IMG/VR virus record: IMGVR_UViG_3300035698_011578
Location: 1 to 64,000 of that record
Source: a virus
Strand: one strand, 5' to 3'
DNA length: 64,000 nucleotides
In this document: piece after piece, positions 1-64,000 of the stretch
Layout of the letters: each line of letters begins with the position of its first letter
Numbering within the stretch: position 1 is the first letter of the stretch
Program-made: the position numbers and the translations under genes
The notes under the pieces: generated by a model
Told to the model about the DNA's origin: nothing
The model's input: the letters and a program-made list of their open reading frames with translations, nothing else
The model's database searches: none

Positions 1-708
1 ACCTTGGTTGTCTAAATTAACGACTCTATGTAACATACCTGCACCATACTTTAAAATAGTACCAGCTTCTACACCACTAATCCATTTCGATGTTGGGTTT
101 GTTTTAAACTCTCCTTGTCTTGCTATATACATTCCAACACACTCAAAACTAACATCTACTGAACCTGATGTATTTAGGTTTTCCATAGTTGTTGGTAATG
201 TCATATAATATGATTGATGTGCTCCAACTAATGTATGAAGTAATTTACCATTTACATAATAGAAAGCAGCTAGTGGTGTACACTCTATTGCTAGACTATA
301 ATATGTGTCAGGAGTTGGAATCCAATTTCTACCATAATTACCATTAAAACTTCCACTTGCTACAGAATTAACTGTACCAGCATTAGCTCTTGAATTAACA
401 CTGAATGTAGCATTATCCAATTCAAAGTAGAATCCATCTACAGGAGTATTGATTGCTGCTGTTGTTATATATGGTCCAGTTCTTCTAATATTATTTGGTG
501 TAAATGCAGTTTTCCAATTAAAACCACCACCCCAATATTGAGCGCCGATTGGACCTGTTGAACCATCTGCGCCAGTTGGACCGATAGGACCAGTAACAAT
601 TGAATCCGCACCTGTTGGGCCGATAGGACCTGTTGAACCATCTGCACCTGTTGGGCCGATAGGACCAGTAACAGTTGAATCTGCACAAATTAGAAATTGA
701 ATATTTTC
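1..708 (-). CDS. Collagen-like (Gly-X-Y) repeat / fibre-type protein, runs off window edge; no ATG near the 5' end of the open frame (possibly truncated)
   Basis: Manual translation: frame open from 708 to 1, [28 protein letters not shown]...[13 protein letters not shown]...; in-frame TAA at 709-711. Confidence 0.6.
543..687 (-). repeat. Collagen-like GPIGPTGAD repeats
   Basis: Repeated ggtcctatcggcccaacaggtgcagat units on the minus strand. Confidence 0.85.
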
Positions 709-824
709 TTAATTTTTGATTTTCGAGTATAATTAATATTATTCAGACCTTTCATAGTAGCGTCTGTACAACCAGGAGATAATACAACATCATATGTTAA
801 AATTTTGATTACTTTCACACACAT
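690..824 (-). CDS. Small protein (44 aa) ending in the RxxxIxxI motif
   Basis: Manual translation [44 protein letters not shown]. Confidence 0.5.
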
Positions 825-890
825 ACTTATTATAAATACAAATAACTCTAAGGTTCTAAAATTTTAATCATATATTTTTATATATACGAT

Positions 891-1319
891 ATGAAATACT
901 TAAAGAAATATGATAGTGGTTATGATGATGATAAAAGTTTACGTAGTGAATTATTAAAATTTATTGATTCTACTGATGATACTTGGAACTATATCACACC
1001 AGAAGAATTAAATAAAGACACATCAAAATATTATTTACTCGATATACGAAAAAAAGAGGATTATGATAAAGGTCATATAGAAGGATCTGAAAATATTTTC
1101 TGGATGGATCTATTAAAAGAAAAAGAATTAGAAAAATTACCAACAAATGAAAAGATAGTATTAATATGTTACGTTGGACATACTGCTAGTCAAATGTTAG
1201 TAGTTTTGAGACTCTTAGGTTATGATGTTATAGCTCTTAAATTTGGAATGGGAATCTCACCTGTGAAAAATATACCTATTTCAGGTTGGAATGATTTTGG
1301 ATTCCCAATTACTAAATAA
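891..1319 (+). CDS. Rhodanese-like domain protein
   Basis: LLDIR..Y..GHIEGS.NI, active-site loop CYVGHTA. Confidence 0.85.
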   Translation: MKYLKKYDSGYDDDKSLRSELLKFIDSTDDTWNYITPEELNKDTSKYYLLDIRKKEDYDKGHIEGSENIFWMDLLKEKELEKLPTNEKIVLICYVGHTASQMLVVLRLLGYDVIALKFGMGISPVKNIPISGWNDFGFPITK

Positions 1320-1321
1320 AG

Positions 1322-2833
1322 TTATCTTTCCCATACCCATCTTTTCAAACCACATCCCCATATTCTATAATTACCTAGGTTATGCATTATCTCAGATTCT
1401 GTACTTCCTATTACACCGGGTATTTTTAACAATTCTTGTTTTCGATAATTAAATCTATGTTTCCTCGTTTTATCAATAACCCACCAATAATTTGGTGGTG
1501 TAACACCATTTAAATTAAAATTAAGCCTCTCATAGAGAACACCATTGAAAAAGGATATGTCACTATAAGATACTATATAATCATATTCATATTTTCTTAT
1601 AAAATATTTAAATAATTTAGAAGCACCACCAATAACATTAGTTCCCAATTTAGAACAAAACCTAACTAATTCCATAACTTTCCTTTTTTTGGAAAAAGTC
1701 ATTAGACTAACAAGTTCATCATTGTAATATAACCCTATTTTATATTTGGTGCTTGAATATCCTTGTATGTGATTTTTGTTTAAAAAGTCTTTAACCAATT
1801 TAACATTAGATATTTCTTTAATTTCACACTTCCTAGCATAAATTTTATTTGAAATTGATAAGACTTTATTCAAAATCATAGACTCAACTATATCTCTTTT
1901 GTCTCTCCAATCATCTTCCCAAACATGTAATAAATTAATACCTAACTCACTACACAATTTCGTCTTATTCAAATGATAATTTTTATCTTTGTGTATTTCA
2001 GAATGCCAATAAACACCATTGAATTCAATGGCTAAATTTAATTCTGGTAAAAAAATATCTAATGATAATGGTGGTATGATAGAATAACTATTTTGTATAA
2101 CTTTAATATTTAATCCTGATATAAAATCACGTAATTCTATCTCACCACTAGAAGTAGTTGTTTCAACTGGGTTACAATTAGTGCAAATTATATTATTATT
2201 CCTTAACCTATCGTTTAGTGTTCCTGCAAATATTTCGAAATTTGATTCACATACATCATGGTATATTGTGAAATTTCTATCATTTGAATAATCCATAACT
2301 TTATAATCACTGTCTAATTTTTTGGATATTTTAGATGGTAAATTATGTTCTTTAAATTTAATGTCGGATATTATCTTTTTAACCTTTTCAGATTTAGAAG
2401 CATTATCAACTCCCCATTTTTCGTAACATGTGTTTCTATATTTTTCTTTATACTCTTCTGTTTTTGAGTAATGATCAACATTATATCTTTCTAATAAAGT
2501 ATTTCTAAGTTTATCTTTTATAGACTTCACTTTCATTGGATTATCAACACCATGATTTTTCATAAAATTATTTCTAAACTTAATTTTATTACATGAAGCA
2601 CAATAATAATTCTCTGTTAAACCATTAGTGTATGAATAGTATTCTCTGAATTGTGATTTAGTTTCTAACCCACACTCATCACATTTATAATTAACAATAA
2701 ATGTTGACCCTGGAGTTAGATGGGTTGTCTCAACCTTTACACGTTCTCTTACTGAAATATCATAACCTAATTTTCTATAATATTTAACATTCCTAGAATG
2801 TCCAATTATATAGGTGTATTTATCTAATATCAT
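1322..2833 (-). CDS. Putative homing endonuclease (Zn fingers, GVDN repeats, PD-(D/E)xK/Vsr-like domain, Hef-like C-terminus)
   Basis: CxxC pairs, HGVDNP/WGVDN repeats, SSGE..LDIFLPELNLAIEFNGVYWH..VWEDDW, KIYARKC..NHIQG..ELVRFC. Confidence 0.75.
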   Translation of the reverse strand: MILDKYTYIIGHSRNVKYYRKLGYDISVRERVKVETTHLTPGSTFIVNYKCDECGLETKSQFREYYSYTNGLTENYYCASCNKIKFRNNFMKNHGVDNPMKVKSIKDKLRNTLLERYNVDHYSKTEEYKEKYRNTCYEKWGVDNASKSEKVKKIISDIKFKEHNLPSKISKKLDSDYKVMDYSNDRNFTIYHDVCESNFEIFAGTLNDRLRNNNIICTNCNPVETTTSSGEIELRDFISGLNIKVIQNSYSIIPPLSLDIFLPELNLAIEFNGVYWHSEIHKDKNYHLNKTKLCSELGINLLHVWEDDWRDKRDIVESMILNKVLSISNKIYARKCEIKEISNVKLVKDFLNKNHIQGYSSTKYKIGLYYNDELVSLMTFSKKRKVMELVRFCSKLGTNVIGGASKLFKYFIRKYEYDYIVSYSDISFFNGVLYERLNFNLNGVTPPNYWWVIDKTRKHRFNYRKQELLKIPGVIGSTESEIMHNLGNYRIWGCGLKRWVWER

Positions 2834-2884
2834 AATTTATATATTATATGATGCAATACCCCTTTGTTTAAATACCTTTGAATT

Positions 2885-3250
2885 TTATAAAGAGTGTAAA
2901 CCTTGTCCGTCATTAGAACCTTCAATAGATACAAGCTTTATTTCATTATCATTATCACCCTTCTTTTTATATAACTCGTTAAAACCCTTTGCTAAACCTC
3001 TTTTGAAAATCTCTGTGAAATAAGCAAATGCGTTTACTGATTTTTCCTCATTAAAGTTAAACCAATTTTGGTACATGTCTAATAGACCACTTTGATAACA
3101 ATCCATTTTATCATCATTGGACCAATATCTCATTTTTTTGATAGTTTTTTTACCAAGTAATTCAAGCATTTTCTCAGCTTTTCTTGTTAATTTACCTTGG
3201 GCTTTTGATACGATAATTTCTACATACAATTCTTTGTTGTTAAGATACAT
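2885..3250 (-). CDS. T4 gp55-like late-transcription sigma factor
   Basis: YLNNKELY ... NFNEEKSVNAFAYFTEI resembles gp55 motifs. Confidence 0.75.
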   Translation of the reverse strand: MYLNNKELYVEIIVSKAQGKLTRKAEKMLELLGKKTIKKMRYWSNDDKMDCYQSGLLDMYQNWFNFNEEKSVNAFAYFTEIFKRGLAKGFNELYKKKGDNDNEIKLVSIEGSNDGQGLHSL

Positions 3251-3355
3251 AAATAAGCATTATTTTTTTGGAGAACTAATTAAAGTTCCGATATGCTTTC
3301 ATGTTATACATGGTTGTTTTTAGAAAGTTTAGAAAGTTTAGAAAATTATTCTTTT

Positions 3356-3625
3356 TTAGTTACTTATCTCTATTTTATCTTTATCTTTCCATATCTTTCT
3401 AACACCTAATAATGCCGCACCAACACCTATTAGTGTTATACTAGATTGTATAACTTCAGGTGCAAATGCCGAAAAGTTAGTTAGATAATACATCACTATA
3501 CCAGATAGAAATCCAAGTAAGCCAACCACAACAGAGATAACACCACAAAAACCTGAGCCAGATGTTTTACCATCATTGTTGTTAAATATCTCTTTCCAGT
3601 TGAATTTTGATACGTCTTTTGCCAT
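3356..3625 (-). CDS. Small two-TM membrane protein (possible holin)
   Basis: Two hydrophobic segments, basic C-terminal tail. Confidence 0.5.
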   Translation of the reverse strand: MAKDVSKFNWKEIFNNNDGKTSGSGFCGVISVVVGLLGFLSGIVMYYLTNFSAFAPEVIQSSITLIGVGAALLGVRKIWKDKDKIEISN

Positions 3626-3688
3626 AATTATAGAATTTATTTTATATTTTATATATTATTTATGAAAACTCATTTTTTGTATTTATAT

Positions 3689-3720
3689 AAAAAAACCCAT
3701 CTAAATTAAATTTAGACGGG
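3689..3720 (-). terminator. Intrinsic terminator
   Basis: cccgtctaaa-tttaa-tttagatggg + T-tract downstream of 3744..5024. Confidence 0.6.
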
Positions 3721-3743
3721 AAAAGTACAAAGTATATTATTAT

Positions 3744-5024
3744 TTAGTGTTTAATTCTTTCATTATATTTCATCTCTTTAATAGCTGATAATTCTGCATC
3801 TAGATTAGATTTTCTCTTCTCTAAATTTGTAAGTGCAGTATTCAAAATTGTTGATTCACCAATCATCTTAATTGAACCTTCAATTTTTTCTATGTTAAAA
3901 TTAACATCTTCTAATTTAAGAGTAATTTCTCTTTCCTTATCTTCAAGTTTTCTTTTAACCATCATTTCTTTACCCAATTTATTCTCATAAAAATAAGTTA
4001 AGTCATAATTTAATTCGTTTCTTACTTCGTTTACTAATTCAAGAGCTGATTGATATTTGAAGAATGAATTACCATATCTCTCATCAGTTCTATAAAGGAA
4101 TGTTGCATTCTTATAATTAAATGCAAAGCACTCTAAATAAGGATTAACTAAGTTATTAACTCTTTTAACAACATCTAATTCAACAAATTTATCCATGTTC
4201 TTAGCAACTTCTTGTAGAATAGGATAAAAGTTCTTGTTTACTATTGGTACAATAGGTGAAGAGAATAAAGTTTCTAAAGTTGTTTCTTCATTCATCTCAT
4301 CATCATTAATATAAACAGTTTTGTTATTAACACCAATACCGATTGTTAAATACTCTGAAATTCTGAAATTTACTCTATCATCTGATATCTGTGCATATTT
4401 CATACCTGATTCAATCATTCTCATAGAAGCTAGTTTCTGATCATCTTTAATATTGTTTTCTAAAACAGTTTTTTCAATATTATTCTCTGTTAACAAGAAC
4501 CATGAATCTTTAATTAATGCTACATGTCCGTTCTCAACTTGTTCAACAAGAGTATAAACTGATTCACCTTTACCACCACTTAATAGGTTACTTCTACCTT
4601 CTGGTGAAGATGTTAGGTTATGTACAAATAATTTGATTTCAGGAACCCAATCATAAATAGCAAGTTCATTAAGAATCTTAGCCATCATATCTTGATCTGT
4701 TTCAAGATTAATTGTTTCTAAAAGTACATTTATCGGTTGTCTGTAAAGTTCTCCTTGATTTTTAGAGTTTAAGACATTATATAAATTCTTCAATTCATAT
4801 AACAATTCATAATCACTCATATCATCATTAAGATCTTCTAATAAGGATTTAACTTCTTTATCATATGTATATGGCTTTAATTTCTCATTAAGAGAGATAA
4901 TTATAGATTTTTCAGAGCTTTCAATACATGCATTCATGTGTGATTCGACTATATAAGATACTTCTTCTTGGTCGAGTGAAAGGTTTTTTCTGAAGTTAAA
5001 CAATTCTAGTTTAAGATTCTTCAT
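3744..5024 (-). CDS. Hypothetical late protein (426 aa)
   Basis: Long ORF behind extended late-promoter motif; C-terminal coiled coil. Confidence 0.7.
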   Translation of the reverse strand: MKNLKLELFNFRKNLSLDQEEVSYIVESHMNACIESSEKSIIISLNEKLKPYTYDKEVKSLLEDLNDDMSDYELLYELKNLYNVLNSKNQGELYRQPINVLLETINLETDQDMMAKILNELAIYDWVPEIKLFVHNLTSSPEGRSNLLSGGKGESVYTLVEQVENGHVALIKDSWFLLTENNIEKTVLENNIKDDQKLASMRMIESGMKYAQISDDRVNFRISEYLTIGIGVNNKTVYINDDEMNEETTLETLFSSPIVPIVNKNFYPILQEVAKNMDKFVELDVVKRVNNLVNPYLECFAFNYKNATFLYRTDERYGNSFFKYQSALELVNEVRNELNYDLTYFYENKLGKEMMVKRKLEDKEREITLKLEDVNFNIEKIEGSIKMIGESTILNTALTNLEKRKSNLDAELSAIKEMKYNERIKH

Positions 5025-5102
5025 ATTTTAAAATTTATTTTTTTTATATATTCTATATATTAATAGGAAAAAGCCATTTTTTGCTATTTTCAAACTCAAC
5101 TA

Positions 5103-6086
5103 TTATTGATTATTTTCTCTAGCTTTCAATATATTGTTAAACCATCTTGACTTCTTAGGCCCATAAATGAAATAGTCACTTTGCCCATTAAAATTCGGTG
5201 TTTCTGGATTACTACCAATTGGATAACTAGTATTATCTGATGGGTTTACGTCATTTGACCCACCATTTTCTCCAAAACTACCTGTAGCACCATAAGGTGT
5301 AGGAACTGATGGCACATCTGGATTATTAGGATCTGGGAATCCACCAGGTGTAGTTGTTCCAGTAAAGTAATCTGAGAAACCACCACTTGTTTGATAGCCA
5401 TTCTGGTCTGTCATTCCACTACCCGGTGAAATAGGATAACCTTCTGCATTAACTCTATCTTTTCTAAATGCTGGGTAATAAGTTTGTACTTCAAATGATA
5501 CCGTTAATTTTATTTGATTTGAACTAGATAAATCAACCTCCCTATTTATTTCTATTGAGTTAGTATCAGGCATTAAAATAACAGCATCTATATTCATGAA
5601 GTTATATTCAAAATACATAAATCTATATATCCATAATGTATCCATGATTGCTTGACTACACTTGAATGTGTCAATCTCATTTGATAGTAAAATCTCCAAG
5701 TCATATGTTACTGAGATTGGAACAGCTCTAACTTTAGCCAAGACCTTTCTTATTTCTTTCTCATTCTCAATAACCATTCTAAGCCACACGTTTGGATTTG
5801 CAACTTCATCTGAAAGTATATTAAAACTCTTCAGTGTTATATGACCTCTTGGTATAATATCAGTATTTAACTCAATAAACCTATTCTCAGATACTATATC
5901 ATCTTGAAAAGAATCTAATAAAAACCGTTCATCACCAGTCAAAGAATAATAAAATGGCACATTAACTGCATAATCACCCGCAGTAAATCTATTAATCCAT
6001 CTAACTTGACCTTCCAAAGTGTCTAAAACACAGACTGTTAAATCACGGAAAAAAGTATCTTCAAAATTAAATTTATCTCCTATCAT
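5103..6086 (-). CDS. Tail completion/sheath terminator protein (T4 gp15-like)
   Basis: FFRDLT..VNVPFYY..ERFL..IPRG..VPISVTYDLEIL pattern; structural context. Confidence 0.6.
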   Translation of the reverse strand: MIGDKFNFEDTFFRDLTVCVLDTLEGQVRWINRFTAGDYAVNVPFYYSLTGDERFLLDSFQDDIVSENRFIELNTDIIPRGHITLKSFNILSDEVANPNVWLRMVIENEKEIRKVLAKVRAVPISVTYDLEILLSNEIDTFKCSQAIMDTLWIYRFMYFEYNFMNIDAVILMPDTNSIEINREVDLSSSNQIKLTVSFEVQTYYPAFRKDRVNAEGYPISPGSGMTDQNGYQTSGGFSDYFTGTTTPGGFPDPNNPDVPSVPTPYGATGSFGENGGSNDVNPSDNTSYPIGSNPETPNFNGQSDYFIYGPKKSRWFNNILKARENNQ

Positions 6087-6148
6087 TATCTTTTTATTTT
6101 TATATATTAAATCAAATTCTCTTCAACTTATGACATTTTTAAAATATC

Positions 6149-7120
6149 ATGAATATGAGTATAAATAAATTATTATTATGGGAAAAACACAGACCCAGAA
6201 CAATCGAAGATATAATATTACTACCTAGAATAGGTAAACATTTTGAGAATGGAATAGAAGGTAATTATATCTTCCATGGTAATTTCGGCACAGGAAAAAC
6301 ATCATTAGCTAGAATTCTAATAGGACTCTACACAAAAGATAAAGCATTCTTAGAAATAAATAGTTCATTATATACTTCAGTTGAGGTTCTTAGGAATGAA
6401 ATCTCTGATTTTTGTAAGTTTAAACCAATGTTAGAAGCCGATTCTGATATTAAATATGTGTTTTTAGATGAATTCGATAGAGTTTCTATACAATTCCAAG
6501 ATGCATTCAAAGCATTTATTGAAAAGTATAGTAAGAACGGTGTTAGATTCATAATAACAACGAATCATATAAATCAGATAAGCGATGGTATAAAATCTAG
6601 AATACCATCATTAGATTTTGATTGTATGGATGTAGAAGAAGAAAGATATCTTAAAAAAGAAATTTACAAAAGAGTAAAGAATATTATTTTACCCGGAGAA
6701 AATGCAGAAATTTCAAAAGATGTTTTAGTTGATATAGTAAATAAGAAATTTCCTGATTTTAGATCTATAATAGTTGAGGTTGAAAGTTATATAAAAACAG
6801 GTAGTTCAACTACATCTGTCTCAAATGTCTCTACTAAGATTAAAATGGATTTATATAAAGTGTTATATGATGAATCTTTAGATTATGACAAGATATATCA
6901 TTTCCTAATGAGTAGTTTCGGTGCAGAAAAGATACACATCATGTTTAAATTATTAGGTCGACCATTTATCGATTGGTCATTAGAAAACGATAAAAATGTA
7001 GATAAATTATTTAAGTGTAACTATGTAATATCTGATTATACTTCTAAACTTGAAACAAATACAGACCCAATTATACTTGGATTGACAACAATTGGTAAAT
7101 TTAGGGATATTTTATTATAA
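6149..7120 (+). CDS. Clamp loader AAA+ subunit (T4 gp44/RFC-like)
   Basis: WEKHRP, Walker A GNFGTGKT, Walker B FLDEFD, KSR, FPDFR. Confidence 0.92.
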   Translation: MNMSINKLLLWEKHRPRTIEDIILLPRIGKHFENGIEGNYIFHGNFGTGKTSLARILIGLYTKDKAFLEINSSLYTSVEVLRNEISDFCKFKPMLEADSDIKYVFLDEFDRVSIQFQDAFKAFIEKYSKNGVRFIITTNHINQISDGIKSRIPSLDFDCMDVEEERYLKKEIYKRVKNIILPGENAEISKDVLVDIVNKKFPDFRSIIVEVESYIKTGSSTTSVSNVSTKIKMDLYKVLYDESLDYDKIYHFLMSSFGAEKIHIMFKLLGRPFIDWSLENDKNVDKLFKCNYVISDYTSKLETNTDPIILGLTTIGKFRDILL

Positions 7121-7290
7121 TTTTCTTTTAAGTTGAAAGAACTTCATTGTTATACCATATGTATGAGTTGATGCTAATGTGTAATGACATAATAGACCAA
7201 TACCCATATCTCTTAATTCTCTCTTAATTCTCTCTATATTTTCTTTATAATGTTCTTCACTGTTAATATCGCTATTAGCTAAAACTATTC

Positions 7291-7644
7291 TTACTGACTT
7301 TTAATAGCGACTAATGTATTTTTATTAATTATTGATGCCTTTATGATACTTTTTGGTTCACTATCAAACCCTGTTTGGTAACTCAAACGACCATCACTAT
7401 ATCTATTTTTAGAAGAAAAACTATATTCAGTAAATCCTAACACTGCCGTACAATCATATTGAACTTCATACCATATATCCTTAACATTTTCCATTTCTAC
7501 CTGATATATATCAGATAATTCTTTCATTGTAGGGATATCAGATAATTCTTTTCGCACTAATTCAAATATCTCATCACTGACTTCTAGTTTCTCTAAGTCT
7601 GATACACTCGCTTCGAATATTGAATATTTATCTATATGCTTCAT
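7291..7644 (-). CDS. Hypothetical protein, probably frameshifted near 7300 (continues in another frame past 7120)
   Basis: Likely start MKHIDKYSIFEA at 7644; alternative frame KSVRIVLANSDINSEEHYKENIERIKRELRDMG continues past the stop. Confidence 0.6.
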   Translation of the reverse strand: MKHIDKYSIFEASVSDLEKLEVSDEIFELVRKELSDIPTMKELSDIYQVEMENVKDIWYEVQYDCTAVLGFTEYSFSSKNRYSDGRLSYQTGFDSEPKSIIKASIINKNTLVAIKSQ

Positions 7645-7679
7645 TATATATGTATATATTATTTTAATATATATAAAAT

Positions 7680-8057
7680 ATGGCAGCATTTAACTTTATA
7701 GACTTTTATATTGGGTATCCGGGACACCCAAATTATAAATCACCTGAATTAATAGAGGATGATTTAATTCGTGCAATTGTTCAAAAATATGAAATGATTA
7801 TTTTTACAAATAAAGGTGAATTATTAGGAGATCCAAATTTTGGTGCAGATTTACCATCACTATTATATGAGACTAAATTATCATCAGAAATGATAGAAGG
7901 TGATATAAGAGCACAAATAGCCGATTATATAAATGAAATAGATGATATTGACTATGACCTAAAAGTAGAATTCTTCGAAGACCCTGAAAGATATCAAGAA
8001 TATATGGTCATTGGATTTAAAATCAAAGACTATGAAGTTTATGCAAACGTCTATTAA
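7680..8057 (+). CDS. Baseplate wedge protein (gp25-like)
   Basis: IFTNKGELLGDPNFGADLPSLLYE. Confidence 0.85.
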   Translation: MAAFNFIDFYIGYPGHPNYKSPELIEDDLIRAIVQKYEMIIFTNKGELLGDPNFGADLPSLLYETKLSSEMIEGDIRAQIADYINEIDDIDYDLKVEFFEDPERYQEYMVIGFKIKDYEVYANVY

Positions 8058-8419
8058 TTTTTAATTAACTGCAACCATCTTTTAAATTCACGAAATTCAG
8101 CAGGTGTCAAATATTTAGATATTCTTCTAGCAGTATCTCTTGTTATTGGTGAATTATTAGAAAGTCTAACCATACCTGGTAATACTTCTCTTATATTATT
8201 GTTTATTACTGGTGAGTTTCCCAAAATTTGATATTTAGATAGAATCTTTTCCTCATTATTATGCCACCAATCACTGAAGCTTTTACTATGATATCCATGA
8301 ACTTCATCATATTCAACACCATCTGCACCTTCTTCATATACTTCCATTAATAATTTCTTTATAACTTCTAACTCTTCATTAACACCTTCGTTCAATTGTT
8401 CTACTTTTTTAATTTTCAT
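8054..8419 (-). CDS. Hypothetical protein
   Basis: ORF, MKIKKVEQLNE N-terminus. Confidence 0.65.
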   Translation of the reverse strand: MKIKKVEQLNEGVNEELEVIKKLLMEVYEEGADGVEYDEVHGYHSKSFSDWWHNNEEKILSKYQILGNSPVINNNIREVLPGMVRLSNNSPITRDTARRISKYLTPAEFREFKRWLQLIKN

Positions 8420-8428
8420 ATTCTTTAT

Positions 8429-9046
8429 TTATTTTATTGGGCAATGATTTGCTGAATAAATATATTTCCAATCTCTTTTAATGTTTACACCGATTGTTGT
8501 TGCTGCAACAAAAATGTCTTCTAAACATTCTGAATCGCTACCACCTACAATATATGTTAATTTACCTTTTTGTGATTTTAAGAAACTATATAACTTATTA
8601 CCAATGTGAAACCACTGATGATTATTACCAATAAATACTATTGCAGTTCCCTTATTTGTCTCGAATAATTCTCCCTTTTTAAGAGTTTTAGATTCTTCCT
8701 TCTGTTTTATTCCATTATATACATCTTCATTTAATATCTTTTTGTAGAAATCAACATTGACATCATAGTTATATCGTTTTTCTATTAAATCTTTTTGATT
8801 TGGGAAAAAATATAAATCACCATTTACTGGTTTATCAGGTTTATCATCATATAAATAATCTTTATCCACATTTTTACCCTCAATATGATTATCCCATATT
8901 TGATAAACATCACTAAATCCTTTACTATATTTATTTAATTCGTTTAGATACATCTCTGTGAAAAATTCACGGAAAGATTTTTGAACATCAACGATTATTA
9001 ATGAAGAATTGTTACTGTGGCTTTCGAAAGTTTTTAGAAAAATCAT
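8429..9046 (-). CDS. Isochorismatase/cysteine hydrolase-like protein
   Basis: Likely start MIFLKTFES at 9046; LIIVDVQ and IVGG...EC motifs. Confidence 0.55.
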   Translation of the reverse strand: MIFLKTFESHSNNSSLIIVDVQKSFREFFTEMYLNELNKYSKGFSDVYQIWDNHIEGKNVDKDYLYDDKPDKPVNGDLYFFPNQKDLIEKRYNYDVNVDFYKKILNEDVYNGIKQKEESKTLKKGELFETNKGTAIVFIGNNHQWFHIGNKLYSFLKSQKGKLTYIVGGSDSECLEDIFVAATTIGVNIKRDWKYIYSANHCPIK

Positions 9047-9110
9047 AATGTATATATTTAAAATATAAATCCAAAAAATGTTGATTATAAAAAGTAATAT
9101 ATAGTTATAT

Positions 9111-9572
9111 ATGAAACATTTAAAATACTCTAAGATATTTGAAGGAAATAAATATGGTGATGCCATCAAAAATGATACACTAACTGGTTTAAATGATTTA
9201 GTATATGAAATCAAAGATATGGGTTATGAAGTTAACTGTAAGGCATATGTTTCCTATGGTGGCGATGATGATGATATAACATATGATATTATAGTTAAAA
9301 AGGAAAGAGACAACAGAGACAATCGAAACATAACATTAGGTAATATTGAGAAAATGGATATTTTTGATAAGGAAAACGATGCGGTATATAAGTTGAAAAA
9401 AGAATTCGGTGAAATAATAAAACGAGCAATAGATGCATTTGGTTTACATGTTAATTATTATTCATATAAAATTGAAGAAAACAGTACTTTCCTATTTGTT
9501 AAATTCCAAAAATGGTGTGATGATGATGAAATCGATGATGAGAATGATGAGAATGATGATTTTTTCGAATAA
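9111..9572 (+). CDS. Hypothetical protein, acidic tail
   Basis: ORF, MKHLKYSKIFE N-terminus. Confidence 0.7.
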   Translation: MKHLKYSKIFEGNKYGDAIKNDTLTGLNDLVYEIKDMGYEVNCKAYVSYGGDDDDITYDIIVKKERDNRDNRNITLGNIEKMDIFDKENDAVYKLKKEFGEIIKRAIDAFGLHVNYYSYKIEENSTFLFVKFQKWCDDDEIDDENDENDDFFE

Positions 9573-9596
9573 ACTACAATAATTATAATTTTTTAC

Positions 9597-9629
9597 AAAA
9601 AAATGCCCCCAATTAAAATATTGAGGGCT
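9597..9629 (-). terminator. Intrinsic terminator
   Basis: gccctcaat..attgggggc + T-tract. Confidence 0.55.
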
Positions 9630-9665
9630 GGTCTAAACCTTAATGGTTTAGATGTGATTTTTCAT

Positions 9666-10307
9666 TTAGATTGGAAGATCTTCATCTTCATCATCATCTT
9701 CTTCATCTTCATCTATAAATTGTCCTTGTGCCTGACCTTGTTGTTGTGGCTCTTCAAATTCGTCTCCTGTTTGAACTTGAACTTGTGCTTGACCATCTTG
9801 AACTTGTCCTTGACCATTTTGAACTTGTGCTTGACCATCTTGAACTTGTCCTTGACCATTTTGAACTTGTGTTTGACCATCTTGAACTTGTCCTTGACCA
9901 TCTTGAACTTGTGCTTGACCATCTTGAACTTGTCCTTGGTCTTGCATTTGTGTTTGATCAGGTTGAACTTGCATCTGTGCTTGTGGTTGTGTAGTTTGTG
10001 GTTGTGCCTGTGTTTGACCACCCATTATAGCACCACCTGGAATCTTATCAACATCAAGATTGTTCATGTTAATATACTTAACAATTTCTTCCGCGATATC
10101 TACATCACCAAAAAACTGTCTTAAATTCTTACCAGTTGTTTCTTTTACTTTCTTAACATAAGAGTTGATTAAAGATTGAGGAATATCAATCATTGTTTTA
10201 ACCTTATAGATATCATTTACTTGAAGAACGGCTTCTTTGATTATTTCCATTCTGTTCTTCTTGATACGGTAACCTTCGAATGTTCTGATATGTTTCATAT
10301 TTTTCAT
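9666..10307 (-). CDS. Hypothetical late protein with Q/G-rich repeats and acidic tail
   Basis: ATG at 10307 or 10298 (MKHIRTFEG); QVQ[DN]GQ[GAT] repeats. Confidence 0.8.
   Translation of the reverse strand: MKNMKHIRTFEGYRIKKNRMEIIKEAVLQVNDIYKVKTMIDIPQSLINSYVKKVKETTGKNLRQFFGDVDIAEEIVKYINMNNLDVDKIPGGAIMGGQTQAQPQTTQPQAQMQVQPDQTQMQDQGQVQDGQAQVQDGQGQVQDGQTQVQNGQGQVQDGQAQVQNGQGQVQDGQAQVQVQTGDEFEEPQQQGQAQGQFIDEDEEDDDEDEDLPI
9778..9938. repeat. 21-nt coding tandem repeat, about 7 units
   Basis: tgaacttgt(g/c)cttgaccat(c/t)t units. Confidence 0.9.
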
Positions 10308-10334
10308 ATTTTTCACAATATATTTTTTATAAGT

Positions 10335-10400
10335 TTATATATTTAATATTAAAACCCATTTTTTCTCATCTTATATATTTAATATTAAAACCCATTTTTT
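10335..10400 (-). promoter_or_regulatory. Exact 30-nt direct repeat duplicating an extended late promoter
   Basis: ttatatatttaatattaaaacccatttttt at 10335-10364 and 10371-10400. Confidence 0.75.
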
Positions 10401-10402
10401 GC

Positions 10403-10909
10403 CTAAATCGATATCAAAAGGATGACCAAACCAATTATCACACCACCACCGACGACACCACCAATTATGGTTTTCTTTTTTAAGTCATTCATCTTATCAA
10501 TATTCAATTGTATTTCTTCATCTTTATTTTTAAGCTGCTTATCATACAATACTTCATTAGTAATATAATCCGATATTTGTTTGTTTAGATTCTCAATTTG
10601 TTCCGCTTTAAGTGTGTTTGATTCGGTTAAATTATTTATCTGTATATCTTGTTTTGAGATTATCTCATTCTTTTCATTTATAACAGTTATACAAACCGAA
10701 TCCATATCTGTGTTAAGATTATTAGTTTTCTCTAACAGTTCTAATATATCTAATTTATTATCAATTATTCTAACTTGTTCTAAGGTAAACACCATTGTTT
10801 TATTACCGATTGAATCAGTTAATATCTTTGGGTAAGTTTCAATTTCTAACTGTGCAAATGTACAAACACTTATTAAAATGGATAGCGCTAATATTATAAT
10901 TTTTTTCAT
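10403..10909 (-). CDS. Signal peptide + coiled coil + C-terminal TM protein (possible lysis/spanin accessory)
   Basis: MKKIIILALSILISVCTFA signal; C-terminal hydrophobic GGVVGGGVIIGLVILL. Confidence 0.5.
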   Translation of the reverse strand: MKKIIILALSILISVCTFAQLEIETYPKILTDSIGNKTMVFTLEQVRIIDNKLDILELLEKTNNLNTDMDSVCITVINEKNEIISKQDIQINNLTESNTLKAEQIENLNKQISDYITNEVLYDKQLKNKDEEIQLNIDKMNDLKKKTIIGGVVGGGVIIGLVILLISI

Positions 10910-10911
10910 AG

Positions 10912-11334
10912 TTAAATTTTATTTTTTAATGATTCTAAAAGCTCCTCTTCTGTTTTATATGGTGGATCATTCTTTAACTTCTCAATTTTCAACTGCAACT
11001 CTTCCAGTTCATTTTTCAATTTATTCAATTCTTTCATAGATTCGTATGCCTTATCTTTGTTTTTCTTGATATCTTTATTCAAATTATCTATCTTTATTTG
11101 TAATAAACTATCTAACCTGGCTATACTATCATATTTGAATTCTAATACTACTAAGTTTTTTTGAATAGAATCCCTGCTATTTTCTAATAATTCATTCTCA
11201 TCATGTAATTCACCTATTCTTGTCTTATAGTCTTTATTATCGTCATATGTAAAGTACCATTTAAACCCAACTAAGAGCAACAATCCAAATAACACAAGCA
11301 TTACTATTGTTTTAAAATCTAATCTTTTTTTCAT
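10912..11334 (-). CDS. N-terminal TM + coiled coil protein (i-spanin-like topology)
   Basis: Single N-terminal TM followed by long heptad region. Confidence 0.5.
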   Translation of the reverse strand: MKKRLDFKTIVMLVLFGLLLLVGFKWYFTYDDNKDYKTRIGELHDENELLENSRDSIQKNLVVLEFKYDSIARLDSLLQIKIDNLNKDIKKNKDKAYESMKELNKLKNELEELQLKIEKLKNDPPYKTEEELLESLKNKI

Positions 11335-11392
11335 AATTGCTTAAATATTTTATTTATATATTAAAAAAATTGTTTTTATAACAGAAAATCAC

Positions 11393-11400
11393 TATATTTG
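11393..11400 (+). promoter_or_regulatory. Bacteroidota-type -7 promoter element
   Basis: TATATTTG (TAnnTTTG) upstream of 11425. Confidence 0.6.
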
Positions 11401-11424
11401 TTAATTAAATTTAATAAATAAGAT

Positions 11425-11994
11425 ATGTATAAAACAGTATATTCATTTGATTTTGATGGCACTTTATGCCATACACCAACACCTGAAGTTGGTAGAGATG
11501 CCTGGAAAAGAGAAACAGGTTTCAATTTCCCACACACTGGGTGGTGGGGAAAAGCAGAGAGCATTGATCCTGATGTATTTTATGTACCTGTGAATGAGTG
11601 GGTTTATAGAAAATATTTAGAAGCTAGTCAAGATGAAGATGGTGCTAAAATTTTAGCAACTGGTAGATTGAATAAGGTTCCTGATATGAGAAAACATGTT
11701 AGTAGTATATTGCGAGACCATAATTTAGAATTTGATGAAATAATGATAATTCCTGGTAATGATAGATATCCTGAAAATGGTACTGATGGACTCTATCTTT
11801 GTTGGGGTGGTGGAACATATGAATTTAAAATTAGATTATTCGAACAATTAATAAAAGAAAGTGGATGTGAACACTTTATTATGTATGATGATAGGTACGA
11901 ACATATTGTAAGATTTTGTGAATGGGCAAAAGAACAAGACTGTAAAATAACGGTTGTTGATATTATACATAAGAATGAGAAAACTTTCAATTAA
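11425..11994 (+). CDS. HAD-family phosphatase (Swiss-army-knife RNA-repair-like HAD)
   Basis: FDFDGTL, WW..ES, LATGR, K, MYDDR. Confidence 0.75.
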   Translation: MYKTVYSFDFDGTLCHTPTPEVGRDAWKRETGFNFPHTGWWGKAESIDPDVFYVPVNEWVYRKYLEASQDEDGAKILATGRLNKVPDMRKHVSSILRDHNLEFDEIMIIPGNDRYPENGTDGLYLCWGGGTYEFKIRLFEQLIKESGCEHFIMYDDRYEHIVRFCEWAKEQDCKITVVDIIHKNEKTFN

Positions 11995-12011
11995 TAAAAT
12001 TATATAATAAT

Positions 12012-12290
12012 ATGACAGAAACAGAGAAGAAATCAAGCACACTGGTAAAAGAGATACTCTCTAAGCCTTATAGATTAACATTGCATAACGATGACCACAA
12101 TACTTTTGATTGGGTTATTAAATGTCTAATAGATATATGTAGCCATGAAGTTGAACAAGCTAATCAATGTGCACATTTAGTACATTATAAAGGTAAATGT
12201 GATGTTAAATATGGTAACTATGAATTAATATCTGATATGAAAACTAAAATGGATAACTTAGGATTATTAGCAACAATTGAGGTTAATTAA
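12012..12290 (+). CDS. clpS: Clp protease adaptor ClpS
   Basis: LHNDDHNTFDWV..QA.QCAHLVHYKGKC.VK. Confidence 0.9.
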   Translation: MTETEKKSSTLVKEILSKPYRLTLHNDDHNTFDWVIKCLIDICSHEVEQANQCAHLVHYKGKCDVKYGNYELISDMKTKMDNLGLLATIEVN

Positions 12291-12595
12291 TCAGAAAGAG
12301 GATTAGACTTACCAAAGCCATCTTCTTTTTTATTAGAGGCATCATTTAATTTTTCAAGTTCTTCCTGTACTCTTTTAATCTCATCTTGAACTTTACTCAA
12401 CTCATCTTGTAGTTTCTTCTCTCTGGCTTCTTCATCTTTCAGCTCCTTTTCTTTCTCTTTTATAAAAGTTTCTAATTCATCAATGCGACCTTCTATAAAT
12501 TCTTTTGAGTTATGTCTTAAATTACTCTTTAGCCAATCATGAGGTAAATCTACTACAATTTCTTCATTGAATTTTCCCCAATTTTTAATCTCCAT
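12287..12595 (-). CDS. Coiled-coil hypothetical protein
   Basis: ORF, MEIKNWGKFNEE. Confidence 0.65.
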   Translation of the reverse strand: MEIKNWGKFNEEIVVDLPHDWLKSNLRHNSKEFIEGRIDELETFIKEKEKELKDEEAREKKLQDELSKVQDEIKRVQEELEKLNDASNKKEDGFGKSNPLSD

Positions 12596-12607
12596 AAATC
12601 TATATAT

Positions 12608-15600
12608 TTATTTTAGAAACCAGTTTTTACTTATGTTACTCTCAGTTCTATAGCTAGATAAATGTTTTCTTCTAATATTTAATACTTGTGTGTAATCAAC
12701 CGCTTCAAAATAATCTGATTTTTTAAGACAATTTTCGATATATGATTTAATTTCACCACTCAACTCTTTATTCATATATTCTTCTACTAATTCTTTAAAT
12801 TCATTCTTTTTGAAAATAGAAGTAGCATTAACAATAGTCATAACACAATTATGTACAACAATACCATTGGCTATATAGCTATTATCATCCTCAACTTCTA
12901 AATTATATGTCAATCCTTTATAGTTATATTTAACATAACTATCGAAGGTAGATGATATTTCAAAATCAGATATTCTTTTCAAACTAGAAGATGTCGGGCG
13001 TACATCATAAACAGTTACCCAATACTGATCTTTACACTTAACCTCATATCTGTGTCTTTTGTTTTTATTTATTAAACTATGTTTACCAATTGATAAAGCA
13101 ATATCTCGCATAGATAGTGCTAATTGTAAACTAGTAGTACACCCAATATTACAACTGGATCTATTATTTTTACTCCTTTTGAACCATCCATCACCGAGTA
13201 ACCAATATTCCAATGTATAGCTTAAATCATTGGCTAGACTATGACCATAAGTTGGGAATATTTTTTCCTTTGTTTCTGTATCATAACATTGAATTAATAA
13301 CTCGAATAGTGTTTTGTTATAAACTATTATAACACACCCATTATCACTACGACTTTCTTCAAATAAATTCAAACCTAAAGAATTAAGATAACCCTTATAC
13401 CAACCTATTAATTCATTTTGATTTTTATTAAAAGCCATTGATATTCTATATGTTGTATTATTAGGTTTATAACAATTACCATCCGCTAAAAATAAACCTA
13501 AAAATTTAGCAAATTCTTCATCAAATATAATTTGTTTTATTTTAATATTACTTTCTGCAAAATTTTTATCTCTTTCAAATAATTTATTATAATTAATAAC
13601 TTTTTGTGTATTAATATTATATTTTTCTATTATATTCACACACCTTTGTTTTTTTGATATTTTACCTGGTAAAACCCATTTCCTTATTGATAAATTATTA
13701 TAATTACCGGTTTTATAAACTTTTCTTGAATAATTATTAGATGCAATATAAAGCGGGTGATTGTATGTTAAATTTAGATTAGGTTGTCCTTTAAACTTCA
13801 CATCAAACATATCACCATCAAATTCCTTAATACAAATATTAGTAATTTTTTTATAGTTACCTAGATGTGTTAAGACGAAATCACCTATTTTTAAATCTTT
13901 TATTTTCCTATAACCAAATTCGGTTTTTATAAATGTATCTGGTAATAAACAATCATCATGACCAGCATCAGCAGCATATCTAACATTCCCGGCATTAGTT
14001 ACATGCTTAACAAATGTTGTTATTTCATCTATAGTCTCATGATTTGTTATGTGGAAGTTTTTCTTTGACATTAAATCTTGATAATCTTTTACTAATAGGT
14101 TTTTATTCTCACCTACTTTCAAACCAATTTTTTCTTCTTTTGCATCAACTCTGTGTTTATATCTAACAAAAACAGAAGAACCATAATTATTCTTACCATC
14201 AAATACGTGAGGCATCTCTGATAATAAAGTACCACCATAATTATTTAACTCTAGAACTATTTTTACATTATCTGGGTTAAAATATTCAAATGCTAAAATA
14301 TATAATAGTTCTGCTATTTGTTTTAAAGATGCAATATTACACCTATATATACCCACCTGTTCTAAAGTAAAGAAATCGACTATTGAATCATAATTATCTT
14401 TTTGTTGTTCAATCGTCTCAATCGATTTGTGACCAAGTTTAAATATATTTATAATCGAATAATCCTGACCTAACCCTTCGGATAAATCAACAGATAATAT
14501 AATTTTATAATCTTTCCTTCTCATTGGTAAGAAGGAATCATTATCTATCCATTTTAAGTCTTCATATGAGAATTTAAGCTTTTCAAACTCTCTCAATTCT
14601 TCATATATGTAATTTTCTTTTTGTTTTAATAGTCCATTAATTATACCCTCATTCAATAGTGATTTACTAGAGTTGATGAATCTTAACCCATACTCTTGAT
14701 TAAATGCGTCTTCACCACCAATATCTTTGATAGCTTCATCTTTCCAAGTAGTTACTTCTGATATTGTTTGTAATGAAATCTCTTCACCTTTATCATTTAA
14801 AATATTTAACGATCTAATATCCTCGTTACTACACTTATCATTATTATCTACATGTATCACATACTTCTGTTTATCAACATCCCATTTCATTTCAATTTCG
14901 GTATCTGACTCCCATTTCTTTTTAACTTCATCTAATACATACTCTTTAGTGATACCATTCTCATATAATCTATGATCGTTCAATCTTAAATAGGTTACAA
15001 ATCTACCAGGAACTTCGTGCCAGTAAACTCGCATCGCTTTGTAGTTGTTTTTTGCAGGGTCACCATCTGGTCTTTCAGCACTCATTAAAAGTTTATGAAA
15101 CAAGTTCATACCATTTGGGGTTGATGTTATAATAATCTTTGAGTTCTTTATCGCAGATACTGTTGGGAAAACAGCTGTATAATAAGGTTCGATTATATTT
15201 GATGGTATGTGTGCAAATTCATCTAAGTATAATAAGTCAATAGTAAAACCAATCGCAGGAGTCTTAGTTCTTGCAGATGTTTTAATTCTACAACCATTTT
15301 CAAAGGTTAGCGATTTTTGATTCCATGTTTTTATACCAGGTTTTAAAAAGAATGGTAATAAACTATAAATAGATTTGATTTTATCAACAATCTCAATAGT
15401 AGTATCACGAATATTCGCAACAATCATAACATTCTTATCATTATTGAATAATAATGTGTGTAACATGAATATTGAAGCAGATATTGTATTATGTGATAAT
15501 ATACCATTTGTGTATAATCTGTGATTATCATGATTTATTGTCGTATCAAACATAGAGGATTTAAATCTACTCTCTAATACCAATCTAACTTTTTCTAATC

Positions 15601-15931
15601 CATTTCTTGTTTGTATCTTCTGACCAATCTTTAAATCTTTAACAAAAACCTCATTTAAGTTTTCATCGAATATAATATGATTATCCGCACATTCTAATTT
15701 AAAGTTTTCAGTGATTAAATGATAGTGTGTATAAGGTTGTGTTATGTGTAAATTTGATATTGTTTCATAGCCAGTGTCGGTTTCGGCTTTAATATTTAAT
15801 AATGATATAGTATTTAATATTTTCTTAGAGATATCATCTTCATCTAAACTTAGATTTTTATATTCATAATTTTCTATTTTTTGAATAAAATATCTTAATA
15901 TTAAAGATAATTTTCTTTTTAAAAATTGCAT
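12608..15931 (-). CDS. terL: Terminase large subunit, C-terminal part (starts with split-intein C fragment, contains a second full intein)
   Basis: Walker B LLYLDEFAHI, ITSTPNG, FNQEY, SVDLSEGLGQDYS, GHDD. Confidence 0.93.
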   Translation of the reverse strand: MQFLKRKLSLILRYFIQKIENYEYKNLSLDEDDISKKILNTISLLNIKAETDTGYETISNLHITQPYTHYHLITENFKLECADNHIIFDENLNEVFVKDLKIGQKIQTRNGLEKVRLVLESRFKSSMFDTTINHDNHRLYTNGILSHNTISASIFMLHTLLFNNDKNVMIVANIRDTTIEIVDKIKSIYSLLPFFLKPGIKTWNQKSLTFENGCRIKTSARTKTPAIGFTIDLLYLDEFAHIPSNIIEPYYTAVFPTVSAIKNSKIIITSTPNGMNLFHKLLMSAERPDGDPAKNNYKAMRVYWHEVPGRFVTYLRLNDHRLYENGITKEYVLDEVKKKWESDTEIEMKWDVDKQKYVIHVDNNDKCSNEDIRSLNILNDKGEEISLQTISEVTTWKDEAIKDIGGEDAFNQEYGLRFINSSKSLLNEGIINGLLKQKENYIYEELREFEKLKFSYEDLKWIDNDSFLPMRRKDYKIILSVDLSEGLGQDYSIINIFKLGHKSIETIEQQKDNYDSIVDFFTLEQVGIYRCNIASLKQIAELLYILAFEYFNPDNVKIVLELNNYGGTLLSEMPHVFDGKNNYGSSVFVRYKHRVDAKEEKIGLKVGENKNLLVKDYQDLMSKKNFHITNHETIDEITTFVKHVTNAGNVRYAADAGHDDCLLPDTFIKTEFGYRKIKDLKIGDFVLTHLGNYKKITNICIKEFDGDMFDVKFKGQPNLNLTYNHPLYIASNNYSRKVYKTGNYNNLSIRKWVLPGKISKKQRCVNIIEKYNINTQKVINYNKLFERDKNFAESNIKIKQIIFDEEFAKFLGLFLADGNCYKPNNTTYRISMAFNKNQNELIGWYKGYLNSLGLNLFEESRSDNGCVIIVYNKTLFELLIQCYDTETKEKIFPTYGHSLANDLSYTLEYWLLGDGWFKRSKNNRSSCNIGCTTSLQLALSMRDIALSIGKHSLINKNKRHRYEVKCKDQYWVTVYDVRPTSSSLKRISDFEISSTFDSYVKYNYKGLTYNLEVEDDNSYIANGIVVHNCVMTIVNATSIFKKNEFKELVEEYMNKELSGEIKSYIENCLKKSDYFEAVDYTQVLNIRRKHLSSYRTESNISKNWFLK
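12848..13951 (-). mobile_element. Contiguous intein (368 aa) with LAGLIDADG endonuclease in the TerL nuclease domain
   Basis: GHDD|CLLPDT ... TYNHP ... FLGLFLADG ... LLGDG ... YIANGIVVHN|C. Confidence 0.93.
15488..15931 (-). mobile_element. Split intein C fragment (148 aa)
   Basis: Block B LECADNHIIF, VKDLKIGQKI, LYTNGILSHN|T; no N-terminal Cys. Confidence 0.9.
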
Positions 15932-16093
15932 TTTAAATGTTTTTATTTATATGTATATATAAAGATACAGTCTCTATTGCGATTTGTGTCGAATTATTTT
16001 TTATATTAAAATGTGAAATTTACTCAAAAATAGACATTTGAATTAAAATTGAATTAAAATTATAATATATAAATTATAAAAAGATAGGGCAAT

Positions 16094-16390
16094 ATGAACA
16101 TTTTAGAACTTAAATATAACAGTAAATCCTATACAAATCCAAGACAAATAATTAAGATACTTGAAAATGAAAAGTTTTACTGGTTAATCGACTCAGAACT
16201 TAGCAACGCTAAGATAGAGATAAAAAATAACACTATTATATGGCATGAAGGTATTTATTTAGCAGGTGATTGGGAATATGGAATTTTCAAAAATGGCGGG
16301 TTTTATGGTAATTGGGTGAATGGAATTTTTGAAAATGGTACTTTCCAGGGCAAATGGATTAGCGGTATTAATCTATCAAAAAATAATTAA
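16094..16390 (+). CDS. Hypothetical protein with 5-residue G-x-[WF] repeats
   Basis: WHEGIYLAGDWEYGIFKNGGFYGNWVNGIFENGTF. Confidence 0.7.
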   Translation: MNILELKYNSKSYTNPRQIIKILENEKFYWLIDSELSNAKIEIKNNTIIWHEGIYLAGDWEYGIFKNGGFYGNWVNGIFENGTFQGKWISGINLSKNN

Positions 16391-16394
16391 CACG

Positions 16395-16859
16395 ATGAGA
16401 AAAAAGAAAACTTTATCAAAAGAAGAAACATTCTTACTAGAATTAGAATTAGTATATAGTGAAAATAAAGTTTTAGTTGTCGAGAATCAAGAAGGTTATA
16501 TAAGCTTTGAAACAATAAAAGAATCCACAATGGATTTAACAGAAGGTGTTTCAATACTTATAAACAAACTAGACAACGAAGATTCAATTTGGAATACAGA
16601 AATTAAAAAATTATATAGAATATCACCTGAGAAGACACTATATTGGTTAAGTGGTGGTGATGCAGAATGGGGGAAGATGACAAATTATAAGAAACCATGG
16701 TGTGAATGTATGAATATTTTTAAAGATGAGTTCGGAGATTCAATAATAGAAATTGCTGAAAATGCTTCCAAATTAAGTGATATTAGAAATTATTTTAAGA
16801 AATATTTAAATCTACCTGTATTATATGACTTTGCTTTAAGTAAAAACTTAATAAAATAG
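16395..16859 (+). CDS. Hypothetical protein
   Basis: Likely start MRKKK at 16395. Confidence 0.7.
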   Translation: MRKKKTLSKEETFLLELELVYSENKVLVVENQEGYISFETIKESTMDLTEGVSILINKLDNEDSIWNTEIKKLYRISPEKTLYWLSGGDAEWGKMTNYKKPWCECMNIFKDEFGDSIIEIAENASKLSDIRNYFKKYLNLPVLYDFALSKNLIK

Positions 16860-16883
16860 AATATATTTTTAATATATACTGAT

Positions 16884-17129
16884 ATGGAAGATGAATACAA
16901 AGAATATAGATTAGTCTGTAAAAACCCTTGGTGTAAAGCACAATTTATTTGTACTAACGAAGATGTTATTGAAAAAGACGGTAAGAAGATATACCCTAAA
17001 GAATGTAAAAAATGTAAGAGTTTTGATACAGAATTAAGTGGTGGAGTAACCTGGGAAGAAAGACATTATGAGGGTGACCCTTGGAAAGGCGCACACCAAA
17101 TAAGCTATAAAGTAACTAATTATAATTAA
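16884..17129 (+). CDS. Zinc-ribbon protein
   Basis: CKNPWC ... CKKC. Confidence 0.7.
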   Translation: MEDEYKEYRLVCKNPWCKAQFICTNEDVIEKDGKKIYPKECKKCKSFDTELSGGVTWEERHYEGDPWKGAHQISYKVTNYN

Positions 17130-17132
17130 ATT

Positions 17133-17996
17133 ATGAATGCACATTTTTTTGACATAGACGTATTGATGAAGATAGATAATAGTATTTGGATAATTTCTAA
17201 GTACAAACCATCTATACCTATTATTAAAATATCGAAATCTGAATTTAATTTGATTAAAAAAGGTATTTATAAGAAATTTAACTCACCTTTAGAATTAGAT
17301 AACCGTAAGTACTGGTTACCTGAAAATCTATTAAATCAATTAAAGATAAAGTGTAAGAAACACAAATGTGATATTACTGACCTATTGTTTTCTATGCAAG
17401 AGTTTGTTAATAAGGATGTTATTGATAATTTAGATTATGAAATTCAGACACAAAACTTCCAACACTTAAAAAACAGAACTGATGATATTTATGTTATATG
17501 TTCTAGAAAGAGTAAAAATAGCTATGAGTCTATAATTAAGAAACTTGAAAAGGAATTAGGTAAATTAGGTATAGAGATTAAGAAATTCTATTATTTATCC
17601 GAAACATTTTATAATAGAGATAAAGATAACATCTCATATAAGAAAGTTAAACTATTACTTCAACATCTAATGGGTTTGAAAACAGAATATGATAAATTCA
17701 CAGATGTAGAAATAACCAAATATGATAAGATATATTATTATGACGATGAACCAAATGCACTTACATTAGCATTGGACTCTAATATTATGTTTTCTAATCT
17801 TCTGAAAAATAGCGACGATGTTGTTAAAAAGCAAATAAAAGAAGTTATAAATTCAAATGATAATATCATAACAGTTAAGCAAGTAACACATAATAAATTT
17901 AATATTTTCAATGAAAAGGATGTTGTTATAAAATATAGCCACATAACCAAGACATTTGAAGGGTTTAAAAATAACAAAAATAATACAATTATATGA
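17133..17996 (+). CDS. HAD-like hypothetical protein
   Basis: FFDID, ICSR, K, YYYDDE. Confidence 0.55.
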   Translation: MNAHFFDIDVLMKIDNSIWIISKYKPSIPIIKISKSEFNLIKKGIYKKFNSPLELDNRKYWLPENLLNQLKIKCKKHKCDITDLLFSMQEFVNKDVIDNLDYEIQTQNFQHLKNRTDDIYVICSRKSKNSYESIIKKLEKELGKLGIEIKKFYYLSETFYNRDKDNISYKKVKLLLQHLMGLKTEYDKFTDVEITKYDKIYYYDDEPNALTLALDSNIMFSNLLKNSDDVVKKQIKEVINSNDNIITVKQVTHNKFNIFNEKDVVIKYSHITKTFEGFKNNKNNTII

Positions 17997-18244
17997 AACA
18001 CGTAAAAAAAGTAAATGAATTTTTTGGTGGAGGAGAAAGAGCCGCACAGGATTTGATAAATAGAAAACACCAATCTTTATTAGAAACATTGAGTACTTGG
18101 GAGAAACCATATACAGAGGAACAAATGATTAAGATAGAGAGAATCTCACATTATATAATGGAGGGCGTCGATTTAGATTCTGTCTATAGTGATTATAAAT
18201 TGAGTAAAAAGATATCTAAAAAGACTGGAAGACAAAATTGGTAA
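17993..18244 (+). CDS. Hypothetical protein
   Basis: MKHVKKVNEF N-terminus. Confidence 0.65.
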   Translation: MKHVKKVNEFFGGGERAAQDLINRKHQSLLETLSTWEKPYTEEQMIKIERISHYIMEGVDLDSVYSDYKLSKKISKKTGRQNW

Positions 18245-18248
18245 CAAT

Positions 18249-18791
18249 ATGAAATATATTACTTTATACGAAAACTACAACCCTAGCATTGTATCTGAGA
18301 TAAGAAACTGTTTCTTACCTGTTACTGATTTTTCTGATATTGTTATTAAAATGCCAAAAGATAGTAAACACCTTGATAAATGGGGTCGTGGTCAAAGACC
18401 AAAAGTTAACCCAAATTATTATAACATCAGAATATCATTTAATAATACGGATGATGATGTAACAACTCGCAAAATAACAACAGATGGGGTTGAACATGAT
18501 TCATTTCATTATAGGAAGATAAAAAATTCTACTGAATTACACGAAGAAATAATGGAAGCAATTGAAAAATGTATTAATTATATTGGGTTAGAATTAGATA
18601 GAATTGACTTTAGATGGGTTGCTATTGGTGAATTTGATGAGAGATTAGGACATATACCACAGGGGATTTTGACTAAAATTTTCAGAGGACAACCACACCA
18701 TAAACATGATAATATTGATAAATTTGATAGTTTTTATGAAGAAAGGTGTGAGTTAGTTAGATTTATCGAACTAAGTTTTAATATTCAATAA
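18249..18791 (+). CDS. Hypothetical protein
   Basis: MKYITLYENY N-terminus. Confidence 0.7.
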   Translation: MKYITLYENYNPSIVSEIRNCFLPVTDFSDIVIKMPKDSKHLDKWGRGQRPKVNPNYYNIRISFNNTDDDVTTRKITTDGVEHDSFHYRKIKNSTELHEEIMEAIEKCINYIGLELDRIDFRWVAIGEFDERLGHIPQGILTKIFRGQPHHKHDNIDKFDSFYEERCELVRFIELSFNIQ

Positions 18792-19296
18792 TAAATAACC
18801 AATCGTATAATTTAATCTTAATCTTTTCTAATAAAGTTAGCTTTCTTTCTTTTGCTAACATATTATAATATAGCTTACCGACTCTAATATCATATTGATT
18901 ACCATCTTTTTCAATTGAAAAAATTGTATTGAATGAGAAGCATTTACCAACCTGTCTAGAAGCCATTAAGATATTAAACCTATTCTGAATAAAATTATCC
19001 ATCATAATTCCTTGATAATCACGTAACTCTATATTATCGATAGAACCATCTTCTGTTTTTACTTGGCAATATTTTTCAGTAAAGTAATGAACATCTAATG
19101 CACATTTGATATATTCTTGTTGTTCTTCTTCTGTCATTTTAAAAATCACACCTGATCTTCTGTTACCTACCTCACTCTTACGCCATGGGTTTTGATACCT
19201 TTTCAATACAACACCATCATTTATCATATCAGTGTGTTCATTTACTAATTTAGTTGTGAAGACCATTTGTCTTTCATTTTGCTTTTTCTTTGCCAT
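18778..19296 (-). CDS. terL: Terminase large subunit, N-terminal part fused to split-intein N fragment
   Basis: Start MAKKKQ at 19296; EYIKCALDVHYF.EKY, LRDYQ, NRFNILMASRQVGK then CFSFNT. Confidence 0.92.
   Translation of the reverse strand: MAKKKQNERQMVFTTKLVNEHTDMINDGVVLKRYQNPWRKSEVGNRRSGVIFKMTEEEQQEYIKCALDVHYFTEKYCQVKTEDGSIDNIELRDYQGIMMDNFIQNRFNILMASRQVGKCFSFNTIFSIEKDGNQYDIRVGKLYYNMLAKERKLTLLEKIKIKLYDWLFIIEY
18781..18942 (-). mobile_element. Split intein N fragment (54 aa)
   Basis: Cys1 directly after the Walker A Lys; block A-like CFSFNTIFSI..DG...I.VG.LY. Confidence 0.85.
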
Positions 19297-19338
19297 CGGA
19301 AGAATATTTTTTAATATATAGTAAAAAACCGAGACTCT

Positions 19339-19956
19339 ATGGCTAAAATAGACAAAGAACGAAAGAAGATACAAGATGAGTTTGACCAAATACAATCAGA
19401 GAGTGGTGTGTTTGATATATCAAATCACTTAGCTAAGATAGAAGATTTACCTGATTTGGGTGAAATTGAAATATATGATTATGATTCAGATATGACCGTT
19501 GTTAGAAATAAATCAATGGAAGTATTAGAAACCTTAGTAGATTTATTTTTAGGTGATGTTCCACAACTGAAAGAGCACCCATATATTAAGACTAAGATGG
19601 AAGAAGATGCTATGGTATATGCAGAGGGTTTATTTTTAGCTAAAATGACAAGAAAGAATTTTCTTAACCAACTTAGACAAGTAGATAATGGAGATAATTC
19701 TGCTAGAATGCATGAGGTTGTTAACCAAACGATTGGACAAATAAGAGAAAACTCTAAATTTCTTTCCGGTCAACGATCAGAATTAGAGAAGTTTTATAAG
19801 AATCTCAGAAATGATATGGGTTATAATGAAATAGAACCGGAGAGGTCAATAGAAGAAATTGACGATGAAGAAGGATCAGTAACCGATAATAGAAAATTAA
19901 ACGATTTAATTAAAGATGCTGTCATGAAAAGTGATGATAAAAATAAAAAAGGATAA
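19339..19956 (+). CDS. Probable terminase small subunit (gp16-like)
   Basis: SARMHEVVNQTIGQI resembles the gp16 PR.xEV motif; divergent from TerL-N. Confidence 0.55.
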   Translation: MAKIDKERKKIQDEFDQIQSESGVFDISNHLAKIEDLPDLGEIEIYDYDSDMTVVRNKSMEVLETLVDLFLGDVPQLKEHPYIKTKMEEDAMVYAEGLFLAKMTRKNFLNQLRQVDNGDNSARMHEVVNQTIGQIRENSKFLSGQRSELEKFYKNLRNDMGYNEIEPERSIEEIDDEEGSVTDNRKLNDLIKDAVMKSDDKNKKG

Positions 19957-19972
19957 CAATGTTATCCTTTTT
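19946..19972. terminator. Bidirectional intrinsic terminator
   Basis: aaaaaggataaca-a-tgttatccttttt between convergent genes. Confidence 0.65.
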
Positions 19973-19973
19973 C

Positions 19974-20321
19974 TTATTTTTTGAGAGTTTTTAAGTGTGC
20001 TTTTTCACCATCACTTAAAAATTCGTAAGTTACTTCTGCTATTTTTTCAAGAATCACATCAGTATCATATAATGCATCAGTGTTAATTCTGTAAGTTTCA
20101 ATTGATTTGAAAACTTCTCTAGAACCATCAGTGAAATGTAATTCATCAGAACCCTTTAATGTATATAAAAATATTTTAAATGTGTCCATATCAATGTACA
20201 TTTTTTCAATGTTTTCTTCATCTCTGTTTCTAATTAGATAATCAAAAGAAATTTTTAAATCAGAAGCAATTGCTTTAAGTTCAAATTCAGATATTGTTAA
20301 GTCTATTAGTATATTTCTCAT
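19974..20321 (-). CDS. Hypothetical protein
   Basis: ORF behind Bacteroidota-type promoter. Confidence 0.65.
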   Translation of the reverse strand: MRNILIDLTISEFELKAIASDLKISFDYLIRNRDEENIEKMYIDMDTFKIFLYTLKGSDELHFTDGSREVFKSIETYRINTDALYDTDVILEKIAEVTYEFLSDGEKAHLKTLKK

Positions 20322-20439
20322 AGTGGTATAGTTTTTAAGTTGTTTTTATATATACTACAATATACGGAATTTTTTTGAATTATGCAAATTTTTAAGCACT
20401 TATTTTCCATTTATTTTCATATTTTTTCAATAACCTATA

Positions 20440-20471
20440 CAAATATAGTGATTTTTATTGACATTACCAAA
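20440..20471 (-). promoter_or_regulatory. Bacteroidota-type promoter (-33 TTTG, -7 TATATTTG, 20-nt spacer)
   Basis: caaatata 20440-47 and caaa 20468-71 on the plus strand. Confidence 0.65.
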
Positions 20472-20528
20472 TTTTACAAAAATAGATTCTTTTTATTTAA
20501 TATATAATAAAAAATATACTAGATAAAT

Positions 20529-22853
20529 ATGAAATATATTAATAACAGAGAAAATTTTCTTAATAAACGAAAACCAATAAACGAAAACTTCGATATGTCT
20601 GGTGATGGTGGACCATTTCACAATGATATAAATTGGGGCGATTCACTAGTTGGTAGACTTATAAATTCTTTTAGAAGAAGAGCAGGTGCAGGTGTAAATA
20701 TGGTTAGAATCAAACAAGTTATTAGCCGATTAAAATCTGAATTTGATAATATAATTTATCAATCACAAACCACAGGGTTATCTGATGAAGATAAGACTAA
20801 GATAGCAAATGCTATTGTTTATGATATGATATACTCAATAAATTTCGCAATAACACAAATGAAAGTTATACCATATTCTGGATCAGAAGAAAGCGATTCT
20901 GGAGAAAAGAAAGTTACTGATATTGAAAAGAAGGAATTTCTAAAGGAAGTTGAAGATTTGACAATAAGCGTTATTAGTGAGATTAAAAGTAGATCAAAAG
21001 ATGGAATAACACCAGATAATAAAGATTCAATAATAGCAGCATTAGAAGAATTATTAGCAGAAACGAAAAGATTAAAATCATTATTGAAGACTGACGTAGC
21101 TGAACCTGAGACTAAGGAAGAAAAACCCGAAACTGTAGATAAGAAATTTGAAATGGGTAAATATTATTTATATACTAATTCAAAAAATGAAATATCTTTA
21201 TATTTTATTAAGAATATTAAACCTATTTCAAGTGGGGGTAATTCAATTACTTTCAATTCTTGGAATGGTGAAAAATGGGGGGCAGAACTTACTAATGGTA
21301 TCTTAAATCCAAAAGGAATAAATAAAGAAATAAGTGTAAAAGAAGATGGTAAATTGGATTTAGAAGGTACTAAATTTTCAGGCAGTGATATTAGTCCTAT
21401 ACTAAAGGATGGAAACGTACAGGGTCAAAAAACTCAAGGTGAGTCAGCTGGTGGTAATGATAGTAATACTACTGGTACTACTAGTGAAAATAAATTATAT
21501 AAATATTCAGATTTTATTAGAATAAATGAAGAGGTAGAGATGGTCAATGGTCATCACGATGCTACTAAACCACAAGGTGATGAAAATACAGAGAATGATT
21601 CAAAAGAAACCACAGAAGATAATAAAGAAGTAGTAACTTATGATACTCAACAAACAATTCTTAAAAAATTCTGGGTTAAGTTATGCGATGATAAACTAAC
21701 AGCACTTGTAATATCAGCAGACGAAGCTAAGAAAATAAATAGTGAAGTGACTGGTAATTCTGAAGATTCAAAATCAATTATTGTAAATGGAATAGATCCA
21801 GTTATTGAAATACTTAAATGTTTCAACCGTGCATATAAGCTACACACAACACAAGTAATACCATCGGGTAGAACAGGTGGTCAGGTATCTAACAAAACAT
21901 TCAGGGAATATACCTGCTTCGGTACTGGTAGTCCTAAGGATGCTGGTGAATCTGGTGGACCATATAGACACATTAAAGTATTTAATATCTGGGAAAATGC
22001 AGTTTTAGATATTCTGAAAAACAGAAAATACCAACCAATTTTTGATAAAAATACAAAATTACAAGTTGGTGATAAGATGAAAGAAGGTGCAGGAACTATA
22101 TTATCTAAACTAGTAAGAGATTTATTAGATGGTGAATCCTTATATAGAAGTGGTAGTAGTGGTAAACCTGGTGGTGCCCAAGAAGCATTCTTGAATAAAT
22201 ATTTTGGCGATTTAATTGATAAAGATTCTATACAACCTGAAAATCTAGCTTTTGGTCGTGATAAAGAACTCAATGCTAATAATGAAATCGCAACTAAGAT
22301 AACAAACATTGAATTAAAATTCACTAATGATGAGATAGGTAAGGGGAATGATGATGTTAAGAATACATCAGGTCTTAAAGGTACTATGTTCAGAGTTGAA
22401 AATGTATCTACTGGTAGCACAAAGGATTATGTCTATTTCTATATACAAGAGGTTAAGAACAATGAATTATATACTGTCTACACAAAGAAATTTGGAGCAT
22501 TCGCAAGGTATCTAGAAAATAATGCCACTTTAAATAATGAAAGTTGTTCTCTTGGGCCACTTAAAAAAGCTGGTATGAGTGATGTTTTCTTAACTAAAAT
22601 ACATTATAAAACAGTTGAAGAAAACTTATTTAAGAAACATGGTAGTTTAAAATTAAATGGAGTAGATGAAAAATTCAACAGTGTTGAATTACTTATTAAG
22701 GTTAATAGTAGTTGTTCTTGGTTAAGAAAAATAGAGGATGATGAGAAAAAATCAGTATTTAAGATAACAAAGTTTAATTTTAGTAAACCAAATAAGAGTG
22801 TAGGGTTCAATACTACTGATTTGGAGACAAAAGCACCAGAAACAAAAAAATAA
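20529..22853 (+). CDS. Large hypothetical late protein (774 aa), possible virion component
   Basis: Long ORF after TAATATATA, upstream of the sheath gene. Confidence 0.75.
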   Translation: MKYINNRENFLNKRKPINENFDMSGDGGPFHNDINWGDSLVGRLINSFRRRAGAGVNMVRIKQVISRLKSEFDNIIYQSQTTGLSDEDKTKIANAIVYDMIYSINFAITQMKVIPYSGSEESDSGEKKVTDIEKKEFLKEVEDLTISVISEIKSRSKDGITPDNKDSIIAALEELLAETKRLKSLLKTDVAEPETKEEKPETVDKKFEMGKYYLYTNSKNEISLYFIKNIKPISSGGNSITFNSWNGEKWGAELTNGILNPKGINKEISVKEDGKLDLEGTKFSGSDISPILKDGNVQGQKTQGESAGGNDSNTTGTTSENKLYKYSDFIRINEEVEMVNGHHDATKPQGDENTENDSKETTEDNKEVVTYDTQQTILKKFWVKLCDDKLTALVISADEAKKINSEVTGNSEDSKSIIVNGIDPVIEILKCFNRAYKLHTTQVIPSGRTGGQVSNKTFREYTCFGTGSPKDAGESGGPYRHIKVFNIWENAVLDILKNRKYQPIFDKNTKLQVGDKMKEGAGTILSKLVRDLLDGESLYRSGSSGKPGGAQEAFLNKYFGDLIDKDSIQPENLAFGRDKELNANNEIATKITNIELKFTNDEIGKGNDDVKNTSGLKGTMFRVENVSTGSTKDYVYFYIQEVKNNELYTVYTKKFGAFARYLENNATLNNESCSLGPLKKAGMSDVFLTKIHYKTVEENLFKKHGSLKLNGVDEKFNSVELLIKVNSSCSWLRKIEDDEKKSVFKITKFNFSKPNKSVGFNTTDLETKAPETKK

Positions 22854-22854
22854 T

Positions 22855-23379
22855 ATGAAGTATTTAAAAGGATATCAAATGTACATAGAATCTGATGAGT
22901 TTGAAGTAGCTGACTCTGATTCACCTGATGTTAAACTATCTAAAGATAGTTTGACTGAATTAAGAAAGAATTTATCTGATTATAAAGCTAAGAAATCATT
23001 AGTCGATAACATTTATAATGGTGATTATGTCAAAGAAGATGAGTTAGAAAAGATAATTGGTGTGGATGAAGATAAAAACCCTTTCCTATTAAGCTACGCT
23101 AATGTTGAAGCAATGAAGAGAAAAATAGAAGATTCACAGAAAAGTGGTGATAAGAAATCATTAGAACTATCTGATTTTAAAGATAGACTATCAATCGCTA
23201 CTACTGATTTGAAAGTACCATTAAGCAAAAGGGTATCTGAAATAGAAGAACAGAAGTCTAAAATTGAGTCTGATATAATAGAAGATACTAAGAAATTTAA
23301 AGAATTAGAGATAGAACACAATGAAAAGATGAAAAATGTCGAAAATGATTTAAAAGAATGGATTAAAAATATACAGTAA
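22855..23379 (+). CDS. Coiled-coil hypothetical protein
   Basis: MKYLKGYQMYIE N-terminus. Confidence 0.7.
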   Translation: MKYLKGYQMYIESDEFEVADSDSPDVKLSKDSLTELRKNLSDYKAKKSLVDNIYNGDYVKEDELEKIIGVDEDKNPFLLSYANVEAMKRKIEDSQKSGDKKSLELSDFKDRLSIATTDLKVPLSKRVSEIEEQKSKIESDIIEDTKKFKELEIEHNEKMKNVENDLKEWIKNIQ

Positions 23380-23452
23380 AAAACCGAAAAACAAGAAAAA
23401 TATGATTTTTTAGTTTTTATATATACTTTAAATAAAAAATAAATATAATAAT

Positions 23453-26400
23453 ATGGCAAATATTCAAATTGGAAAATACAAAAGACCAGGTATCTTCATA
23501 GAAGAATTTGATCAATCAGTTATTTCCTCACCAATAGTTGAAGGTATAACTAACCTTGTAATAGGAGTTTCAAAAAAAGGACCGTTCAATACACCTATTA
23601 AATTGACAACTACTAATGACCTTGAAGCGATTTTTGGTCAATTAGATAGAAATTTAGAAAGAAAGGGATCTTTCTTCCACAGAACAATTTCTAAGATGTT
23701 AGAAACATCTCCTATCTATGCAATGAACTTATTATTAACCGATGATACTTTAGATGCTATTGAGTATAAATCAATATCTTCATCATCAGGTTTTGACAAT
23801 GATGTTAAAAGAGAAGGTCCATATAGAAGATTTTTTGATACTACTGGGTTTTGGAAAAGAGATACTGAATCATTCATTAATCTTACTAAAGAAAACACTG
23901 GGTATGCAGAAAGAGCATTTAGTTTAACAAATCTAAGTGACAAACCTGTTACTACATTTGTTTTCAAATCTGCACTATCTGGGTTTGATAGAACTTTACT
24001 AGAATGGTATGGTACAATCGATAAGATGCCGCCATTTGTAAATGCAAATGATTACGCTTCCGATTATATGGTTGATGTTGTAGTTATTTCTGGTGATTGG
24101 TCTAATTATCAATCATTAGCAGTTGATCCAAGATGGAGTCAATATTTTAACGCATCTGGTTTAATAAAAGAAGAAGTTAGTAATTTTGCTAATGATAGAA
24201 ATATCAATCTTCTTACCTATTATGAAGGATTATCTTTGATTCCATATTTTAGAGACTTAAATGGTACAAATGTATTTATTGAGACTAGTTTAAATAGAGA
24301 TACAGATAAAACAGGTTTATTCTGCGCATTCAACAATGACTTAGTAGAAGTAGACTATTATAATGGTATGTTAGATCTATTGGGTAATACAATCGTAGGT
24401 GAGAATGAAACTAATATCGATTTCATTTCTTATAAAGAATTAATATCAGAACAAATCGAAATTACTGCCACACCTCTTGATTTACCGGGTAATGTAACTG
24501 CAATATTAGGTGGTAGTGCATCGTCTTATATCGACCAATCAGCTCACGCATTTGGTTCTATCCCATTAGAAGAAGGTATAGTAACAAATGGTGATAATAG
24601 AACAGCATGGTTTGGAGAAGGCTCAGTTTATGATGTTACAAGAACATCATACACAGGAACATCTGGTACTATGTCTATCGTTTATACTGCTGGTGCTAAC
24701 GCATTTGCTGTAATAGGAGACGAGAAAATAGATATAACCGCAGAAGTAGTTACATTAGAAATATTTGCAACTGATTATCCTATATTATCAACAACTGCTT
24801 CTTATTTTGCAACCGCAGTTCTTAATGATTCTGGTGAAATTGTTCTTAATACAACAATCACTGAAGATACTTACCCAACTGTTACTGCAAGTGATATTGT
24901 TTTGGGTTATGTTGAATTTGATATAGTTAGTAATGTGATTGCTTCTTCAACATACACACATTTAACTATTAATGATAGTGGGTTCATAGGACTTGTTAAT
25001 GATACTGATTATGAAGTATCAGATGAAGGTAGTGGTAAAATTAAAATTGAATTTAGTGAAACTGCAACTATACAAGATGTTAATAACTATGAACAATATA
25101 GAAAATTCAAAATGTTTAATAGATTAGTTAATTTATTAGATAGCACTAATATTGATAGAATGGCTATGAGTTTAGGTGGTAGTGATGGTTCAGACCGTGA
25201 TAAATATAGATTAGAAGATTCTAGTGTATTAAATATTGTTACTGCAACTTATGAAAATAAATCATTCGAATTACAAACTACATTAGAATCTGGTGATTTA
25301 ACTTATATAGTTGATAATGGATACTTAGTAATTTATACAATTGATGATGAAACGATATTGGGTTCAGAAGGTATGATTACAAAGAATACTGTCGCTACTG
25401 CAACACAAGGTGTAGTCGCAGAAAATTCTCTACTCTATAGTAGATTCTATGATGGTATGATTAATACAGGTGATTTCTTTTATGATAATAGATTATATAC
25501 AGACTCAACTGGTGCTACTAATGATTTATTAGGAGACACAGTAACTGTTGATTTTATCGACGGTGAGGATGCTACTGGATCACCAACTTCTTCATATGCT
25601 GGATATGATTATATCATATTTGGTAGTGATGAAGATTTTGCTAGTGAAGTTGGCTTATTATCATTAGATAAAATACTAATACCAGATTCTGTATTAAATA
25701 CAGGCACATTTACAATACAAAATGATGTAGCTACTGGGTTAGCACCTGCGGCATTAGCAGTTGCACTTGGATTTACTGGTAGTGATTATTACGCATATCA
25801 AGTTACCGAAGAAGTAGAAACAGAGACTCTATTCGGAGTTAATCTTGTGTATGATTATAATGCTAAATATTATCTTAAAATGTATTTAACTGGAACTGAT
25901 TTAGACATCGAATTTGTAGATGTATCAGTGAATGTTGAGGCTAATAATACTATATTTATACAGTCTAGAAAATCTAACTTAAAACAAAGTATTGAAATTG
26001 AAGTCCCAACAGGATATACAAGAGTACATAACAAAATTTTAGTTGATGCTACTAGATATACTGAATTAGGACCTGGTAATTTCCTTGAAGCATATGTTGA
26101 CACTGACGAATTAGAAATTGGTGAAGTTCCAAGAAAATTAACTAGAATTTTAAGCAAGAAACGTTATGCAGGTGATGCTACATTATCTGAGATAACTTGT
26201 GATTCTAGAATTAAAGTTTATAATTTTGGAGGTGATTTACAAACACTAAGATATGTTAGTATTGATAACTATGTATCTACATATAAAGCAATAACTCTTA
26301 AAGGATTTAAAGTTAGAACAAATTCATTACCAGATGGTAGCGAAGATAGACAAGATAGTATCTTAAATCTTGTTGCTAAAGGAACACCAATGTTCAAAGC

Positions 26401-27328
26401 TTTAACTAATAAAGAAGCTATCGATTTCAGATATTTAATTGACTCATTTGGGTTAGGATTAACTGAGAGATCTAAGCAACAGTTAGTAGATATTTGTGGT
26501 ACTAGATTAGACCTATTTGGTTTCATCAATATGCCATCATTAAGAGACTTTAAGAACTCAAGCTCACCTAGTTTCGTTGATTCAGAGGGTATATTACAAA
26601 CAGAATTCATCGCAGAAGGTGGTGACCCTGAGAGTAATCCAGCATTCCTTTATTCATTCGCAGACGGTGCCGGTGTTACAACTGTTGGATACTTTACTCC
26701 TTACTTAACTGTAAATGACAACGGTAGACCATTAGATATGCCACCTGCATCATATGTAGCAACTACATACATGAGAAAGCATATTTCAAATGTAACTTCG
26801 ATTACACCTTGGACTATTGCAGCTGGTGTTACAAATGGTAAAATAACAAACATTAGTGGACTTGAAATGGACTTCACATATGAAGATATTGAGAATCTAA
26901 ATCAAGCACAAATGAATCCTATTGTATATAAGAGAAATAGAGGTTATATCATTGAGACTGAGAATACTGCACAAACGCTTTATAAATCAGCATTATCATA
27001 CATTCATGTTAGAGAAGTTCTTGTTGAGTTAGAAAGAGAACTATCTAGAATGTTATTAGATTACCAATGGAAATATAATACTCCTGATATTAGAGCAGAG
27101 ATTAAACTAAGAGCAGACGTTATCTGTGAGACTTATGTAAGTAAGAATGGTTTATATAACTACTTTAACAAGATGGATGATGAGAATAATACATCAGAGA
27201 TAATCGACAACCAAATGGGTGTTTTAGACACTTATGTTGAGCCAATCAAAGGTATGGGAATCATCGTAAACAATATTACAATTCTAAGAACTGGTGCAAT
27301 CAGTGCTGGTGGATTTATAAACTCTTAA
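23453..27328 (+). CDS. Tail sheath protein (gp18-like)
   Basis: RPGIFIEEFD, GVSKKGPFNTP, PWTIAAG, MNPI, SALSYIHVRE, DDENNT..IIDN, YVEP. Confidence 0.93.
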   Translation: MANIQIGKYKRPGIFIEEFDQSVISSPIVEGITNLVIGVSKKGPFNTPIKLTTTNDLEAIFGQLDRNLERKGSFFHRTISKMLETSPIYAMNLLLTDDTLDAIEYKSISSSSGFDNDVKREGPYRRFFDTTGFWKRDTESFINLTKENTGYAERAFSLTNLSDKPVTTFVFKSALSGFDRTLLEWYGTIDKMPPFVNANDYASDYMVDVVVISGDWSNYQSLAVDPRWSQYFNASGLIKEEVSNFANDRNINLLTYYEGLSLIPYFRDLNGTNVFIETSLNRDTDKTGLFCAFNNDLVEVDYYNGMLDLLGNTIVGENETNIDFISYKELISEQIEITATPLDLPGNVTAILGGSASSYIDQSAHAFGSIPLEEGIVTNGDNRTAWFGEGSVYDVTRTSYTGTSGTMSIVYTAGANAFAVIGDEKIDITAEVVTLEIFATDYPILSTTASYFATAVLNDSGEIVLNTTITEDTYPTVTASDIVLGYVEFDIVSNVIASSTYTHLTINDSGFIGLVNDTDYEVSDEGSGKIKIEFSETATIQDVNNYEQYRKFKMFNRLVNLLDSTNIDRMAMSLGGSDGSDRDKYRLEDSSVLNIVTATYENKSFELQTTLESGDLTYIVDNGYLVIYTIDDETILGSEGMITKNTVATATQGVVAENSLLYSRFYDGMINTGDFFYDNRLYTDSTGATNDLLGDTVTVDFIDGEDATGSPTSSYAGYDYIIFGSDEDFASEVGLLSLDKILIPDSVLNTGTFTIQNDVATGLAPAALAVALGFTGSDYYAYQVTEEVETETLFGVNLVYDYNAKYYLKMYLTGTDLDIEFVDVSVNVEANNTIFIQSRKSNLKQSIEIEVPTGYTRVHNKILVDATRYTELGPGNFLEAYVDTDELEIGEVPRKLTRILSKKRYAGDATLSEITCDSRIKVYNFGGDLQTLRYVSIDNYVSTYKAITLKGFKVRTNSLPDGSEDRQDSILNLVAKGTPMFKALTNKEAIDFRYLIDSFGLGLTERSKQQLVDICGTRLDLFGFINMPSLRDFKNSSSPSFVDSEGILQTEFIAEGGDPESNPAFLYSFADGAGVTTVGYFTPYLTVNDNGRPLDMPPASYVATTYMRKHISNVTSITPWTIAAGVTNGKITNISGLEMDFTYEDIENLNQAQMNPIVYKRNRGYIIETENTAQTLYKSALSYIHVREVLVELERELSRMLLDYQWKYNTPDIRAEIKLRADVICETYVSKNGLYNYFNKMDDENNTSEIIDNQMGVLDTYVEPIKGMGIIVNNITILRTGAISAGGFINS

Positions 27329-27348
27329 TAGAGATAAATCGAAAACAT

Positions 27349-27383
27349 AAAAAAAGAGGTGAAATTAATTTCACCTCTTTTTT
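27349..27383. terminator. Bidirectional intrinsic terminator
   Basis: aaaaaagaggtgaaat-ta-atttcacctctttttt. Confidence 0.85.
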
Positions 27384-27398
27384 ATTTAAAATATATTT

Positions 27399-27823
27399 TT
27401 AAGAAATAACATCTTTAATATATTCTCTCTTTGTAATTGTCTCATCCATTAAATTTCTAGATAAATATGGCTTATCCAATTCTTTCTCAATTATATCCAT
27501 AATTTCCTGGTTAGGTAATACTAATTCTTGTGTAGGTGTTTTTTTAGTAACTCTATCTATATTTAGATAGCTTAAATAAGGAGAACCACCACCACTTGTC
27601 GTGAATTCCCTTATATCACCTAGATAGTAATAATCATCAACATTCTTTACATATACACCAAATTTCAATTGTCCAAATTGTGATGTATCATATGGTTCTT
27701 CGTCAATTAATATCTCTAATTTATACTCATATTGGTTTTTCTTCTTACCTAAAATATCTGCGAATTTTTCCCAAACTTATCAAAAAGGCCTTCATTTGTG
27801 AACTCTCTAAAATCTTTAATCAT
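27399..27823 (-). pseudogene. Frameshifted hypothetical gene
   Basis: MIKDFREFTNEGLFDKF from 27823, then WEKFADILGKKKNQYEY... in the -1 frame joins the 27399..27668 ORF. Confidence 0.6.
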
Positions 27824-27936
27824 ATACTAAATCTTTATTTTCACATATATATTAAAATTCTAAACTATTATTTTTACACGAATATAATAGGTGTAGTTAT
27901 ATATAGAATATATAATAAAAAATAACAAATTATAAT

Positions 27937-28902
27937 ATGGCAGAGAATGAAGAGAAAAAAGATGAAAACCTATCAGAAGAAGATTATTTAAAAAAACACC
28001 TACTAAAAACAGAAACATCTAATAAATCAATTAATGATACACCATTAGAAAATGTAGAACCACAAGCACAAAGTGTTAAAGTTAATGATTTACATTTTTT
28101 CCACTTTGAGATAACTGAATTACCATGTGGTCGATTTTATCCAGCAGGAACATTAATCATGGTTAGACCAGCAGAAGTAAAAGAAATTCAAGCTTATTCA
28201 ATGGTTGATGATGAGAATTTTTACGATGTCGTCGAAAAGATGAACGGTATGTTACAGTCTTGTGTTCGTATTAAATATACTGATGGTAGAATTGGTACAT
28301 ATTTAGAGATTAAGGACCAAGATAGATTATTTTTAATCTTTTTAGTTCGTGAATTAACTTTCCAAAAAGGAAACGAACTATCAGTTAAAACAGCTTGTCC
28401 TTTAGATGGTACCGAATTACAAATTGAACTTAAAAGAGAGAATTTCGTATTTCATGATATAGAAACTAAATTAGATAGATTCTATTCAAATAGTAGAAAT
28501 TCATATCATTTCAAATTGAAAAATGGAAAAGAATATGAAGTTATGCCACCTAATATTGGGTTACAGAAAGCATTTACTGATTATATTATCAAAGAGAATA
28601 ATGAGAAAAAAACACCAAATTTATCATTCTTGAAGATAATCCCATTTTTATTACCGGGTAGAACAAGTATTACATATGAGGGTATTAAATCTAAATTGGT
28701 AGAATATGAAGACCCTAATGTTATGGATGATCAATCATTCCAATTTTTAAATGACGCTATTAGTAAGATGACATTCGGAATCAAAGAGCTAAAGAAAAAT
28801 TGTGAGTGTGGTGAAGAGGTCCACACCGAAATGCAGTTTCCCAACGGATTCTCAAGTATTTTCATTGTTCCAGATGCCTTTGACGCATATATTGAAGAAT
28901 AA
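27937..28902 (+). CDS. Baseplate hub/tail assembly protein (gp26-like)
   Basis: ELPCGRFYP, VRP..VKEI, QDRLFLIFLVRELT, CxxD/CEC. Confidence 0.7.
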   Translation: MAENEEKKDENLSEEDYLKKHLLKTETSNKSINDTPLENVEPQAQSVKVNDLHFFHFEITELPCGRFYPAGTLIMVRPAEVKEIQAYSMVDDENFYDVVEKMNGMLQSCVRIKYTDGRIGTYLEIKDQDRLFLIFLVRELTFQKGNELSVKTACPLDGTELQIELKRENFVFHDIETKLDRFYSNSRNSYHFKLKNGKEYEVMPPNIGLQKAFTDYIIKENNEKKTPNLSFLKIIPFLLPGRTSITYEGIKSKLVEYEDPNVMDDQSFQFLNDAISKMTFGIKELKKNCECGEEVHTEMQFPNGFSSIFIVPDAFDAYIEE

Positions 28903-29119
28903 ATTATTATTACAAAAACACTTCAATCTACAGGAAACATCTATTGATGCTTGGCCATTTTGGATGTTTGAAGAGAATATAAATTTAGTAAATGAAATTG
29001 TAGAAGATGAAGAGAGTAATAAGAAAAAGCAAGAAGATGAGAGTTCAATGGGTAATTTTGATGCCAATTCAATGATGAAAAATGCACAAAACATGACTAA
29101 TAACTTACCAAAGTATTAA
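28874..29119 (+). CDS. Baseplate hub assembly protein (gp51-like)
   Basis: QKHFNLQETSIDAWPFWMFE, overlapping the end of the gp26-like gene. Confidence 0.6.
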   Translation: MPLTHILKNKLLLQKHFNLQETSIDAWPFWMFEENINLVNEIVEDEESNKKKQEDESSMGNFDANSMMKNAQNMTNNLPKY

Positions 29120-29125
29120 AAAAAT

Positions 29126-29196
29126 AAGAAACCTTTCAAATCTGAAAGGTTTCTTTGTATATAATAAAAAAACCTTTCAGATTTTGAAAGGTTTTT
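29126..29196. terminator. Two back-to-back related terminator hairpins between convergent genes
   Basis: aagaaacctttca..tgaaaggtttctt and aaaaacctttca..tgaaaggttttt. Confidence 0.8.
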
Positions 29197-29202
29197 AATT
29201 TT

Positions 29203-29826
29203 TTAGTATCCTGATACGATAGGAGGTTCAATTGTGAAATTCTGATCGATGTATTCATCTATGAAGTAATCATATATAAATGTTCCATCAACTTTTTCAA
29301 TAATAGAATTTGAAGACCAATCTAAATCATAACCTGCTAATGTTTTTAGCTGGCAGTTTTGGAAAGTAACTCTTCTAAGAACAACACCTTTTTTATCATG
29401 TTGGTTGACAATAATTGTTCCAATTATATCACTCTTATAATGCAAAGCACCATTCTGTGAATTGAATACTAAATCATACCAAGCTTTCATTGTTGTCCAT
29501 GTTTCCATAGAACCACTTTGATTTACATTTACCTGTAGAGGAATTGTTAATTCTCCAGATGTTGTTGTTGGAGTTGTTAAAAATTCTCTGGTTGAGTATT
29601 TAAATCTTTGTGTTACTTTATTAACATCGAAACTTGTTAGTGTACCAAGACTAATATTAGTTGCGTTCTCTAACATTAAGATTGGATCTCTTCCTTGTGC
29701 TTGTAAGATAACAGGTAGTACGAAGGTTATTTCGAATAAATTCAAATATACTACTTCGTCTGGTAAGGTTCCTGGTCCACCTGGTGACCCTACATTGCTT
29801 ATTTGTGTAAAATGTGGTAATGCCAT
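29203..29826 (-). CDS. Tail tube protein (gp19-like)
   Basis: NLFEITF, KAWYDLVFN..G..HYKSD, DLDWS, F.YDY. Confidence 0.8.
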   Translation of the reverse strand: MALPHFTQISNVGSPGGPGTLPDEVVYLNLFEITFVLPVILQAQGRDPILMLENATNISLGTLTSFDVNKVTQRFKYSTREFLTTPTTTSGELTIPLQVNVNQSGSMETWTTMKAWYDLVFNSQNGALHYKSDIIGTIIVNQHDKKGVVLRRVTFQNCQLKTLAGYDLDWSSNSIIEKVDGTFIYDYFIDEYIDQNFTIEPPIVSGY

Positions 29827-30005
29827 TTTTTATGTATTATTTTTTATAAAATATATATTAACATTTCAATTGTCTCTATATTTTTCCTATACTATATATT
29901 AGTTTTGTAAACTCATTTTTCTCTATTTTCTCTAAAACTAAAATATAAACATTACTTACCTTTTATACTATAATACTAAGTTAAACAAAAAATAGTATTA
30001 ATTAA

Positions 30006-31121
30006 ATGTCAAAAATATTTCTAATTGGTGATATACACTTATCCATAGGCTACCCTAATAAAACAGAAAAATGGTTGAAAGTTCATAGAGAATATTTCAA
30101 TGACTTTTTGATACCTATGTTAACTGAAAAGGTAGAAGAAGGTGATATGATTTTACAACTGGGTGATTTTTTTGATAACCGAAATGTTATACCGATAAAT
30201 ATATTAAACTATGCTATGGATATTATTGTTAGGATATCTGAGATAGCACCATTCCATTTAATAATCGGTAATCACGATTGTTGGTCTAGGAGTTCTGATG
30301 AAATAAATACTATCAGACCGTTTAAATATATTCCCAATGTCAATGTATATGATAAAGTAACTCAAATAAATTTTGAGGGTAAAGAATTATTGATGATGCC
30401 ATTTATTGAAAATAGATTAGAACAAATAAAACAAATCGATGATAACAACGATTGTGATTATTTATTCTGTCATTCTGACCTACAAGGCGCTAGAATGCAT
30501 TTGACTTCAATTGCTAACAAAAATTATGATAAAATTGGAATTGATGAATTTAAAGGATTCGATGGTGTATATTCTGGGCATATTCATCTTTTACAAAAGA
30601 ATAAAAACTTCACATTTGTTGGTTCTGCTTTTCAAATGGATAGAAATGATTATAATGAAAAGAAGGGAATTTTCATATTGGATGTTGAGACTGGTAAAAC
30701 CGAGTTCATTGAGAATAAAATCTCCCCAGTATTTAAGAAAGTTAGAATAGTTGAAGAGGATGATATAGAAACTTTAGAAGAGTTAAAAGATACTAAAGAT
30801 TATATTGATATATTCATATCTAATAATTTATTAGTCAGTAATAGAAAACTCAGAAGAAAGTTAGAAATTCTTTTAGAAAACGGCAACTTTGCTTCTATAG
30901 AATATATAGATGATATAACAAATGATTTAGAAGAAATTAATGAATCAGAAGTAATTGATGTGTACGATGAGGATATTGATATATCAATTCAGTTAGATTA
31001 TGAGGATTATGTGAAAGAATATATTTTAAAACAAAAATATGATAATAGTAAATTTAAAGATGGTGTTATCGATGAATATAATAATATTATTAAAATTTAT
31101 AAAGACAATTATGATGCGTGA
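30006..31121 (+). CDS. Mre11/SbcD-like recombination nuclease (gp47-like)
   Basis: GDIH, LGDFFDNR, GNHD, SGHIH, GS. Confidence 0.9.
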   Translation: MSKIFLIGDIHLSIGYPNKTEKWLKVHREYFNDFLIPMLTEKVEEGDMILQLGDFFDNRNVIPINILNYAMDIIVRISEIAPFHLIIGNHDCWSRSSDEINTIRPFKYIPNVNVYDKVTQINFEGKELLMMPFIENRLEQIKQIDDNNDCDYLFCHSDLQGARMHLTSIANKNYDKIGIDEFKGFDGVYSGHIHLLQKNKNFTFVGSAFQMDRNDYNEKKGIFILDVETGKTEFIENKISPVFKKVRIVEEDDIETLEELKDTKDYIDIFISNNLLVSNRKLRRKLEILLENGNFASIEYIDDITNDLEEINESEVIDVYDEDIDISIQLDYEDYVKEYILKQKYDNSKFKDGVIDEYNNIIKIYKDNYDA

Positions 31122-31332
31122 AGAAATTAACCCAAATGAGGTATTTTCTAGAATTTCAAAAGGAAAACCATATGGTAAGAATTTAAAACCTTATACTAAA
31201 AATGTTTTAGTGTCAGTAGTTCAACTCCTCGAAGATATTGATGAGTTCGAAAAATGTATTGAGTTAAATAAATTTATTGATGACAGATTCACACATGAGT
31301 GGTGTTATTTAATTGATAATATAGAACGATAG
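31111..31332 (+). CDS. Hypothetical protein
   Basis: Coupled start MMREEIN; EFEKC motif. Confidence 0.6.
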   Translation: MMREEINPNEVFSRISKGKPYGKNLKPYTKNVLVSVVQLLEDIDEFEKCIELNKFIDDRFTHEWCYLIDNIER

Positions 31333-31815
31333 GCTCATATAACCATCATCATCAATTCCTAATTCACATCTTCTGAAGTTAGTAAAGGAGTGAAATCTAG
31401 GTATAATATATTCTTCTATATCTTTTATTATCTTTGAATATTTACTATGTGATTCTATTATACGATCAATATATTTTTTGGATTTTTCTAGAGATTTTAT
31501 TCTCTCACTTACCATATCATAAATATATGAATTATCATCTTCAGACCCAGTAAAGACATTAGGAGAATCCACATCACCTAGTACCCCACGTAAATAATTC
31601 ATTGATAAATCTAATTGTTCGTCATCTATATTTTCAAACATATTAGTTAAATAAAATGTACATTCATATATGTAATAATCACCGTGATCTATGAAATCAT
31701 ATTGGTAACATTGATCCGTTATTTCAAACATAACTGTTTTAAATTCATCGAAATCACAGTCATTGACAGGTAATGTCGATTCATATAATTTATTATATAA
31801 CTTTAAATGCCTCAT
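31309..31815 (-). CDS. Hypothetical protein, paralogue of 31819..32349
   Basis: Shared CDFDEFKTVMFEITDQC and SKIIKDIEEYIIPRF. Confidence 0.75.
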   Translation of the reverse strand: MRHLKLYNKLYESTLPVNDCDFDEFKTVMFEITDQCYQYDFIDHGDYYIYECTFYLTNMFENIDDEQLDLSMNYLRGVLGDVDSPNVFTGSEDDNSYIYDMVSERIKSLEKSKKYIDRIIESHSKYSKIIKDIEEYIIPRFHSFTNFRRCELGIDDDGYMSLSFYIIN

Positions 31816-31818
31816 TTT

Positions 31819-32349
31819 TTACATATTTATTTTTTTAAAACTATGATAGAACTTTAGTGAAACATAACTATCAGCATCAAGTATAATTGAACATTCATCA
31901 AAGTTTTCATAGGACTTAAATCTAGGTATAATATATTCTTCTATATCCTTTATTATCTTTGAAAATTTCTTATTAACATCGATAATCGTATTTATTTCTT
32001 TTATAGCATTATCTAATTTCACTAATTTAGAATCTATACTATCATATATTTTAGAATTATCTTCTTCATCATCAAATACCTCCTCATCCTCATAAGTACT
32101 AAAAAATCCCTGTAAGTAATCAAATGATGATTCTATATTTACTTCATAGGCTACTTTACTAATATCAGTTACATAGAATTCACACATATAATAAGGATTA
32201 CCACGTTCATACTTATCAAAGAAATAATGTGAAAAACACTGGTCTGTTATTTCAAACATGACTGTTTTAAATTCATCGAAATCACAATTTCTCATACTTG
32301 TATCTAATCTTGCTTCATCTAAACGCTTATATGTTCTTAGATGTTTCAT
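31819..32349 (-). CDS. Hypothetical protein, paralogue of 31309..31815
   Basis: Same shared blocks. Confidence 0.75.
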   Translation of the reverse strand: MKHLRTYKRLDEARLDTSMRNCDFDEFKTVMFEITDQCFSHYFFDKYERGNPYYMCEFYVTDISKVAYEVNIESSFDYLQGFFSTYEDEEVFDDEEDNSKIYDSIDSKLVKLDNAIKEINTIIDVNKKFSKIIKDIEEYIIPRFKSYENFDECSIILDADSYVSLKFYHSFKKINM

Positions 32350-32350
32350 A

Positions 32351-33037
32351 TTATTTATTTTTTAATTTTTTATCTAATATACTAGCAATATTTGAACCTA
32401 TTAAATAATGTATATTCTTAATAGATTCACTTCCTATTGTTTCAATTTCATCCATAAATTTATATTGAAATTTGTAACTGACTTCTTTATCTTCCTCTTC
32501 TACTTTACGAATAGATAATTCCATATCATAGTTATTATTAATGTTAATTTTGAAGTCAAATGTCATCTTAGCACATGGTGTAGTCTTGAATTTGGGCTCA
32601 TAAATAACTTCGAATATAGAGTAGTCAGTGATATCACTTCTTCTCATATAGTAGTTTAAAAACATTGCAGGTGCTTCTATAAAATCAGATAATATTAATA
32701 AATCTTCACCGAAATCATTAGACTGTATTACATCTTCAACTTTCTTTTTCAAGTCATGTACGCTCTCAAATTCAACTAAATGATAAACACAATTAATGTT
32801 GTATAGATATATAAATGTATTATCTTGTAGATTCCTCTTATTCTCATCCACTTTAAATATAAATTTGGTGTGTATTATAGATGAGTCTTCAATTGATAAT
32901 CCATGAATAGATATAACTAGTTTTAAAAAACCCTCAGCTTTAGGGGTTTCATAAAGAACTTCAATTGATTTAACCATTCCTTCTTCTTCTTCGAATATAT
33001 CTTTGAAGACTTGTTCTATTTCAGCTATTGATATCAT
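32351..33037 (-). CDS. Hypothetical protein
   Basis: 228-aa ORF in operon. Confidence 0.7.
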   Translation of the reverse strand: MISIAEIEQVFKDIFEEEEGMVKSIEVLYETPKAEGFLKLVISIHGLSIEDSSIIHTKFIFKVDENKRNLQDNTFIYLYNINCVYHLVEFESVHDLKKKVEDVIQSNDFGEDLLILSDFIEAPAMFLNYYMRRSDITDYSIFEVIYEPKFKTTPCAKMTFDFKININNNYDMELSIRKVEEEDKEVSYKFQYKFMDEIETIGSESIKNIHYLIGSNIASILDKKLKNK

Positions 33038-33038
33038 C

Positions 33039-33785
33039 TTATTTAAATTTATTTTGATATGACTTTTGTTTAAGTGTCAATATTTTACCTATGTAACCAT
33101 TACGTCTTAATAGTTTGAAAACTAAATTACCTGTAGATAATTCACCACCCTCACTTGCCAATCCTGACTTTCTATAGTTTTTAATCTTTACCCAAACCTT
33201 TTTGATATTTTCTAAGTAATCTTCATGTGAGTGTTTATCCAGTTCACCTTCTAAATCATCAACTAACATCATAACACCTTTACCCTTCTCTCTTATAGAT
33301 TCCTCATCTGGTTCGAAATTAGCTTTAGTTGGTCTAATATTCCATTTGTCATTTAATATAGAATAAACACCAGATGCTATATGTATTTCACTAGCATCTT
33401 GGATATATACTTCAACTTCATAACCACCAATGGTTATATCATATTTTTTATTCCATATATTCTTAACCGCATCTACAAATTTCTTAACCAATTCTAAATC
33501 ATCATTAACATCTTTTAGATCAATTAATATATGTAAATCAAAATCAGAATATCTTTCTGACCAATTAAAATTAGATAATGATCCTGTTAGGATAATATCT
33601 TTTATTTTAGCATCTAAATCGGTTGAGTTGTAAAAATCTTGTGCAATAGTTAATAATTGTTCTCGTATTTCTGGTTTAATTACAAAATCGTCCCAAACCT
33701 TAGGATTTAACTCGTCTTTCAATTTAAACGAATCAATTGGTTCAAAATCATCTTGCACAAATTCAAAGTGTTTAATATATTTCAT
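33039..33785 (-). CDS. Pol-beta superfamily nucleotidyltransferase
   Basis: LTGS...SDFDLH...EVYIQD. Confidence 0.8.
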   Translation of the reverse strand: MKYIKHFEFVQDDFEPIDSFKLKDELNPKVWDDFVIKPEIREQLLTIAQDFYNSTDLDAKIKDIILTGSLSNFNWSERYSDFDLHILIDLKDVNDDLELVKKFVDAVKNIWNKKYDITIGGYEVEVYIQDASEIHIASGVYSILNDKWNIRPTKANFEPDEESIREKGKGVMMLVDDLEGELDKHSHEDYLENIKKVWVKIKNYRKSGLASEGGELSTGNLVFKLLRRNGYIGKILTLKQKSYQNKFK

Positions 33786-33795
33786 AACCTATATA

Positions 33796-34059
33796 TTAAT
33801 TTAGTAATTCAGAAATTAAACTATCTCTTTTACATTCTAGTAGGTCAAATTCTGTTTTATAGTCAAAAAAATTCAATGTATAGTATTCACAATATGGAGT
33901 ACCATTCCCATAAATTATATTCTGAGTTAAAATTTTCTCATCAATTTTGAACCATAGATATAAATGTAATGGGTCTATATACCAATTTTCCCAATAACCA
34001 CCAACATATCTACGTATACACTCATAACCTGAAAAATAACGTATTAATATTTTCTTCAT
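33796..34059 (-). CDS. Hypothetical protein
   Basis: Ends KRDSLISELLN. Confidence 0.6.
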   Translation of the reverse strand: MKKILIRYFSGYECIRRYVGGYWENWYIDPLHLYLWFKIDEKILTQNIIYGNGTPYCEYYTLNFFDYKTEFDLLECKRDSLISELLN

Positions 34060-34083
34060 ACAACAAAAAAGACTTTATAATAA

Positions 34084-34410
34084 TTATAAAGTCTTTAGTG
34101 TGTTAAGTTTACTTTCGTAAAATTTAACCATATCTTCAGTTTTCTTAATTCGATTATCAACTTCTCTTTGTGTTAAAAAATCAAACACAACTGAATTCAT
34201 ATTCAAATTTGGATTTAAACCCATTTTATTAAGATCTTCAAAGCCTTGGTCAGTTAATTCTATTTTCTCATCATTTTTAGAAAACCAAGATTCTTTATCA
34301 GAAATTTTATAAATACCAGAACTTTCCCAATTGCGATATTTACCCTCTTCTAATTCATGTAACTCGATGTAAGATGCTTTTTTAAATTTTTTAGATTTCA
34401 TAGATTTCAT
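34084..34410 (-). CDS. Hypothetical protein
   Basis: ORF. Confidence 0.65.
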   Translation of the reverse strand: MKSMKSKKFKKASYIELHELEEGKYRNWESSGIYKISDKESWFSKNDEKIELTDQGFEDLNKMGLNPNLNMNSVVFDFLTQREVDNRIKKTEDMVKFYESKLNTLKTL

Positions 34411-34572
34411 TATTTTTATCTTTTATTTTTAAATAATATAAAAGTTTAAGTATGTATTTATTTAATTATTAAGAAAATATCACTATCTTTGTTTTCAAGA
34501 GAATTTCGAAGGTTGATAAAAAATAAATTATAACTTTTTTACGATTTTCTTTCAAGACTAAATAACTTTTAT

Positions 34573-34580
34573 TATATTTG
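34573..34580 (+). promoter_or_regulatory. Bacteroidota-type -7 element
   Basis: TATATTTG upstream of 34607. Confidence 0.6.
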
Positions 34581-34606
34581 TAATTATTAATTAAAAATCA
34601 AAATCA

Positions 34607-35812
34607 ATGAATCTTAAATTATCCGAAGACTTTAAATTATTACTCACCAGAATAAAAAATAATAAAGTAGCTAATAAACTACTTAATTCAGAATTCGATA
34701 CTAAAAAAATCAATTATAATTATATTGGTTTAGGAGATACTAATAAGTTAGTAAGTTTTACACCCGAAACTAAAGTAGAGAAAATACTGGAAGAACTACC
34801 GATGTATTTTACAATAAACGCAGTTAGAAATCTAACATATAACAATTCTAATAATGCAATATTTGAGGCATTGGGATATGATAAAGATGCAAATGAATAT
34901 TGGTACCCACAAGATCCAGCAACTGATAGAGGAACTATCTTGAGGGAAACTGTTAGTAAGTCAAGTGGCAGAACTTATGTTTTATATAAATGTAATCGCA
35001 CTGGTAGATTAGCAGTAATTAATAAAGAAGCTATAATCGAAAAACAAGAAGATGATTCCTTCTTATTTGAAACTAACCGAAATTCTATTAAGGTTGGTCG
35101 TTTAGCATCACATATGCTAACCAGTATAGATTTTGATTATACAACAAAAGACATCGAAGATTTTGTTAATTTATATAAAGCTTCTTATGACTTCATGGGA
35201 AATAAGAGTTTACAATTTGAGATAGTATCAGGTATGGATATTGCATGGTGGTACAATCATGAAAGATACCAATCCGGTGGTGGTGTGTTAAACAACTCTT
35301 GTATGAGTAGCAGACCAGATAGTACATTTGAACTATACACTGAAAATTCTTGCTGTAAGATGATTATCTTATATGCAGATGATGGTGAAATCGTTGGTGA
35401 TTTATATAAAGCGATTAGAATTAAAGGTCGTGCCCTTTTATGGGATGTTAAATATAAAGGTGACTCTATTAAATTCATGGATAGAGTTTATACTACTAAC
35501 GATTCTGATGTCGAGCTCTTCAAGGAATATGCAAAGACAGAAGGATGGTGGTTCAAAGAAGAGCAAAGTATGTACCCTAATGCGAGAGTTACTGATGGTG
35601 AAACTATAACTGATGATAGATTCGAGGTTGTATTAGAAAAACCAGATTTTAAATACCATCCATATATGGACACTATGTGCCATTGGGTAAATGGTTGCTT
35701 AACAAATAGTTTTGATAAGAAACACACAAAGACATTCAGATGTACTAACGGATCACATTGTATTTGTGAAGATGGTAGAGAAATTAGATATGCTGATATT
35801 TCTAATGTTTAA
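34607..35812 (+). CDS. Hypothetical phage protein (SCM / GRALLW / MDRVY / PYMDT motifs)
   Basis: 401-aa ORF with conserved-looking motifs; function unknown. Confidence 0.75.
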   Translation: MNLKLSEDFKLLLTRIKNNKVANKLLNSEFDTKKINYNYIGLGDTNKLVSFTPETKVEKILEELPMYFTINAVRNLTYNNSNNAIFEALGYDKDANEYWYPQDPATDRGTILRETVSKSSGRTYVLYKCNRTGRLAVINKEAIIEKQEDDSFLFETNRNSIKVGRLASHMLTSIDFDYTTKDIEDFVNLYKASYDFMGNKSLQFEIVSGMDIAWWYNHERYQSGGGVLNNSCMSSRPDSTFELYTENSCCKMIILYADDGEIVGDLYKAIRIKGRALLWDVKYKGDSIKFMDRVYTTNDSDVELFKEYAKTEGWWFKEEQSMYPNARVTDGETITDDRFEVVLEKPDFKYHPYMDTMCHWVNGCLTNSFDKKHTKTFRCTNGSHCICEDGREIRYADISNV

Positions 35813-35823
35813 ATATTTTAGAG

Positions 35824-36006
35824 ATGGAAGACGGAGATGATGGAATTATTAGAGATGGTATTTCGAGATGTGATTTTTGTGAAAAAAATATACCAATTTC
35901 AGACCTACAAGAAGTAAGAGTTCGTAAGTTCTTTATAACTAAGATAAAAAAAGGTTGCACTTCTTGTATTAGAGAAATTCAATTAAAAAAAATAGGAATT
36001 AAATAG
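35824..36006 (+). CDS. Small zinc-finger protein
   Basis: CDFC..CTSC, ends REIQLKKIGIK. Confidence 0.6.
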   Translation: MEDGDDGIIRDGISRCDFCEKNIPISDLQEVRVRKFFITKIKKGCTSCIREIQLKKIGIK

Positions 36007-36013
36007 AAAAGAT

Positions 36014-36298
36014 ATGAAATGGATAGTTTCGGTTCATGAGAAAAATGGACATTTAGAAGAGTTTAGAGTATTAGGTTGGTCATTGGATAGACCAGATATT
36101 GAATTTCAATTCGATAAAAAAATAATTGTCAATGCCATAAAAAATGGTGCAGAATATAAAACTGCATATTTACAATTTGGTAAATTTGTAGAAGGTTCAG
36201 AAGTTACTGTAATTGAAAATAGAGACGGTTCTTGTGAATTAAGGACAAAAAAGAACGATATGATTATCGACAATTTAGGTGAGATGAAAAGATTTTAG
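36014..36298 (+). CDS. DUF3892-like protein
   Basis: IVNAIKNG.EYKT...V....LRT..ND...DNL.E..RF. Confidence 0.6.
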   Translation: MKWIVSVHEKNGHLEEFRVLGWSLDRPDIEFQFDKKIIVNAIKNGAEYKTAYLQFGKFVEGSEVTVIENRDGSCELRTKKNDMIIDNLGEMKRF

Positions 36299-36330
36299 AT
36301 TAAATTTTTTACTATAAATATACCGGGATA

Positions 36331-36362
36331 TTTGCATAACTGCATTTATTTCCGTATATTTG
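36331..36362 (+). promoter_or_regulatory. Bacteroidota-type promoter (-33/-7)
   Basis: TTTG 36331-34, 20-nt spacer, TATATTTG 36355-62. Confidence 0.7.
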
Positions 36363-36396
36363 TATTATATAAATTAATAACTTAAAAAAATATACT

Positions 36397-36786
36397 ATGC
36401 CAAGAATAGAAGCGTTTACTAGACCAGTTTTAACTAAATTTAGAAGTGAATTTAAAGAAAGTGTAAAAGAATTAGAAGCAAAATTTGGAGTAAAAATTGA
36501 TTTAGGTAATATCTCATATGACAGTACACAATTTACGTCTAGAATAACAACTACTGTAGTTAGTGAAGGAGTAAATCCAGAAATTGCAAAAGGTATAGCA
36601 ATGTTGAAGAAATATGGATCTAGATACGGATTAACCGAGTCTGATTTTGGTAGAGTAATTAATGGTCAAAGAGAAGAATTTACTGTATTCAGTCTTGCAC
36701 CAAGAAGTCCTAAATATCCAATCTTAGCAAAATCAACAAAGACTGGGAAAATTTATAAATTATCTGCATCAACTTTAAAAAGATAA
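36397..36786 (+). CDS. Hypothetical early protein
   Basis: ORF with own promoter and terminator; PRSPKYPI. Confidence 0.75.
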   Translation: MPRIEAFTRPVLTKFRSEFKESVKELEAKFGVKIDLGNISYDSTQFTSRITTTVVSEGVNPEIAKGIAMLKKYGSRYGLTESDFGRVINGQREEFTVFSLAPRSPKYPILAKSTKTGKIYKLSASTLKR

Positions 36787-36801
36787 TTTATGTTCAGATA
36801 T

Positions 36802-36829
36802 AAAGATGTAATTTAATTACATCTTTTTT
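36802..36829. terminator. Intrinsic terminator
   Basis: aaagatgtaat-tta-attacatcttttt. Confidence 0.65.
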
Positions 36830-37061
36830 ATTTATAAAAGAATTCTAGATTCTTAAAACGATTTATATCCTCTTCTGATGCTTGTATTAAAACTTTATTA
36901 ATATAAAGTTTATCACCTGATATTTTAATATTATCCTTATGTTTAACTAAATAAGCAAAGTCAACAACTCTGATAGATTTTCTTTTCTTACCAATATCAC
37001 TTAACCTATTCTTAGTTACGATAAGTTCATTGTATTGAATCCAACTTTGTAAATTTCTCAT
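36828..37061 (-). CDS. Hypothetical protein
   Basis: MRNLQSWIQYNE. Confidence 0.6.
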   Translation of the reverse strand: MRNLQSWIQYNELIVTKNRLSDIGKKRKSIRVVDFAYLVKHKDNIKISGDKLYINKVLIQASEEDINRFKNLEFFYK

Positions 37062-37080
37062 ATATACCTATATATAAAAA

Positions 37081-37665
37081 CTACCTTTTAACTTTACCCT
37101 CTTTAAAGTGTTTTCGACATAGTGATGTATAACTTTCATTACCACCAATAACTATTTGCTCACCAGAGGTTACTATTTTACCATCCACTAATCGAGCATT
37201 CACTGTTGCTTTTTTTCCACACCAACAAATAGTTTTAAGTTCTTCTATTTCATCTGCTATCGCCATTAGATGTAAACTTCCTTCAAACGGTTCTAATTTA
37301 TAATCACTGCGTAGACCATAACAAATTACTGGGATATCTTCAAAATCAACTATCTCTGTTAATTGATGAATGTGTTCTTTTTTAAAAAATTGAATCTCAT
37401 CACACAACACACAATCAATACCATTCTCACTTTCTCGTATTACAGTATCTAGTAAATCAACAATATTCGTATTCTCATCAACTGAAATAGCTTCTCTTTG
37501 AATACCGACTCTTGATTTTATTACATTTTTGCCATATCTATCATCTGTTGCAGATGTTAATAAGAGAACACTCTGTCCTCTCTCTTCATAGTTGAAGCAT
37601 GTTTTTAGTAAATCTAATGATTTACCTGCATTCATAGCTGAATACCTGAAAAATAATTTAGCCAT
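37081..37665 (-). CDS. tdk: Thymidine kinase
   Basis: YSAMNAGKS, DEIQF, CYGLRSD, ICWCG, YTSLCRKH. Confidence 0.95.
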   Translation of the reverse strand: MAKLFFRYSAMNAGKSLDLLKTCFNYEERGQSVLLLTSATDDRYGKNVIKSRVGIQREAISVDENTNIVDLLDTVIRESENGIDCVLCDEIQFFKKEHIHQLTEIVDFEDIPVICYGLRSDYKLEPFEGSLHLMAIADEIEELKTICWCGKKATVNARLVDGKIVTSGEQIVIGGNESYTSLCRKHFKEGKVKR

Positions 37666-37671
37666 TCATAT

Positions 37672-38112
37672 TTAATCATTTTTTATTAAAATATCACTTA
37701 AATCTTTGACATCATAATTTCTCCATGTGTTGTTCTCAAGTTTTTTAATGTATTTTATTTCATCTCTTCTTAATTTTATATTATTCTTCCATAATGACTT
37801 GTGAAAATTATTACCACCTATTTTTAATGGTATAGCGTTAATAAATTCAACCCTGCTCAATATATGTAATATAAAATTTTTATTATTCTTACTTAACTCT
37901 AATAAATGATTATTAACACCTGTTGGTGTTTTCCAAAACCTAGCACAACACAATCTATCAATTGTGTTACCCGAACTACCAAAATAATATTTTTTGTGAT
38001 AGGATGTAGATTCTCCTAAGACTTTTGATATATTCACATCTCTATTAGATTGTGTGTCTAAAATCTCAATATAATAAAAAGAATCACTTCTTGGGCATAT
38101 ATACTCACTCAT
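37672..38112 (-). CDS. Hypothetical protein
   Basis: ORF in early operon. Confidence 0.6.
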   Translation of the reverse strand: MSEYICPRSDSFYYIEILDTQSNRDVNISKVLGESTSYHKKYYFGSSGNTIDRLCCARFWKTPTGVNNHLLELSKNNKNFILHILSRVEFINAIPLKIGGNNFHKSLWKNNIKLRRDEIKYIKKLENNTWRNYDVKDLSDILIKND

Positions 38113-38137
38113 TACTATTATAAATTTTTACCTAAGA

Positions 38138-38542
38138 TTAGTTTAGAATCGAGTTTAAAGTTTCATCACGATAAACTGATTTTGTTATATCTGTAAATAA
38201 TTTATATTTCAAACCTCTTTCTATCGAGAATCTTAACTTTTCATGCTTGAAATAAAAATTCTTATACTCATTAATATTATTATTGTAGGGTGTTTTAATT
38301 ACATCCGATTTACAACTGCTCCAAAGAGGGTGAAAGTCCCGTATAAGTAATAATATATCACTTATTTTCACAGATGGATCGAATAGATAAATATACCCGA
38401 TGATTTTATCGACTACTATTATATCACCAATTTCTAAATCTATATTGAAATCGCTATTATTTTTATATAATTTAGCTTCTTCACGACCCAATCTATAAAT
38501 AAGTTCGATATTGTGTGTACATTGTATGAAAGAATATCTCAT
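38138..38542 (-). CDS. Hypothetical protein
   Basis: Ends YRDETLNSILN. Confidence 0.6.
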   Translation of the reverse strand: MRYSFIQCTHNIELIYRLGREEAKLYKNNSDFNIDLEIGDIIVVDKIIGYIYLFDPSVKISDILLLIRDFHPLWSSCKSDVIKTPYNNNINEYKNFYFKHEKLRFSIERGLKYKLFTDITKSVYRDETLNSILN

Positions 38543-38802
38543 ATTCCTAAATAGCTTAAATTATTCATTCTCGTATTATACATAATTATTCTTGGGTCTT
38601 TTTCAATGGCACACCATGTGTCATCATCAATACTGATATTCAATTCCTTTTCTATCTGTAATAAAAGTTCTATACTATCTAAATCATCTAAACCAACATA
38701 ATCATAAAACCCACCACCATCATATTTAATGTGTAGTAATTCATAAAATATTCTACTAAAGTGTGTAATGGTTAATTCATTTGGTATCTTTATATTTTTC
38801 AT
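38539..38802 (-). CDS. Acyl carrier protein-like protein lacking the canonical DSL serine
   Basis: GLDDLDSIELLLQIEKELNISIDD versus ACP GxDSLDxVELxMxxExEFxIxIxD. Confidence 0.6.
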   Translation of the reverse strand: MKNIKIPNELTITHFSRIFYELLHIKYDGGGFYDYVGLDDLDSIELLLQIEKELNISIDDDTWCAIEKDPRIIMYNTRMNNLSYLGI

Positions 38803-39067
38803 CTAATAAATTTTTAATAATTAAATCTCTAACTTGTATTTTATTTTCACTCTCTGATAATTGCTCAAAGATGTGGTCCCAAAATTTATATACTTCACCA
38901 GTTAGAATATTTTTAAAATCACACTTAACTGTTATGGTATATGATTCAAAGTGTTCGCTACTGGTTGTGGTACTAGTGCTAAAATCAACATAGGTAATTA
39001 CATATAAATAATTATTATAATAATCTTGTAAATTATATAGTGATTTCATTCGGTATAATTGTATCAT
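38777..39067 (-). CDS. Hypothetical protein
   Basis: First gene after TATATTTG at 39073-80. Confidence 0.6.
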   Translation of the reverse strand: MIQLYRMKSLYNLQDYYNNYLYVITYVDFSTSTTTSSEHFESYTITVKCDFKNILTGEVYKFWDHIFEQLSESENKIQVRDLIIKNLLDEKYKDTK

Positions 39068-39137
39068 AATTACAAATATACAAAAAATTATTTAATTTTT
39101 TAATATATAAAGTAATTAAAAAAATAAACACATATAT

Positions 39138-39896
39138 ATGAGATATATTAAAGATTTTAAATTATTCGAGGCAGTTATAATGCCTACTGTATTAGATAAT
39201 AATTCTGTAGTCAATTCATTCGAATCCTTAGTTGAATATGGTATACAAAATGAGTTCGATGTTGTTGGTTATGATGACTTTTATAATTCTATGTCAGAAG
39301 CCGATCAAAAAAATGCACCACCTAGATATGGTGTTCCATTTTTTGCATTGTTTCACCCAGAGAATAAAAGACCAATGTTTGTATGTGTTGATGAGAATGC
39401 ACCAAGATTTATCCCTGGATTTAAATCAATCGTTGATGATATAATTGGGCACGAAAAAGTACATGCAGAACAAAGTAGAAGAAAAGGTGATATTGATTAT
39501 TCATTACCAGCACCAACTGATAGAAAAGCATACTTTGCTAATAAGGAAGAAATAATGGCATTTTCATGGACAATAGCAAATGGGTTATCAAAAACAAATA
39601 ATAACACACAAGATGCAGTTAAAGATTTAGATTCTGAAGATGAGCCAATGCACCAACCAAGAGGTAGAAGAATGCCACCACCTAGACCAGGAGGAGGAGG
39701 AAGACCAATGCCAGGTGGGATGCCTCGTCGTATGGATATGCCACCTCAAGGACCACCTCCAGGAATGCCACCTAGAAAACCAGAACATAAAATGATATGG
39801 AATGATATTAAAAGATTTTCAGACCAAAAAGTAATTAAAAGATACAGAAAATATATTTATATGTATTTAGAGGAAATATTTAAAAATAACGACTAA
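39138..39896 (+). CDS. HExxH (zincin-like) protein with Pro/Gly/Met-rich insertion
   Basis: IGHEKVHAEQ ... YFANKEEIMAF. Confidence 0.6.
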   Translation: MRYIKDFKLFEAVIMPTVLDNNSVVNSFESLVEYGIQNEFDVVGYDDFYNSMSEADQKNAPPRYGVPFFALFHPENKRPMFVCVDENAPRFIPGFKSIVDDIIGHEKVHAEQSRRKGDIDYSLPAPTDRKAYFANKEEIMAFSWTIANGLSKTNNNTQDAVKDLDSEDEPMHQPRGRRMPPPRPGGGGRPMPGGMPRRMDMPPQGPPPGMPPRKPEHKMIWNDIKRFSDQKVIKRYRKYIYMYLEEIFKNND

Positions 39897-40017
39897 AAAT
39901 AATGTATATAAAACAATACGAATTCTTCACATTTAATAAAGATAAGAGGAAAGATAAGGGTGATAAGAAATTAATTTACTAATACACTAATTTGATATAT
40001 AAAATAAAAATAAATTT

Positions 40018-40902
40018 ATGATTTTAAGAAAAGGAAGTAAAGGTTCGGAAGTTGCAAAATTACAAACGTTCCTAAAAATAGGTTCAGATGGCGACTTTGG
40101 TCCAAATACTGAAAAAGCTGTAAAGTCATGGCAAAGTGCAAATGGGTTATATCCAGATGGTGTAGTTGGTCCTCTGACATGGGATGCTATGGGAATAGCA
40201 ACAACTGATAATAGCGAATTAGTTTATGAAACAAGTAATGGTTTAATTATTAATAGACACTATCTACCAAAGGATGAGTATAGAAATGAGATAACTGAAA
40301 AAGATTATCTTTATCTACATCATACTGCTGGTTGGAACAACCCATTTAAGACTATTGATGACTGGGGTAGAGATAGTAGAGGTAAAATCGCTACGGAGTT
40401 TGTAGTTGGTGGACAATCTGTAACAGGTGATAATAATAAATATGATGGTGTAGTAGCACAAGCATTCCCAGAAGGATGTTATGCATGGCACTTAGGACCA
40501 AATGGTAATCACTATATGCACACACATTCTGTTGGTGTAGAAATATGTAACTTTGGTTTCTTGAAAAATGGTAAGACTTATTCAGGTGCAGTTGCAGCAG
40601 AGACACAAAAAGCAATATTAGAAGAATCTTATTATGGTTTTAAAGAATGGCACAGATATTCTGATGAACAATTAAAAAATACAAAACTTTTAATCCTACA
40701 CGTAGCAGAAAGAGATAATATCGATGTTAGAAAAGGTATGATAGAATGGATTAAAAAAGATATAAAGAAAGCATTTATGAAAATAGATGATGCATATTAT
40801 GGTAGAGTAAAAGGTATGTGGATGCATAACAATAACTCATATCCAGATAAATCAGACCTATTTCCACAAGATGAACTAATTGATATGCTATTAACAATAT
40901 AA
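40018..40902 (+). CDS. Endolysin: peptidoglycan-binding domain + N-acetylmuramoyl-L-alanine amidase
   Basis: DGDFGPNTEKAVK.WQ..GL..DGVVGP.TW; LHHTAG, AWH, SVGVEIC. Confidence 0.88.
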   Translation: MILRKGSKGSEVAKLQTFLKIGSDGDFGPNTEKAVKSWQSANGLYPDGVVGPLTWDAMGIATTDNSELVYETSNGLIINRHYLPKDEYRNEITEKDYLYLHHTAGWNNPFKTIDDWGRDSRGKIATEFVVGGQSVTGDNNKYDGVVAQAFPEGCYAWHLGPNGNHYMHTHSVGVEICNFGFLKNGKTYSGAVAAETQKAILEESYYGFKEWHRYSDEQLKNTKLLILHVAERDNIDVRKGMIEWIKKDIKKAFMKIDDAYYGRVKGMWMHNNNSYPDKSDLFPQDELIDMLLTI

Positions 40903-40909
40903 TTATTTT

Positions 40910-41496
40910 ATGATACACATTAATAAATTTAAAATATTTGAGGAAAAACGTAGTGTAGAATCTATTTGCGATCAATGGGATATTAAACATTATTCAATCA
41001 ATCAAGATGGTAGTGTTGATGTTAATGGTAGTGAGATGAACTCCCAATTAAGTTTGGTAATGTTTCTGGATCATTCGATTGTACTGGGAATAGATTGACC
41101 AGTCTCGAAGGTTCACCAGATAGAGTAGGTGGGCATTATTATATTTATAATAACAGACTCACTTCTCTAAAAGGATTTCCTAACTATGTTGGCGGGCAAT
41201 GTGATTGTTTTGGTAATGAGATTACTAATTTAGAGGGATATACAACAGTTGTTGAAAATTTCCACTGTTCGCATAATCCTATCTATAGTATAGTTAAACC
41301 GTTTACCAACGGTGTGTTTTTTTCTAGAGGTAGAGATAAAAATGAATTGATTGAATTATTTAATGATACTGATATGATTAGAGGAACATCGGTTATTTTT
41401 GATAGATTAAAATGGTTTTATGAAGAAATTGGTAAAGAAGATTTATCAAGGGTGCGATTATTAGCAATTAAACATGATTATAAAATAATAGAATAA
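40910..41496 (+). pseudogene. Frameshifted LRR-like (LTSLEG.P repeat) protein
   Basis: Frame break near 41033: ...DGSVDVNGS / DELPIKFGNVSGSFDCTGNRLTSLEGSP. Confidence 0.7.
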
Positions 41497-41500
41497 GGTA

Positions 41501-42358
41501 ATGAGTATTTTAAATTGGCAATTATTTCTGGAACATATAGGTGAAAACCCAATATCTGATATACAAGCATATATTGATGGCATGAATAAGACTATTAGTG
41601 ATAAGCTTTTCTTTTTGGATAAGATAGATTTTGATGTCATTGTCGACTTTGGTTGTGCCGATGGTACTCTATTAGAAAGTATAATGAAATCAAATCCCGA
41701 TATTAGAATAATTGGATATGATTTAGATGAGAGTATGTTATCACGAACAAGAAATAAATTAGGGTCTAGTGCCTTATTAACAAGTAATTGGGCTGATGTT
41801 ATAAATGAAATATCAAAATATAAAAGTCCATTATTAAATCTAAGTTCAGTTATACACGAAGTTTATTCATATTCACATGGACAAATTATTAAAAAATTCT
41901 GGGATGAACAAGTCTTTGGTGATCACTTCAAATGGATATCAATTAGAGATATGATTCCATCACTTAGCTTAGAAAGAGAAGAACAATCTTTATTTAAGAA
42001 TGATGTTGAAAAAGTTAGATTAAGTGCTGATAAATTCTATTTAGATTCTTTTGAAGACCACTGGGGACCTATAGATGTTAATTATAGAACATTTATGCAC
42101 TATCTCCTAAAATATAGATATAAGAAAAACTGGGATAGAGAAGTAAAAGAGAATTATTTACCTGTTTCATTAGAGACTGTTAAAAGTAAAATTCCTAATA
42201 GCTATGAAATTTTTTATGAAGAAGATTTTTTATTAGACTTTCTCAAGAAACAAGTTAAGATAGATTTCGATATCGACTTGACACATTCAACACATTTAAA
42301 AATGATTCTAGAAAATAAAAATAAACTTAATCAATCAGACGAGGTTACAATGTTTTAA
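41501..42358 (+). CDS. Class I SAM-dependent methyltransferase
   Basis: IVDFGCADG, IGYDLD, LSSVIHEVY. Confidence 0.85.
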   Translation: MSILNWQLFLEHIGENPISDIQAYIDGMNKTISDKLFFLDKIDFDVIVDFGCADGTLLESIMKSNPDIRIIGYDLDESMLSRTRNKLGSSALLTSNWADVINEISKYKSPLLNLSSVIHEVYSYSHGQIIKKFWDEQVFGDHFKWISIRDMIPSLSLEREEQSLFKNDVEKVRLSADKFYLDSFEDHWGPIDVNYRTFMHYLLKYRYKKNWDREVKENYLPVSLETVKSKIPNSYEIFYEEDFLLDFLKKQVKIDFDIDLTHSTHLKMILENKNKLNQSDEVTMF

Positions 42359-42368
42359 TATATAATAA

Positions 42369-43364
42369 ATGAAGAAATATCATTATGTTTATAGATTAGA
42401 AAACATAGATAATAATAAATATTATATTGGTTGTCGAAGCTGTAGCTGTGATCCCAAGTCCGATAACTATTTTAGCTCATCTAAGTTAGTGAAGAAACTC
42501 ATTAAGAACGGGAATATTTTCAATAAGACGATATTGAAAGTTTTCAATAATAGAGAAGATGCTATATTATATGAGATGTTTTTACATGAAAAATATAATG
42601 TATCTTTAAATAAAAATTTTTATAATAAAGTTAAACAAACTAGTAAGTTCTTTGACACAAGTGGGTTATTATTTATAGATGGTGAGGCAGTAACATTAGA
42701 AGATTATTATAAAAATGATTCTCTAAAATACCACACAACCGATAAAGTTTCGGTTAAAAATACTAATGGTGAGACATTACAGATTGATAAAAATGATGAT
42801 AGATATATTAATGGTGAGTTAAAACATGTATCATCTGGGAGCATGGCAGTGTATCAAGATGGTAGAATTCATTATATAACTACCAAAGAATATTATAAAA
42901 ATAAAAATAAATTCACACCTACTAACCTCAACAAGGTTGCAGTAAGGGATAAAGATAAAACATTTCTAATAGATAAAAACGATGAGAGATTTATTAATGG
43001 TGATTTGAAATCTGTACACCACGGGAAGGTTTTATGCAAGGACATAAACGGAAATATTCTATATGTTACAAAAAAATATTTCTTAGAAAATAAATTAGTA
43101 GGGATAAACAAAGATAATATAAGTGGAAACAATAACCCAAATTCTAAAAAAATTGGAATATTTAATAATTTTGATGAGTTAATTTTTCTATGCGATGGTA
43201 ACTTTGAAAAAATATGCAATGATAATGATTTACCATATAGTACACTAAAAAAATCCTATATAAAAAATGGTAAAAAAATTTATAATAGTAAAAGAGGAAA
43301 AACTGAAGCTATGAATAGAAATAACGAAAAATATATTAATTGGTATGCGAAAATACTAATTTAA
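42369..43364 (+). CDS. GIY-YIG homing endonuclease (Seg-like)
   Basis: YVYR..N..KYYIG.R, Y.SSS, A..YE, FYN; repeated DK.D.R.ING.L. Confidence 0.85.
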   Translation: MKKYHYVYRLENIDNNKYYIGCRSCSCDPKSDNYFSSSKLVKKLIKNGNIFNKTILKVFNNREDAILYEMFLHEKYNVSLNKNFYNKVKQTSKFFDTSGLLFIDGEAVTLEDYYKNDSLKYHTTDKVSVKNTNGETLQIDKNDDRYINGELKHVSSGSMAVYQDGRIHYITTKEYYKNKNKFTPTNLNKVAVRDKDKTFLIDKNDERFINGDLKSVHHGKVLCKDINGNILYVTKKYFLENKLVGINKDNISGNNNPNSKKIGIFNNFDELIFLCDGNFEKICNDNDLPYSTLKKSYIKNGKKIYNSKRGKTEAMNRNNEKYINWYAKILI

Positions 43365-43784
43365 TTCTTTTAAATAATTTAAGTTTCTTTTAATTTTCTT
43401 CTTTCTTATAAGATTTTTAAATTCAATTAACATAGGTAAAGGGATATCAATATCTCTGTTCTTGAATTCTCCTAATATTTCTTCTTCTGTAAAACACCAT
43501 TCGACAATTCCATCACTCCATTGGTCTAACCACAAACCCCATCCTTTTTTACCAATCAATACAGATTTTACAATGTTTGGGTGTCTGGTGATTATTTCAC
43601 TATTCTTGTAACGACCATCTTCATATAATCTGAAACATTCTTTACAGTCTAAACCATTCACATCATATGTTACATCAGTTGAAGTTCCACAGAAATCAAT
43701 TAACCCTCTTCTATTTAGAAGGAAGAAAAAATCGAACATTCTATTAAAATTCTCGGAATATTTTTTAACCTTTTTATTTTTCAT
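43356..43784 (-). CDS. Hypothetical protein
   Basis: ORF. Confidence 0.65.
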   Translation of the reverse strand: MKNKKVKKYSENFNRMFDFFFLLNRRGLIDFCGTSTDVTYDVNGLDCKECFRLYEDGRYKNSEIITRHPNIVKSVLIGKKGWGLWLDQWSDGIVEWCFTEEEILGEFKNRDIDIPLPMLIEFKNLIRKKKIKRNLNYLKELN

Positions 43785-43785
43785 A

Positions 43786-43989
43786 TTATTTACCTTTTAC
43801 AGTTTTCATTGATTTTTCAACTTGCTTTCTTCTTGTTGCAATTCTTTGTAGTTCTTTCTCCACAAATTTTCTAATCTCCATATATTTACCAACTTTACAA
43901 CCTTTCATTATTAAGATTGAAGTCATCGCGGCTAGTGACATTTGCTTAGAATAAAGCCCCTCTATTAATTTAACCCATTTTTCTTCCAT
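43786..43989 (-). CDS. Hypothetical protein
   Basis: ORF. Confidence 0.55.
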   Translation of the reverse strand: MEEKWVKLIEGLYSKQMSLAAMTSILIMKGCKVGKYMEIRKFVEKELQRIATRRKQVEKSMKTVKGK

Positions 43990-44056
43990 GATATTTAAGT
44001 TTTATAAAGATACGGAATATTATTTAATATTCAATAACTTTTGTTAATTTTTGCTT

Positions 44057-45109
44057 TCATAAAGATAAGGAATACACCTCTTCTTTATCTAATATTAGTT
44101 TGAAGTTATACCCGTTCTCTTTGTATGACTTAATTTTATCCAACATATTCTGTTCATCATAAGTCCAAGAACTTTTTATTTCGACTAACTCATTTGTGTC
44201 TACTAAATAAAAGTCTGGTATAGAAGTTCTTTCGGTTTTTATATTTGTGTCGAAATATTGTATTCTTAAACTTTCAACTTCATATTTTATTTTACCATCA
44301 TCTAACAACTTAGCATATTCTAATTCATAAGAACTTCTTAACCAATATTTTTTACCTTCCCAACTAACATGATAGCAAGATTTATATGGATATATCGGTG
44401 TGTCAGAGAATGATTGTCTTCCTTTTTTAATAGCCAATCTACCACTCTCACTATTGTTTCTAGTTTTTATGTTTAGTCGTTTAAATAACATATATACTGT
44501 CTGGTAGTTAATATTATATTTTTCTCCTATTTCAACCATTGAATCAGTTTTATATTCATTTTTCAATTTCATAACTATTCTATAATACTCATCATAAAAA
44601 TATATAGTACCAACTTTTGTTAAATTAAAGCCAAATTTAATGAAGCTTTTTGATCCACCTTTATACCAAAATTTACACATATCTGGGTAAATACATTCTT
44701 CTTGACCACATATTTTGCAAATTTTCTTTTGACATTTACAACATTTACTATTATTTATACTAGCATTTAATTTTATTTTCATATCAACTCCACACTTTTT
44801 ACATTTAGATTGTTTAAAACAATCTCTATTCACAAAACTTTGAGAGTATTTTGATGAACAACTTTTACAACAACATTTCCTATACTTATCTTTATTATAC
44901 ATATTCTCGCTAAGTCCTAATTCATATATTTTATTACAATATAAACATGTAATTTCATAAATTTTACAATTTAACTTTTTTGTTTCACTTCTTTTCTCTT
45001 TTATTTTTAGTTTTTTAGGATTCATATCACAATTTGTGAGATGTGCACCAAATTGTTGATGTTTTACATATTCAATTTCACTATTACAATGTTTACATGT
45101 TTTTTTCAT
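44057..45109 (-). CDS. Cys-rich protein with C-terminal PD-(D/E)xK (TnsA-like) endonuclease; probable homing endonuclease
   Basis: Many CxxC; RSSYE..YE..Y..PDF..VEIKS. Confidence 0.75.
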   Translation of the reverse strand: MKKTCKHCNSEIEYVKHQQFGAHLTNCDMNPKKLKIKEKRSETKKLNCKIYEITCLYCNKIYELGLSENMYNKDKYRKCCCKSCSSKYSQSFVNRDCFKQSKCKKCGVDMKIKLNASINNSKCCKCQKKICKICGQEECIYPDMCKFWYKGGSKSFIKFGFNLTKVGTIYFYDEYYRIVMKLKNEYKTDSMVEIGEKYNINYQTVYMLFKRLNIKTRNNSESGRLAIKKGRQSFSDTPIYPYKSCYHVSWEGKKYWLRSSYELEYAKLLDDGKIKYEVESLRIQYFDTNIKTERTSIPDFYLVDTNELVEIKSSWTYDEQNMLDKIKSYKENGYNFKLILDKEEVYSLSL

Positions 45110-45177
45110 ACTTTATATATTAAAATATCAAAGCGTTAAAATTGAAACGAACCAGTATTTTTCGTTTTAGTTTAGAG

Positions 45178-45248
45178 AGCAGGATACCTTAATCGAAAAG
45201 GCGACTCAATATTGGAAGTATCGTATGTTACCACTACACCAATCCTGC
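45178..45248 (-). tRNA. tRNA-Gly(TCC)
   Basis: GCAGGAT/ATCCTGC acceptor, CGATA-CT TCC AA-TATTG, TTCGATT loop. Confidence 0.9.
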
Positions 45249-45256
45249 ATTTTTTG

Positions 45257-45328
45257 AGCAGTAAGGGAATTATGATATCCCGACCTCGACCTTGGCAAGG
45301 TCGCACTCTTCCTCTGAGCTATTACTGC
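45257..45328 (-). tRNA. tRNA-Gly(GCC), atypical T-loop
   Basis: GCAGTAA/TTACTGC acceptor, CGACC-TT GCC AA-GGTCG, T-loop ATCATAA. Confidence 0.88.
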
Positions 45329-45342
45329 AATTTATTGTGTTA

Positions 45343-45370
45343 TGGCGCAGAGAGGAATCGAACCTCAACA
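45343..45370 (-). pseudogene. tRNA 3'-half remnant
   Basis: GAGG-TTCGATT-CCTC-T-CTGCGCCA with no matching 5' acceptor strand. Confidence 0.55.
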
Positions 45371-45414
45371 CACTCACATTTCTTAGTAGAGAAGTCAAAA
45401 AACGAACCCTCTAG

Positions 45415-45490
45415 TGGAAGCGATGGGAATCGAACCCACCAAACAATCTGGTTGCAAACCAAATTCGCCAGCCTTGGAACATGCGCCCCC
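45415..45490 (-). tRNA. tRNA-Cys(GCA)
   Basis: GGGGGCG/CGCTTCC acceptor, TTTGG-TT GCA A-CCAGA, GGTTCGATTCC. Confidence 0.85.
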
Positions 45491-45500
45491 GTTTTATTAG

Positions 45501-45577
45501 TTGGTGAAGAGGGACTCGAACCCTCATGTGACCAATTACCATTTCAACACGATATAAGCGTGAGTGGATATTCACCA
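45501..45577 (-). tRNA. Non-canonical D-armless tRNA-like gene, anticodon TAT (Ile)
   Basis: TGGTGAA/TTCACCA acceptor, 7-8 nt linker, CACG-CT TAT AT-CGTG, ~21-nt extra region, canonical T-arm. Confidence 0.6.
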
Positions 45578-45579
45578 AT

Positions 45580-45617
45580 AAAAAAAAGCAGTCACTTTTT
45601 GAAAGTGACTGCTTTTT
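45580..45617 (-). terminator. Attenuator terminator upstream of the Ile/Cys/Gly/Gly tRNA operon
   Basis: AAAAAGCAGTCACTTT-CAA-AAAGTGACTGC-TTTTTTTT ending 2 nt before the first tRNA. Confidence 0.85.
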
Positions 45618-45640
45618 AATTTTTTAATATTTCTGAGATA

Positions 45641-45721
45641 TTAAATAACATAATTCAGCCACCCGAAGTTCCCTCCTGCTATACCGTTGCCGTTTGCCGC
45701 TATGTTATTAATTGTTCTCAT
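45641..45721 (-). CDS. Gly-rich attenuator leader peptide MRTINNIAANGNGIAGGNFGWLNYVI
   Basis: 26 codons incl. GGC, GGT, GGA, GGG, GGG; GGGTGGCTG complementary to the terminator 5' arm. Confidence 0.78.
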   Translation of the reverse strand: MRTINNIAANGNGIAGGNFGWLNYVI

Positions 45722-45799
45722 TGTTATAATTTTTCTTTTTACTGTTGTTATATATTAAAGTTTTATTCTCTCTTTTGTTGTTTTTCGTATTATCTTATG

Positions 45800-45831
45800 C
45801 AAATATAAGGCAAAAGTTTTAATTATCCAAA
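45800..45831 (-). promoter_or_regulatory. Bacteroidota-type promoter for the Gly tRNA operon (late TAATATATA box also at ~45749-45758)
   Basis: TTTG 45828-31, 20-nt spacer, TATATTTG 45800-07. Confidence 0.7.
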
Positions 45832-46803
45832 TTTATTTACACTTTTCTTCATAATTTTAAAATAATCTGATATAGTTTTTTCATAACTTTCCCTCTCTTT
45901 GTAATTCTCAACAATATAATTGTAGTTGTCTTTCAATTCTAATACACCGTTAATAACATTATCTATCCTAATACTAGGAACATTTTTCAAGAAACACATC
46001 CTATTAAAATCATTAATCATCACACCATTACCATTAACCAATTCAGGTAATCCACCAGATGATGTGTATAGAATAGGTAACTTACATTTAACTGCTTGAC
46101 AAGTTACTTTAGAACCAGCATCTCTAAAAAATGGTGAGATGAATGCATCACACATACTAATAAGATTACACATCTCTGTCCTATCATCTATATAACCATA
46201 TTTGATTATATTTTCAGGTAGTTCTTCAATATCACACTCACCTATCAGATAAAATAAATCATTGTCAAATATTTTTGACATGGCTATAATAGTTGATAAA
46301 CGTTTACCCTCTCTCTCCCAATTACTACAAGAACTAATCCATTTAAACACCTGATTAGATTCCTTTTTATCCGGATTATAATCTTCAGAATTATTTAATA
46401 TGACAATATCATTATCATATTCTACATCATAAAGTTCTTTAAGTGTGTTCTTTGAATAATTTGATATAAATATAACAAAATCTGATTGATAACCGGCATC
46501 TATATGTAACTTATTTTTATAATCGAATTCTTTTCTCCAATAAATACCATCCATTCTTTTAACTTTGGGTATATTATTCAATTCAGACCACTCTAATACT
46601 TCTTTAGAATAAAATGTGTTTGTTATAATAATATCTGCTAATTTGTAATCAGATACACGATTAAACCCATAATTACCTGCATACCTACACAAGTCGTGCA
46701 TTATATCATTTTCTTTAGGCCCGAAAGATTTGACACTATGAAGTGTATTACTTACTCTATTATTTGAGCAATCATAATAATTTTTAAGCATTTCTCTTTT
46801 CAT
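45823..46803 (-). CDS. Glycosyltransferase family 4 (GT-B)
   Basis: RMDG, IFISNYSK, K R, CDAFI, GSKV..QA..C.LPIL...GGLPELV. Confidence 0.85.
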   Translation of the reverse strand: MKREMLKNYYDCSNNRVSNTLHSVKSFGPKENDIMHDLCRYAGNYGFNRVSDYKLADIIITNTFYSKEVLEWSELNNIPKVKRMDGIYWRKEFDYKNKLHIDAGYQSDFVIFISNYSKNTLKELYDVEYDNDIVILNNSEDYNPDKKESNQVFKWISSCSNWEREGKRLSTIIAMSKIFDNDLFYLIGECDIEELPENIIKYGYIDDRTEMCNLISMCDAFISPFFRDAGSKVTCQAVKCKLPILYTSSGGLPELVNGNGVMINDFNRMCFLKNVPSIRIDNVINGVLELKDNYNYIVENYKERESYEKTISDYFKIMKKSVNKFG

Positions 46804-47557
46804 TTACCCACCAATCTGTTTTAATTTTCAACATAGTATCATCATCTTCGAAGTGTAATATCCAACCTTCTTTATTCTCTACATCCTTCTTCAATTCCAA
46901 TATATCAGTTAATGAGTATGAATATTCATTAACAATTGGAACCTCATCTATATCTTTAATATCTAAGTACTTACCAGTTTTATTACATCTCAATTTAAGA
47001 AGAACCATATCCTCATAATCATACTCAACATATAATTTCTCACCTATTAATTCGAATATTGGTTGTTTATTTTGTAATAAGCAAGATTCTATAAATTTAT
47101 AATATTTAGGATTTTCTAAATATTTATTACCAGAAACATTTGTTTTAGTATAGAATCCCTTTTTTGTCTGTGATGTAATACTACCATCAGGTAACATGAT
47201 GAAAGTTAATAAGAAACCATCTAACTTTTCAGTTATATTTTTAATTGGTTTATCTATAAATTTATCCAGTACACAATGTTTATATTGATCTAATTCCCAG
47301 AATTTGCTTAACATTAAATTTCTACGAAATAAAGAACCATCATCATTAAATGTGAAGGATAGCCCTTTTAGTTCAAGTGCATTAATATTTGGTTTATCTA
47401 TAATAGGTAATTTGAAATTATTATAAGTGGCATGTCTATAACCGAATATAGATAAATCATAACTATTTATTATGAAATTACTTTCATAGAAATACATCTT
47501 AGGATTAGATTCAATTATTTCTAAACATTCTGTATATTCTGGTAGGTAAAAACTCAT
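46784..47557 (-). CDS. RNA ligase 1 (T4 Rnl1-like)
   Basis: ELKGL, KFW, EKLDG, FEL, EGW, LKIKTDWW. Confidence 0.8.
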   Translation of the reverse strand: MSFYLPEYTECLEIIESNPKMYFYESNFIINSYDLSIFGYRHATYNNFKLPIIDKPNINALELKGLSFTFNDDGSLFRRNLMLSKFWELDQYKHCVLDKFIDKPIKNITEKLDGFLLTFIMLPDGSITSQTKKGFYTKTNVSGNKYLENPKYYKFIESCLLQNKQPIFELIGEKLYVEYDYEDMVLLKLRCNKTGKYLDIKDIDEVPIVNEYSYSLTDILELKKDVENKEGWILHFEDDDTMLKIKTDWWVNEKRNA

Positions 47558-47593
47558 TTATATTTTATTGATAAAAACTAAATTTGTTTACTA

Positions 47594-49057
47594 CTAAAAG
47601 TTGTAACCACCATAATTATCATCTGATATCTCGTCCTGACTATAGTATTCATTCGATCCTATACCTCTACTTAAATCATATAACTCGGTTATACTTAAAC
47701 CATAATTACCAAGATATTGATTTAATTCTTTTTCACCAATATAAGAATCATTTCTTCTGTGTGCCGTATTATATCTACCGCCATCATAAATTGTTAAACC
47801 AATTTTTCCCTCTACTGATGTTGCTGGCATTTCAGCATTAATTATTACTAATTGTATATTGTCATTACCAATATAATCCATCCAATATGATAGACTGTCT
47901 TTTATACACCAACTTGTATCACCTGCGAAATTAGATAGTGATTCATAAGAAAGAACTCTAACTACAATTAATTCACCGTCATCAAATACTAATTTTAACT
48001 GAGAATCATTATTGATGGTTGATCTAAGATTTTCTACTCCGGTATCACTAAATACAAATGATATTAATGAATCTATTAAGTCCTGTTGTGTTTTATATCT
48101 AGATACTTTTTTTAACCAAAACTTACTATAAAGTGCTAATTTTTCTTCATCATCTACTAAGGTCTTAATAGCTTCGATAAAATCTTCTTTTTTATTTAAC
48201 CCTCTTTTAATAGAACCAGGGTATTCATCTGAGAATATTTTAGCCATCTGTGCTTCTTCAATTATTGTTAAATCATCAGATAATTTCTCAAAATGTGTTG
48301 AATATGTCCTACCATCTTTAGCCGTGAATGATTGCTTTGTTCTGGACCTAGTCATATAATTAACTACACTGGTTTCTAATCTATCCAAGATATCATCATT
48401 ACTTTGTATGCGTTTATATAAATTCTTTATTCTCTGAAAAGGGATTTCCTCTATTTTATTAAAAAATGTAAATACACCTAAATATCCAGGATTATCTCTT
48501 AATAGATTTCTTAATCTAATATAAGTCTTATCAGTCTCATCCTCTTTTAAATGTCTTAAAATACGTCTAGCCTGATCTCTATTTTCATAAACATATGATT
48601 TATAATCACTTATCGTGAAATTCTCATTTATGAATTTTCTTACTCTTCCAAGCAATAGAAATTTATTATCCTCTAATAAAATATCACATTCCTTATCCAG
48701 TTGTTCTCTAGTCATTGAGTAATATGAACTAGGCATATCATATTTAAAGTTTAATTGCTCCTTAATATCATTTAACATATGATTATAAGTACGTTCTCTT
48801 TTTGGGTTACCATTTATTAGATTTCTAACAAAATTACCAAACCTATTATCACCCAATTCTAGGAATGCTTCATACACTAATTTTAAAAGATTATTAGATG
48901 AATATACTTCACTATTATCTAGGATAAAGTCATTTAATTCAAATACTACCTCATCTGTTATATTCAATTTTCTATATCTTTTTTCTAATAAAGAAGCCAA
49001 TGGTTTATTATTAGAGTAACATTCATCTATTTTCAATTTTAATAATTCTTCGTACAT
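47594..49057 (-). CDS. Hypothetical protein with TSWCI (PcfJ-like) C-terminal motif
   Basis: Likely start MYEELL at 49057. Confidence 0.65.
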   Translation of the reverse strand: MYEELLKLKIDECYSNNKPLASLLEKRYRKLNITDEVVFELNDFILDNSEVYSSNNLLKLVYEAFLELGDNRFGNFVRNLINGNPKRERTYNHMLNDIKEQLNFKYDMPSSYYSMTREQLDKECDILLEDNKFLLLGRVRKFINENFTISDYKSYVYENRDQARRILRHLKEDETDKTYIRLRNLLRDNPGYLGVFTFFNKIEEIPFQRIKNLYKRIQSNDDILDRLETSVVNYMTRSRTKQSFTAKDGRTYSTHFEKLSDDLTIIEEAQMAKIFSDEYPGSIKRGLNKKEDFIEAIKTLVDDEEKLALYSKFWLKKVSRYKTQQDLIDSLISFVFSDTGVENLRSTINNDSQLKLVFDDGELIVVRVLSYESLSNFAGDTSWCIKDSLSYWMDYIGNDNIQLVIINAEMPATSVEGKIGLTIYDGGRYNTAHRRNDSYIGEKELNQYLGNYGLSITELYDLSRGIGSNEYYSQDEISDDNYGGYNF

Positions 49058-49106
49058 AAAACAAAATTTATATTTAATACTATATATTAAAAAACAATTC
49101 CAAAAA

Positions 49107-49505
49107 ATGGATACGCTAATAAATGAACTGATTATTGATAAATATTTTGGCATCTATAATAGAAATGGATTTGAATATATTGTAAATAAAAACGAGAATA
49201 AAGATTTCAAGATTTATCTATTAGACTTTAATAGTGTTAAGAAAATGAATATTGAACTTGGTTATCTCTCCGTGAATAATATATTCAAGAATGCGTTATC
49301 TGAGTTAAAGAATGATTATACAATAGGTCGTGCTTTCTCCGGTGATGAGATATTTTTCCTAACTGAAAGATTAGATGATGATATAAATAAAATTGAAACC
49401 ATTTGTAATAAAAATGGATTATATTTTGAATACATTGAATTTATTAATGATGGCGAAGATGAGTTGGAGGTTCTTTTAGAAAAAATGATAGACGATTTTA
49501 AATGA
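49107..49505 (+). CDS. Standalone GGDEF-like domain protein
   Basis: D..FGIYNR, LLDFNSVKKMNIELGY, GRAFSGDEI. Confidence 0.7.
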   Translation: MDTLINELIIDKYFGIYNRNGFEYIVNKNENKDFKIYLLDFNSVKKMNIELGYLSVNNIFKNALSELKNDYTIGRAFSGDEIFFLTERLDDDINKIETICNKNGLYFEYIEFINDGEDELEVLLEKMIDDFK

Positions 49506-50131
49506 TAGACAAATTAGAAAATATTGGATTTTATACTCTATATAATGATAGAGCTAAAAATGTATCAGAATCATCACAGATGAAAAGATGCGAAATGATA
49601 ATTACTGAATACTGTAATTTTAATTGCCCGTATTGTCGTGGATTATCGGAAGAGGTTTACGGTGATCGCAAATTCAAACAATTATCATTAGATGAGATTA
49701 AGAAAAATATAGATTATTGGTGTGAGAATACCCCACTTGAGAATATAAGATTTTCTGGCGGTGAACCAACAATGCATAAAGATTTGAAAGAAATAGTAGA
49801 ATATGCAAAAGAAAGTGGTATAGAAAGAATAGCCGTATCAACAAATGGTTCTAAAGATTATGAGTTATATGATGAACTAATTGAAGCAGGTGTTAATGAT
49901 TTTTCAATATCATTAGATGCTTGTTGTGCCGAAGATGGTGATAAACTAGCTGGTGATAAAAAGGGCTCGTGGGAAATAGTAGTTGAAAATATTAGAAAAT
50001 TATCAAGTAGAACTTATGTTACTGTTGGTGTAGTATTATCACCTGAAAATGTAGATAAAACTTTAGAAACTATTAGATTTGCACACGACTTAGGTGTTTC
50101 TGATATAAGAATAATATCAGTGGCACAGTAA
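49502..50131 (+). CDS. Radical SAM protein, N-terminal part
   Basis: CNFNCPYC, FSGGEPT, STNG, ISLD; ends abruptly IRIISVAQ*. Confidence 0.88.
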   Translation: MIDKLENIGFYTLYNDRAKNVSESSQMKRCEMIITEYCNFNCPYCRGLSEEVYGDRKFKQLSLDEIKKNIDYWCENTPLENIRFSGGEPTMHKDLKEIVEYAKESGIERIAVSTNGSKDYELYDELIEAGVNDFSISLDACCAEDGDKLAGDKKGSWEIVVENIRKLSSRTYVTVGVVLSPENVDKTLETIRFAHDLGVSDIRIISVAQ

Positions 50132-50163
50132 CTTTTTTAATATATAAAATAAAAAGTTTTAAA

Positions 50164-51018
50164 ATGTTAGAGAGTAAATTAGGTATTTATGCTATAATCA
50201 ATATTATAAATGGTAAAAAATATATCGGTGGTACATCAAATTTAAGAATTAGAAAAAGCGCACATTTCAGAGAATTATCAAAAGGTATACATCATTGTAA
50301 TCATTTACAAAAATCATATAATAAATATGGTGTTGATAATTTCAAATGGGTAATAATTGAATATCTTGAAGAATATGAGAATAGAGAGGTTTTGAAAAAA
50401 AATCTTTTAGAAAAAGAACAACATTGGATCGATAAGCATATCAATGATAAAGAGCTATTATATAATACTTGTTTGGTGGCTGGTAGTTGTTTAGGTATTA
50501 AATTAAGTAATGTTCATAAAAGAAAAATTAGTGAAGCCATGATGGGTGAAAATAACCCATGTTATGGTAAGAAATATACTGATGAGGAGAAGGAAATATT
50601 AAGACAATATTCTTTAAATATGTCTGATGAAGCTAGACAAAAAATAAGCGAATCTAGTAAAGGAAATAAATATAGACTTGGTTCAAAACACTCAGAAGAA
50701 ACTAAAAAAAAGATAAGTGAGTCAAATAAAGGCAAACATGGTGGTAAGAGATCAGAAGAAACTAAGAAAAAAATTAGCGAAGCCAGTAAAGGTAGAATTT
50801 TTTCAGAAGAAACTCTTAAAAAGAAAAGCGATTCAATGAAAGGTAAAAACACAGATCCAGATAAAGTTAGAGCAAATAAAACATTTAAGAAACTGAAAAA
50901 AATATTTAAAACTGAAAAATGTATTACACAAAAAGATTTAACCAAAGCTTCTGGTATGTCACTATCAACAATTAAAAAATACTGGAAGCATATTAAAAAC
51001 AATGAAATTAATTATTAA
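50164..51018 (+). CDS. GIY-YIG homing endonuclease with NUMOD3-type repeats
   Basis: GIYAIIN..NGKKYIG, R...H, LQ...NKYG, EQ, YN; HSEETKKKISE repeats. Confidence 0.92.
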   Translation: MLESKLGIYAIINIINGKKYIGGTSNLRIRKSAHFRELSKGIHHCNHLQKSYNKYGVDNFKWVIIEYLEEYENREVLKKNLLEKEQHWIDKHINDKELLYNTCLVAGSCLGIKLSNVHKRKISEAMMGENNPCYGKKYTDEEKEILRQYSLNMSDEARQKISESSKGNKYRLGSKHSEETKKKISESNKGKHGGKRSEETKKKISEASKGRIFSEETLKKKSDSMKGKNTDPDKVRANKTFKKLKKIFKTEKCITQKDLTKASGMSLSTIKKYWKHIKNNEINY

Positions 51019-51021
51019 ATT

Positions 51022-51411
51022 ATGGAAAAAGAACAAATTGAAGAAATAATGAGGGTGAAAATATCTCAAATTGAACAAGAAATATTAGATGCACACCCAA
51101 TATTGGCTTATCGGGTTAAAAATATATTAGAAGGTAAATCAGTTAGAGGTATACAAGATGATGATTCTGAAAAATGTACTTTAGTTTTAGATGATAGTGT
51201 AATCGCAGGTGATTATCATTACCCATGTGTTATTTATATGAGAGAAGGTGGAGAACCAATTGGTAAGGTTAGTGGTGATATGAGAGAAGAAAGAGCTGAG
51301 TGGTTTAACAATCATAACACACATATAGATAAAATCTGTAGTAAAAACTGCTTAGATATCTGCATAGATTATAACAACAAATGCGAATCATATAAAAATG
51401 AGACTATTTAA
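51022..51411 (+). CDS. Radical SAM protein, C-terminal Cys-rich (SPASM/twitch-like) part
   Basis: C..LVLDD..YPC..PIG ... ICSKNCLDIC..YN. Confidence 0.7.
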   Translation: MEKEQIEEIMRVKISQIEQEILDAHPILAYRVKNILEGKSVRGIQDDDSEKCTLVLDDSVIAGDYHYPCVIYMREGGEPIGKVSGDMREERAEWFNNHNTHIDKICSKNCLDICIDYNNKCESYKNETI

Positions 51412-51832
51412 AAAGGAGTGTGAGAGAAAATTTCTTGTAAAAGAATTACCAAGTGATTTCAATGATTATGATAAAGAAGATGTCCATCAATACTATCCGA
51501 TTGTAAGTAAATATTTCTGCGTTAGAGTAAGGAAGTATAGCGAGACCAGAAAGTATTTGGATATCAAATTTGGATCAGGTAAAATAAAATTTAAGATTGG
51601 GTTAAGAATTAATTTTTTTCAGACAAATAAAAAGTGCCTAGTTAAAACCAGACACAAAAAGAGATTTAATAATCTATTAATAGTAATTGATATTTTCGAA
51701 AGTGAGTTAAGATTAGTTGAGATAGAATCCTCTGATTGTTCAATAATAGATAATTATAAACTACCAGAATGGTTTGGAGAAGAAGTAACTAATGATAAAA
51801 AATATAGAAACCGATATTTAATCAAAAAGTAG
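51398..51832 (+). CDS. CYTH domain protein
   Basis: ECERKFLV, RVR, K, KTR, IDIF, VEIE, PEWFGEEVT.D..Y.N. Confidence 0.85.
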   Translation: MRLFKKECERKFLVKELPSDFNDYDKEDVHQYYPIVSKYFCVRVRKYSETRKYLDIKFGSGKIKFKIGLRINFFQTNKKCLVKTRHKKRFNNLLIVIDIFESELRLVEIESSDCSIIDNYKLPEWFGEEVTNDKKYRNRYLIKK

Positions 51833-52540
51833 TTTTGCAATATCTTCGCCTAGTAATCTTTCTAACAACTCATCGATGTCAGTTGACATATCATTATCAT
51901 ACCTAAATAGATATAAAGAATCCTCTATACCATCTAAATTTAATTTGAAAATATAATAGAGAAATATATTTTGTGACATTAAAACAATTTCCGGATTAGT
52001 TTTCAATACCGTTTTATAATCAGAACCAAATATATCTTTAGTGTATATCTCTGGATAAAAATCACGCATTATGTAATTGTAAATATTACTACCAACTAAT
52101 AATTCTGTTTCTCCGAATAGTTTTGTTAGTTTTTCTATTCTAGAAACAACATTAATAACATTGCCTAAGTATGTGAATGTTCTACCATCTCGTAACATCT
52201 CTATTGTTTCACCACAATCGACACCAATACCAAATGAAATTTTCTCATCAAATTCTGCATTGAATTCATTAACCATTTTTGTTAACTTTTTATGTAGTAA
52301 GATTGAGAATGCATAAGCATGTTTTGAATGATTAAGACCTTTAAATAGAAATACCATAGAATCACCTAAAGAATTGTACCAGTAATCTTTTGATATTTTA
52401 CTAGCAATACTAATGTGTGCTTCATAAAAATCACTTATGAAATTTATAAAAGAATCATTATCCTTTTCTTGAAATCTCTCAAATGTTCCTGTGAAATTTC
52501 TGATATCTGATATCACTATGGCTGATTTAATTTTCTTCAT
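51818..52540 (-). CDS. Class III adenylate/guanylate cyclase domain protein
   Basis: SDIRNFT, LGDS, GIGV..G, YLGNVINVVSRIE. Confidence 0.85.
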   Translation of the reverse strand: MKKIKSAIVISDIRNFTGTFERFQEKDNDSFINFISDFYEAHISIASKISKDYWYNSLGDSMVFLFKGLNHSKHAYAFSILLHKKLTKMVNEFNAEFDEKISFGIGVDCGETIEMLRDGRTFTYLGNVINVVSRIEKLTKLFGETELLVGSNIYNYIMRDFYPEIYTKDIFGSDYKTVLKTNPEIVLMSQNIFLYYIFKLNLDGIEDSLYLFRYDNDMSTDIDELLERLLGEDIAKLLFD

Positions 52541-52630
52541 CTATATTATAATTTTAACTATATGCAAATATACTAAAAATTTCAATTACATATCAATTTT
52601 TAGTATATTATTTTTAGTTTATTATGTTTG

Positions 52631-52711
52631 TGGGTAAAGAGAGATTCGAACTCACAAACCCGAAGGCCACGGGGTTACAACCCGCTAGGCAACCAACTGC
52701 CCAATTTACCC
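52631..52711 (-). tRNA. tRNA-Tyr(GTA) copy 2
   Basis: GGGTAAA/TTTACCC, GCGGG-TT GTA AC-CCCGT, long variable arm. Confidence 0.88.
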
Positions 52712-52720
52712 AATTTTGAG

Positions 52721-52788
52721 AAGCACATAGGGGAATCGAACCCCCGTTTACTGAAAATCTGTCGTCCTAACCACTAGACGAATGCGCC
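52721..52788 (-). tRNA. tRNA-Glu(TTC), apparently damaged (about 4-nt deletion in the 3' anticodon stem)
   Basis: GGCGCAT/ATGTGCT, GTCTAGTGGTTAGGAC D-arm, ACAGA-TT TTC A-GT. Confidence 0.75.
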
Positions 52789-52795
52789 ATTTTTG

Positions 52796-52878
52796 TGGGC
52801 CGGGAGGGATTCGAACCCCCGAACTCGAAAGAGAGATGTTTTACAGACACCGTGCTTTAACCTCTTGCATACCGACCC
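52796..52878 (-). tRNA. tRNA-Tyr(GTA) copy 1
   Basis: GGGTCGG/CCGGCCC, GGTGT-CT GTA AA-ACATC, long variable arm. Confidence 0.92.
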
Positions 52879-52891
52879 AGTTTTTTATAAC

Positions 52892-52929
52892 AAAAAAAAC
52901 CAATCTAACATTTATGTCAGATTGGTTTT
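52892..52929 (-). terminator. Attenuator terminator upstream of the Tyr/Glu/Tyr tRNA operon
   Basis: AAAACCAATCTGACA-TAAA-TGTTAGATTGG-TTTTTTTT. Confidence 0.85.
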
Positions 52930-52953
52930 AAATTTCTATATAATTAAACACAG

Positions 52954-53019
52954 CTATCTATCTGACAAAATTTTCATTTTCTCTTCATAATAATAAGCTA
53001 TGTTTGTTATTGTTGTCAT
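52954..53019 (-). CDS. Tyr/Glu attenuator leader peptide MTTITNIAYYYEEKMKILSDR
   Basis: TAT TAT TAT GAA GAG at codons 9-13; TGTCAGAT complementary to the terminator 5' arm. Confidence 0.82.
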   Translation of the reverse strand: MTTITNIAYYYEEKMKILSDR

Positions 53020-53060
53020 TGTCTTTATTGTTTCTTTATTGTTTCTTTCTAATTCTTTTA

Positions 53061-53092
53061 CAAATATAAGGAAGATATTTTAAACCACCAAA
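53061..53092 (-). promoter_or_regulatory. Bacteroidota-type promoter for the Tyr/Glu tRNA operon
   Basis: TTTG 53089-92, 20-nt spacer, TATATTTG 53061-68. Confidence 0.72.
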
Positions 53093-53114
53093 TATATTTT
53101 CATTTTTCTTTTTG

Positions 53115-53186
53115 TAGCGGGGACAGGACTCGAACCTGCGACCTCCGGGTTATGAGCCCGACGAGCTGCCTCTGCTCTACCCCGCA
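53115..53186 (-). tRNA. Initiator tRNA-fMet(CAT)
   Basis: 1:72 mismatch, TCGGG-CT CAT AA-CCCGG (three G-C pairs); late TAATATATA box directly upstream. Confidence 0.92.
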
Positions 53187-53254
53187 ATATTGTATTTCTA
53201 TATATTAAAAAGTTGGTCTCCCTTTTACAAAAGTAGTAAAAATTTATGAGAATA

Positions 53255-53491
53255 TCAAACATTATTATATGCCCTCAGTGTAAATGGGAAATCAAATACG
53301 ATAAATCCACCTGTTATTTCATCTTTTATGTCCAAATCATCATTAGCAAGTTTTGACATGTCACATCTTGTAAACGACTCAGCATCTTTATAAAGATAAT
53401 TATATGTTGATATATTTTCAATACCCACAAAATCTTTTATTCTATAAATTATATCAGATATTTCACTGAAATAATAAGGTTCAGAATACAA
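53255..53491 (-). pseudogene. Probable 3' gene remnant
   Basis: TTG-started ORF with disrupted upstream sequence. Confidence 0.4.
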
Positions 53492-53635
53492 TAAGAATGG
53501 AAGGATTATCTAAAGATATAGAAAAGAATTCCATCTCACAAAGAACTAGATTATATGTTCGCTATTTAAGTAGAAATCCAATACCTAATTTTAAATTAGA
53601 GACCAATAGCAACACAATAAAATTAATTAAAAATA

Positions 53636-53986
53636 ATGACTATTAAAAAATTTGACGCATTTAGCGATTCTGATATAGAGACAATAAAAGATATTATCTT
53701 AGAACTAAAACATGAATTTACAGAAATTGATGGTGAGATTTATAATAAAAAATATGACCGTGGTAATGTAACAATCATCGAATTATCTCCAATGAAAGTT
53801 TACAATGAGAAATGTGTTACAATTGAAAATCTAGAAAAGAAGATGAAATATTATAACCTAATTATAGAAGTAGCAACAAGAATTAAAGATGCAACGAAAA
53901 GAGACGTTAGAATAGTTGATTTATTTAATGAGAAGTTGGGTAGTGTTGAAATATGGATAGATGACATTAAAAACAAAACAAAATAA
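53636..53986 (+). CDS. Hypothetical protein
   Basis: MTIKKFDAF N-terminus. Confidence 0.65.
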   Translation: MTIKKFDAFSDSDIETIKDIILELKHEFTEIDGEIYNKKYDRGNVTIIELSPMKVYNEKCVTIENLEKKMKYYNLIIEVATRIKDATKRDVRIVDLFNEKLGSVEIWIDDIKNKTK

Positions 53987-54521
53987 TAATATGGAAAGAC
54001 CACAGATTAGACAAACGTTTTGTTAGTGATAATTATGATTTAGATTTGTATTTTTTATATAATTTAAAAAATTCTTCATCATTCATACTAGAAAATTCTT
54101 CATCTGCTTTATTCTTCATATCTTGAGCATCCCAAAGTGATGGTTTTAAATGTTTTGTATCAAAAGATGTTTCAACACCATAATCTATTAATTCACATCG
54201 AAGTTTAAACATAATCCATTCAAAATCATGACTATCTTTTGAGTTTTTCTACTAATATATTCATATTCCATTGGTAAATCATAACTATCACTAACATCAG
54301 ATATATTCAAGTTTTCTTTGAACTCACCGAAACCTTTTATGTGTCTTTCATTTTCCATCTTCGTTTATTATTTTAGTATATATATTATATTTATAAGTTA
54401 AATATTATTCACCTTTAAAATTTCTAAAATTTTACACTTTTTGAATATTACACAAGTTTCTGTTTAATATATATTAGTAAATTATAAATAATAATATGGA
54501 AAGACCACAGATTAGACAAAC
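53981..54521. mobile_element. Insertion flanked by 36-bp direct repeats, containing a 276-bp segment with 22-bp inverted repeats
   Basis: DR 53981-54016 = 54486-54521; IR 54021-54042 / 54275-54296 (21/22). Confidence 0.7.
54033..54358 (-). pseudogene. Frameshifted gene MENERHIKGFGEFKENLNISDVS...
   Basis: Frame break near 54240; other frame KDSHDFEWIMFKLRCEL... to TAA at 54033. Confidence 0.65.
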
Positions 54522-54852
54522 AGAACAACAACATGTTGAGAGTGAACGAGAAATCGTTGGTTCGGAAGCAGAAGAATTATTGCGTAAATATGGTTATTCC
54601 GAAGAATTTACAACTAGAGCAAATCCAACCAAAGAAGAAAGCAATCCTATAACATTTGAAGAAATGGTTAAACAGGAAGAAGCTAAAAAGAAAGCGTTAA
54701 GAGATCGAAGAAACCAGAAAATGAATGGCCCAAAACCAATAACATTTAGAGGTGATGAATATGATTCAAAAGTTACTTATGGATCAGATGAGGAATCAGG
54801 ATTAGGATTCAAAATAGAAATAACTTCTGATATGAAGTTGCCGAAATATTAA
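54496..54852 (+). CDS. Hypothetical protein
   Basis: ORF after TAATATATA. Confidence 0.7.
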   Translation: MERPQIRQTEQQHVESEREIVGSEAEELLRKYGYSEEFTTRANPTKEESNPITFEEMVKQEEAKKKALRDRRNQKMNGPKPITFRGDEYDSKVTYGSDEESGLGFKIEITSDMKLPKY

Positions 54853-54944
54853 CAATTTTTTAAACTTATAACTTAATACAATTATAATTCATAACGATTA
54901 AAAATAGCGAGATAGGCTATTTCAAAAAATAATTATTCATATAT

Positions 54945-57467
54945 ATGATTACTAGCGAAATAAATAGTGACAAGAAACAAACAGACTTTAAAAATGAATT
55001 TAGTAAAGAAATTTATGAACAAACATACAGATTTGGGAAAGAAAATATAAATAACACACTTTACAGAATTGCAAACGAATTGGCTTCAGTCGAAACCGAT
55101 AAAAAATCTTGGACAGAAAACTTTTTAGATCTTTTAACAGATTTTAAATTTGTACCAGGTGGTAGAATTATATCAAATGCCGGTGTTCCATTAAGAGGAA
55201 CTAGTATGATAAATTGCTTCGTCGATGGTTTTAAAGGAGGAGACCAAGACTCAATGGAAAGCATAATGGACACATTAAGGAGACAAGCGATGATACTTAA
55301 ATCTGAAGGTGGTTATGGCTTTTGTGCAGATGTTATGAGACCAAGAGGTAGTTTCATTAGAGGTATCGGAAATGAATCACCAGGATCAGTTAAAATGCTT
55401 GATATGTGGGACACACAATCCGCAGTTATTACTGAAGGAAGTGGTAAGAAGAGTGATAGAAAAGATGGTAAAGTTAAAATTCGTAAAGGTGCACAAATGG
55501 TGACTATGAGTTGCTGGCATCCCGATATTGAAGAATTTATAACTGCTAAACAAACACCAGGTAGATTGACAAAATTTAACATGTCTATTCTAGCATCTGA
55601 TGAATTGATGAAGTGTGTTGAAAATAACTCACCATGGAATCTCGAATTCCCTGATTATGACACATTCCCAAATGAATATAAAGAAGAGTGGAATGGTAAT
55701 ATTGCCGAGTGGAAAGAAAAAGGTTATACTACAATAGTCTATAAAACATTCGAAGATGCTAATGAACTATGGGATGTTATTATGATGTCTACATATAATA
55801 GAAATGAACCAGGTGTTTTATTCATAGATACAATCAACAAGCTAAACAATCTTAAATATTGTGAGTTCATCAACGCTACAAACCCTTGTGGGGAACAGGT
55901 ATTACCAATTGGTGGTGTTTGCTTATTAGGTTCTATTAACTTAACACAATTTATTGATTTTAAAAATCAAAACTGGGATTATACTAAATTGAAAAAATAT
56001 ATTCCAAGTATTGTTAGATTGATGGATAATGTTAATGATAAAACTTATGTACCACTTGATTATCAAAGAGAAAATCTAGTTGATAAACGTAGAATTGGTT
56101 TAGGTATGATGGGATATGGTTCTGCATTGATGATGTTAAAACTAAAATATGGTTCAAAAGAAGCACTTAAATTAACAGAAGAGTTAATGAGTTTTATCGC
56201 AAATAATGCTTATTCTGCTTCAGCAATGTTAGCAAAAGAAAAAGGGAAATTTAGATTATATGAGGAAAGCGAATACTTAAATTCTAACTTTATCAAACAA
56301 GCACTGACAAAGGAGACGATAGAATTAATTAAAGAACATGGTATTAGAAATTCACATCTATTATCTATACAACCTACTGGAAATAGTTCAATATTTGCAA
56401 ACAATGTATCAGGTGGACTAGAACCATTATTTATGCCAGAATATATAAGAACTTCTATTATGCCTTATTCACCAGAAGGATTAGAAATTCCTAAGAATAT
56501 TGACTGGGATAATAAATCTTATGTTTCAATGACTAACTGGGAGTGGATAAGAGAAGGTGATGAACCATTACTCGCAACTACATTTGATAATTATAGATGG
56601 AAGTTTGATAAGAATAGAGGATTATTAAGAGAAACACTAGTTGAGGATTATGCAGTTTCTTTCTTAAAAGAAAAAGATGAGTGGGATGCTGGTGCTGATT
56701 GGGCTGCAACTACTACAACTTTAAATATTAATGAACACATTGATACAATGGCAGTTATTGCTAAATATATTGACTCTGCGATTTCTAAAACAGTAAATTT
56801 ACCAAATGAATATTCTTACGAAGATTTTAAAGACCTTTATAAGAAATTACACGATACTAAAACTATTAAAGGTGGTACAACTTATAGAGCAGGTACAATG
56901 ACTTCTGTATTATCCGGAAAAGATAAAGAAGAAAAGAGTGAAAACACACTTGCTAAAACAGAAGCACCTAGAAGACCAAAGGTTTTAAACTGTGACATTC
57001 ATCACGTTACTGTACAAGGTGATAAGTGGACTGTTATTATTGGATTATTTGGTGATAATAAAGATCCTTATGAAGTATTTGCTTTCAAAAAGAAGAGCAT
57101 TAGTATTTCTGCCTCAATAAAAGAAGGACAATTAACGAAAGTTAAGAAAGGAAGATATGATTTAGATTTAAATGGTGTTGTTATTGAAAATATCAAAGAA
57201 CACTTTACATCTGATGAAGAAGAAGCTCTAACTAGAATGATATCTACTGCATTACGACATGGTGCTAATATCAATTTTATATATGACCAGTTACAAAAAT
57301 CAGAGGGTAATATTGTATCATTCTCAAAAGCGGTATCAAGAACCTTGAAGAAATATTTAAGTGATGATAAAACAGAGGATTGTCCTAGTTGTAAAGCTGA
57401 TAAAGCACTAGTATTACAAGAAGGGTGTTTTGTCTGTAAACATTGTGGATACAGTAAATGTTCTTAA
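54945..57467 (+). CDS. nrdJ: Ribonucleotide reductase, probably class II (B12-dependent), with C-terminal TSCPD/Zn-ribbon
   Basis: PGGRI, NCF, HPDI, EPG, TNPCGEQ, CLLGSINL, QPTG, ISKTVN, CPSC..EGC..C..CGYSKC. Confidence 0.88.
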   Translation: MITSEINSDKKQTDFKNEFSKEIYEQTYRFGKENINNTLYRIANELASVETDKKSWTENFLDLLTDFKFVPGGRIISNAGVPLRGTSMINCFVDGFKGGDQDSMESIMDTLRRQAMILKSEGGYGFCADVMRPRGSFIRGIGNESPGSVKMLDMWDTQSAVITEGSGKKSDRKDGKVKIRKGAQMVTMSCWHPDIEEFITAKQTPGRLTKFNMSILASDELMKCVENNSPWNLEFPDYDTFPNEYKEEWNGNIAEWKEKGYTTIVYKTFEDANELWDVIMMSTYNRNEPGVLFIDTINKLNNLKYCEFINATNPCGEQVLPIGGVCLLGSINLTQFIDFKNQNWDYTKLKKYIPSIVRLMDNVNDKTYVPLDYQRENLVDKRRIGLGMMGYGSALMMLKLKYGSKEALKLTEELMSFIANNAYSASAMLAKEKGKFRLYEESEYLNSNFIKQALTKETIELIKEHGIRNSHLLSIQPTGNSSIFANNVSGGLEPLFMPEYIRTSIMPYSPEGLEIPKNIDWDNKSYVSMTNWEWIREGDEPLLATTFDNYRWKFDKNRGLLRETLVEDYAVSFLKEKDEWDAGADWAATTTTLNINEHIDTMAVIAKYIDSAISKTVNLPNEYSYEDFKDLYKKLHDTKTIKGGTTYRAGTMTSVLSGKDKEEKSENTLAKTEAPRRPKVLNCDIHHVTVQGDKWTVIIGLFGDNKDPYEVFAFKKKSISISASIKEGQLTKVKKGRYDLDLNGVVIENIKEHFTSDEEEALTRMISTALRHGANINFIYDQLQKSEGNIVSFSKAVSRTLKKYLSDDKTEDCPSCKADKALVLQEGCFVCKHCGYSKCS

Positions 57468-57488
57468 AAATATTTTAAGAATTATATT

Positions 57489-57524
57489 AAGCCAAAAAGT
57501 TATAAACTAATTTTTTGGCTTTTT
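57489..57524 (+). terminator. Intrinsic terminator
   Basis: aagccaaaaa...tttttggctt + T-tract. Confidence 0.65.
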
Positions 57525-57535
57525 CTATAATAGAT

Positions 57536-57637
57536 ATGTATTGGTATAGCGAAGAAATGTTCATTAAAGAACTCAAGGTATTAAATAGTAAGTTTAGAAG
57601 AAATAAGATACTTAAAATATTTAATATCAAAACTTAA
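57536..57637 (+). CDS. Small protein (33 aa) ending RRNKILKIFNIKT
   Basis: Manual translation; carries the RxxxIxxI motif. Confidence 0.4.
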   Translation: MYWYSEEMFIKELKVLNSKFRRNKILKIFNIKT

Positions 57638-57663
57638 TATATAATACATAAAAATGATGAAAA

Positions 57664-57954
57664 ATGATGAGAAATATTAAAGGATTTGAAAAATTTGAAG
57701 CTATTGGTTTTAAAACACCAAATGATAATAGAGATAGAGAAACTAAATCTGATGTTTACAAAGAAGTTGGTTATAAACCAACAGAGAATAAAGAAAGAGA
57801 AATAGGATATTATTGGGTTTTATTAAAAGGTGATAGTAAATGGACAATAGGACTTTATGATGATTATAATGAATGGGAAATTATTGCTTGTGATGAAATA
57901 CTTACTGATGATAGTTTTGACAAAATAGGTGATTTTATATCTAAACCAAGATAA
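57664..57954 (+). CDS. Hypothetical protein
   Basis: MRNIKGFEKFE; GYYWV motif. Confidence 0.65.
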   Translation: MMRNIKGFEKFEAIGFKTPNDNRDRETKSDVYKEVGYKPTENKEREIGYYWVLLKGDSKWTIGLYDDYNEWEIIACDEILTDDSFDKIGDFISKPR

Positions 57955-57955
57955 A

Positions 57956-58474
57956 TTAAATTAATAATCTATTTATTTGTATATCTCTTATTTCATCTAT
58001 ACTTCTGTAGAAATACCAAGTTCTTTCATATGCTTGTTTTAAAGTTGTGTAATCTGGTATAGAATCCCAAGACCCATAAACGGTTATCTCATCATCCCAC
58101 AGAATTGTTCTTTGAATTTCACTTTGACAATCATATAAATCCATTTCATAAAACTCTAAATCACTTTTACTGTTTTTTGTCTTTATCCTAAACTCAGTAT
58201 TATATTCAATTGTTCGTCTACAATCCACGTATTCTATTTCAAGTGCTTGATCACACATTAAAGAGTTTAGATAAATTGCAACTTTTGGATAGGACATCGA
58301 GTCGTTAGATAAAGTAAATTTCTCATATAAGAAAAATTGACCAACCTTAACTTTTGAGTCAATGAAATCATATTTATTAAGATGTGCTGTTATGTTTTCT
58401 TCATCACCTCTTTCTAGTAAAACCTTTTTCTCAAGAGACTCTTTTGCCTCATCTATATTATTAAAAATCCTCAT
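57956..58474 (-). CDS. Hypothetical protein
   Basis: Ends IRDIQINRLLI. Confidence 0.7.
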   Translation of the reverse strand: MRIFNNIDEAKESLEKKVLLERGDEENITAHLNKYDFIDSKVKVGQFFLYEKFTLSNDSMSYPKVAIYLNSLMCDQALEIEYVDCRRTIEYNTEFRIKTKNSKSDLEFYEMDLYDCQSEIQRTILWDDEITVYGSWDSIPDYTTLKQAYERTWYFYRSIDEIRDIQINRLLI

Positions 58475-58859
58475 TACATCTATAATTTCCTAAGTTTATT
58501 GAATCAAATTCATCTTTACCCTCATTTTTAACAATGCCTAATATTTTAAGCATCCCATTTATAGGACTACTTTTAAATTTATGACCAACAAATTCACTAC
58601 TGAAATCAAACACCTTTTCATTATTTACAAAAAGTTTAGCACTTTGGTGTCCAAATCCACCAAAATAATCAGTGCTTATTCTACCAATGGTTTTATTTTT
58701 ACCAAATTTCTTAATATTCGGTATATAAGTTGTTGCCAAAATATTCTGTGGTAATTCTACCCATTTAATATCGGGTAATTCTTTATCTTCTATTATAGAG
58801 TCTATTTTACTTTCTCTAAGCTCGTCTTTATTTATTATAAATATTGATATACAATGCAT
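58461..58859 (-). CDS. Hypothetical protein
   Basis: TDYFGG.GHQ, DEFD..NLG.YR; promoter TATATTTG 58864-71. Confidence 0.7.
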   Translation of the reverse strand: MHCISIFIINKDELRESKIDSIIEDKELPDIKWVELPQNILATTYIPNIKKFGKNKTIGRISTDYFGGFGHQSAKLFVNNEKVFDFSSEFVGHKFKSSPINGMLKILGIVKNEGKDEFDSINLGNYRCNEDF

Positions 58860-58916
58860 GTCACAAATATAGTTAAAATATTTATATAATCCAATAATTT
58901 ATTTTATATATAGTTT

Positions 58917-59768
58917 ATGAAACATCTCAAAGATTATATAATGTATGAAGCCCTTAGAAAAAGACGAAATTTATACGATAAAGATGACGTGTCTAATTGG
59001 CATTATAAGGTAGTTGTTGAGTGGGGACATGGTGATGCCGATGGTTTAACTATTGAAAAATATCCATTTGAAACTGAAAAAGAAATGAAACTCTTTTTAG
59101 AATTTACTTGTGAATTAAGAGGTGGGTTTCTAGAAAATCAGGGACATGGTAAAATTGGATACTTCGGGAGAAATAGCAGATCTTATGAAGAAGCTAACAA
59201 AATTGCTAATAGATATAGTTCGAATTTTGAAGTTCCATATGATAAATTTAGTAATAGATGGTCGCCGTCTATTGAACATATTTGGGTAGAAATAGATAAT
59301 GTGATACATAATATTATTTGGGACAAGCCTTTAAAAACTAATCTTATTGAATTACCTAAAATAGGCGATAAAATCATAACAAATACTGGACAAATATGTG
59401 GTAAAGGACCAAGACTTTGGAATAAACCAGAAAATTTCTTTTATTATTATTGGGATTTAAAATATATGGGTGATACTGATGTAGATTCTGAAGGAAATCC
59501 TGGTAATGAATATATTTCTATTGAAGTCGAAGTAACCGATTGTAAGATAGGTTCAAGTATGAATTATGAAAGAACTGAGTGGAATCACGAAGAAGATAAA
59601 AAAACAGATTCATATTTTGTTTATTATGACCTTGTTGGATTTACTTATACATTATTATGTAAATTTATGGACAAATACATCACAACAAATATTTATGGAT
59701 TCGATCCTAAATATTCATCAAAATATCACTATTCTTTATACGGAACTAATGATTATTATTTATACTAA
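58917..59768 (+). CDS. Hypothetical protein
   Basis: MKHLKDYIMYE; HGDAD motif. Confidence 0.7.
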   Translation: MKHLKDYIMYEALRKRRNLYDKDDVSNWHYKVVVEWGHGDADGLTIEKYPFETEKEMKLFLEFTCELRGGFLENQGHGKIGYFGRNSRSYEEANKIANRYSSNFEVPYDKFSNRWSPSIEHIWVEIDNVIHNIIWDKPLKTNLIELPKIGDKIITNTGQICGKGPRLWNKPENFFYYYWDLKYMGDTDVDSEGNPGNEYISIEVEVTDCKIGSSMNYERTEWNHEEDKKTDSYFVYYDLVGFTYTLLCKFMDKYITTNIYGFDPKYSSKYHYSLYGTNDYYLY

Positions 59769-59848
59769 AAATTAAATTTATTACACCAAATATTCCTTAT
59801 TCATAAATATTTTCACTATATTTGTAATACAAATAATAATAGATAATT

Positions 59849-60931
59849 ATGAAAAAAAGATTTTTAGTAGCAGTCACGGGTGGAATCTCAGCATATAAAT
59901 CAGCAAGTATTATATCAGCACTGTTAATTAATGGTCACGATGTTAAAGTTATTGCTACTGATAATGCTTCCAATTTTGTAACAACAAATGTGTTGAATGT
60001 AATCAGCAAAGATAATTATATAACTGAAACACCAGGTGAAACAAAACATATAGATTTAGCTAAGTGGTGTGATATCTTCTTAATGGTCCCTGCTACTGCA
60101 AATACTATAGCGAAAATTAGTAACGGCTTAGCCGATAATTTAGTAACAACATCCTTTCTTGCATTACCTAAAGATAAGATTAAAATTATCTGTCCTGCTA
60201 TGAACACAATGATGTGGGAGAACGAGGCAACAATTACAAACATCGAAAAGATTAAAAAGTTTTCGAACTTATATATAATTGAACCTGCTTATGGTCAATT
60301 AGCTTGTGGTGATATTGGCGCAGGAAAACTCCCAAAAACTAGAGAAATTATATCAGAAATAACTAAAATGATTGAGGTGAAAACTTGGTCATTCCCATTG
60401 GTTAACCCAATGATTGGGCCAACAAAAGATTCTTTTTCATATCTTGATTTTGACTGGAGAAAAGAGGTTCAGATACCCGTGAATAGTCATGTGGGCTCAT
60501 TTGGGGTACGTAGGAAGCACGATATACACAAAGGTATAGATTTATACGCCGAAGTAGGAACCTCTGTGTACGCAGTCGAGGATGGCTTTGTGTGTGAGGT
60601 GTGTCCATTTACCGGTGAAATTGCCGGGTTCCCATGGTGGGAAAATACATATGGTGTTTACGTCGAAGGTGATAGCGGGGTCGTTGTTTATGGTGAAATA
60701 TTACCAGAAGAAGGATTGAAAGAGGGAGATATTATTGAAAAAGGACAACTTATTGGTACTGTTCTAAGAGTACTTAAAAAAGATAATGGTAGACCACTTT
60801 CAATGTTACACTTAGAGTTACATAAGAGAACACATTTACATATAGGTAGATGGGAAATCGGAGAGGAATTACCAGAGGGATATATCAACCCAACAGAATT
60901 TTTATTAAAATCAACTAAACTGACAAAGTAA
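59849..60931 (+). CDS. coaC: Phosphopantothenoylcysteine decarboxylase (CoaC-like flavoprotein) fused to an M23 peptidase domain
   Basis: VTGGISAYK, HIDLA, PATAN..AK..GLADN, PAMN, LACG..G.GKL; then HKGIDL..V.AV.DG..YG..G.LIG.V..LHLE. Confidence 0.85.
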   Translation: MKKRFLVAVTGGISAYKSASIISALLINGHDVKVIATDNASNFVTTNVLNVISKDNYITETPGETKHIDLAKWCDIFLMVPATANTIAKISNGLADNLVTTSFLALPKDKIKIICPAMNTMMWENEATITNIEKIKKFSNLYIIEPAYGQLACGDIGAGKLPKTREIISEITKMIEVKTWSFPLVNPMIGPTKDSFSYLDFDWRKEVQIPVNSHVGSFGVRRKHDIHKGIDLYAEVGTSVYAVEDGFVCEVCPFTGEIAGFPWWENTYGVYVEGDSGVVVYGEILPEEGLKEGDIIEKGQLIGTVLRVLKKDNGRPLSMLHLELHKRTHLHIGRWEIGEELPEGYINPTEFLLKSTKLTK

Positions 60932-61096
60932 TGAGGAAAATATTTTATGATTGGGTATCATATGAATGGTGGAGGTGGTTTTTGGAAATTCAACACTAAG
61001 CGATTATTAAAATTTTTATTAATAATCAATTTTACCACATTGTTAATCGTAGCAGCTTTATTATTAAAAAGTTATTATTAAAAAGTTAAAAAAAAT

Positions 61097-61813
61097 ATGA
61101 AAAAAATATTAATCACATCAGGTGGAACTAGAGAATATATTGATTCAGTAAGAGTCTTAACTAATATTAGCACAGGTAAATTGGGTGCCAAAATTGCTAA
61201 TAAATTTTTATCAGAAAATGCAAGTGATAAATTTATTTTTGTTGATAAAGAAGGGTTTTTCCTTAATAGGAAACAAGATATTAAATATAAAGTTTATTAT
61301 GTTGCGCCTAAATCGGCTAAGCAACCAGAACTAATGGAATTTGTAAAGGATAATGAGTTCTCTTATATTGAGATAACAGATGTGAATTCTGTTTGTAAAG
61401 TAATGGAAGAACTTGTTCCTGAAATGGATGTTGTTATCCACTTAATGGCAGTTTCAGATTTCGGTTTCAAACCAGCATCTACCAAACTAAAAAGTTCAGA
61501 CCCAATTGCATTCATTGAGTCTTTGAAAGATAGAGTATATCAAACACCAAAGATTTTACCTTTAATCAAAAAGTGGAATCCTCTTTGTAAATTAGTATCA
61601 TTCAAATTTGAAGTTGGTTTAGAGCACGAAGATTTAGTTAGTATTGCTAGAAAATCTATGAAAGGTGGTAGTTCTGATTTAGTCATAGCAAATGATAAAG
61701 TTGAAATGGTCGAAAACAATTCACATATTGCTTATGCAATAACTGAAGACAATGAGACTAAATTAAACTCAAAAGATGAGATTGTTGAATATTTATATCT
61801 TAATTTAATCTAA
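61097..61813 (+). CDS. coaB: Phosphopantothenate-cysteine ligase (CoaB-like)
   Basis: ITSGGTREYIDSVR..TNISTGKLG, H.MAVSDF, TPKIL, FKFE, VIAND. Confidence 0.88.
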   Translation: MKKILITSGGTREYIDSVRVLTNISTGKLGAKIANKFLSENASDKFIFVDKEGFFLNRKQDIKYKVYYVAPKSAKQPELMEFVKDNEFSYIEITDVNSVCKVMEELVPEMDVVIHLMAVSDFGFKPASTKLKSSDPIAFIESLKDRVYQTPKILPLIKKWNPLCKLVSFKFEVGLEHEDLVSIARKSMKGGSSDLVIANDKVEMVENNSHIAYAITEDNETKLNSKDEIVEYLYLNLI

Positions 61814-62459
61814 TAATAATTGATTTAAGATCTTCATATAGTTTTATTTCGATTAAATGACCATATTTAAATAACGATCTTCTAATAAATACATATGTTT
61901 CTTCTAAATTATATTTAGATGATCGTTGTTTACGCTTAATTTCTATATTATTCTCATATTTATAGATGTTTGCTATTTTTGAAAAATTTTCAATTAAAGT
62001 TAAATTGACTTCTTCTAAAATATCCTTACCCTTTGTTGATTCAGGTATAAATATTTTTTTATCAATCACATCATCTGGGTGTCGAAGTGAGATTATAGTT
62101 TGATAATGATTTTGTTCATATTTCATTTCAAATCCCATTTCTTGGAGTCTTTTTAATAGAGTAATCTCAGAGTCTCTCATCTCTATTATTGTCTCTATAT
62201 CTGATTTAGAAAGATGTCTAAACCCAATAACAATTCGATAAGATTTAAATAAATTAAGATTAAAATTCATATAATCACTAATTCTACCTAAGTTACGTGA
62301 ATAATCACTGCGACCTATAAATGTTTCCACATCGACTTTACCAATATCAATAAAATCATAAAGAAGTCCTTTAATGTCATGTACCCTCTCATACTCAACG
62401 ACTATATCATCGGCCCAGTGAGATTCTTCAAAAACTTTAAATAATTTAATATTCTTCAT
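61800..62459 (-). CDS. Hypothetical protein
   Basis: MKNIKLFKVFEE. Confidence 0.7.
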   Translation of the reverse strand: MKNIKLFKVFEESHWADDIVVEYERVHDIKGLLYDFIDIGKVDVETFIGRSDYSRNLGRISDYMNFNLNLFKSYRIVIGFRHLSKSDIETIIEMRDSEITLLKRLQEMGFEMKYEQNHYQTIISLRHPDDVIDKKIFIPESTKGKDILEEVNLTLIENFSKIANIYKYENNIEIKRKQRSSKYNLEETYVFIRRSLFKYGHLIEIKLYEDLKSIIIRLN

Positions 62460-62478
62460 AGACTATATATATTAAAAG

Positions 62479-63147
62479 TTAATATATTTTTTTAGAAACT
62501 TCTATACTTGCTTTTATATCATTTTCACAATATTCCGCTATCTTTCCTGTCTTATTTTCCCAGTAAGCTAAATGTACTTCAGAACCATTCATATCCACCT
62601 TTGGTGAGTCTATATCTAATTCATATGCTACTTCATCAAATGAGAATGCCCATGCGAATTTTTGTTTCCAATCCTCGGATAAATCTGTTATTCTAGCATC
62701 CCATGGCTTCTTATCATACATATAAATAATATTAGCAGGTTCTATTCCATATTTATGTAACTTGTGTAACACCCAAGGGATATCAAAGTAAAGGATTCTA
62801 AATCCACATAAGTTAAAGTTCTTTTTCTCTATCTTCTTTAATAGGTTATTGAAAGATTCAACAATAAGTTTTTCATCATCACCATAAAATGATCGTATTT
62901 GACTAACTTCACTGTTATCAATATAACCAAAAGCTATACATACGATTTTACCAAATGTTGAAACAATTCCCGCATTATCTAAATATGCCTCATCTATTGA
63001 TGAATATTTATCTACCCAATTTAATTTATTATATTTCTTCTCGAATAATTTAGCACCTCTTTCATCATTTAGTTTAAATCTATTATAATCTGGGTGTGCA
63101 CCGGCAGTCTCTATATCAAAATGGAATAAGTCGTTAGTCATCATCAT
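62479..63147 (-). CDS. PolB-related 3'-5' exonuclease (DEDDy)
   Basis: FDIET, GKIVCI, FDIP, MNGSEV, IAEYCENDI. Confidence 0.85.
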   Translation of the reverse strand: MMMTNDLFHFDIETAGAHPDYNRFKLNDERGAKLFEKKYNKLNWVDKYSSIDEAYLDNAGIVSTFGKIVCIAFGYIDNSEVSQIRSFYGDDEKLIVESFNNLLKKIEKKNFNLCGFRILYFDIPWVLHKLHKYGIEPANIIYMYDKKPWDARITDLSEDWKQKFAWAFSFDEVAYELDIDSPKVDMNGSEVHLAYWENKTGKIAEYCENDIKASIEVSKKIY

Positions 63148-63358
63148 CTATTATTAATTTTATTTTATTGTTTCGTTTAATGTCTTCTGTTAATGTTGTT
63201 AACCTTCTTTGGTCAGCACATAGATAGCATCTACTGCCTTGAAATGGGTAATGTAGTGAAAATATATATGAACATTCTTCACAATAATAATTACCACAAA
63301 TATCACATACCGAATCTTCTTCGATATATCTATTATAACATATATAACAATGACACAT
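63134..63358 (-). CDS. Small Cys-rich zinc-finger protein
   Basis: Four CxxC; ends KRNNKIKLII. Confidence 0.65.
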   Translation of the reverse strand: MCHCYICYNRYIEEDSVCDICGNYYCEECSYIFSLHYPFQGSRCYLCADQRRLTTLTEDIKRNNKIKLIIDDDD

Positions 63359-63424
63359 ATTTATTTTAGTGAAAAAACTTAATATGTTTACATAAAAAAC
63401 ATTTTTAAAAATAATATATAGATT

Positions 63425-64000
63425 ATGAAATATTTAAATGGTTATCGATTGTTTGAAGCTAAGAAATTGAATGAATACGATAATTTAATGGGTAAGATGT
63501 TGCACCTTTACGGCTCAATACCATTGGAGAAGGAAAAAGCATCAATTGTTATTGCTAAAATTATATATGGCCCTACTCATGGTGAGTATTACAGATTAGG
63601 ACAAGATGTTGATATTAAAAATCAAAAAGACCACGATAAGGTCAGATTTAAAGATTATTTTGATTCTTTATTAAAATCAAAAGATTCTAGAGGTCATAAC
63701 TTTGAGGGAACAATAGCCGGGTTATATGATGGTGAGTTAGCAAAACGTGGTGAGAAATGGGACCTAGTTATAGGTGGTGAAACATGGAGTCTTAAATTTG
63801 TTGATCAAGCATCTAAGGCACCTGAAATTGGGAGCTTTAAGAAAACCATTTTAATATATGATAGGAAAAGACTAGAGGTTTATGCAGAAGAATTAGGACT
63901 TAAAAAAAGAATAGATTATAAAGCATCAACTAAAAACCAAGACTTACTAAAAAAATTAATAGAATTAGATACAGACTCAGAGTTAGAAGGGTTTTATTTA
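63425..64000 (+). CDS. Hypothetical protein, truncated by window end
   Basis: Open frame MKYLNGYRLFEA... to 64000; RGHNFEG..WDL..SLK weakly nuclease-like. Confidence 0.65.
   Translation, partial: MKYLNGYRLFEAKKLNEYDNLMGKMLHLYGSIPLEKEKASIVIAKIIYGPTHGEYYRLGQDVDIKNQKDHDKVRFKDYFDSLLKSKDSRGHNFEGTIAGLYDGELAKRGEKWDLVIGGETWSLKFVDQASKAPEIGSFKKTILIYDRKRLEVYAEELGLKKRIDYKASTKNQDLLKKLIELDTDSELEGFYL

Follow-up and report, generated by a model that had tools for sequence, protein, structure and literature searches.

A predicted leader-peptide attenuator in front of a phage operon with tRNA-Ile-like, tRNA-Ala and tRNA-Gly genes

Why would a phage place a short Gly-rich reading frame and a strong terminator between a promoter and its own tRNA genes? 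This arrangement is found on the minus strand of a 64,000-nucleotide stretch of a phage contig (the window, that is, the whole stretch of DNA that was analysed). The initial annotation had read it as a leader-peptide attenuator, and our analysis supports this reading at the sequence level through the codon match, the exclusive pairings, the stall window and recurrence. We consider it likely (with a probability of about 0.8) that the element is a ribosome-mediated transcription attenuator of the trp/his type, which would allow read-through when the matching aminoacyl-tRNAs are scarce. Because the leader combines tRNA-matched codons with a switchable transcription stop, the phage probably makes the tRNAs of this operon only if their supply to the ribosomes falls short. 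Every prediction of such an attenuator that was amenable to checking in the sequence held.

Promoter, leader and tRNA genes

All features below lie on the minus strand unless stated otherwise. A Bacteroidota-type promoter was read from the sequence where it had been annotated, at 45800-45831. It is composed of a -33 TTTG (45831-45828), a 20-nt spacer and the -7 element TATATTTG (TAnnTTTG; 45807-45800). The last codons of the upstream glycosyltransferase gene overlap the -33 element (45828-45831). The TAnnTTTG box also stands upstream of three further leaders of the contig, the Tyr, Asn and Asp leaders. The complete pattern, TTTG-N19-21-TAnnTTTG, has 13 copies in the contig, of which four belong to these leaders and one precedes the initiator tRNA. 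A second box, TAATATATA (45757-45749), is located 27 nt before the leader ATG and is a probable phage-specific promoter. This motif has 46 copies in the contig, with about 31 of them positioned 4-29 nt before an ORF of at least 60 aa. The host-type and the phage-type promoter are both present at the Gly, Asn and Asp leaders. Between promoter and ATG, the 5′ leader is A-rich.

The predicted promoter-proximal ORF has the annotated extent (45721-45641), with 26 codons from the ATG at 45721 and a TAA at 45643-45641. Its translation, which the attenuator reading presumes, would begin with the scaffold M-R-T-I-N-N-I-A and go on into a control segment, IAANGNGIAGG (codons 7-17). Codons 7-15 (45703-45677) are ATA GCG GCA AAC GGC AAC GGT ATA GCA. 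As annotated, the leader contains all four Gly codons, namely GGC (11), GGT (13), GGA (16) and GGG (17 and 20); finding all four types among five Gly codons has P = 0.034 against the genome's codon usage. The Ala codons, GCG, GCA and GCA, are all of the GCR type, and AAC at positions 10 and 12 is a filler within the control window, read by no tRNA of the operon. In total, the four tRNAs of the operon decode 10 of the 14 codons at positions 7-20. For the best window of the leader, the codon score is 6.9 (-log10 P) with its own tRNA set and 0.4, 2.2 and 0.0 with the three other sets. Part of this match is not specific to the operon, since the conserved scaffold contributes ATA7 and the first Ala codon; the Tyr leader has both with no Ile or Ala tRNA downstream. 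The initial annotation had cautioned that ATA occurs in the other leader as well.

The first tRNA gene begins only 3 nt past the T run of the terminator (7-22 nt in G001, a second phage contig discussed below), which leaves no room for another promoter. This gene, tRNA-Ile(UAU)-like (45577-45501), carries a TAT anticodon and reaches 29.8 bits with the Rfam tRNA model, just above the cut-off, so that the tRNA(TAT)-like gene of the annotation is retained. Its acceptor, anticodon and T arms are normal; the D arm is missing, and a 22-nt extra region occupies the position of the variable arm. In the Rfam alignment, 4 nt stand for the 15-position D arm and 18 nt are inserted after the anticodon arm. 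ARAGORN made no call at 45577-45501, and the gene does not have the D-arm-containing cloverleaf of a canonical elongator tRNA. In relatives, a canonical tRNA-Ile(UAU) occupies the same place, 18 nt past the terminator.

The second gene had been taken for tRNA-Cys, an assignment that we revise to tRNA-Ala(UGC) (45490-45414; 45488-45414 in ARAGORN, while the match to the Ala-like tRNA domain of the Rfam tmRNA model starts at 45490). Its anticodon, UGC, lies in the loop TTTGCAA and is that of Ala; G3:U70 and A73 are present, and the only DNA relatives in phage records overlap a tRNA-Ala. The objection that the leader has no Cys codon therefore falls away, because the gene is tRNA-Ala(UGC) and the leader has three GCR codons. 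A remnant follows (45413-45332) that retains nothing recognisable beyond a T arm and the 3′ strand of the acceptor; neither ARAGORN nor Rfam gave a tRNA call for it. The last two genes are tRNA-Gly(GCC) (45328-45257; Rfam 47.3 bits, anticodon loop UUGCCAA), which reads GGC and GGU, and tRNA-Gly(UCC) (45248-45178; found by ARAGORN and by Rfam with 53.1 bits), which reads GGA and GGG. The pair covers all four Gly codons, in agreement with the annotation. An ORF of 135 aa on the plus strand (45212-45619) overlaps the tRNAs and was treated as spurious.

Exclusive pairings and the position of the ribosome

The terminator annotated at 45617-45580 is formed by a 16-bp stem (45617-45583) and eight T (45587-45580), the T run overlapping the end of the 3′ arm. 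We refer to its 5′ arm (45617-45602) as region 3 and to its 3′ arm (45598-45583) as region 4. Upstream, region 1 (AATAACATAGCGGC, 45709-45696) is the 5′ strand of a 1:2 hairpin, and region 2 (45664-45644) serves two partners: 45659-45644 pairs with region 1 and 45664-45656 with region 3. The latter pairing, GGGTGGCTG with CAGTCACTT (45611-45603), is the antiterminator that had been proposed, and we recovered it with 9 bp, three of them G-U, at -12.4 kcal/mol; 3% of mononucleotide shuffles attained this value (P 0.03). Pairings 1:2 and 2:3 exclude each other because they share four bases (45659-45656), and 2:3 excludes 3:4 because both use 45611-45603.

The RNA of the ORF folds with an MFE of -19.9 kcal/mol (z = -3.05; 2 of 200 shuffles were as good), and the full leader folds with -40.1 kcal/mol (z = -6.3). 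With the 3′ arm not yet transcribed, the MFE fold contains 2:3 (-20.8 kcal/mol), and the fold with 1:2 has -19.9 kcal/mol. The contig has about 24 terminator-like hairpins; when they are ranked by upstream complementarity, leaving out a tandem-terminator pair at 29.15 kb, the Gly-leader terminator comes second. The strongest complements of a 5′ arm are those of the Asn (-16.0 kcal/mol), Gly (-12.4) and Tyr (-11.1) leader terminators; the other hairpins, with the tandem pair excepted, have -8.7 kcal/mol or weaker.

In ribosome-masked folding, the probability that the 5′ arm is sequestered is 0.62-0.65 for A-site codons 1-15. It drops to 0.13 once codon 16 is in the A site and to 0.04 for codons 17-19, ranges from 0.04 to 0.16 over codons 16-24 and is 0.27 when the stop codon is reached. 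According to the model, stalling at codons 7-15 would leave the antiterminator free. The control codons are thus placed for a stall switch with a partial failure: GGA16 falls on the margin of the productive window, with GGG17 and GGG20 past it. This agrees with the earlier caution that the later Gly codons are too close to the antiterminator. For the same reason, the GGA and GGG codons read by tRNA-Gly(UCC) may go unsensed. At five of six modelled loci, sequestration drops directly after the run of tRNA-matching codons, the exception being the Gly leader. A similarly sharp drop is seen at codons 13-22 in nearly all of 27 distinct homologues (L156/L194 is a clear exception), and relatives have their Gly codons earlier in the leader.

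These elements can be assembled into the following scheme. A transcript initiated from the Bacteroidota-type promoter, with the TAATATATA box as a probable second start, would have to cross the 26-codon leader and the terminator before the Ile(UAU)-like, Ala(UGC), Gly(GCC) and Gly(UCC) genes. With matching aminoacyl-tRNAs in plenty, the lead ribosome would proceed to the stop codon and cover region 2, or regions 1 and 2 would re-pair behind it; the 3:4 terminator would then form and end the transcript. If one aminoacyl-tRNA were scarce, the ribosome would stall within codons 7-15 (on ATA, GCG, GCA, GGC, GGT, ATA or GCA) and hold region 1. Region 2 would then pair with the 5′ arm of the terminator as soon as it is made, no terminator would form, and the polymerase would enter the tRNA genes. 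The net effect would be a negative feedback that fits the phage tRNA supply to decoding demand. Such demand might rise through a mismatch of phage and host codon usage, or when infection entails the loss or cleavage of host tRNAs. Such a sensor would be blind to the difference between an absent tRNA and an absent amino acid.

Recurrence and competing explanations

The same design of leader, terminator and tRNA genes is repeated in this contig at three further tRNA operons (behind the Tyr, Asn and Asp leaders) and at eight tRNA operons of G001, an unrelated 159-kb phage contig, which was the only hit of a viral scan with the Asn-leader motif. The sister leaders cover up to eight amino acids. 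A cultivable phage, phiCbK of Caulobacter, likewise shows an ORF of 45 aa followed by an annotated terminator and nine tRNAs. In G001, a single leader (AAYEGAYGYEG) precedes Tyr, Glu, Gly and Ala tRNAs; in this phage there are two leaders, YYYEE before Tyr/Glu-like/Tyr and IAANGNGIAGG before Ile/Ala/Gly/Gly. The only tRNA gene of the contig with no leader is the initiator-like tRNA, which fits the attenuator reading because stalling in the A site cannot sense an initiator. For the Asp operon, the best antiterminator duplex (-7.5 kcal/mol) is no better than those of shuffles or ordinary terminators; the switch still appears there in the masking model.

A search of metagenomes with a 23-nt pattern yielded 25 further distinct homologues with an M-x-T-I-x-N-I-A start, a scaffold common to these, the Gly leader and the Tyr leader. 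Homologues with IIAIGKG lie ahead of Ile(UAU), Gly and Ala tRNAs. For six of 11 terminator pairs, the homologues carry compensatory changes. The 2:3 pairing is GGCTGGG with CCCAGTC in relatives and GGGTGGCTG with CAGTCACTT here, and region 2 of the Gly leader pairs with its own unusual 5′ arm better than with that of any of 26 homologues. When self and cross 2:3 pairings were compared, the result was favourable for most of 27 homologues, with arm length as a confounder, and self pairing was not better for four of the 27 (L207, L181, L199 and L165). RNAalifold on 27 homologues recovered the terminator alone, the 1:2 and 2:3 helices being out of register between subfamilies. Other searches were negative: no relatives of the flanking glycosyltransferase were found in viral contigs, the promoter motif gave 22 matches in viral contigs, all by chance (one happened to fall on the tRNA-rich G001), and a 29-nt promoter pattern had zero matches in metagenomes.

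It is improbable, but the best surviving alternative, that the locus is a true translation-coupled attenuator that reports general translation capacity, amino-acid starvation or the time since infection, with the codon mirror as a by-product. Stalling does not distinguish an uncharged tRNA from an absent one, the paired promoters at the Gly, Asn and Asp leaders suggest temporal control, and the AAC fillers occupy the control window although the operon does not read them. However, a leader's best codon match is its own operon in all four cases in this contig and in six of eight in G001. As far as the sequences tell, leader content changes along with tRNA content across the paralogues, the second phage and the homologues, which a general sensor would not need.

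We give still less credence to the idea that ORF and terminator have nothing to do with tRNA control, so that the hairpin would end or insulate the glycosyltransferase transcript, the tRNAs would arise by constitutive leak-through and the codon match by compositional chance. The hairpin does have an A tract and scores as a terminator on both strands, and in 18 of 3000 draws, Asn- or Asp-rich stretches of ordinary genes scored as high as the Asn and Asp leaders do. Nevertheless, 3000 segments drawn at random from the genes of the contig included none that equalled the codon match of the Gly leader, the leader is separated from the upstream gene by a promoter, and the gene upstream of the Asp operon ends in its own terminator ahead of the leader promoter. 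The stall-window geometry would also be left unexplained, as would the reappearance of the design at 12 operons in the two phages and in the 25 further distinct homologues.

Slightly less probable again is a functional micro-protein followed by an element for precursor processing or stability instead of a regulated terminator. The M-x-T-I-x-N-I-A scaffold is indeed conserved as a peptide, but its DNA doubles as region 1 of the hairpin, past the scaffold the peptide sequence changes freely according to the tRNA set, and the hairpin, with its GC-rich 16-bp stem and the eight U behind it, has the form of a canonical intrinsic terminator.

Direct, translation-free sensing of uncharged tRNA by a T-box-like RNA is the least credible reading: it would suit the position before translation-apparatus genes and the terminator/antiterminator pair, but no T-box or other riboswitch matched (for T-boxes, none in the window at Rfam gathering thresholds nor at E up to 10 within 45100-45900), no conserved T-box sequence is present, and the codons, many different ones and not one specifier, stand in one frame from ATG to stop.

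Further points against a leader-peptide attenuator are the shortness of the 2:3 duplex, the aberrant, D-armless first gene and the presence of one remnant element.

Relation to known systems

Bacterial and phage tRNA genes are usually seen as constitutive or growth-rate controlled, and our full-text literature search turned up no report of tRNA genes controlled by a leader peptide in the style of the trp operon. The attenuators trpL, hisL, pheL, leuL, thrL and ilvL have the same layout, with a short control-codon ORF near the promoter, exclusive 1:2/2:3/3:4 pairings among four RNA regions and a terminator before the genes. Their control codons likewise lie in or beside region 1, and thr and ilv also sense several amino acids. 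Unlike in these biosynthesis attenuators, it is tRNA genes that are regulated here in place of genes for enzymes, the choice of control codons reflects the operon's anticodons, and the element is phage-borne with a Bacteroidota-type promoter. Sequence similarity to them is absent (the match to the Rfam Thr_leader has 22.7 bits against a cut-off of 55). This match and other sub-threshold ones in the leader (L20_leader at 23.1 bits and miRNA-like hits) merely reflected the hairpin.

Closer in purpose are attenuators of synthetase genes. In E. coli, pheM-pheST is a leader-peptide attenuator before aminoacyl-tRNA synthetase genes. In bacilli, a His leader precedes hisS paralogues (PMC2965389). In these systems, too, stalling at cognate codons raises a component of aminoacyl-tRNA supply, but it acts on the charging enzyme of one amino acid, whereas here it would act on several tRNAs themselves at once. 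T-box riboswitches share the terminator/antiterminator control that answers to the state of a specific tRNA. They bind the uncharged tRNA directly, with a specifier codon and a T-box sequence and no ORF; neither feature occurs in the phage leader. The trn operon of Anabaena PCC 7120 is a long, silent tRNA array induced by translational stress, and its control is exerted at the promoter, where direct repeats are bound by the RHH repressor TrcR (PMC8421152, PMC10272220). The 2021 paper on this operon mentions neither attenuation nor a leader peptide nor a terminator. Both systems would keep accessory tRNA genes off by default and on when translation is impaired, but Anabaena trn is regulated at its promoter through TrcR, unlike the phage operon with its putative attenuator.

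If the attenuator reading is correct, an old mechanism would here serve a new regulatory logic, namely codon-by-codon feedback on the transcription of tRNAs. This could account for the way in which tRNA-rich phages keep from making dozens of tRNAs in excess, and it would offer a direct way into the old question of what purpose phage tRNAs serve, as the leaders would state which codons are monitored. It seems to us an even bet that several unrelated lineages of large, tRNA-rich phages possess a multi-channel tRNA homeostat, with each elongator operon behind its own leader, which would list that operon's codons, and transcribed on demand once these are decoded slowly. Depletion of particular tRNAs by host defences or by phage-induced shut-off would be one such situation, in which the leaders would act as the sensing arm of a counter-defence against tRNA-cleaving nucleases. 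Short "hypothetical proteins" before phage tRNA blocks are candidates for re-annotation as leaders, and since the leaders are easy to recognise, the family could be charted across metagenomes. The modular scaffold, with a fixed N-terminus and region 1 and swappable control codons, might furthermore serve as a design for synthetic sensors of decoding speed.

For population variation, contigs of four sequencing runs were compared with the window, and the best of them (X2) was identical across the leader. Among the sequencing runs listed as containing the phage none was of RNA, and the DNA runs are all labelled as salt-lake metagenomes.

Layout of the Gly-leader locus

The locus is read from the minus strand. 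It begins with a -33 element, TTTG (45831-45828, read from the sequence), and, after a 20-nt spacer, a -7 element, TATATTTG (45807-45800), which together fit the housekeeping promoter consensus of Bacteroidota. A TAATATATA box (45757-45749), assigned by motif count and placement, precedes a leader ORF of 26 codons read at 45721-45641. This is followed by a 16-bp terminator hairpin (45617-45583) with eight T after it, ending at 45580, and by a first tRNA-like gene starting at 45577 (D-armless, anticodon UAU, 29.8 bits). Behind the latter come tRNA-Ala(UGC), a remnant, tRNA-Gly(GCC) and tRNA-Gly(UCC). The initial annotation had taken the second gene for tRNA-Cys; its loop TTTGCAA, anticodon UGC and the Ala identity elements G3:U70 and A73 make it a tRNA-Ala. 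Part of the operon consists of aberrant tRNA-like genes, putative as tRNAs. The remnant, situated between tRNA-Ala and tRNA-Gly(GCC) (45332-45413, minus strand), has a T arm and the 3′ acceptor strand CTGCGCC with no matching 5′ half; it may be a relic of tRNA-Glu, because the order Glu, Gly, Gly occurs in the unrelated tRNA-rich viral contig G001.

The TAATATATA box is present in 46 copies in the contig (e.g., at window positions 45114-45122, 42356, 50138 and 54465). About 31 of them stand 4-29 nt before ORF starts, so the box probably serves as a phage-specific promoter, perhaps one that leaves transcripts with very short 5′ leaders.

Codon content, RNA pairings and their interpretation

The simplest reading of the locus, to which we assign a probability of roughly 0.8, is that tRNA genes are here under the control of a classical attenuator. 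If the matching aminoacyl-tRNAs were short, the lead ribosome would stall on region 1 of the leader, the antiterminator would form and the tRNA genes would be transcribed; with a sufficient supply, transcription would terminate.

Codons 7-20 of the leader read ATA GCG GCA AAC GGC AAC GGT ATA GCA GGA GGG AAC TTC GGG, and 10 of these 14 are decoded by the four tRNAs of the operon (the same codons constitute 11% of the contig's coding sequence). ATA7 and Ala8 are part of a conserved scaffold, and the occurrence of all four Gly codon types among five Gly codons has P = 0.034. A general sensor of translation or starvation is an unlikely alternative; the best-window score of the leader (-log10 P) was 6.9 against its own tRNA set vs. 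0.4, 2.2 and 0.0 against those of the other three contig operons. Chance combined with an insulating terminator is very improbable: among 3000 segments drawn at random from the genes of the contig, none scored as high as the Gly leader.

The attenuator reading is consistent with the predicted RNA folds. The ORF RNA forms a hairpin (-19.9 kcal/mol, z = -3.05) in which region 1 (45709-45696, codons 5-9) pairs with 45659-45644. The antiterminator joins GGGTGGCTG (45664-45656) to CAGTCACTT in the 5′ arm of the terminator (-12.4 kcal/mol, shuffle P = 0.03), and GGGTGGCTG overlaps the partner of region 1 by four bases. As long as the 3′ arm is missing, the minimum fold contains the antiterminator (-20.8 vs. 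-19.9), while the complete leader RNA adopts the region 1 pairing plus the terminator (-40.1, z = -6.3). When the contig's terminator-like hairpins (about 24) are compared, upstream complementarity to the 5′ arm is strongest at the Asn, Gly and Tyr leaders, outranked only by a tandem-terminator pair.

To follow the ribosome, we hid bases A-18 to A+12 for each A-site codon and folded the transcript up to just before the 3′ arm, an equilibrium approximation of attenuation, which is itself kinetic. In this masking model, the 5′ arm was sequestered at 0.62-0.65 with the A site at codons 1-15, so stalls at ATA7, GCG8, GCA9, GGC11, GGT13, ATA14 and GCA15 would favour read-through. The value was 0.13 at codon 16, 0.04 at codons 17-19 and 0.27 at the stop. 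A reservation made earlier, that the later Gly codons lie too close to the antiterminator to free it, was borne out by the model: GGA16 is borderline, and GGG17 and GGG20 would have no effect. Of six loci modelled, five have a stall window that closes immediately after the matching codons; the Gly leader does not.

Of the remaining explanations, a functional micro-protein has a slighter chance still, and a T-box-like RNA sensor the least. Full-text literature searches returned no account of tRNA genes controlled by a leader peptide. Leader peptides ahead of synthetase genes are known (PMC2965389). Functionally, the nearest parallel is the tRNA array that Anabaena induces under stress, which is controlled at the promoter by the repressor TrcR (PMC8421152, PMC10272220).

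Related leaders on the contig, in metagenomes and in other phages

Three further operons of the contig begin with the same promoter and likewise have a short ORF, a terminator and tRNAs. A YYYEE leader precedes Tyr, a Glu-derived tRNA and Tyr; QPQVDQDP precedes Asp, Gln and Pro tRNAs; and in a 36-codon leader, codons 3-24 except ATG8 are all decoded by the downstream Asn, Leu, Arg, Val, Cys, Ile-like and Thr tRNAs. ATG8 would be decodable only with a CAU tRNA-like gene at genome positions ~67945-68016. All four contig leaders score best with their own operon. The sole leaderless tRNA gene of the contig is initiator-like (53115-53186, minus strand; 1:72 mismatch, three G-C pairs in the anticodon stem) and is preceded by a -33/-7 promoter and a TAATATATA box of its own, but by neither leader nor terminator. 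An initiator tRNA cannot be reached by elongation stalling as a sensor.

Scanning metagenomes with the 23-nt start common to the Gly and Tyr leaders yielded 27 distinct leader-plus-terminator sequences, including the contig's own two, all of which begin with M-x-T-I-x-N-I-A. Homologues continuing with IIAIGKG or IIGGGAGA precede Ile(UAU), Gly(UCC) and Ala(UGC) tRNAs, those with YYYEGE precede Glu, Tyr, Gly and Ala, and one with QVQPQNNDADAPV precedes Val, Asp, Pro, Ala and Gln. Compensatory changes occur at 6 of 11 terminator-helix pairs. The antiterminator is GGCTGGG:CCCAGTC in the relatives and GGGTGGCTG:CAGTCACTT in the Gly leader, whose region 2 (45664-45644) finds a better partner in its own, unusual 5′ arm than in that of any of the other 26. 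When masked in the same way, nearly all homologues drop sharply at codons 13-22, and L156/L194 falls only in part.

In G001 (159 kb, 36 tRNAs), all 8 tRNA clusters are preceded by a short ORF; in 7 of them a canonical terminator follows, and the first tRNA begins 7-22 nt downstream of that terminator. Leader QQQQ precedes three Gln tRNAs, SSSRSS precedes Ser, Arg and Ser, a peptide with H, F and W precedes His, His, Trp and Phe, and AAYEGAYGYEG precedes Tyr, Glu, Gly and Ala(UGC); the own operon is the best match for 6 of 8 leaders. At the Lys leader (L015 ~12300-12400, minus strand), behind the alternating K/Q codons come a 9-bp hairpin that has no T run and then two tRNA-Lys, which may represent a different, non-canonical read-out. 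In the Caulobacter phage phiCbK, gp083 (L143 2541-2770; phiCbK 49540-49769) is annotated as a 45-aa hypothetical protein rich in S, L, P and K. Behind it lie an annotated terminator and two Pro, two Lys, three Leu and two Ser tRNAs, apparently the same arrangement, here in a cultivable phage.

Aberrant tRNA genes and genomic setting

Three tRNA-like genes lack the D arm: window 45501-45577 (minus strand), genome 67603-67680 (plus) and, in G001, L015 3630-3722 (minus). Their acceptor, anticodon and T arms are normal (anticodons UAU, GAU and GUA), and an extra hairpin of 18-33 nt with a D-loop-like TGG or TTGG occupies the variable-arm position. This extra region is nearly identical in the two Ile-like copies; relatives carry a canonical tRNA-Ile(UAU) where the D-armless Ile-like gene sits. 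Between two tRNA-Tyr genes, the gene at 52721-52788 (minus strand) resembles tRNA-Glu in its D and T arms and carries a UUC triplet. Some 5 nt are missing from it, since it lacks the 3′ strand of the anticodon stem, exactly where tRNA-Glu contigs of other organisms show insertions; it reaches 45 bits with Rfam and is not called by ARAGORN. Beyond the window, a type-II tRNA (genome 67847-67930, plus strand) whose variable arm is long and whose anticodon loop, CTTTAA, has 6 nt is called "tRNA-?(Lys|Stop)" by ARAGORN; one possible reading is an ochre-reading UUA anticodon. The adjoining CAU gene is called by neither tool.

HNH or GIY-YIG homing-endonuclease-like ORFs lie inside tRNA operons at genome 66543-67231 and 75005-75691 (plus) and L015 ~2480-3100 (minus), between the attenuator or first tRNAs and the remaining array. 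Both of those on this contig have their own ATATATA-type box: at 66516 it is an exact TAATATATA, and ahead of 75005 it is CAATATATA.

The virus record (95,476 bp, 28% G+C; the window is its first 64 kb) contains 25 tRNA genes according to ARAGORN, along with peptidoglycan amidase, GIY-YIG and HNH endonucleases, ribonucleotide reductase and a T4 Rnl1-like RNA ligase. Its DNA is present in runs labelled salt-lake metagenomes; none of the sequencing runs searched was an RNA run containing it. The ligase gene (46784-47557, minus strand; phrog_562, E = 3e-22) lies two genes upstream of the Gly leader. T4 Rnl1 repairs tRNA cut by anticodon nuclease, and by analogy the nearby ligase is a suggestive context for tRNA surveillance. 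Elsewhere, at 29155-29194, a bidirectional double terminator is formed on both strands by tandem near-identical hairpins, AAACCTTTCA and TGAAAGGTTT.

Follow-up and report, generated by a model that had tools for sequence, protein, structure and literature searches.

Putative ribosome-mediated attenuators on a common leader-peptide template ahead of tRNA operons of a giant phage

Known systems similar to the phage leader units

Leader-peptide attenuators of enterobacteria (trpL, hisL, pheL, leuL, thrL and ilvL), the principle of which has been summarized (PMC1183508), contain a short open reading frame (ORF) with clustered regulatory codons and an antiterminator competing with an intrinsic terminator, the position of the ribosome setting the switch. 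The phage units described here share the short ORF, the codon cluster and the competing antiterminator, and are predicted from folding models to share the switch set by ribosome position; according to the models, many of them also seem to possess a 5' counterpart of the enterobacterial ‘region 1’, sequestering the antiterminator in untranslated RNA. Unlike the enterobacterial attenuators, which control biosynthetic enzymes, the phage units are predicted to control tRNA genes, and therefore the sensed molecule would be the product itself. They are also phage-encoded, occur within a single genome as a full set of paralogues sharing one chassis, and cover up to eight isotypes per leader, compared to two or three in thrL and ilvL. 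In sequence they bear no resemblance to the enterobacterial leaders. None of the Rfam amino-acid leader families (Thr_leader, His_leader, Trp_leader, Leu_leader) was found at the gathering threshold; the only Rfam leader match, to Thr_leader, scored 22.7 bits (threshold 55) and spans just the terminator hairpin. The phage unit is thus inferred to operate in the manner of these families without belonging to any of them.

Attenuation of a component of the translation apparatus is represented by pheM of Escherichia coli, where synthesis of the synthetase encoded by pheST is regulated via Phe codons and responds to charged tRNA-Phe. It is likewise based on a leader peptide, but it controls a synthetase rather than tRNA genes and is a single bacterial unit without a modular family. 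T-box riboswitches also sense the status of tRNA and carry a terminator/antiterminator switch ahead of translation-related genes, but no ribosome takes part in them: uncharged tRNA is bound directly, via a specifier codon and the T-box sequence. No T-box was found at the gathering threshold in the whole window (the 64-kb stretch of DNA analyzed) or in positions 52600-53200, and none at E ≤ 1 in positions 45100-45800; membership in this family was rejected, the stem I specifier loop and the T-box sequence not having been found by the Rfam search.

The long tRNA array (trn operon) of Anabaena sp. PCC 7120 is, as far as the available part of the source goes, silent and induced when translation is impaired (PMC8421152), through a global transcriptional response with the transcriptional repressor TrcR (PMC8421152, PMC10272220). 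Within the same limits, it resembles the phage units as an accessory tRNA set silent until translation is impaired, but differs in that no codon-specific leader peptides and no per-operon specificity are described. No published account of leader-peptide control of tRNA genes was found in the literature.

Organization of the leaders and tRNA operons

The DNA originates from a giant salt-lake phage; the window covers 64 kb of a 95-kb contig.

Two leader ORFs were found in the window, both on the minus strand, as are all features listed below. Leader L1 (class C; 45641..45721) consists of 26 codons and a stop codon and reads MRTINNIAANGNGIAGGNFGWLNYVI; leader L2 (class B; 52954..53019) consists of 21 codons and a stop codon and reads MTTITNIAYYYEEKMKILSDR. 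Both are located between a promoter-like site and tRNA genes, and short leader ORFs with a start and a stop codon are arranged likewise in seven other genomes. The promoters of L1 (45800..45831) and L2 (53061..53092) are each represented by TTTG, 20 nt and TATATTTG, a –33/–7 layout which we take, from the published consensus, to be of the Bacteroidota type. The sequence GTAAAAGAATT, following the L2 promoter, was also found in the class B leader of LR745206. Between the L1 promoter and the L1 ORF lies a TTAATATATA box (45749..45758), which is a general gene-proximal motif of the phage, present in 38 copies in 95 kb, nearly all of them 4–29 nt upstream of an ORF ATG.

Intrinsic terminators separate both leader ORFs from the tRNA genes: that of L1 (45575..45617) has a 16-bp stem, a 3-nt loop and T8, and that of L2 (52888..52929) has a 15-bp stem, a 4-nt loop and T8. 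The stem-loops themselves span 45583-45617 and 52896-52929. Both terminators are conserved and have consensus folds with compensatory changes. The stem sequences had been described as unrelated, which does not hold: the core CAGTC/AATCTGAC is common to both, and in the relatives both classes start with ACCCAGTC.

The operon downstream of L1 (45178..45577; ARAGORN and Rfam) contains a tRNA with anticodon UAU that lacks the D arm (45501-45577), Ala-UGC (45414-45488), the 3' half of a tRNA, listed as a remnant between Ala-UGC and Gly-GCC, and then Gly-GCC (45257-45328) and Gly-UCC (45178-45248); the relatives carry a matching Ile(UAU)/Gly/Gly/Ala operon. The operon downstream of L2 (52631..52878) contains two genes of Tyr-GUA (52796-52878 and 52631-52711) and, between them, a tRNA of the Glu type whose anticodon arm is shortened (52721-52788); Glu(UUC) and Tyr(GUA) genes alternate at this place in the relatives. 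In total, two structurally aberrant tRNAs are present among those gated by leaders in the window.

An initiator-type tRNA-Met(CAU) with a U1:U72 mismatch and a GGG/CCC anticodon stem (53114..53186) is located upstream of the L2 promoter. In agreement with the preliminary description, it has no leader or terminator of its own; no ORF or terminator occurs between the TTAATATATA box and tRNA-Met. The ‘late-promoter box’ assigned to it is indeed present 12 nt upstream (53208-53199), but this is the general TTAATATATA motif, and ‘late’ timing was not shown. The initiator-type gene precedes the class B (Tyr/Glu) leader in five of eight genomes and, because of this position, is outside the control of the terminator.

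Correspondence of leader codons to downstream tRNAs

Clustered cognate codons, typical for attenuators, are present in both leaders. The control codons of L1 are ATA GCG GCA. GGC. GGT ATA GCA GGA GGG, fitting the downstream anticodons UAU, UGC, GCC and UCC at the codon/anticodon level; Ile, Ala and Gly account for 12 of 25 residues (background 0.176, p = 5e-4). The control codons of L2 are TAT TAT TAT GAA GAG, and all six L2 orthologues in other genomes have Y/E runs before Tyr/Glu tRNAs. The match is not perfect: the cores also include non-cognate codons, namely, three AAC codons in L1 and codons for Lys in L2, and the class D leader of LR745206 retains a Cys codon, the operon having no tRNA-Cys. 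Over 13 leaders, the Fisher-combined binomial p of the codon match is 1e-20, with single leaders ranging from 0.14 to 4e-6; pooled p-values overstate the evidence, because orthologous leaders are not independent. In three genomes, the true assignment of leaders to operons was the best among all permutations (1/24, 1/120 and 1/24).

Four units, all built in the order promoter, short ORF, antiterminator, intrinsic terminator and tRNAs, are present in the 95-kb contig and serve Ile/Ala/Gly; Tyr/Glu; Asn/Leu/Arg/Val/Cys/Thr; and Gln/Pro/Asp. About 50 further units were found outside the contig, in seven distant huge-phage genomes, a structural protein of which is only 35–40% identical, and in other IMG/VR contigs. 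The seven genomes contain the unit in at least seven classes, namely, His/Phe/Lys/Trp; Ser/Arg; Tyr/Glu; Ile/Gly/Ala; Asn/Leu/Val/Thr/Ile/Arg; Pro/Asp; and Gln, and in each class the middle codons of the leader agree with its own operon. An unbiased detector, requiring a terminator with an ORF upstream and a tRNA downstream, recovered 45 leaders in eight genomes, and a cognate-rich core was present in 45 of 45. Poly-Gln leaders precede Gln tRNAs in five cases. Where operons were merged (G001 L119) or rearranged (L069, Cys Val Leu Leu; L091, Pro Cys Phe Thr Gln; L098, Leu/Phe), the leaders are rewritten to fit.

The two leaders had initially been proposed to belong to a modular family of tRNA-sensing switches, with a chassis retuned for each operon. 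Comparative data support this reading and allow its extension beyond the two leaders: the evidence for a reusable chassis is represented by the four aligned units of the contig, the classes in the relatives, the rewritten leaders, the transfer of the scaffold across classes and the placement of the initiator-type tRNA beyond terminator control in five of eight genomes. The function is inferred in the absence of expression or biochemical data.

Antiterminators and modelled position of the switch

The antiterminator strand of L1, CGGGTGGCTGA (45655..45665), pairs with the 5' arm of the terminator, GCAGTCAC; that of L2, TTGTCAGATA (52959..52968), pairs with ATCTGACA. The duplexes are stronger than those of shuffled sequences, namely, –12.4 kcal/mol versus –7.2 ± 2.0 in L1 (p about 0.02) and –11.1 kcal/mol versus –5.7 ± 1.9 in L2 (p about 0.014), and the same was found for L3, another leader of the contig. 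In L4, no significant simple antiterminator duplex was detected (–3.9 kcal/mol versus shuffles), and the evidence for this component is weak there. Among seven orthologues each, 96% of cells are paired in class C, with two compensatory pairs (slid controls 24–42%), and 98% in class B, with four compensatory pairs (slid controls 9–33%).

The consequences of ribosome position were modelled by folding in an equilibrium approximation, with an assumed ribosome footprint of 30 nt. Over the 45 leaders, a ribosome placed on the control codons gave a predicted sequestration of the terminator 5' arm of 0.73, compared to 0.42 for a ribosome on the stop codon and 0.41 for shuffled upstream sequence. In per-codon profiles, the fall in modelled sequestration directly follows YYYEE in L2. 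In L1 it follows ..NGNGI, and the final three control codons, GCA GGA GGG, lie just beyond the modelled switch point. The models do not fit all classes equally. In L3 (class D) a ribosome at the stop codon is predicted to leave the antiterminator unmasked, and only one in transit to mask it, so that class D does not fit the version of the switch with the ribosome at the stop. Predicted sequestration in the stalled state is only 0.45–0.60 in L4, where an HNH-type ORF is located between the terminator and the tRNAs.

The common N-terminal scaffold

Both ORFs begin with acaATG and encode M-x-T-I-x-N-I-A, as originally reported and now confirmed on the minus strand. Codons 2–8 of this scaffold are R T I N N I A in L1 (45698..45718) and T T I T N I A in L2 (52996..53016). 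Within the L1 scaffold, AATAACATA (45709-45701) has its complement at the 3' end of the ORF, TATGTTATT (45652-45644); in the minimum free energy fold of L2, AAACATAGCT (53005-52996) pairs with AGCTGTGTTT (52955-52946), located around the stop codon. The complementarity AACATA(G):(C)TATGTT is shared by every one of the seven class C leaders and by five of the seven in class B. Adenine at position –3 is present in 78% of leaders versus 52% of ordinary N-termini; in Bacteroidetes, according to the part of the source available, A at –3 enhances initiation (PMC6847099).

The units could be real attenuators whose scaffolds are alike merely through recent duplication or gene conversion, an ancestry without a function of its own that decays with time; this is the most durable of the alternatives, though we regard it as unlikely. 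The upstream 125 nt of the four contig units align throughout, the fourth being 62–70% identical, and the 81–83% identity of L1, L3 and L4 within one genome suggests recent copying or homogenization; the scaffold helix, because it is nearly invariant, also lacks support from covariation. However, the scaffold is kept across classes in the phages with such divergent structural proteins, and the classes are old, since the phages share, as orthologous features, what is particular to the promoters and terminators of each class. Scaffold codon choice is biased past genome usage, with 75% ANN codons versus 48% in ordinary N-termini and ACA representing 79% of Thr codons versus 46%, and predicted pairing of scaffold bases exceeds that in shuffled sequences (0.57 versus 0.37, in 41 of 45 leaders), the partners lying near the stop codon.

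A purely compositional origin, in which M-x-T-I-x-N-I-A arises by chance in a genome of 28% G+C with short ORFs and protein N-termini rich in Lys, Asn, Ile and Thr, appears very improbable, although the codons of the scaffold residues are the richest in A/T. The pattern ATGNNNACNATHNNNAAYATH occurs in two copies in the window, only at L1 and L2, both ahead of a terminator and tRNAs, and nowhere else in the contig; 0.05 copies are expected by chance, and none of 100 dinucleotide shuffles reached two. The IMG/VR-wide search for acaATG followed by M.TI.NIA gave a mixed outcome: of 13 matches, three are leaders directly ahead of terminators and cognate tRNAs, but ten are unrelated ORFs, so that the strict motif is not unique to leaders and cannot alone identify them. 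With a profile derived solely from leaders that differ from them in both class and genome, L1 and L2 ranked second and fifth among 1739 ATG-initiated ORFs, and a cross-genome profile gave the two leaders the top two ranks; they scored 12–14, versus –13 ± 6.5 (maximum 2.0) for ordinary N-termini of the genome. L3 and L4 are only moderate matches to the cross-class profile (73rd and 165th among the 1739 ORFs). Against a chance origin, the promoter regions are homologous as well.

Least tenable is sensing without translation, with triplets pairing T-box-like to anticodons of uncharged tRNAs, or functional peptides with terminators as mere insulators: translation of the ORFs is unproven by data and direct mRNA–tRNA sensing has a precedent in T-box riboswitches, but neither the window nor the leaders gave a match to T-box or another such Rfam family, a single frame, running from a conserved ATG (A at –3) to the stop codon, holds all of the cognate triplets, orthologues differ synonymously with frame and length preserved, eight isotypes cannot be read by a single specifier loop, and over the antiterminator the RNA pairing is conserved whereas the C-terminal peptide is not.

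Proposed mechanism and biological significance

We consider it probable that L1 and L2 act as leader peptides in ribosome-mediated attenuation of transcription, gating tRNA operons of the phage, and that both are members of a paralogous family sharing a single cassette. The anatomy of the units, the codon-to-tRNA match, conservation and antiterminator covariation are established, as is the switch point within the model. Translation of the ORFs and its coupling to transcription are inferred, without expression or termination data and with no RNA run on record for the sequence, as is the physiological signal, presumed to be tRNA supply (e.g., after host tRNA cleavage or upon codon-usage mismatch) and not amino-acid supply.

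The cassette begins with a Bacteroidota-type promoter and an A-rich start region without a Shine–Dalgarno (SD) sequence, with A at –3, followed by a scaffold of approximately eight codons, M-[KRTN]-[TN]-[ILMF]-[NT]-x-N-[IM], mostly ANN. Next come an exchangeable block of control codons decoded by the downstream tRNAs and the antiterminator strand, then the stop codon, a 22–36-nt A/T spacer, the intrinsic terminator and the tRNA genes. When the matching charged tRNA is scarce, control codons would be decoded slowly and the ribosome would stall, leaving the antiterminator free to pair with the terminator 5' arm, and RNA polymerase would read through into the tRNA genes. With fast decoding, the ribosome would cross the antiterminator or park on it, the terminator would form, and the extra tRNA would not be made. 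The phage thus probably makes a given tRNA set only when ribosomes lack it.

Three inferred reasons may account for the shared scaffold: descent from one ancestral unit that was duplicated; the need for an initiation region that stays unstructured and A-rich for SD-independent initiation; and a role of its 3' half, AACAUAG, as a helix strand pairing with CUAUGUU (encoding N-Y-V) at the 3' end of the leader. In untranslated RNA this helix may help to keep the antiterminator off the terminator, similar to the classical ‘region 1’.

More tentatively, and as a possibility that we hold to be somewhat less than even, huge phages of SD-less (Bacteroidota-type) hosts may use standardized plug-in sensor cassettes, five to eight per genome, as a monitoring network for individual isoacceptors. 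If so, the promoter, the A-rich scaffold doubling as the 5' strand of the closing helix, and the ACCC-based terminator would be constant, and exchange between units would be confined to the codon block and the antiterminator/terminator core that matches it. The initiator tRNA is not sensed by elongation and would therefore be left constitutive. Such a network would gauge how fast almost all codon families are being decoded inside the infected cell, and it would replace no tRNAs but those that have become limiting, for example, after the action of host anticodon nucleases or upon codon-usage mismatch.

Leader units of the window

Two short ORFs of the window, both on the minus strand, begin with acaATG and encode the pattern M-x-T-I-x-N-I-A, as the preliminary description had stated. 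The ORF at 45721-45641 (L1) starts with MRTINNIA and continues with a block rich in Ala, Gly and Ile (ATA) codons, and the ORF at 53019-52954 (L2) starts with MTTITNIA, followed by YYYEE. A degenerate DNA pattern for M.TI.NI has two matches in the window (0.05 expected) and none in the rest of the contig. Strong intrinsic terminators on the minus strand, at 45617-45583 for L1 and 52929-52896 for L2, lie between each ORF and the tRNA genes. The genes 3' of the L1 terminator encode a tRNA without a D arm (anticodon UAU), Ala-UGC, Gly-GCC and Gly-UCC; those 3' of the L2 terminator encode two copies of Tyr-GUA flanking a Glu-type tRNA whose anticodon arm is shortened. Codons of L1 correspond one to one to the downstream anticodons (ATA; GCG and GCA; GGC and GGT; GGA and GGG). 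The divergence of the leaders into amino-acid-specific codon blocks, described before, was borne out.

Several tRNA genes of these operons are unusual. The gene at 45501-45577 (-), with anticodon UAU, combines normal acceptor and T arms with hardly any D arm and an extra arm of 18 nt; Rfam scores it as a tRNA at 29.8 bits, barely above the threshold, and ARAGORN did not detect it. A similar gene with anticodon GAU seems to be present at 67598-67689 of the whole contig (G000:C1). Directly after tRNA-Ala, at 45330-45413 (-), a remnant T arm and acceptor 3' half (..GAGGTTCGATTCCTC..TGCGCCA) were found, the acceptor strand of which fits the 5' end of tRNA-Ala better than the 3' end of tRNA-Ala itself; duplication of a 3' half and disruption of a gene are both possible explanations. 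The Glu-type body at 52721-52788 (-; 45.3 bits) has an anticodon arm 4 nt short, with UUUUC present without a 7-nt loop, and may be a pseudogene or an unusual tRNA; relatives carry normal Glu(UUC) genes at the equivalent position. About 1 kb upstream of the L1 promoter, beyond a glycosyltransferase-like ORF (45823-46803), the ORF at 46784-47557 (-) weakly resembles T4 RNA ligase 1, its 26.8 bits falling short of the Pfam cutoff (28.3). If truly a ligase, it would fit a theme of tRNA repair and replacement.

Further units and tRNA blocks of the contig

Two more leaders were found on the plus strand outside the window. L3, at 66087, is an Asn-rich ORF also containing Leu, Arg, Thr, Val, Cys and Ile codons; behind it come a terminator and tRNA genes in the order Asn, Asn, Leu, Arg, Leu, Val, Cys, Val, an unassigned gene, Thr, Thr, Arg, Leu. 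L4, at 74786, contains QPQVDQDP, and its terminator precedes tRNA genes in the order Asp, Gln, Asp, Pro, Asp, Pro, Gln. The 125 nt 5' of the four ATGs align end to end (81-83% identity between L1, L3 and L4; 62-70% between L2 and these) and contain a promoter-like site TTTG-N20-TAnnTTTG, so the similarity of the leaders reaches well past the first eight codons.

Two HNH-type homing endonuclease-like ORFs, recognized only by the look of their sequence (Cys/His pairs), lie inside the tRNA arrays at 66544-67240 and ~75006-75688 (+); one of them separates the L4 terminator from its tRNAs, and each has its own TTAATATATA box. The tRNA at 67847-67930 (+), conserved in the related loci L116 and L015, has a long variable arm; its anticodon loop (CTTTAA/T) measures 6 or 8 nt, and ARAGORN labels the gene '???(tt)', Lys or stop. 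It is possibly a reader of UUA or UUU; a strong ochre suppressor role seems unlikely, since most ORFs of the phage (89 of 107) end in TAA. At 88361-88700 (+), a Bacteroidota-type promoter leads straight into tRNA-Ser(GCU) with an intron-like insert, followed by more odd tRNA-like genes. Neither a leader ORF nor a terminator is present in this block and, judged from the sequence, the putative attenuator gating is not universal among the tRNA blocks of the contig.

The contig and its relatives

The window makes up the first 64 kb of a contig of 95,476 bp, for which CheckV estimated a completeness of 13%, implying a very large phage. The G+C content is 26-31%. Genes of the window encode a large terminase of the T4 type that contains an intein, a protein resembling a tail sheath, and a ribonucleotide reductase. 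The terminase gene (Terminase_6N; 12608-15931, -) contains intein/Hint and LAGLIDADG-like segments. The contig carries 24-25 tRNA genes. Stop codons are TAA (89), TAG (10) and TGA (8); the standard genetic code fits the phage, and code 11 was kept, with TAG as the stop of L2. Stop-codon recoding was rejected: reading TAG or TGA as sense raised coding density merely from 78% to 83%, and TAA as sense gave absurd results.

Near-identical DNA was found only in salt-lake metagenome runs, all of them DNA runs, with no RNA run listed. The nearest GenBank relatives are the uncultured huge phages LR745206.1 (634,780 bp) and LR756502.1 (642,428 bp), with 35-40% amino-acid identity to a 774-residue protein of the window. 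The exact 32-nt promoter pattern had no match in IMG/VR, the glycosyltransferase neighbouring the leader had no relative there, and megablast of 10 kb against GenBank phages matched only the initiator tRNA. The comparison set comprised these two GenBank phages and five IMG/VR contigs of 262-508 kb, reached via conserved terminator patterns. In all seven relatives, tRNA genes are grouped as in the contig.

Correspondence of leaders and operons

A detector whose only requirements were a terminator with an ORF upstream of it and tRNAs downstream on the same strand yielded 45 leaders in the 8 genomes; three Gln leaders, misassigned by the longest-ORF rule, were added after inspection. The leader classes are His/Phe/Lys/Trp (core ..THKHFSKSxKWFS..), Ser/Arg (..SKSSSRSS..), Tyr/Glu, Ile/Gly/Ala, Asn/Leu/Val/Thr/Ile/Arg(/Cys/Met), Pro/Asp(/Gln) and Gln (QQQQQ). 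Where operons differ, leader content varies along with operon content: a merged leader precedes a merged Glu/Tyr/Gly/Ile/Ala operon (locus L119 of relative G001), and the cores ..LVLVLCLLL..C.C., ..FQHTQFTQFPTCPEC.. and ..FSLSLSFLSLSL.. precede the Cys-Val-Leu-Leu, Pro-Cys-Phe-Thr-Gln and Leu/Phe operons, respectively. The true pairing of leaders to operons was the top-scoring of all permutations in each of the three genomes tested (1/24, 1/120 and 1/24). The combined binomial p for the codon-operon match was 1e-20; orthologous leaders, which are not independent, are included in this value, and the independent evidence is therefore that of the retuned cases and the within-genome permutations. 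A reusable leader chassis retuned for each tRNA operon, as previously proposed, is supported by four units of the contig, 8 genomes and the rewritten leaders; its function is inferred.

N-terminal scaffold

From 41 leaders of the other seven genomes, a position-specific profile covering residues 2-8 was derived. Of the 1739 ORFs of the contig that begin with ATG, it placed L2 first and L1 second; ordinary proteins scored -13 +/- 6.5. With a profile from other classes only, L1 was 2nd, L2 5th, L3 73rd and L4 165th. The N-terminal similarity is therefore real across classes and genomes; its consensus is degenerate, M-[KRTN]-[TN]-[ILMF]-[NT]-x-N-[IM]. An IMG/VR-wide scan for acaATG with M.TI.NIA gave 13 matches, of which 3 were leaders before cognate tRNAs and 10 were unrelated ORFs. 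The expected link of the motif to terminators and tRNAs was recovered, with a large enrichment, yet the exact motif is not exclusive to leaders and not diagnostic; it is too narrow and, alone, nonspecific, and the degenerate profile is better.

In the scaffold, 75% of codons begin with A (48% in ordinary N-termini), Thr is encoded with a strong preference for ACA, and 78% of leaders have A at -3, which promotes initiation in SD-less Bacteroidetes (PMC6847099). The scaffold is predicted to pair with the leader 3' end, its bases being paired at 0.57 (0.37 in shuffled sequences) in 41 of 45 leaders. In classes B (Tyr/Glu) and C (Ile/Ala/Gly), the sequence AACATA(G), which codes for N-I-A/S, has its complement in (C)TATGTT, which codes for N-Y-V or lies just beyond the stop codon. 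This helix hardly varies, and so lacks covariation support. The scaffold may be kept jointly by common descent, initiation constraints and an RNA role, in which it would form the 5' strand of a closing, 'region 1'-like helix.

Putative terminator-antiterminator switch

The stem sequences had been regarded as unrelated; on the contrary, the terminators are related, those of classes B, C and E in the relatives all starting with ACCCAGT, and 27 of 45 terminators start with AACCC[AT][GC]. In L1, L2 and L3, a segment near the ORF 3' end (GTGGCTG in L1, TGTCAGAT in L2) is complementary to the terminator 5' arm. These duplexes surpass those of shuffled sequences in strength, at -12.4 kcal/mol in L1 (p ~0.02), -11.1 in L2 (p ~0.014) and -16.0 in L3 (p ~0.002); for L4, a simple duplex search was not significant. 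Among seven orthologues each, the antiterminator pairs were retained in 96% (class C) and 98% (class B) of cells, with 9-42% in slid controls, and 2 and 4 pairs, respectively, were compensatory. The peptide encoded over the segment is not conserved.

Folding of the nascent RNA of the 45 leaders was modelled with a 30-nt ribosome footprint. Sequestration of the terminator 5' arm was 0.73 with the ribosome at the control codons and 0.42 at the stop codon; it was 0.49 without a ribosome and 0.41 with shuffled upstream sequence. Codon-by-codon profiles fell sharply right after YYYEE in L2 and after ..NGNGI in L1, and in L4 the QPQVDQDP stretch alone was permissive. The switching predicted by the model matches classical attenuator behaviour, with two exceptions: in class D, that of L3, the antiterminator is masked only by a ribosome in transit, and in L4 it is weak.

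Promoters and the initiator tRNA

The tRNA at 53114-53186 bears the hallmarks of an initiator and, as earlier observed, has no leader or terminator; the 'late-promoter' label given to the box upstream of it is unproven: the TTAATATATA box is a general motif of the contig, with 38 copies located 4-29 nt before many ORFs, and its timing is not shown. In 5 of the 8 genomes, the Tyr/Glu leader is preceded, at a distance of 18-163 nt, by an initiator-type tRNA-Met, which hence lies ahead of the attenuator; an ungated initiator is consistent with only elongator tRNAs being gateable by leaders. In loci L135 and L138 (relatives G004 and G005), this tRNA ends merely 18-20 nt before the leader ATG, and the 5' end of the leader mRNA may therefore be made by tRNA processing.

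The box is present in three of the four tRNA leaders besides the upstream TTTG/TAnnTTTG promoter, so these three may have two promoters. In the contig it frequently ends just 4-7 nt before the ATG (e.g., 45114-45123, 42355-42364 and 33790-33799); should it function like a -10 element, the mRNAs would have hardly any leader or none. Scanning for E. coli-type sigma-70 promoters was uninformative, as the A/T-rich region yields 64 sites against 62.5 expected.

Comparison with known systems and biological meaning

Leader-peptide attenuation is a textbook mechanism. Full-text literature searches found it only in operons for amino acids and related functions and in no case as a modular family of several copies, and they yielded no description of leader-peptide control of tRNA genes. 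The phage units, as inferred here, work like the trp, his, thr and ilv leader-peptide attenuators but lie outside those Rfam families, and they are not members of the T-boxes. Among published ideas, the tRNA array that Anabaena induces under stress (PMC8421152) comes closest; its control differs. Overall, the initial observation is confirmed and the modular-leader interpretation is supported with the corrections described, the regulatory function being inferred.

Such units can be annotated reliably when the N-terminal profile is combined with the presence of a terminator and tRNAs. With its common chassis and exchangeable codon blocks, the family offers a natural and pre-validated design for codon-specific sensors, and the natural retunings, with Tyr/Glu, Gly/Ala/Ile, Gln, Ser/Arg, Cys/Val/Leu and Pro/Cys/Phe/Thr/Gln blocks on the same scaffold, make the rules of specificity directly testable. 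If the inferred mechanism is true, tRNA supply would be coupled to decoding speed by direct feedback. This would account for how giant phages that carry dozens of tRNA genes refrain from needless tRNA synthesis, and for how they could answer tRNA-targeting host defences.

Follow-up and report, generated by a model that had tools for sequence, protein, structure and literature searches.

We have identified, in DNA of a huge phage, what is very likely a ribosome-mediated (leader-peptide) transcription attenuator that controls tRNA genes. At this locus, termed unit 1, a 21-codon leader ORF with consecutive Tyr and Glu codons and an intrinsic terminator lie between a promoter and an array of tRNA-Tyr genes. 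Unit 1 is predicted to belong to a modular family in which the same promoter and leader scaffold carry differing control codons and stems, and which would govern most elongator tRNA arrays of the clade. As the circuit would make the very tRNA that it senses, it would constitute negative feedback on tRNA supply, and each tRNA set is probably made only when ribosomes read its codons slowly.

The window analyzed here is a stretch of 64,000 nucleotides that forms the first 64 kb of a 95,476-bp IMG/VR virus record (28.7% G+C). The record is a fragment of a huge phage, based upon a CheckV completeness of 13%. Salt-lake metagenomes contain its DNA, and contigs of four salt-lake DNA runs confirm the window sequence; no RNA runs containing window positions 50500-55500 were listed in the search. 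Neighbors of unit 1 encode a ribonucleotide reductase, a radical-SAM protein, a Pfam-confirmed GIY-YIG/NUMOD3 homing endonuclease (50164-51018, plus strand) and, immediately 3' of the Tyr array, a class III cyclase-like protein of 240 aa whose adenylate/guanylate cyclase domain is weak (51818-52540, minus strand; Pfam E 2.5e-5).

Read along the minus strand from 53259 to 52630, the region consists of a promoter and TTTAATATATA box, a tRNA-Met gene, a second promoter, the leader ORF, the terminator, a tRNA-Tyr gene, a tRNA-Glu-like gene and a further tRNA-Tyr gene. The tRNA-Met(CAT) gene (53186-53114), which is directly upstream of unit 1 and was absent from the preliminary description of this DNA, was called by ARAGORN and Rfam (61 bits) and is of the initiator type, with a GGG/CCC anticodon stem in the alignment. 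A motif search located its own promoter at 53259-53228 and the TTTAATATATA box at 53209-53199. It has neither a leader ORF nor a terminator, and the initiator tRNA of the 634-kb uncultured phage LR745206.1 likewise has a promoter without a leader. Stalling during elongation cannot sense an initiator tRNA, and the lack of a leader at this gene thus counts in favor of an attenuator.

The second promoter, placed at 53061-53092 of the minus strand by the preliminary description, is indeed of Bacteroidota type, with TTTG at 53092-53089, a spacer of 20 nt and TATATTTG at 53068-53061. This promoter pattern occurs seven times in the window versus 2.5 expected, and the unit 1 copy is paralogous to the promoters of units 2-4 described below. 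The leader ORF was also recovered as previously proposed, with an ATG start and a TAG stop (53019-52954, minus strand) and with the control codons TAT TAT TAT GAA GAG (YYYEE) at 52995-52981. Its N-terminal scaffold, M-x-T-I-x-N-I-A, is common to the leaders of unit 1, unit 2 and the LR745206.1 orthologue. In order to judge its codon content, all ATG-started ORFs of 15-45 codons in the 95-kb record (n = 553) were used as a background set, in which YYYEE is the sole window with five of five Tyr/Glu codons; for Tyr alone the figure is 15/553.

An intrinsic terminator had been claimed between the leader and the tRNAs, and one was found at 52929-52886 of the minus strand. It comprises a 15-bp stem (5' arm 52929-52915, 3' arm 52910-52896) closed by a TAAA loop (52914-52911) and followed by an 8-T run, has a minimum free energy of -20.9 kcal/mol, and is stronger than the three other terminator-like sites within 6 kb; 94.5% of its cells are paired in orthologues. 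The antiterminator strand (region 2; 52968-52959, minus strand) falls within the last five codons of the leader. Its core, TGTCAGAT (52967-52960), is the exact 8-nt complement of ATCTGACA (52922-52915) in the terminator 5' arm and begins 13 nt past the GAG codon, in agreement with the preliminary description. The resulting duplex of 8-9 bp has an energy of -10.5 kcal/mol, which is equalled by 0.5-1% of shuffled leaders (p 0.005-0.01). A further hairpin of -15.2 kcal/mol is predicted over nt 15-74 of the ORF and may be an upstream 1:2 pause or anti-antiterminator hairpin.

Two tRNA-Tyr(GTA) genes, both called by ARAGORN and Rfam, follow on the minus strand at 52878-52795 and 52711-52630, as expected from the earlier reading of the array as tRNA-Tyr/Glu/Tyr. 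The first begins only 17 nt past the terminator stem, too close for a promoter to fit in between, and the tRNAs should thus depend on readthrough. An intact tRNA-Glu is not present. The gene between the two (52788-52721, minus strand) derives from a tRNA-Glu(TTC) and, when aligned to the intact orthologues of three relatives, lacks 4 nt of the 3' anticodon stem; it scores 45 bits in the Rfam tRNA model, but ARAGORN rejects it. Judged from this deletion, it is probably a pseudogene and dead in this record. The same sequence occurs in contigs of three salt-lake runs, although these runs may not be independent of the source. Since this gene is defective, the two Glu codons of the leader may sense a tRNA that the array no longer supplies, and their retention suggests that the array decayed faster than the sensor.

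Stop-codon recoding, by which the TAG-terminated leader would be extended into the terminator, was considered and rejected, as code 11 gives a coding coverage of 83% and the gains from recoding are small. Stops between long same-frame ORFs of the record are 1 TAG and 2 TGA versus 12 TAA. The standard code applies, and the TAG stop of the unit 1 leader is therefore real. A tRNA with anticodon CTA, which reads TAG, was observed in a related 508-kb phage (IMG/VR record G002, L024 at about 1631); stop-codon recoding may thus exist in part of the clade, and is not evident in the record studied here.

It is hypothesized that transcripts either begin at the TTTG/TAnnTTTG promoter or extend from the promoter of tRNA-fMet by readthrough, and that a ribosome translates the 21-codon leader. 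When the Tyr and Glu codons are decoded fast, the ribosome would reach the stop codon and cover TGTCAGAT, the terminator hairpin would form, and RNA polymerase would halt 17 nt before the first tRNA-Tyr gene. When Tyr or Glu tRNA is short, the ribosome would stall at YYYEE and leave TGTCAGAT free to pair with the terminator 5' arm as soon as this is made, so that no terminator forms and the tRNA genes are transcribed. Leader translation, coupling of transcription and translation, readthrough caused by stalling and the physiological trigger are all inferred, as there are no expression, ribosome or termination data.

The promoter region of unit 1 matches DNA upstream of the other tRNA cluster of the window, where the same layout was found. 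In this unit 2, also on the minus strand, a promoter (45831-45800) and a TTTAATATATA box (45759-45749) are followed by a 26-codon leader ORF (45721-45641), which has the M-x-T-I-x-N-I-A opening and the core AANGNGIAGG, with three Ala and four Gly codons and a fifth Gly codon (GGG) three codons later; it ranks first of the 553 short ORFs for Ala/Gly. Its antiterminator strand, CGGGTGGCTGA (45665-45655), pairs with the 5' arm of the intrinsic terminator (45617-45575) in a duplex of -12.4 kcal/mol that includes two G-U pairs (shuffle p 0.003). The array (45488-45177) comprises tRNA-Ala(TGC), a tRNA-like remnant, tRNA-Gly(GCC) and tRNA-Gly(TCC), and an atypical tRNA-like gene lies ahead of it at about 45585-45500. 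The tRNA-like sequences at 45585-45500 and 45410-45345 (minus strand) have good T arms and acceptor ends and were not called by ARAGORN or Rfam; alignment of both to the tRNAs of relatives yielded no assignment. The former has TAT in a loop position, and the orthologous slot in LR745206.1 is a tRNA-Ile(TAT).

Two more units lie beyond the window behind promoters near-identical to those of units 1-2. The leader of unit 3 (record positions 66087-66197) contains N, L, T, V, C and R codons, with eight Asn, and its array encodes two Asn, three Leu, two Arg, two Val, one Cys and two Thr tRNAs. The leader of unit 4 (record 74786-74884) has the core QPQVDQDP and precedes three Asp, two Gln and two Pro tRNAs. 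Each leader of the record is top or near the top among the 553 short ORFs for the amino acids of its own array, and this enrichment of control codons is limited to the reading frame of the ORF. An 8-bp hairpin, AATATTAC/GTAATATT, is located within the leader ORF of the Asn family, immediately ahead of the antiterminator (record 66138-66158, plus strand), and its sequence is conserved in the orthologues L009, L020, L021, L026, L027 and L029; it is a candidate polymerase pause hairpin, its function being inferred.

Several other features were noted on the plus strand of the record beyond the window. Two homing-endonuclease-like ORFs are found inside or just ahead of tRNA arrays (66544-67243 and about 75006-75690), one of them between the unit 4 terminator and the unit 4 tRNAs; their HNH-like Cys/His motifs were read by eye without a Pfam search. 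A tRNA-Asp with the unusual anticodon ATC (A34) sits between copies of tRNA-Asp(GTC) at 75899-75970. A further tRNA unit, at 88361-88700, has only a promoter and neither a leader nor a terminator ahead of its tRNAs. These include a tRNA-Ser(GCT), in which an intron of 25 nt is predicted, and a Glu-like tRNA whose anticodon loop is abnormal.

The TTTAATATATA box is found 16 times in the window versus 1.2 expected, for example at 53199-53209 and 45749-45759 (minus strand) and at 50136-50146 (plus strand). There are 33 copies of its shorter form, TTAATATATA, in the record, of which 29 precede the start codon (ATG) of a real ORF by 4-29 nt, and a further one precedes tRNA-fMet by 12 nt. The box probably serves as a promoter or gene-start signal specific to the phage, and may give rise to near-leaderless mRNAs. 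The leaders of units 2-4 start 5-27 nt behind TTAATATATA, the same distances as at the 29 real genes, and the shared box and spacing suggest that these leaders would be expressed like genes.

The match between leader codons and tRNA arrays was surveyed in seven records, namely the record containing the window, LR745206.1 and five IMG/VR records of 152-508 kb. An exact IMG/VR search with the shared 20-nt promoter block gave no matches, and the IMG/VR relatives were retrieved with a conserved segment of the Asn-family leader. Units were called automatically in all seven records by seeking a strong terminator followed by tRNAs and then an ORF upstream of the terminator. This yielded 33 leader-terminator-tRNA units, all with leader ORFs of 16-43 codons. 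The leaders fall into families for Tyr/Glu; Ile/Gly/Ala; Asn/Leu/Thr/Val/Cys/Arg/Met; Asp/Pro/Gln; Gln; His/Lys/Phe/Trp; and Ser/Arg. The leader HK.FSKS.KWF precedes a His/Phe/Trp/Lys array, SKSSSRSSS precedes an Arg/Ser array, and QQIQQQQ precedes three tRNA-Gln genes, Gln having been split off with its own leader in some genomes. In G002, the Tyr/Glu and Ile/Gly/Ala arrays are fused (three Glu, two Tyr, three Gly, one Ile and two Ala) behind a single leader with the core IYIGYIAEGGYEAG. Up to about eight isotypes are matched by one leader, and nearly all elongator isotypes are covered in the clade.

When arrays were permuted among leaders within genomes, the observed match sum of 10.93 (versus 5.61 ± 0.62) was reached by none of 20,000 permutations (z 8.5), and in the record of the window alone the observed pairing of leaders with arrays ranks 1 of 24. 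Covariation of leader codons with downstream anticodons, a test named beforehand in the preliminary description, is thus positive in the paralogues of the same genome and in six other huge phages. The seven genomes are related and the 33 units are not 33 independent events, so the pooled test overstates independence. With the same pipeline, the region of 105-154 kb of the Lak-B1 megaphage (MK250020.1) was found to have dispersed tRNAs and no codon-matched leaders, which indicates that the pipeline does not create matches by itself and that the design is not universal in Bacteroidota megaphages. In leader alignments, conservation is confined to the RNA-pairing segments and to the composition of the control segment and does not extend to peptide order, as expected if selection acts on codon content and not on the peptide; synonymous versus non-synonymous counts (256 versus 890) were uninformative.

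In predicted full-length folds of the four units of the record, the terminator is the global minimum-energy fold. In folds mimicking a stalled ribosome, with the control codons covered and the 3' arm not yet made, the 3' segment of the leader pairs with the terminator 5' arm in 4/4 units, with energies of -14.0, -14.6 to -17.8, -20.3 and -10.2 kcal/mol. A ribosome footprint on the stop codon is predicted to leave the terminator 5' arm of unit 1 free, and these in silico folds agree with the claim that a ribosome at the stop would cover the antiterminator and one at YYYEE would not. As the unit 1 antiterminator (-10.5 kcal/mol) is weaker than the terminator (-20.9 kcal/mol), the former must win kinetically. 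Across the survey, an antiterminator duplex at shuffle p <= 0.05 is present in 16/33 units, versus 1.7 expected.

Units 3 and 4 have a looser geometry. The unit 3 antiterminator is 20 nt before the stop codon and can still fold around a ribosome parked at the stop, and that of unit 4 is weak (shuffle p 0.8). This looseness would suit a translated leader that senses decoding speed and acts on precursor processing, decay or Rho access instead of termination. We regard such an output as quite improbable, since in every unit a strong intrinsic terminator, complete with T run, sits precisely between leader and tRNAs, and leader segments are complementary to the terminator 5' arm well beyond chance.

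The pairings behind attenuation by termination also covary. The unit 1 antiterminator pairing is kept in 4/4 orthologues with one compensatory pair, and one change involves all three strands, CAGAT/ATCTG/AGATT in the window versus CAGAC/GTCTG/AGACT in LR745206.1. In the Asn family, the arm CCCAGAT and leader segment ATCTGGG of G002 are replaced by CCCTCAG and CTGAGGG in the others. Pairing in the four Tyr/Glu orthologues is 95-97%, versus 5-52% in slid controls; these are too few sequences for significance against shuffle controls, and with such small orthologue sets the covariation counts of the Tyr/Glu family are not significant alone.

These data bear on whether there is regulation at all. 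Short ORFs are common in AT-rich DNA, as the 553 of 15-45 codons in 95 kb attest, and the unit 1 antiterminator is only 8-9 bp, so the locus might be read as a constitutive terminator or insulator after tRNA-fMet with a chance short ORF, the tRNAs arising from leaky readthrough. That reading has been largely refuted and is now scarcely tenable: the codon-to-array match recurs in 33 units and was equalled in 0/20,000 permutations, the leader ORF is conserved, three strands covary, and YYYEE is unique among background ORFs.

A regulated locus could still dispense with the ribosome. Codons cognate to the controlled tRNAs sit just upstream of the antiterminator, and the codon run might bind the anticodons of uncharged tRNAs directly, in the manner of a T-box, and thereby stabilize the antiterminator. 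In an Rfam cmscan of 44000-55000 (E <= 1), tRNAs and sub-threshold noise were the only hits, with no T-box, leader family or riboswitch, and no Stem I or T-box sequence is present. The control triplets are always in frame within ATG-to-stop ORFs of 16-43 codons and absent from other frames, and up to eight isotypes would have to be sensed per leader. Direct tRNA binding is therefore hardly credible.

The element instead works like the Trp, His, Thr and Leu leaders but is not a sequence member of these families, as it has no Rfam match. Attenuators of trp/his-type geometry usually precede amino-acid biosynthesis or synthetase genes. The proposal that unit 1 has this geometry holds at the level of sequence, where leader ORF, control codons, terminator and antiterminator are all present; translation of the leader is inferred. 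Enterobacterial leaders include trpL, hisL, pheL and leuL as well as the multivalent thrL (Thr and Ile) and ilvL (Ile, Leu and Val). As in thrL and ilvL, the phage units combine a short codon-rich leader, an intrinsic terminator and a mutually exclusive antiterminator set by ribosome position, and one leader senses several amino acids. They differ in that they regulate tRNAs and not biosynthetic enzymes, so that the output is the sensed molecule, in sensing up to about eight isotypes, in their Bacteroidota-type promoters and in having no sequence similarity. The cellular, single-specificity attenuator of E. coli pheST (pheM leader) acts on an aminoacyl-tRNA synthetase; it is similarly a leader-peptide attenuator of a translation-apparatus gene keyed to amino-acid codons, whereas the phage units control tRNA genes and not a synthetase. 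T-box riboswitches share a terminator/antiterminator switch that reports tRNA status through a codon-like specifier, but they bind uncharged tRNA directly without a ribosome and regulate synthetase, biosynthesis and transport genes.

To our knowledge, the textbook cases of leader-peptide attenuation concern amino-acid biosynthesis and a small number of synthetase genes and do not include tRNA genes, and a full-text literature search did not find leader-peptide control of tRNA genes. The nearest published case of regulated accessory tRNA arrays is the trn operon of Anabaena, a silent array of 26 tRNA genes that is induced under translational stress (PMC8421152, PMC10272220). It resembles the phage units in that an accessory tRNA array is kept off and turned on when translation is impaired. 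Unlike the phage units, it uses a protein repressor, TrcR, and no leader; these reports mention no leader, attenuator or terminator (PMC8421152, PMC10272220).

The selected role of the attenuator is less certain than its mechanism. Conjectural triggers are tRNA demand, starvation and host defences that cut tRNAs, the last two having been proposed in the preliminary description. A switch of this layout would react to decodable tRNA being lost for whatever reason, and infection is known to be rescued by phage tRNAs when a defence cleaves tRNAs, as with PARIS AriB (PMC12409363). The same attenuator might accordingly have been selected for counter-defence, to provide replacement tRNAs when an anticodon nuclease or tRNA-targeting immunity depletes host tRNA-Tyr/Glu. 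We consider this role unlikely, though it remains a possibility: the sequence gives no hint of defence, no gene for defence or anti-defence was linked to the units, and the inclusion of nearly every elongator isotype in the clade agrees with general control of supply in a genome of 29% GC. This near-complete coverage points to general control of tRNA supply and away from an answer specific to Tyr/Glu. A combined proposal, which we advance only tentatively and with more doubt than conviction, is that the leaders are genome-wide, modular, closed-loop tRNA gauges, such that a given block of phage tRNA genes would be transcribed solely when ribosomes stall through lack of the very tRNAs it encodes, and also an inducible answer to defences that cut or deplete tRNAs, replacing only those destroyed.

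For an attenuator that controls tRNA supply, what is sensed (the capacity to decode particular codons) coincides with what is made (the tRNAs doing that decoding), which would allow direct feedback. If confirmed, this would account for the way in which large phages control their tRNA arsenals, and would offer compact natural switches that are codon-specific and can be re-programmed, their leaders sensing up to about eight isotypes. The leaders would further give a readout, from sequence only, of the tRNAs that a phage treats as limiting, and the long-standing question of why phages carry tRNAs, whether for codon demand or for counter-defence, would become testable.
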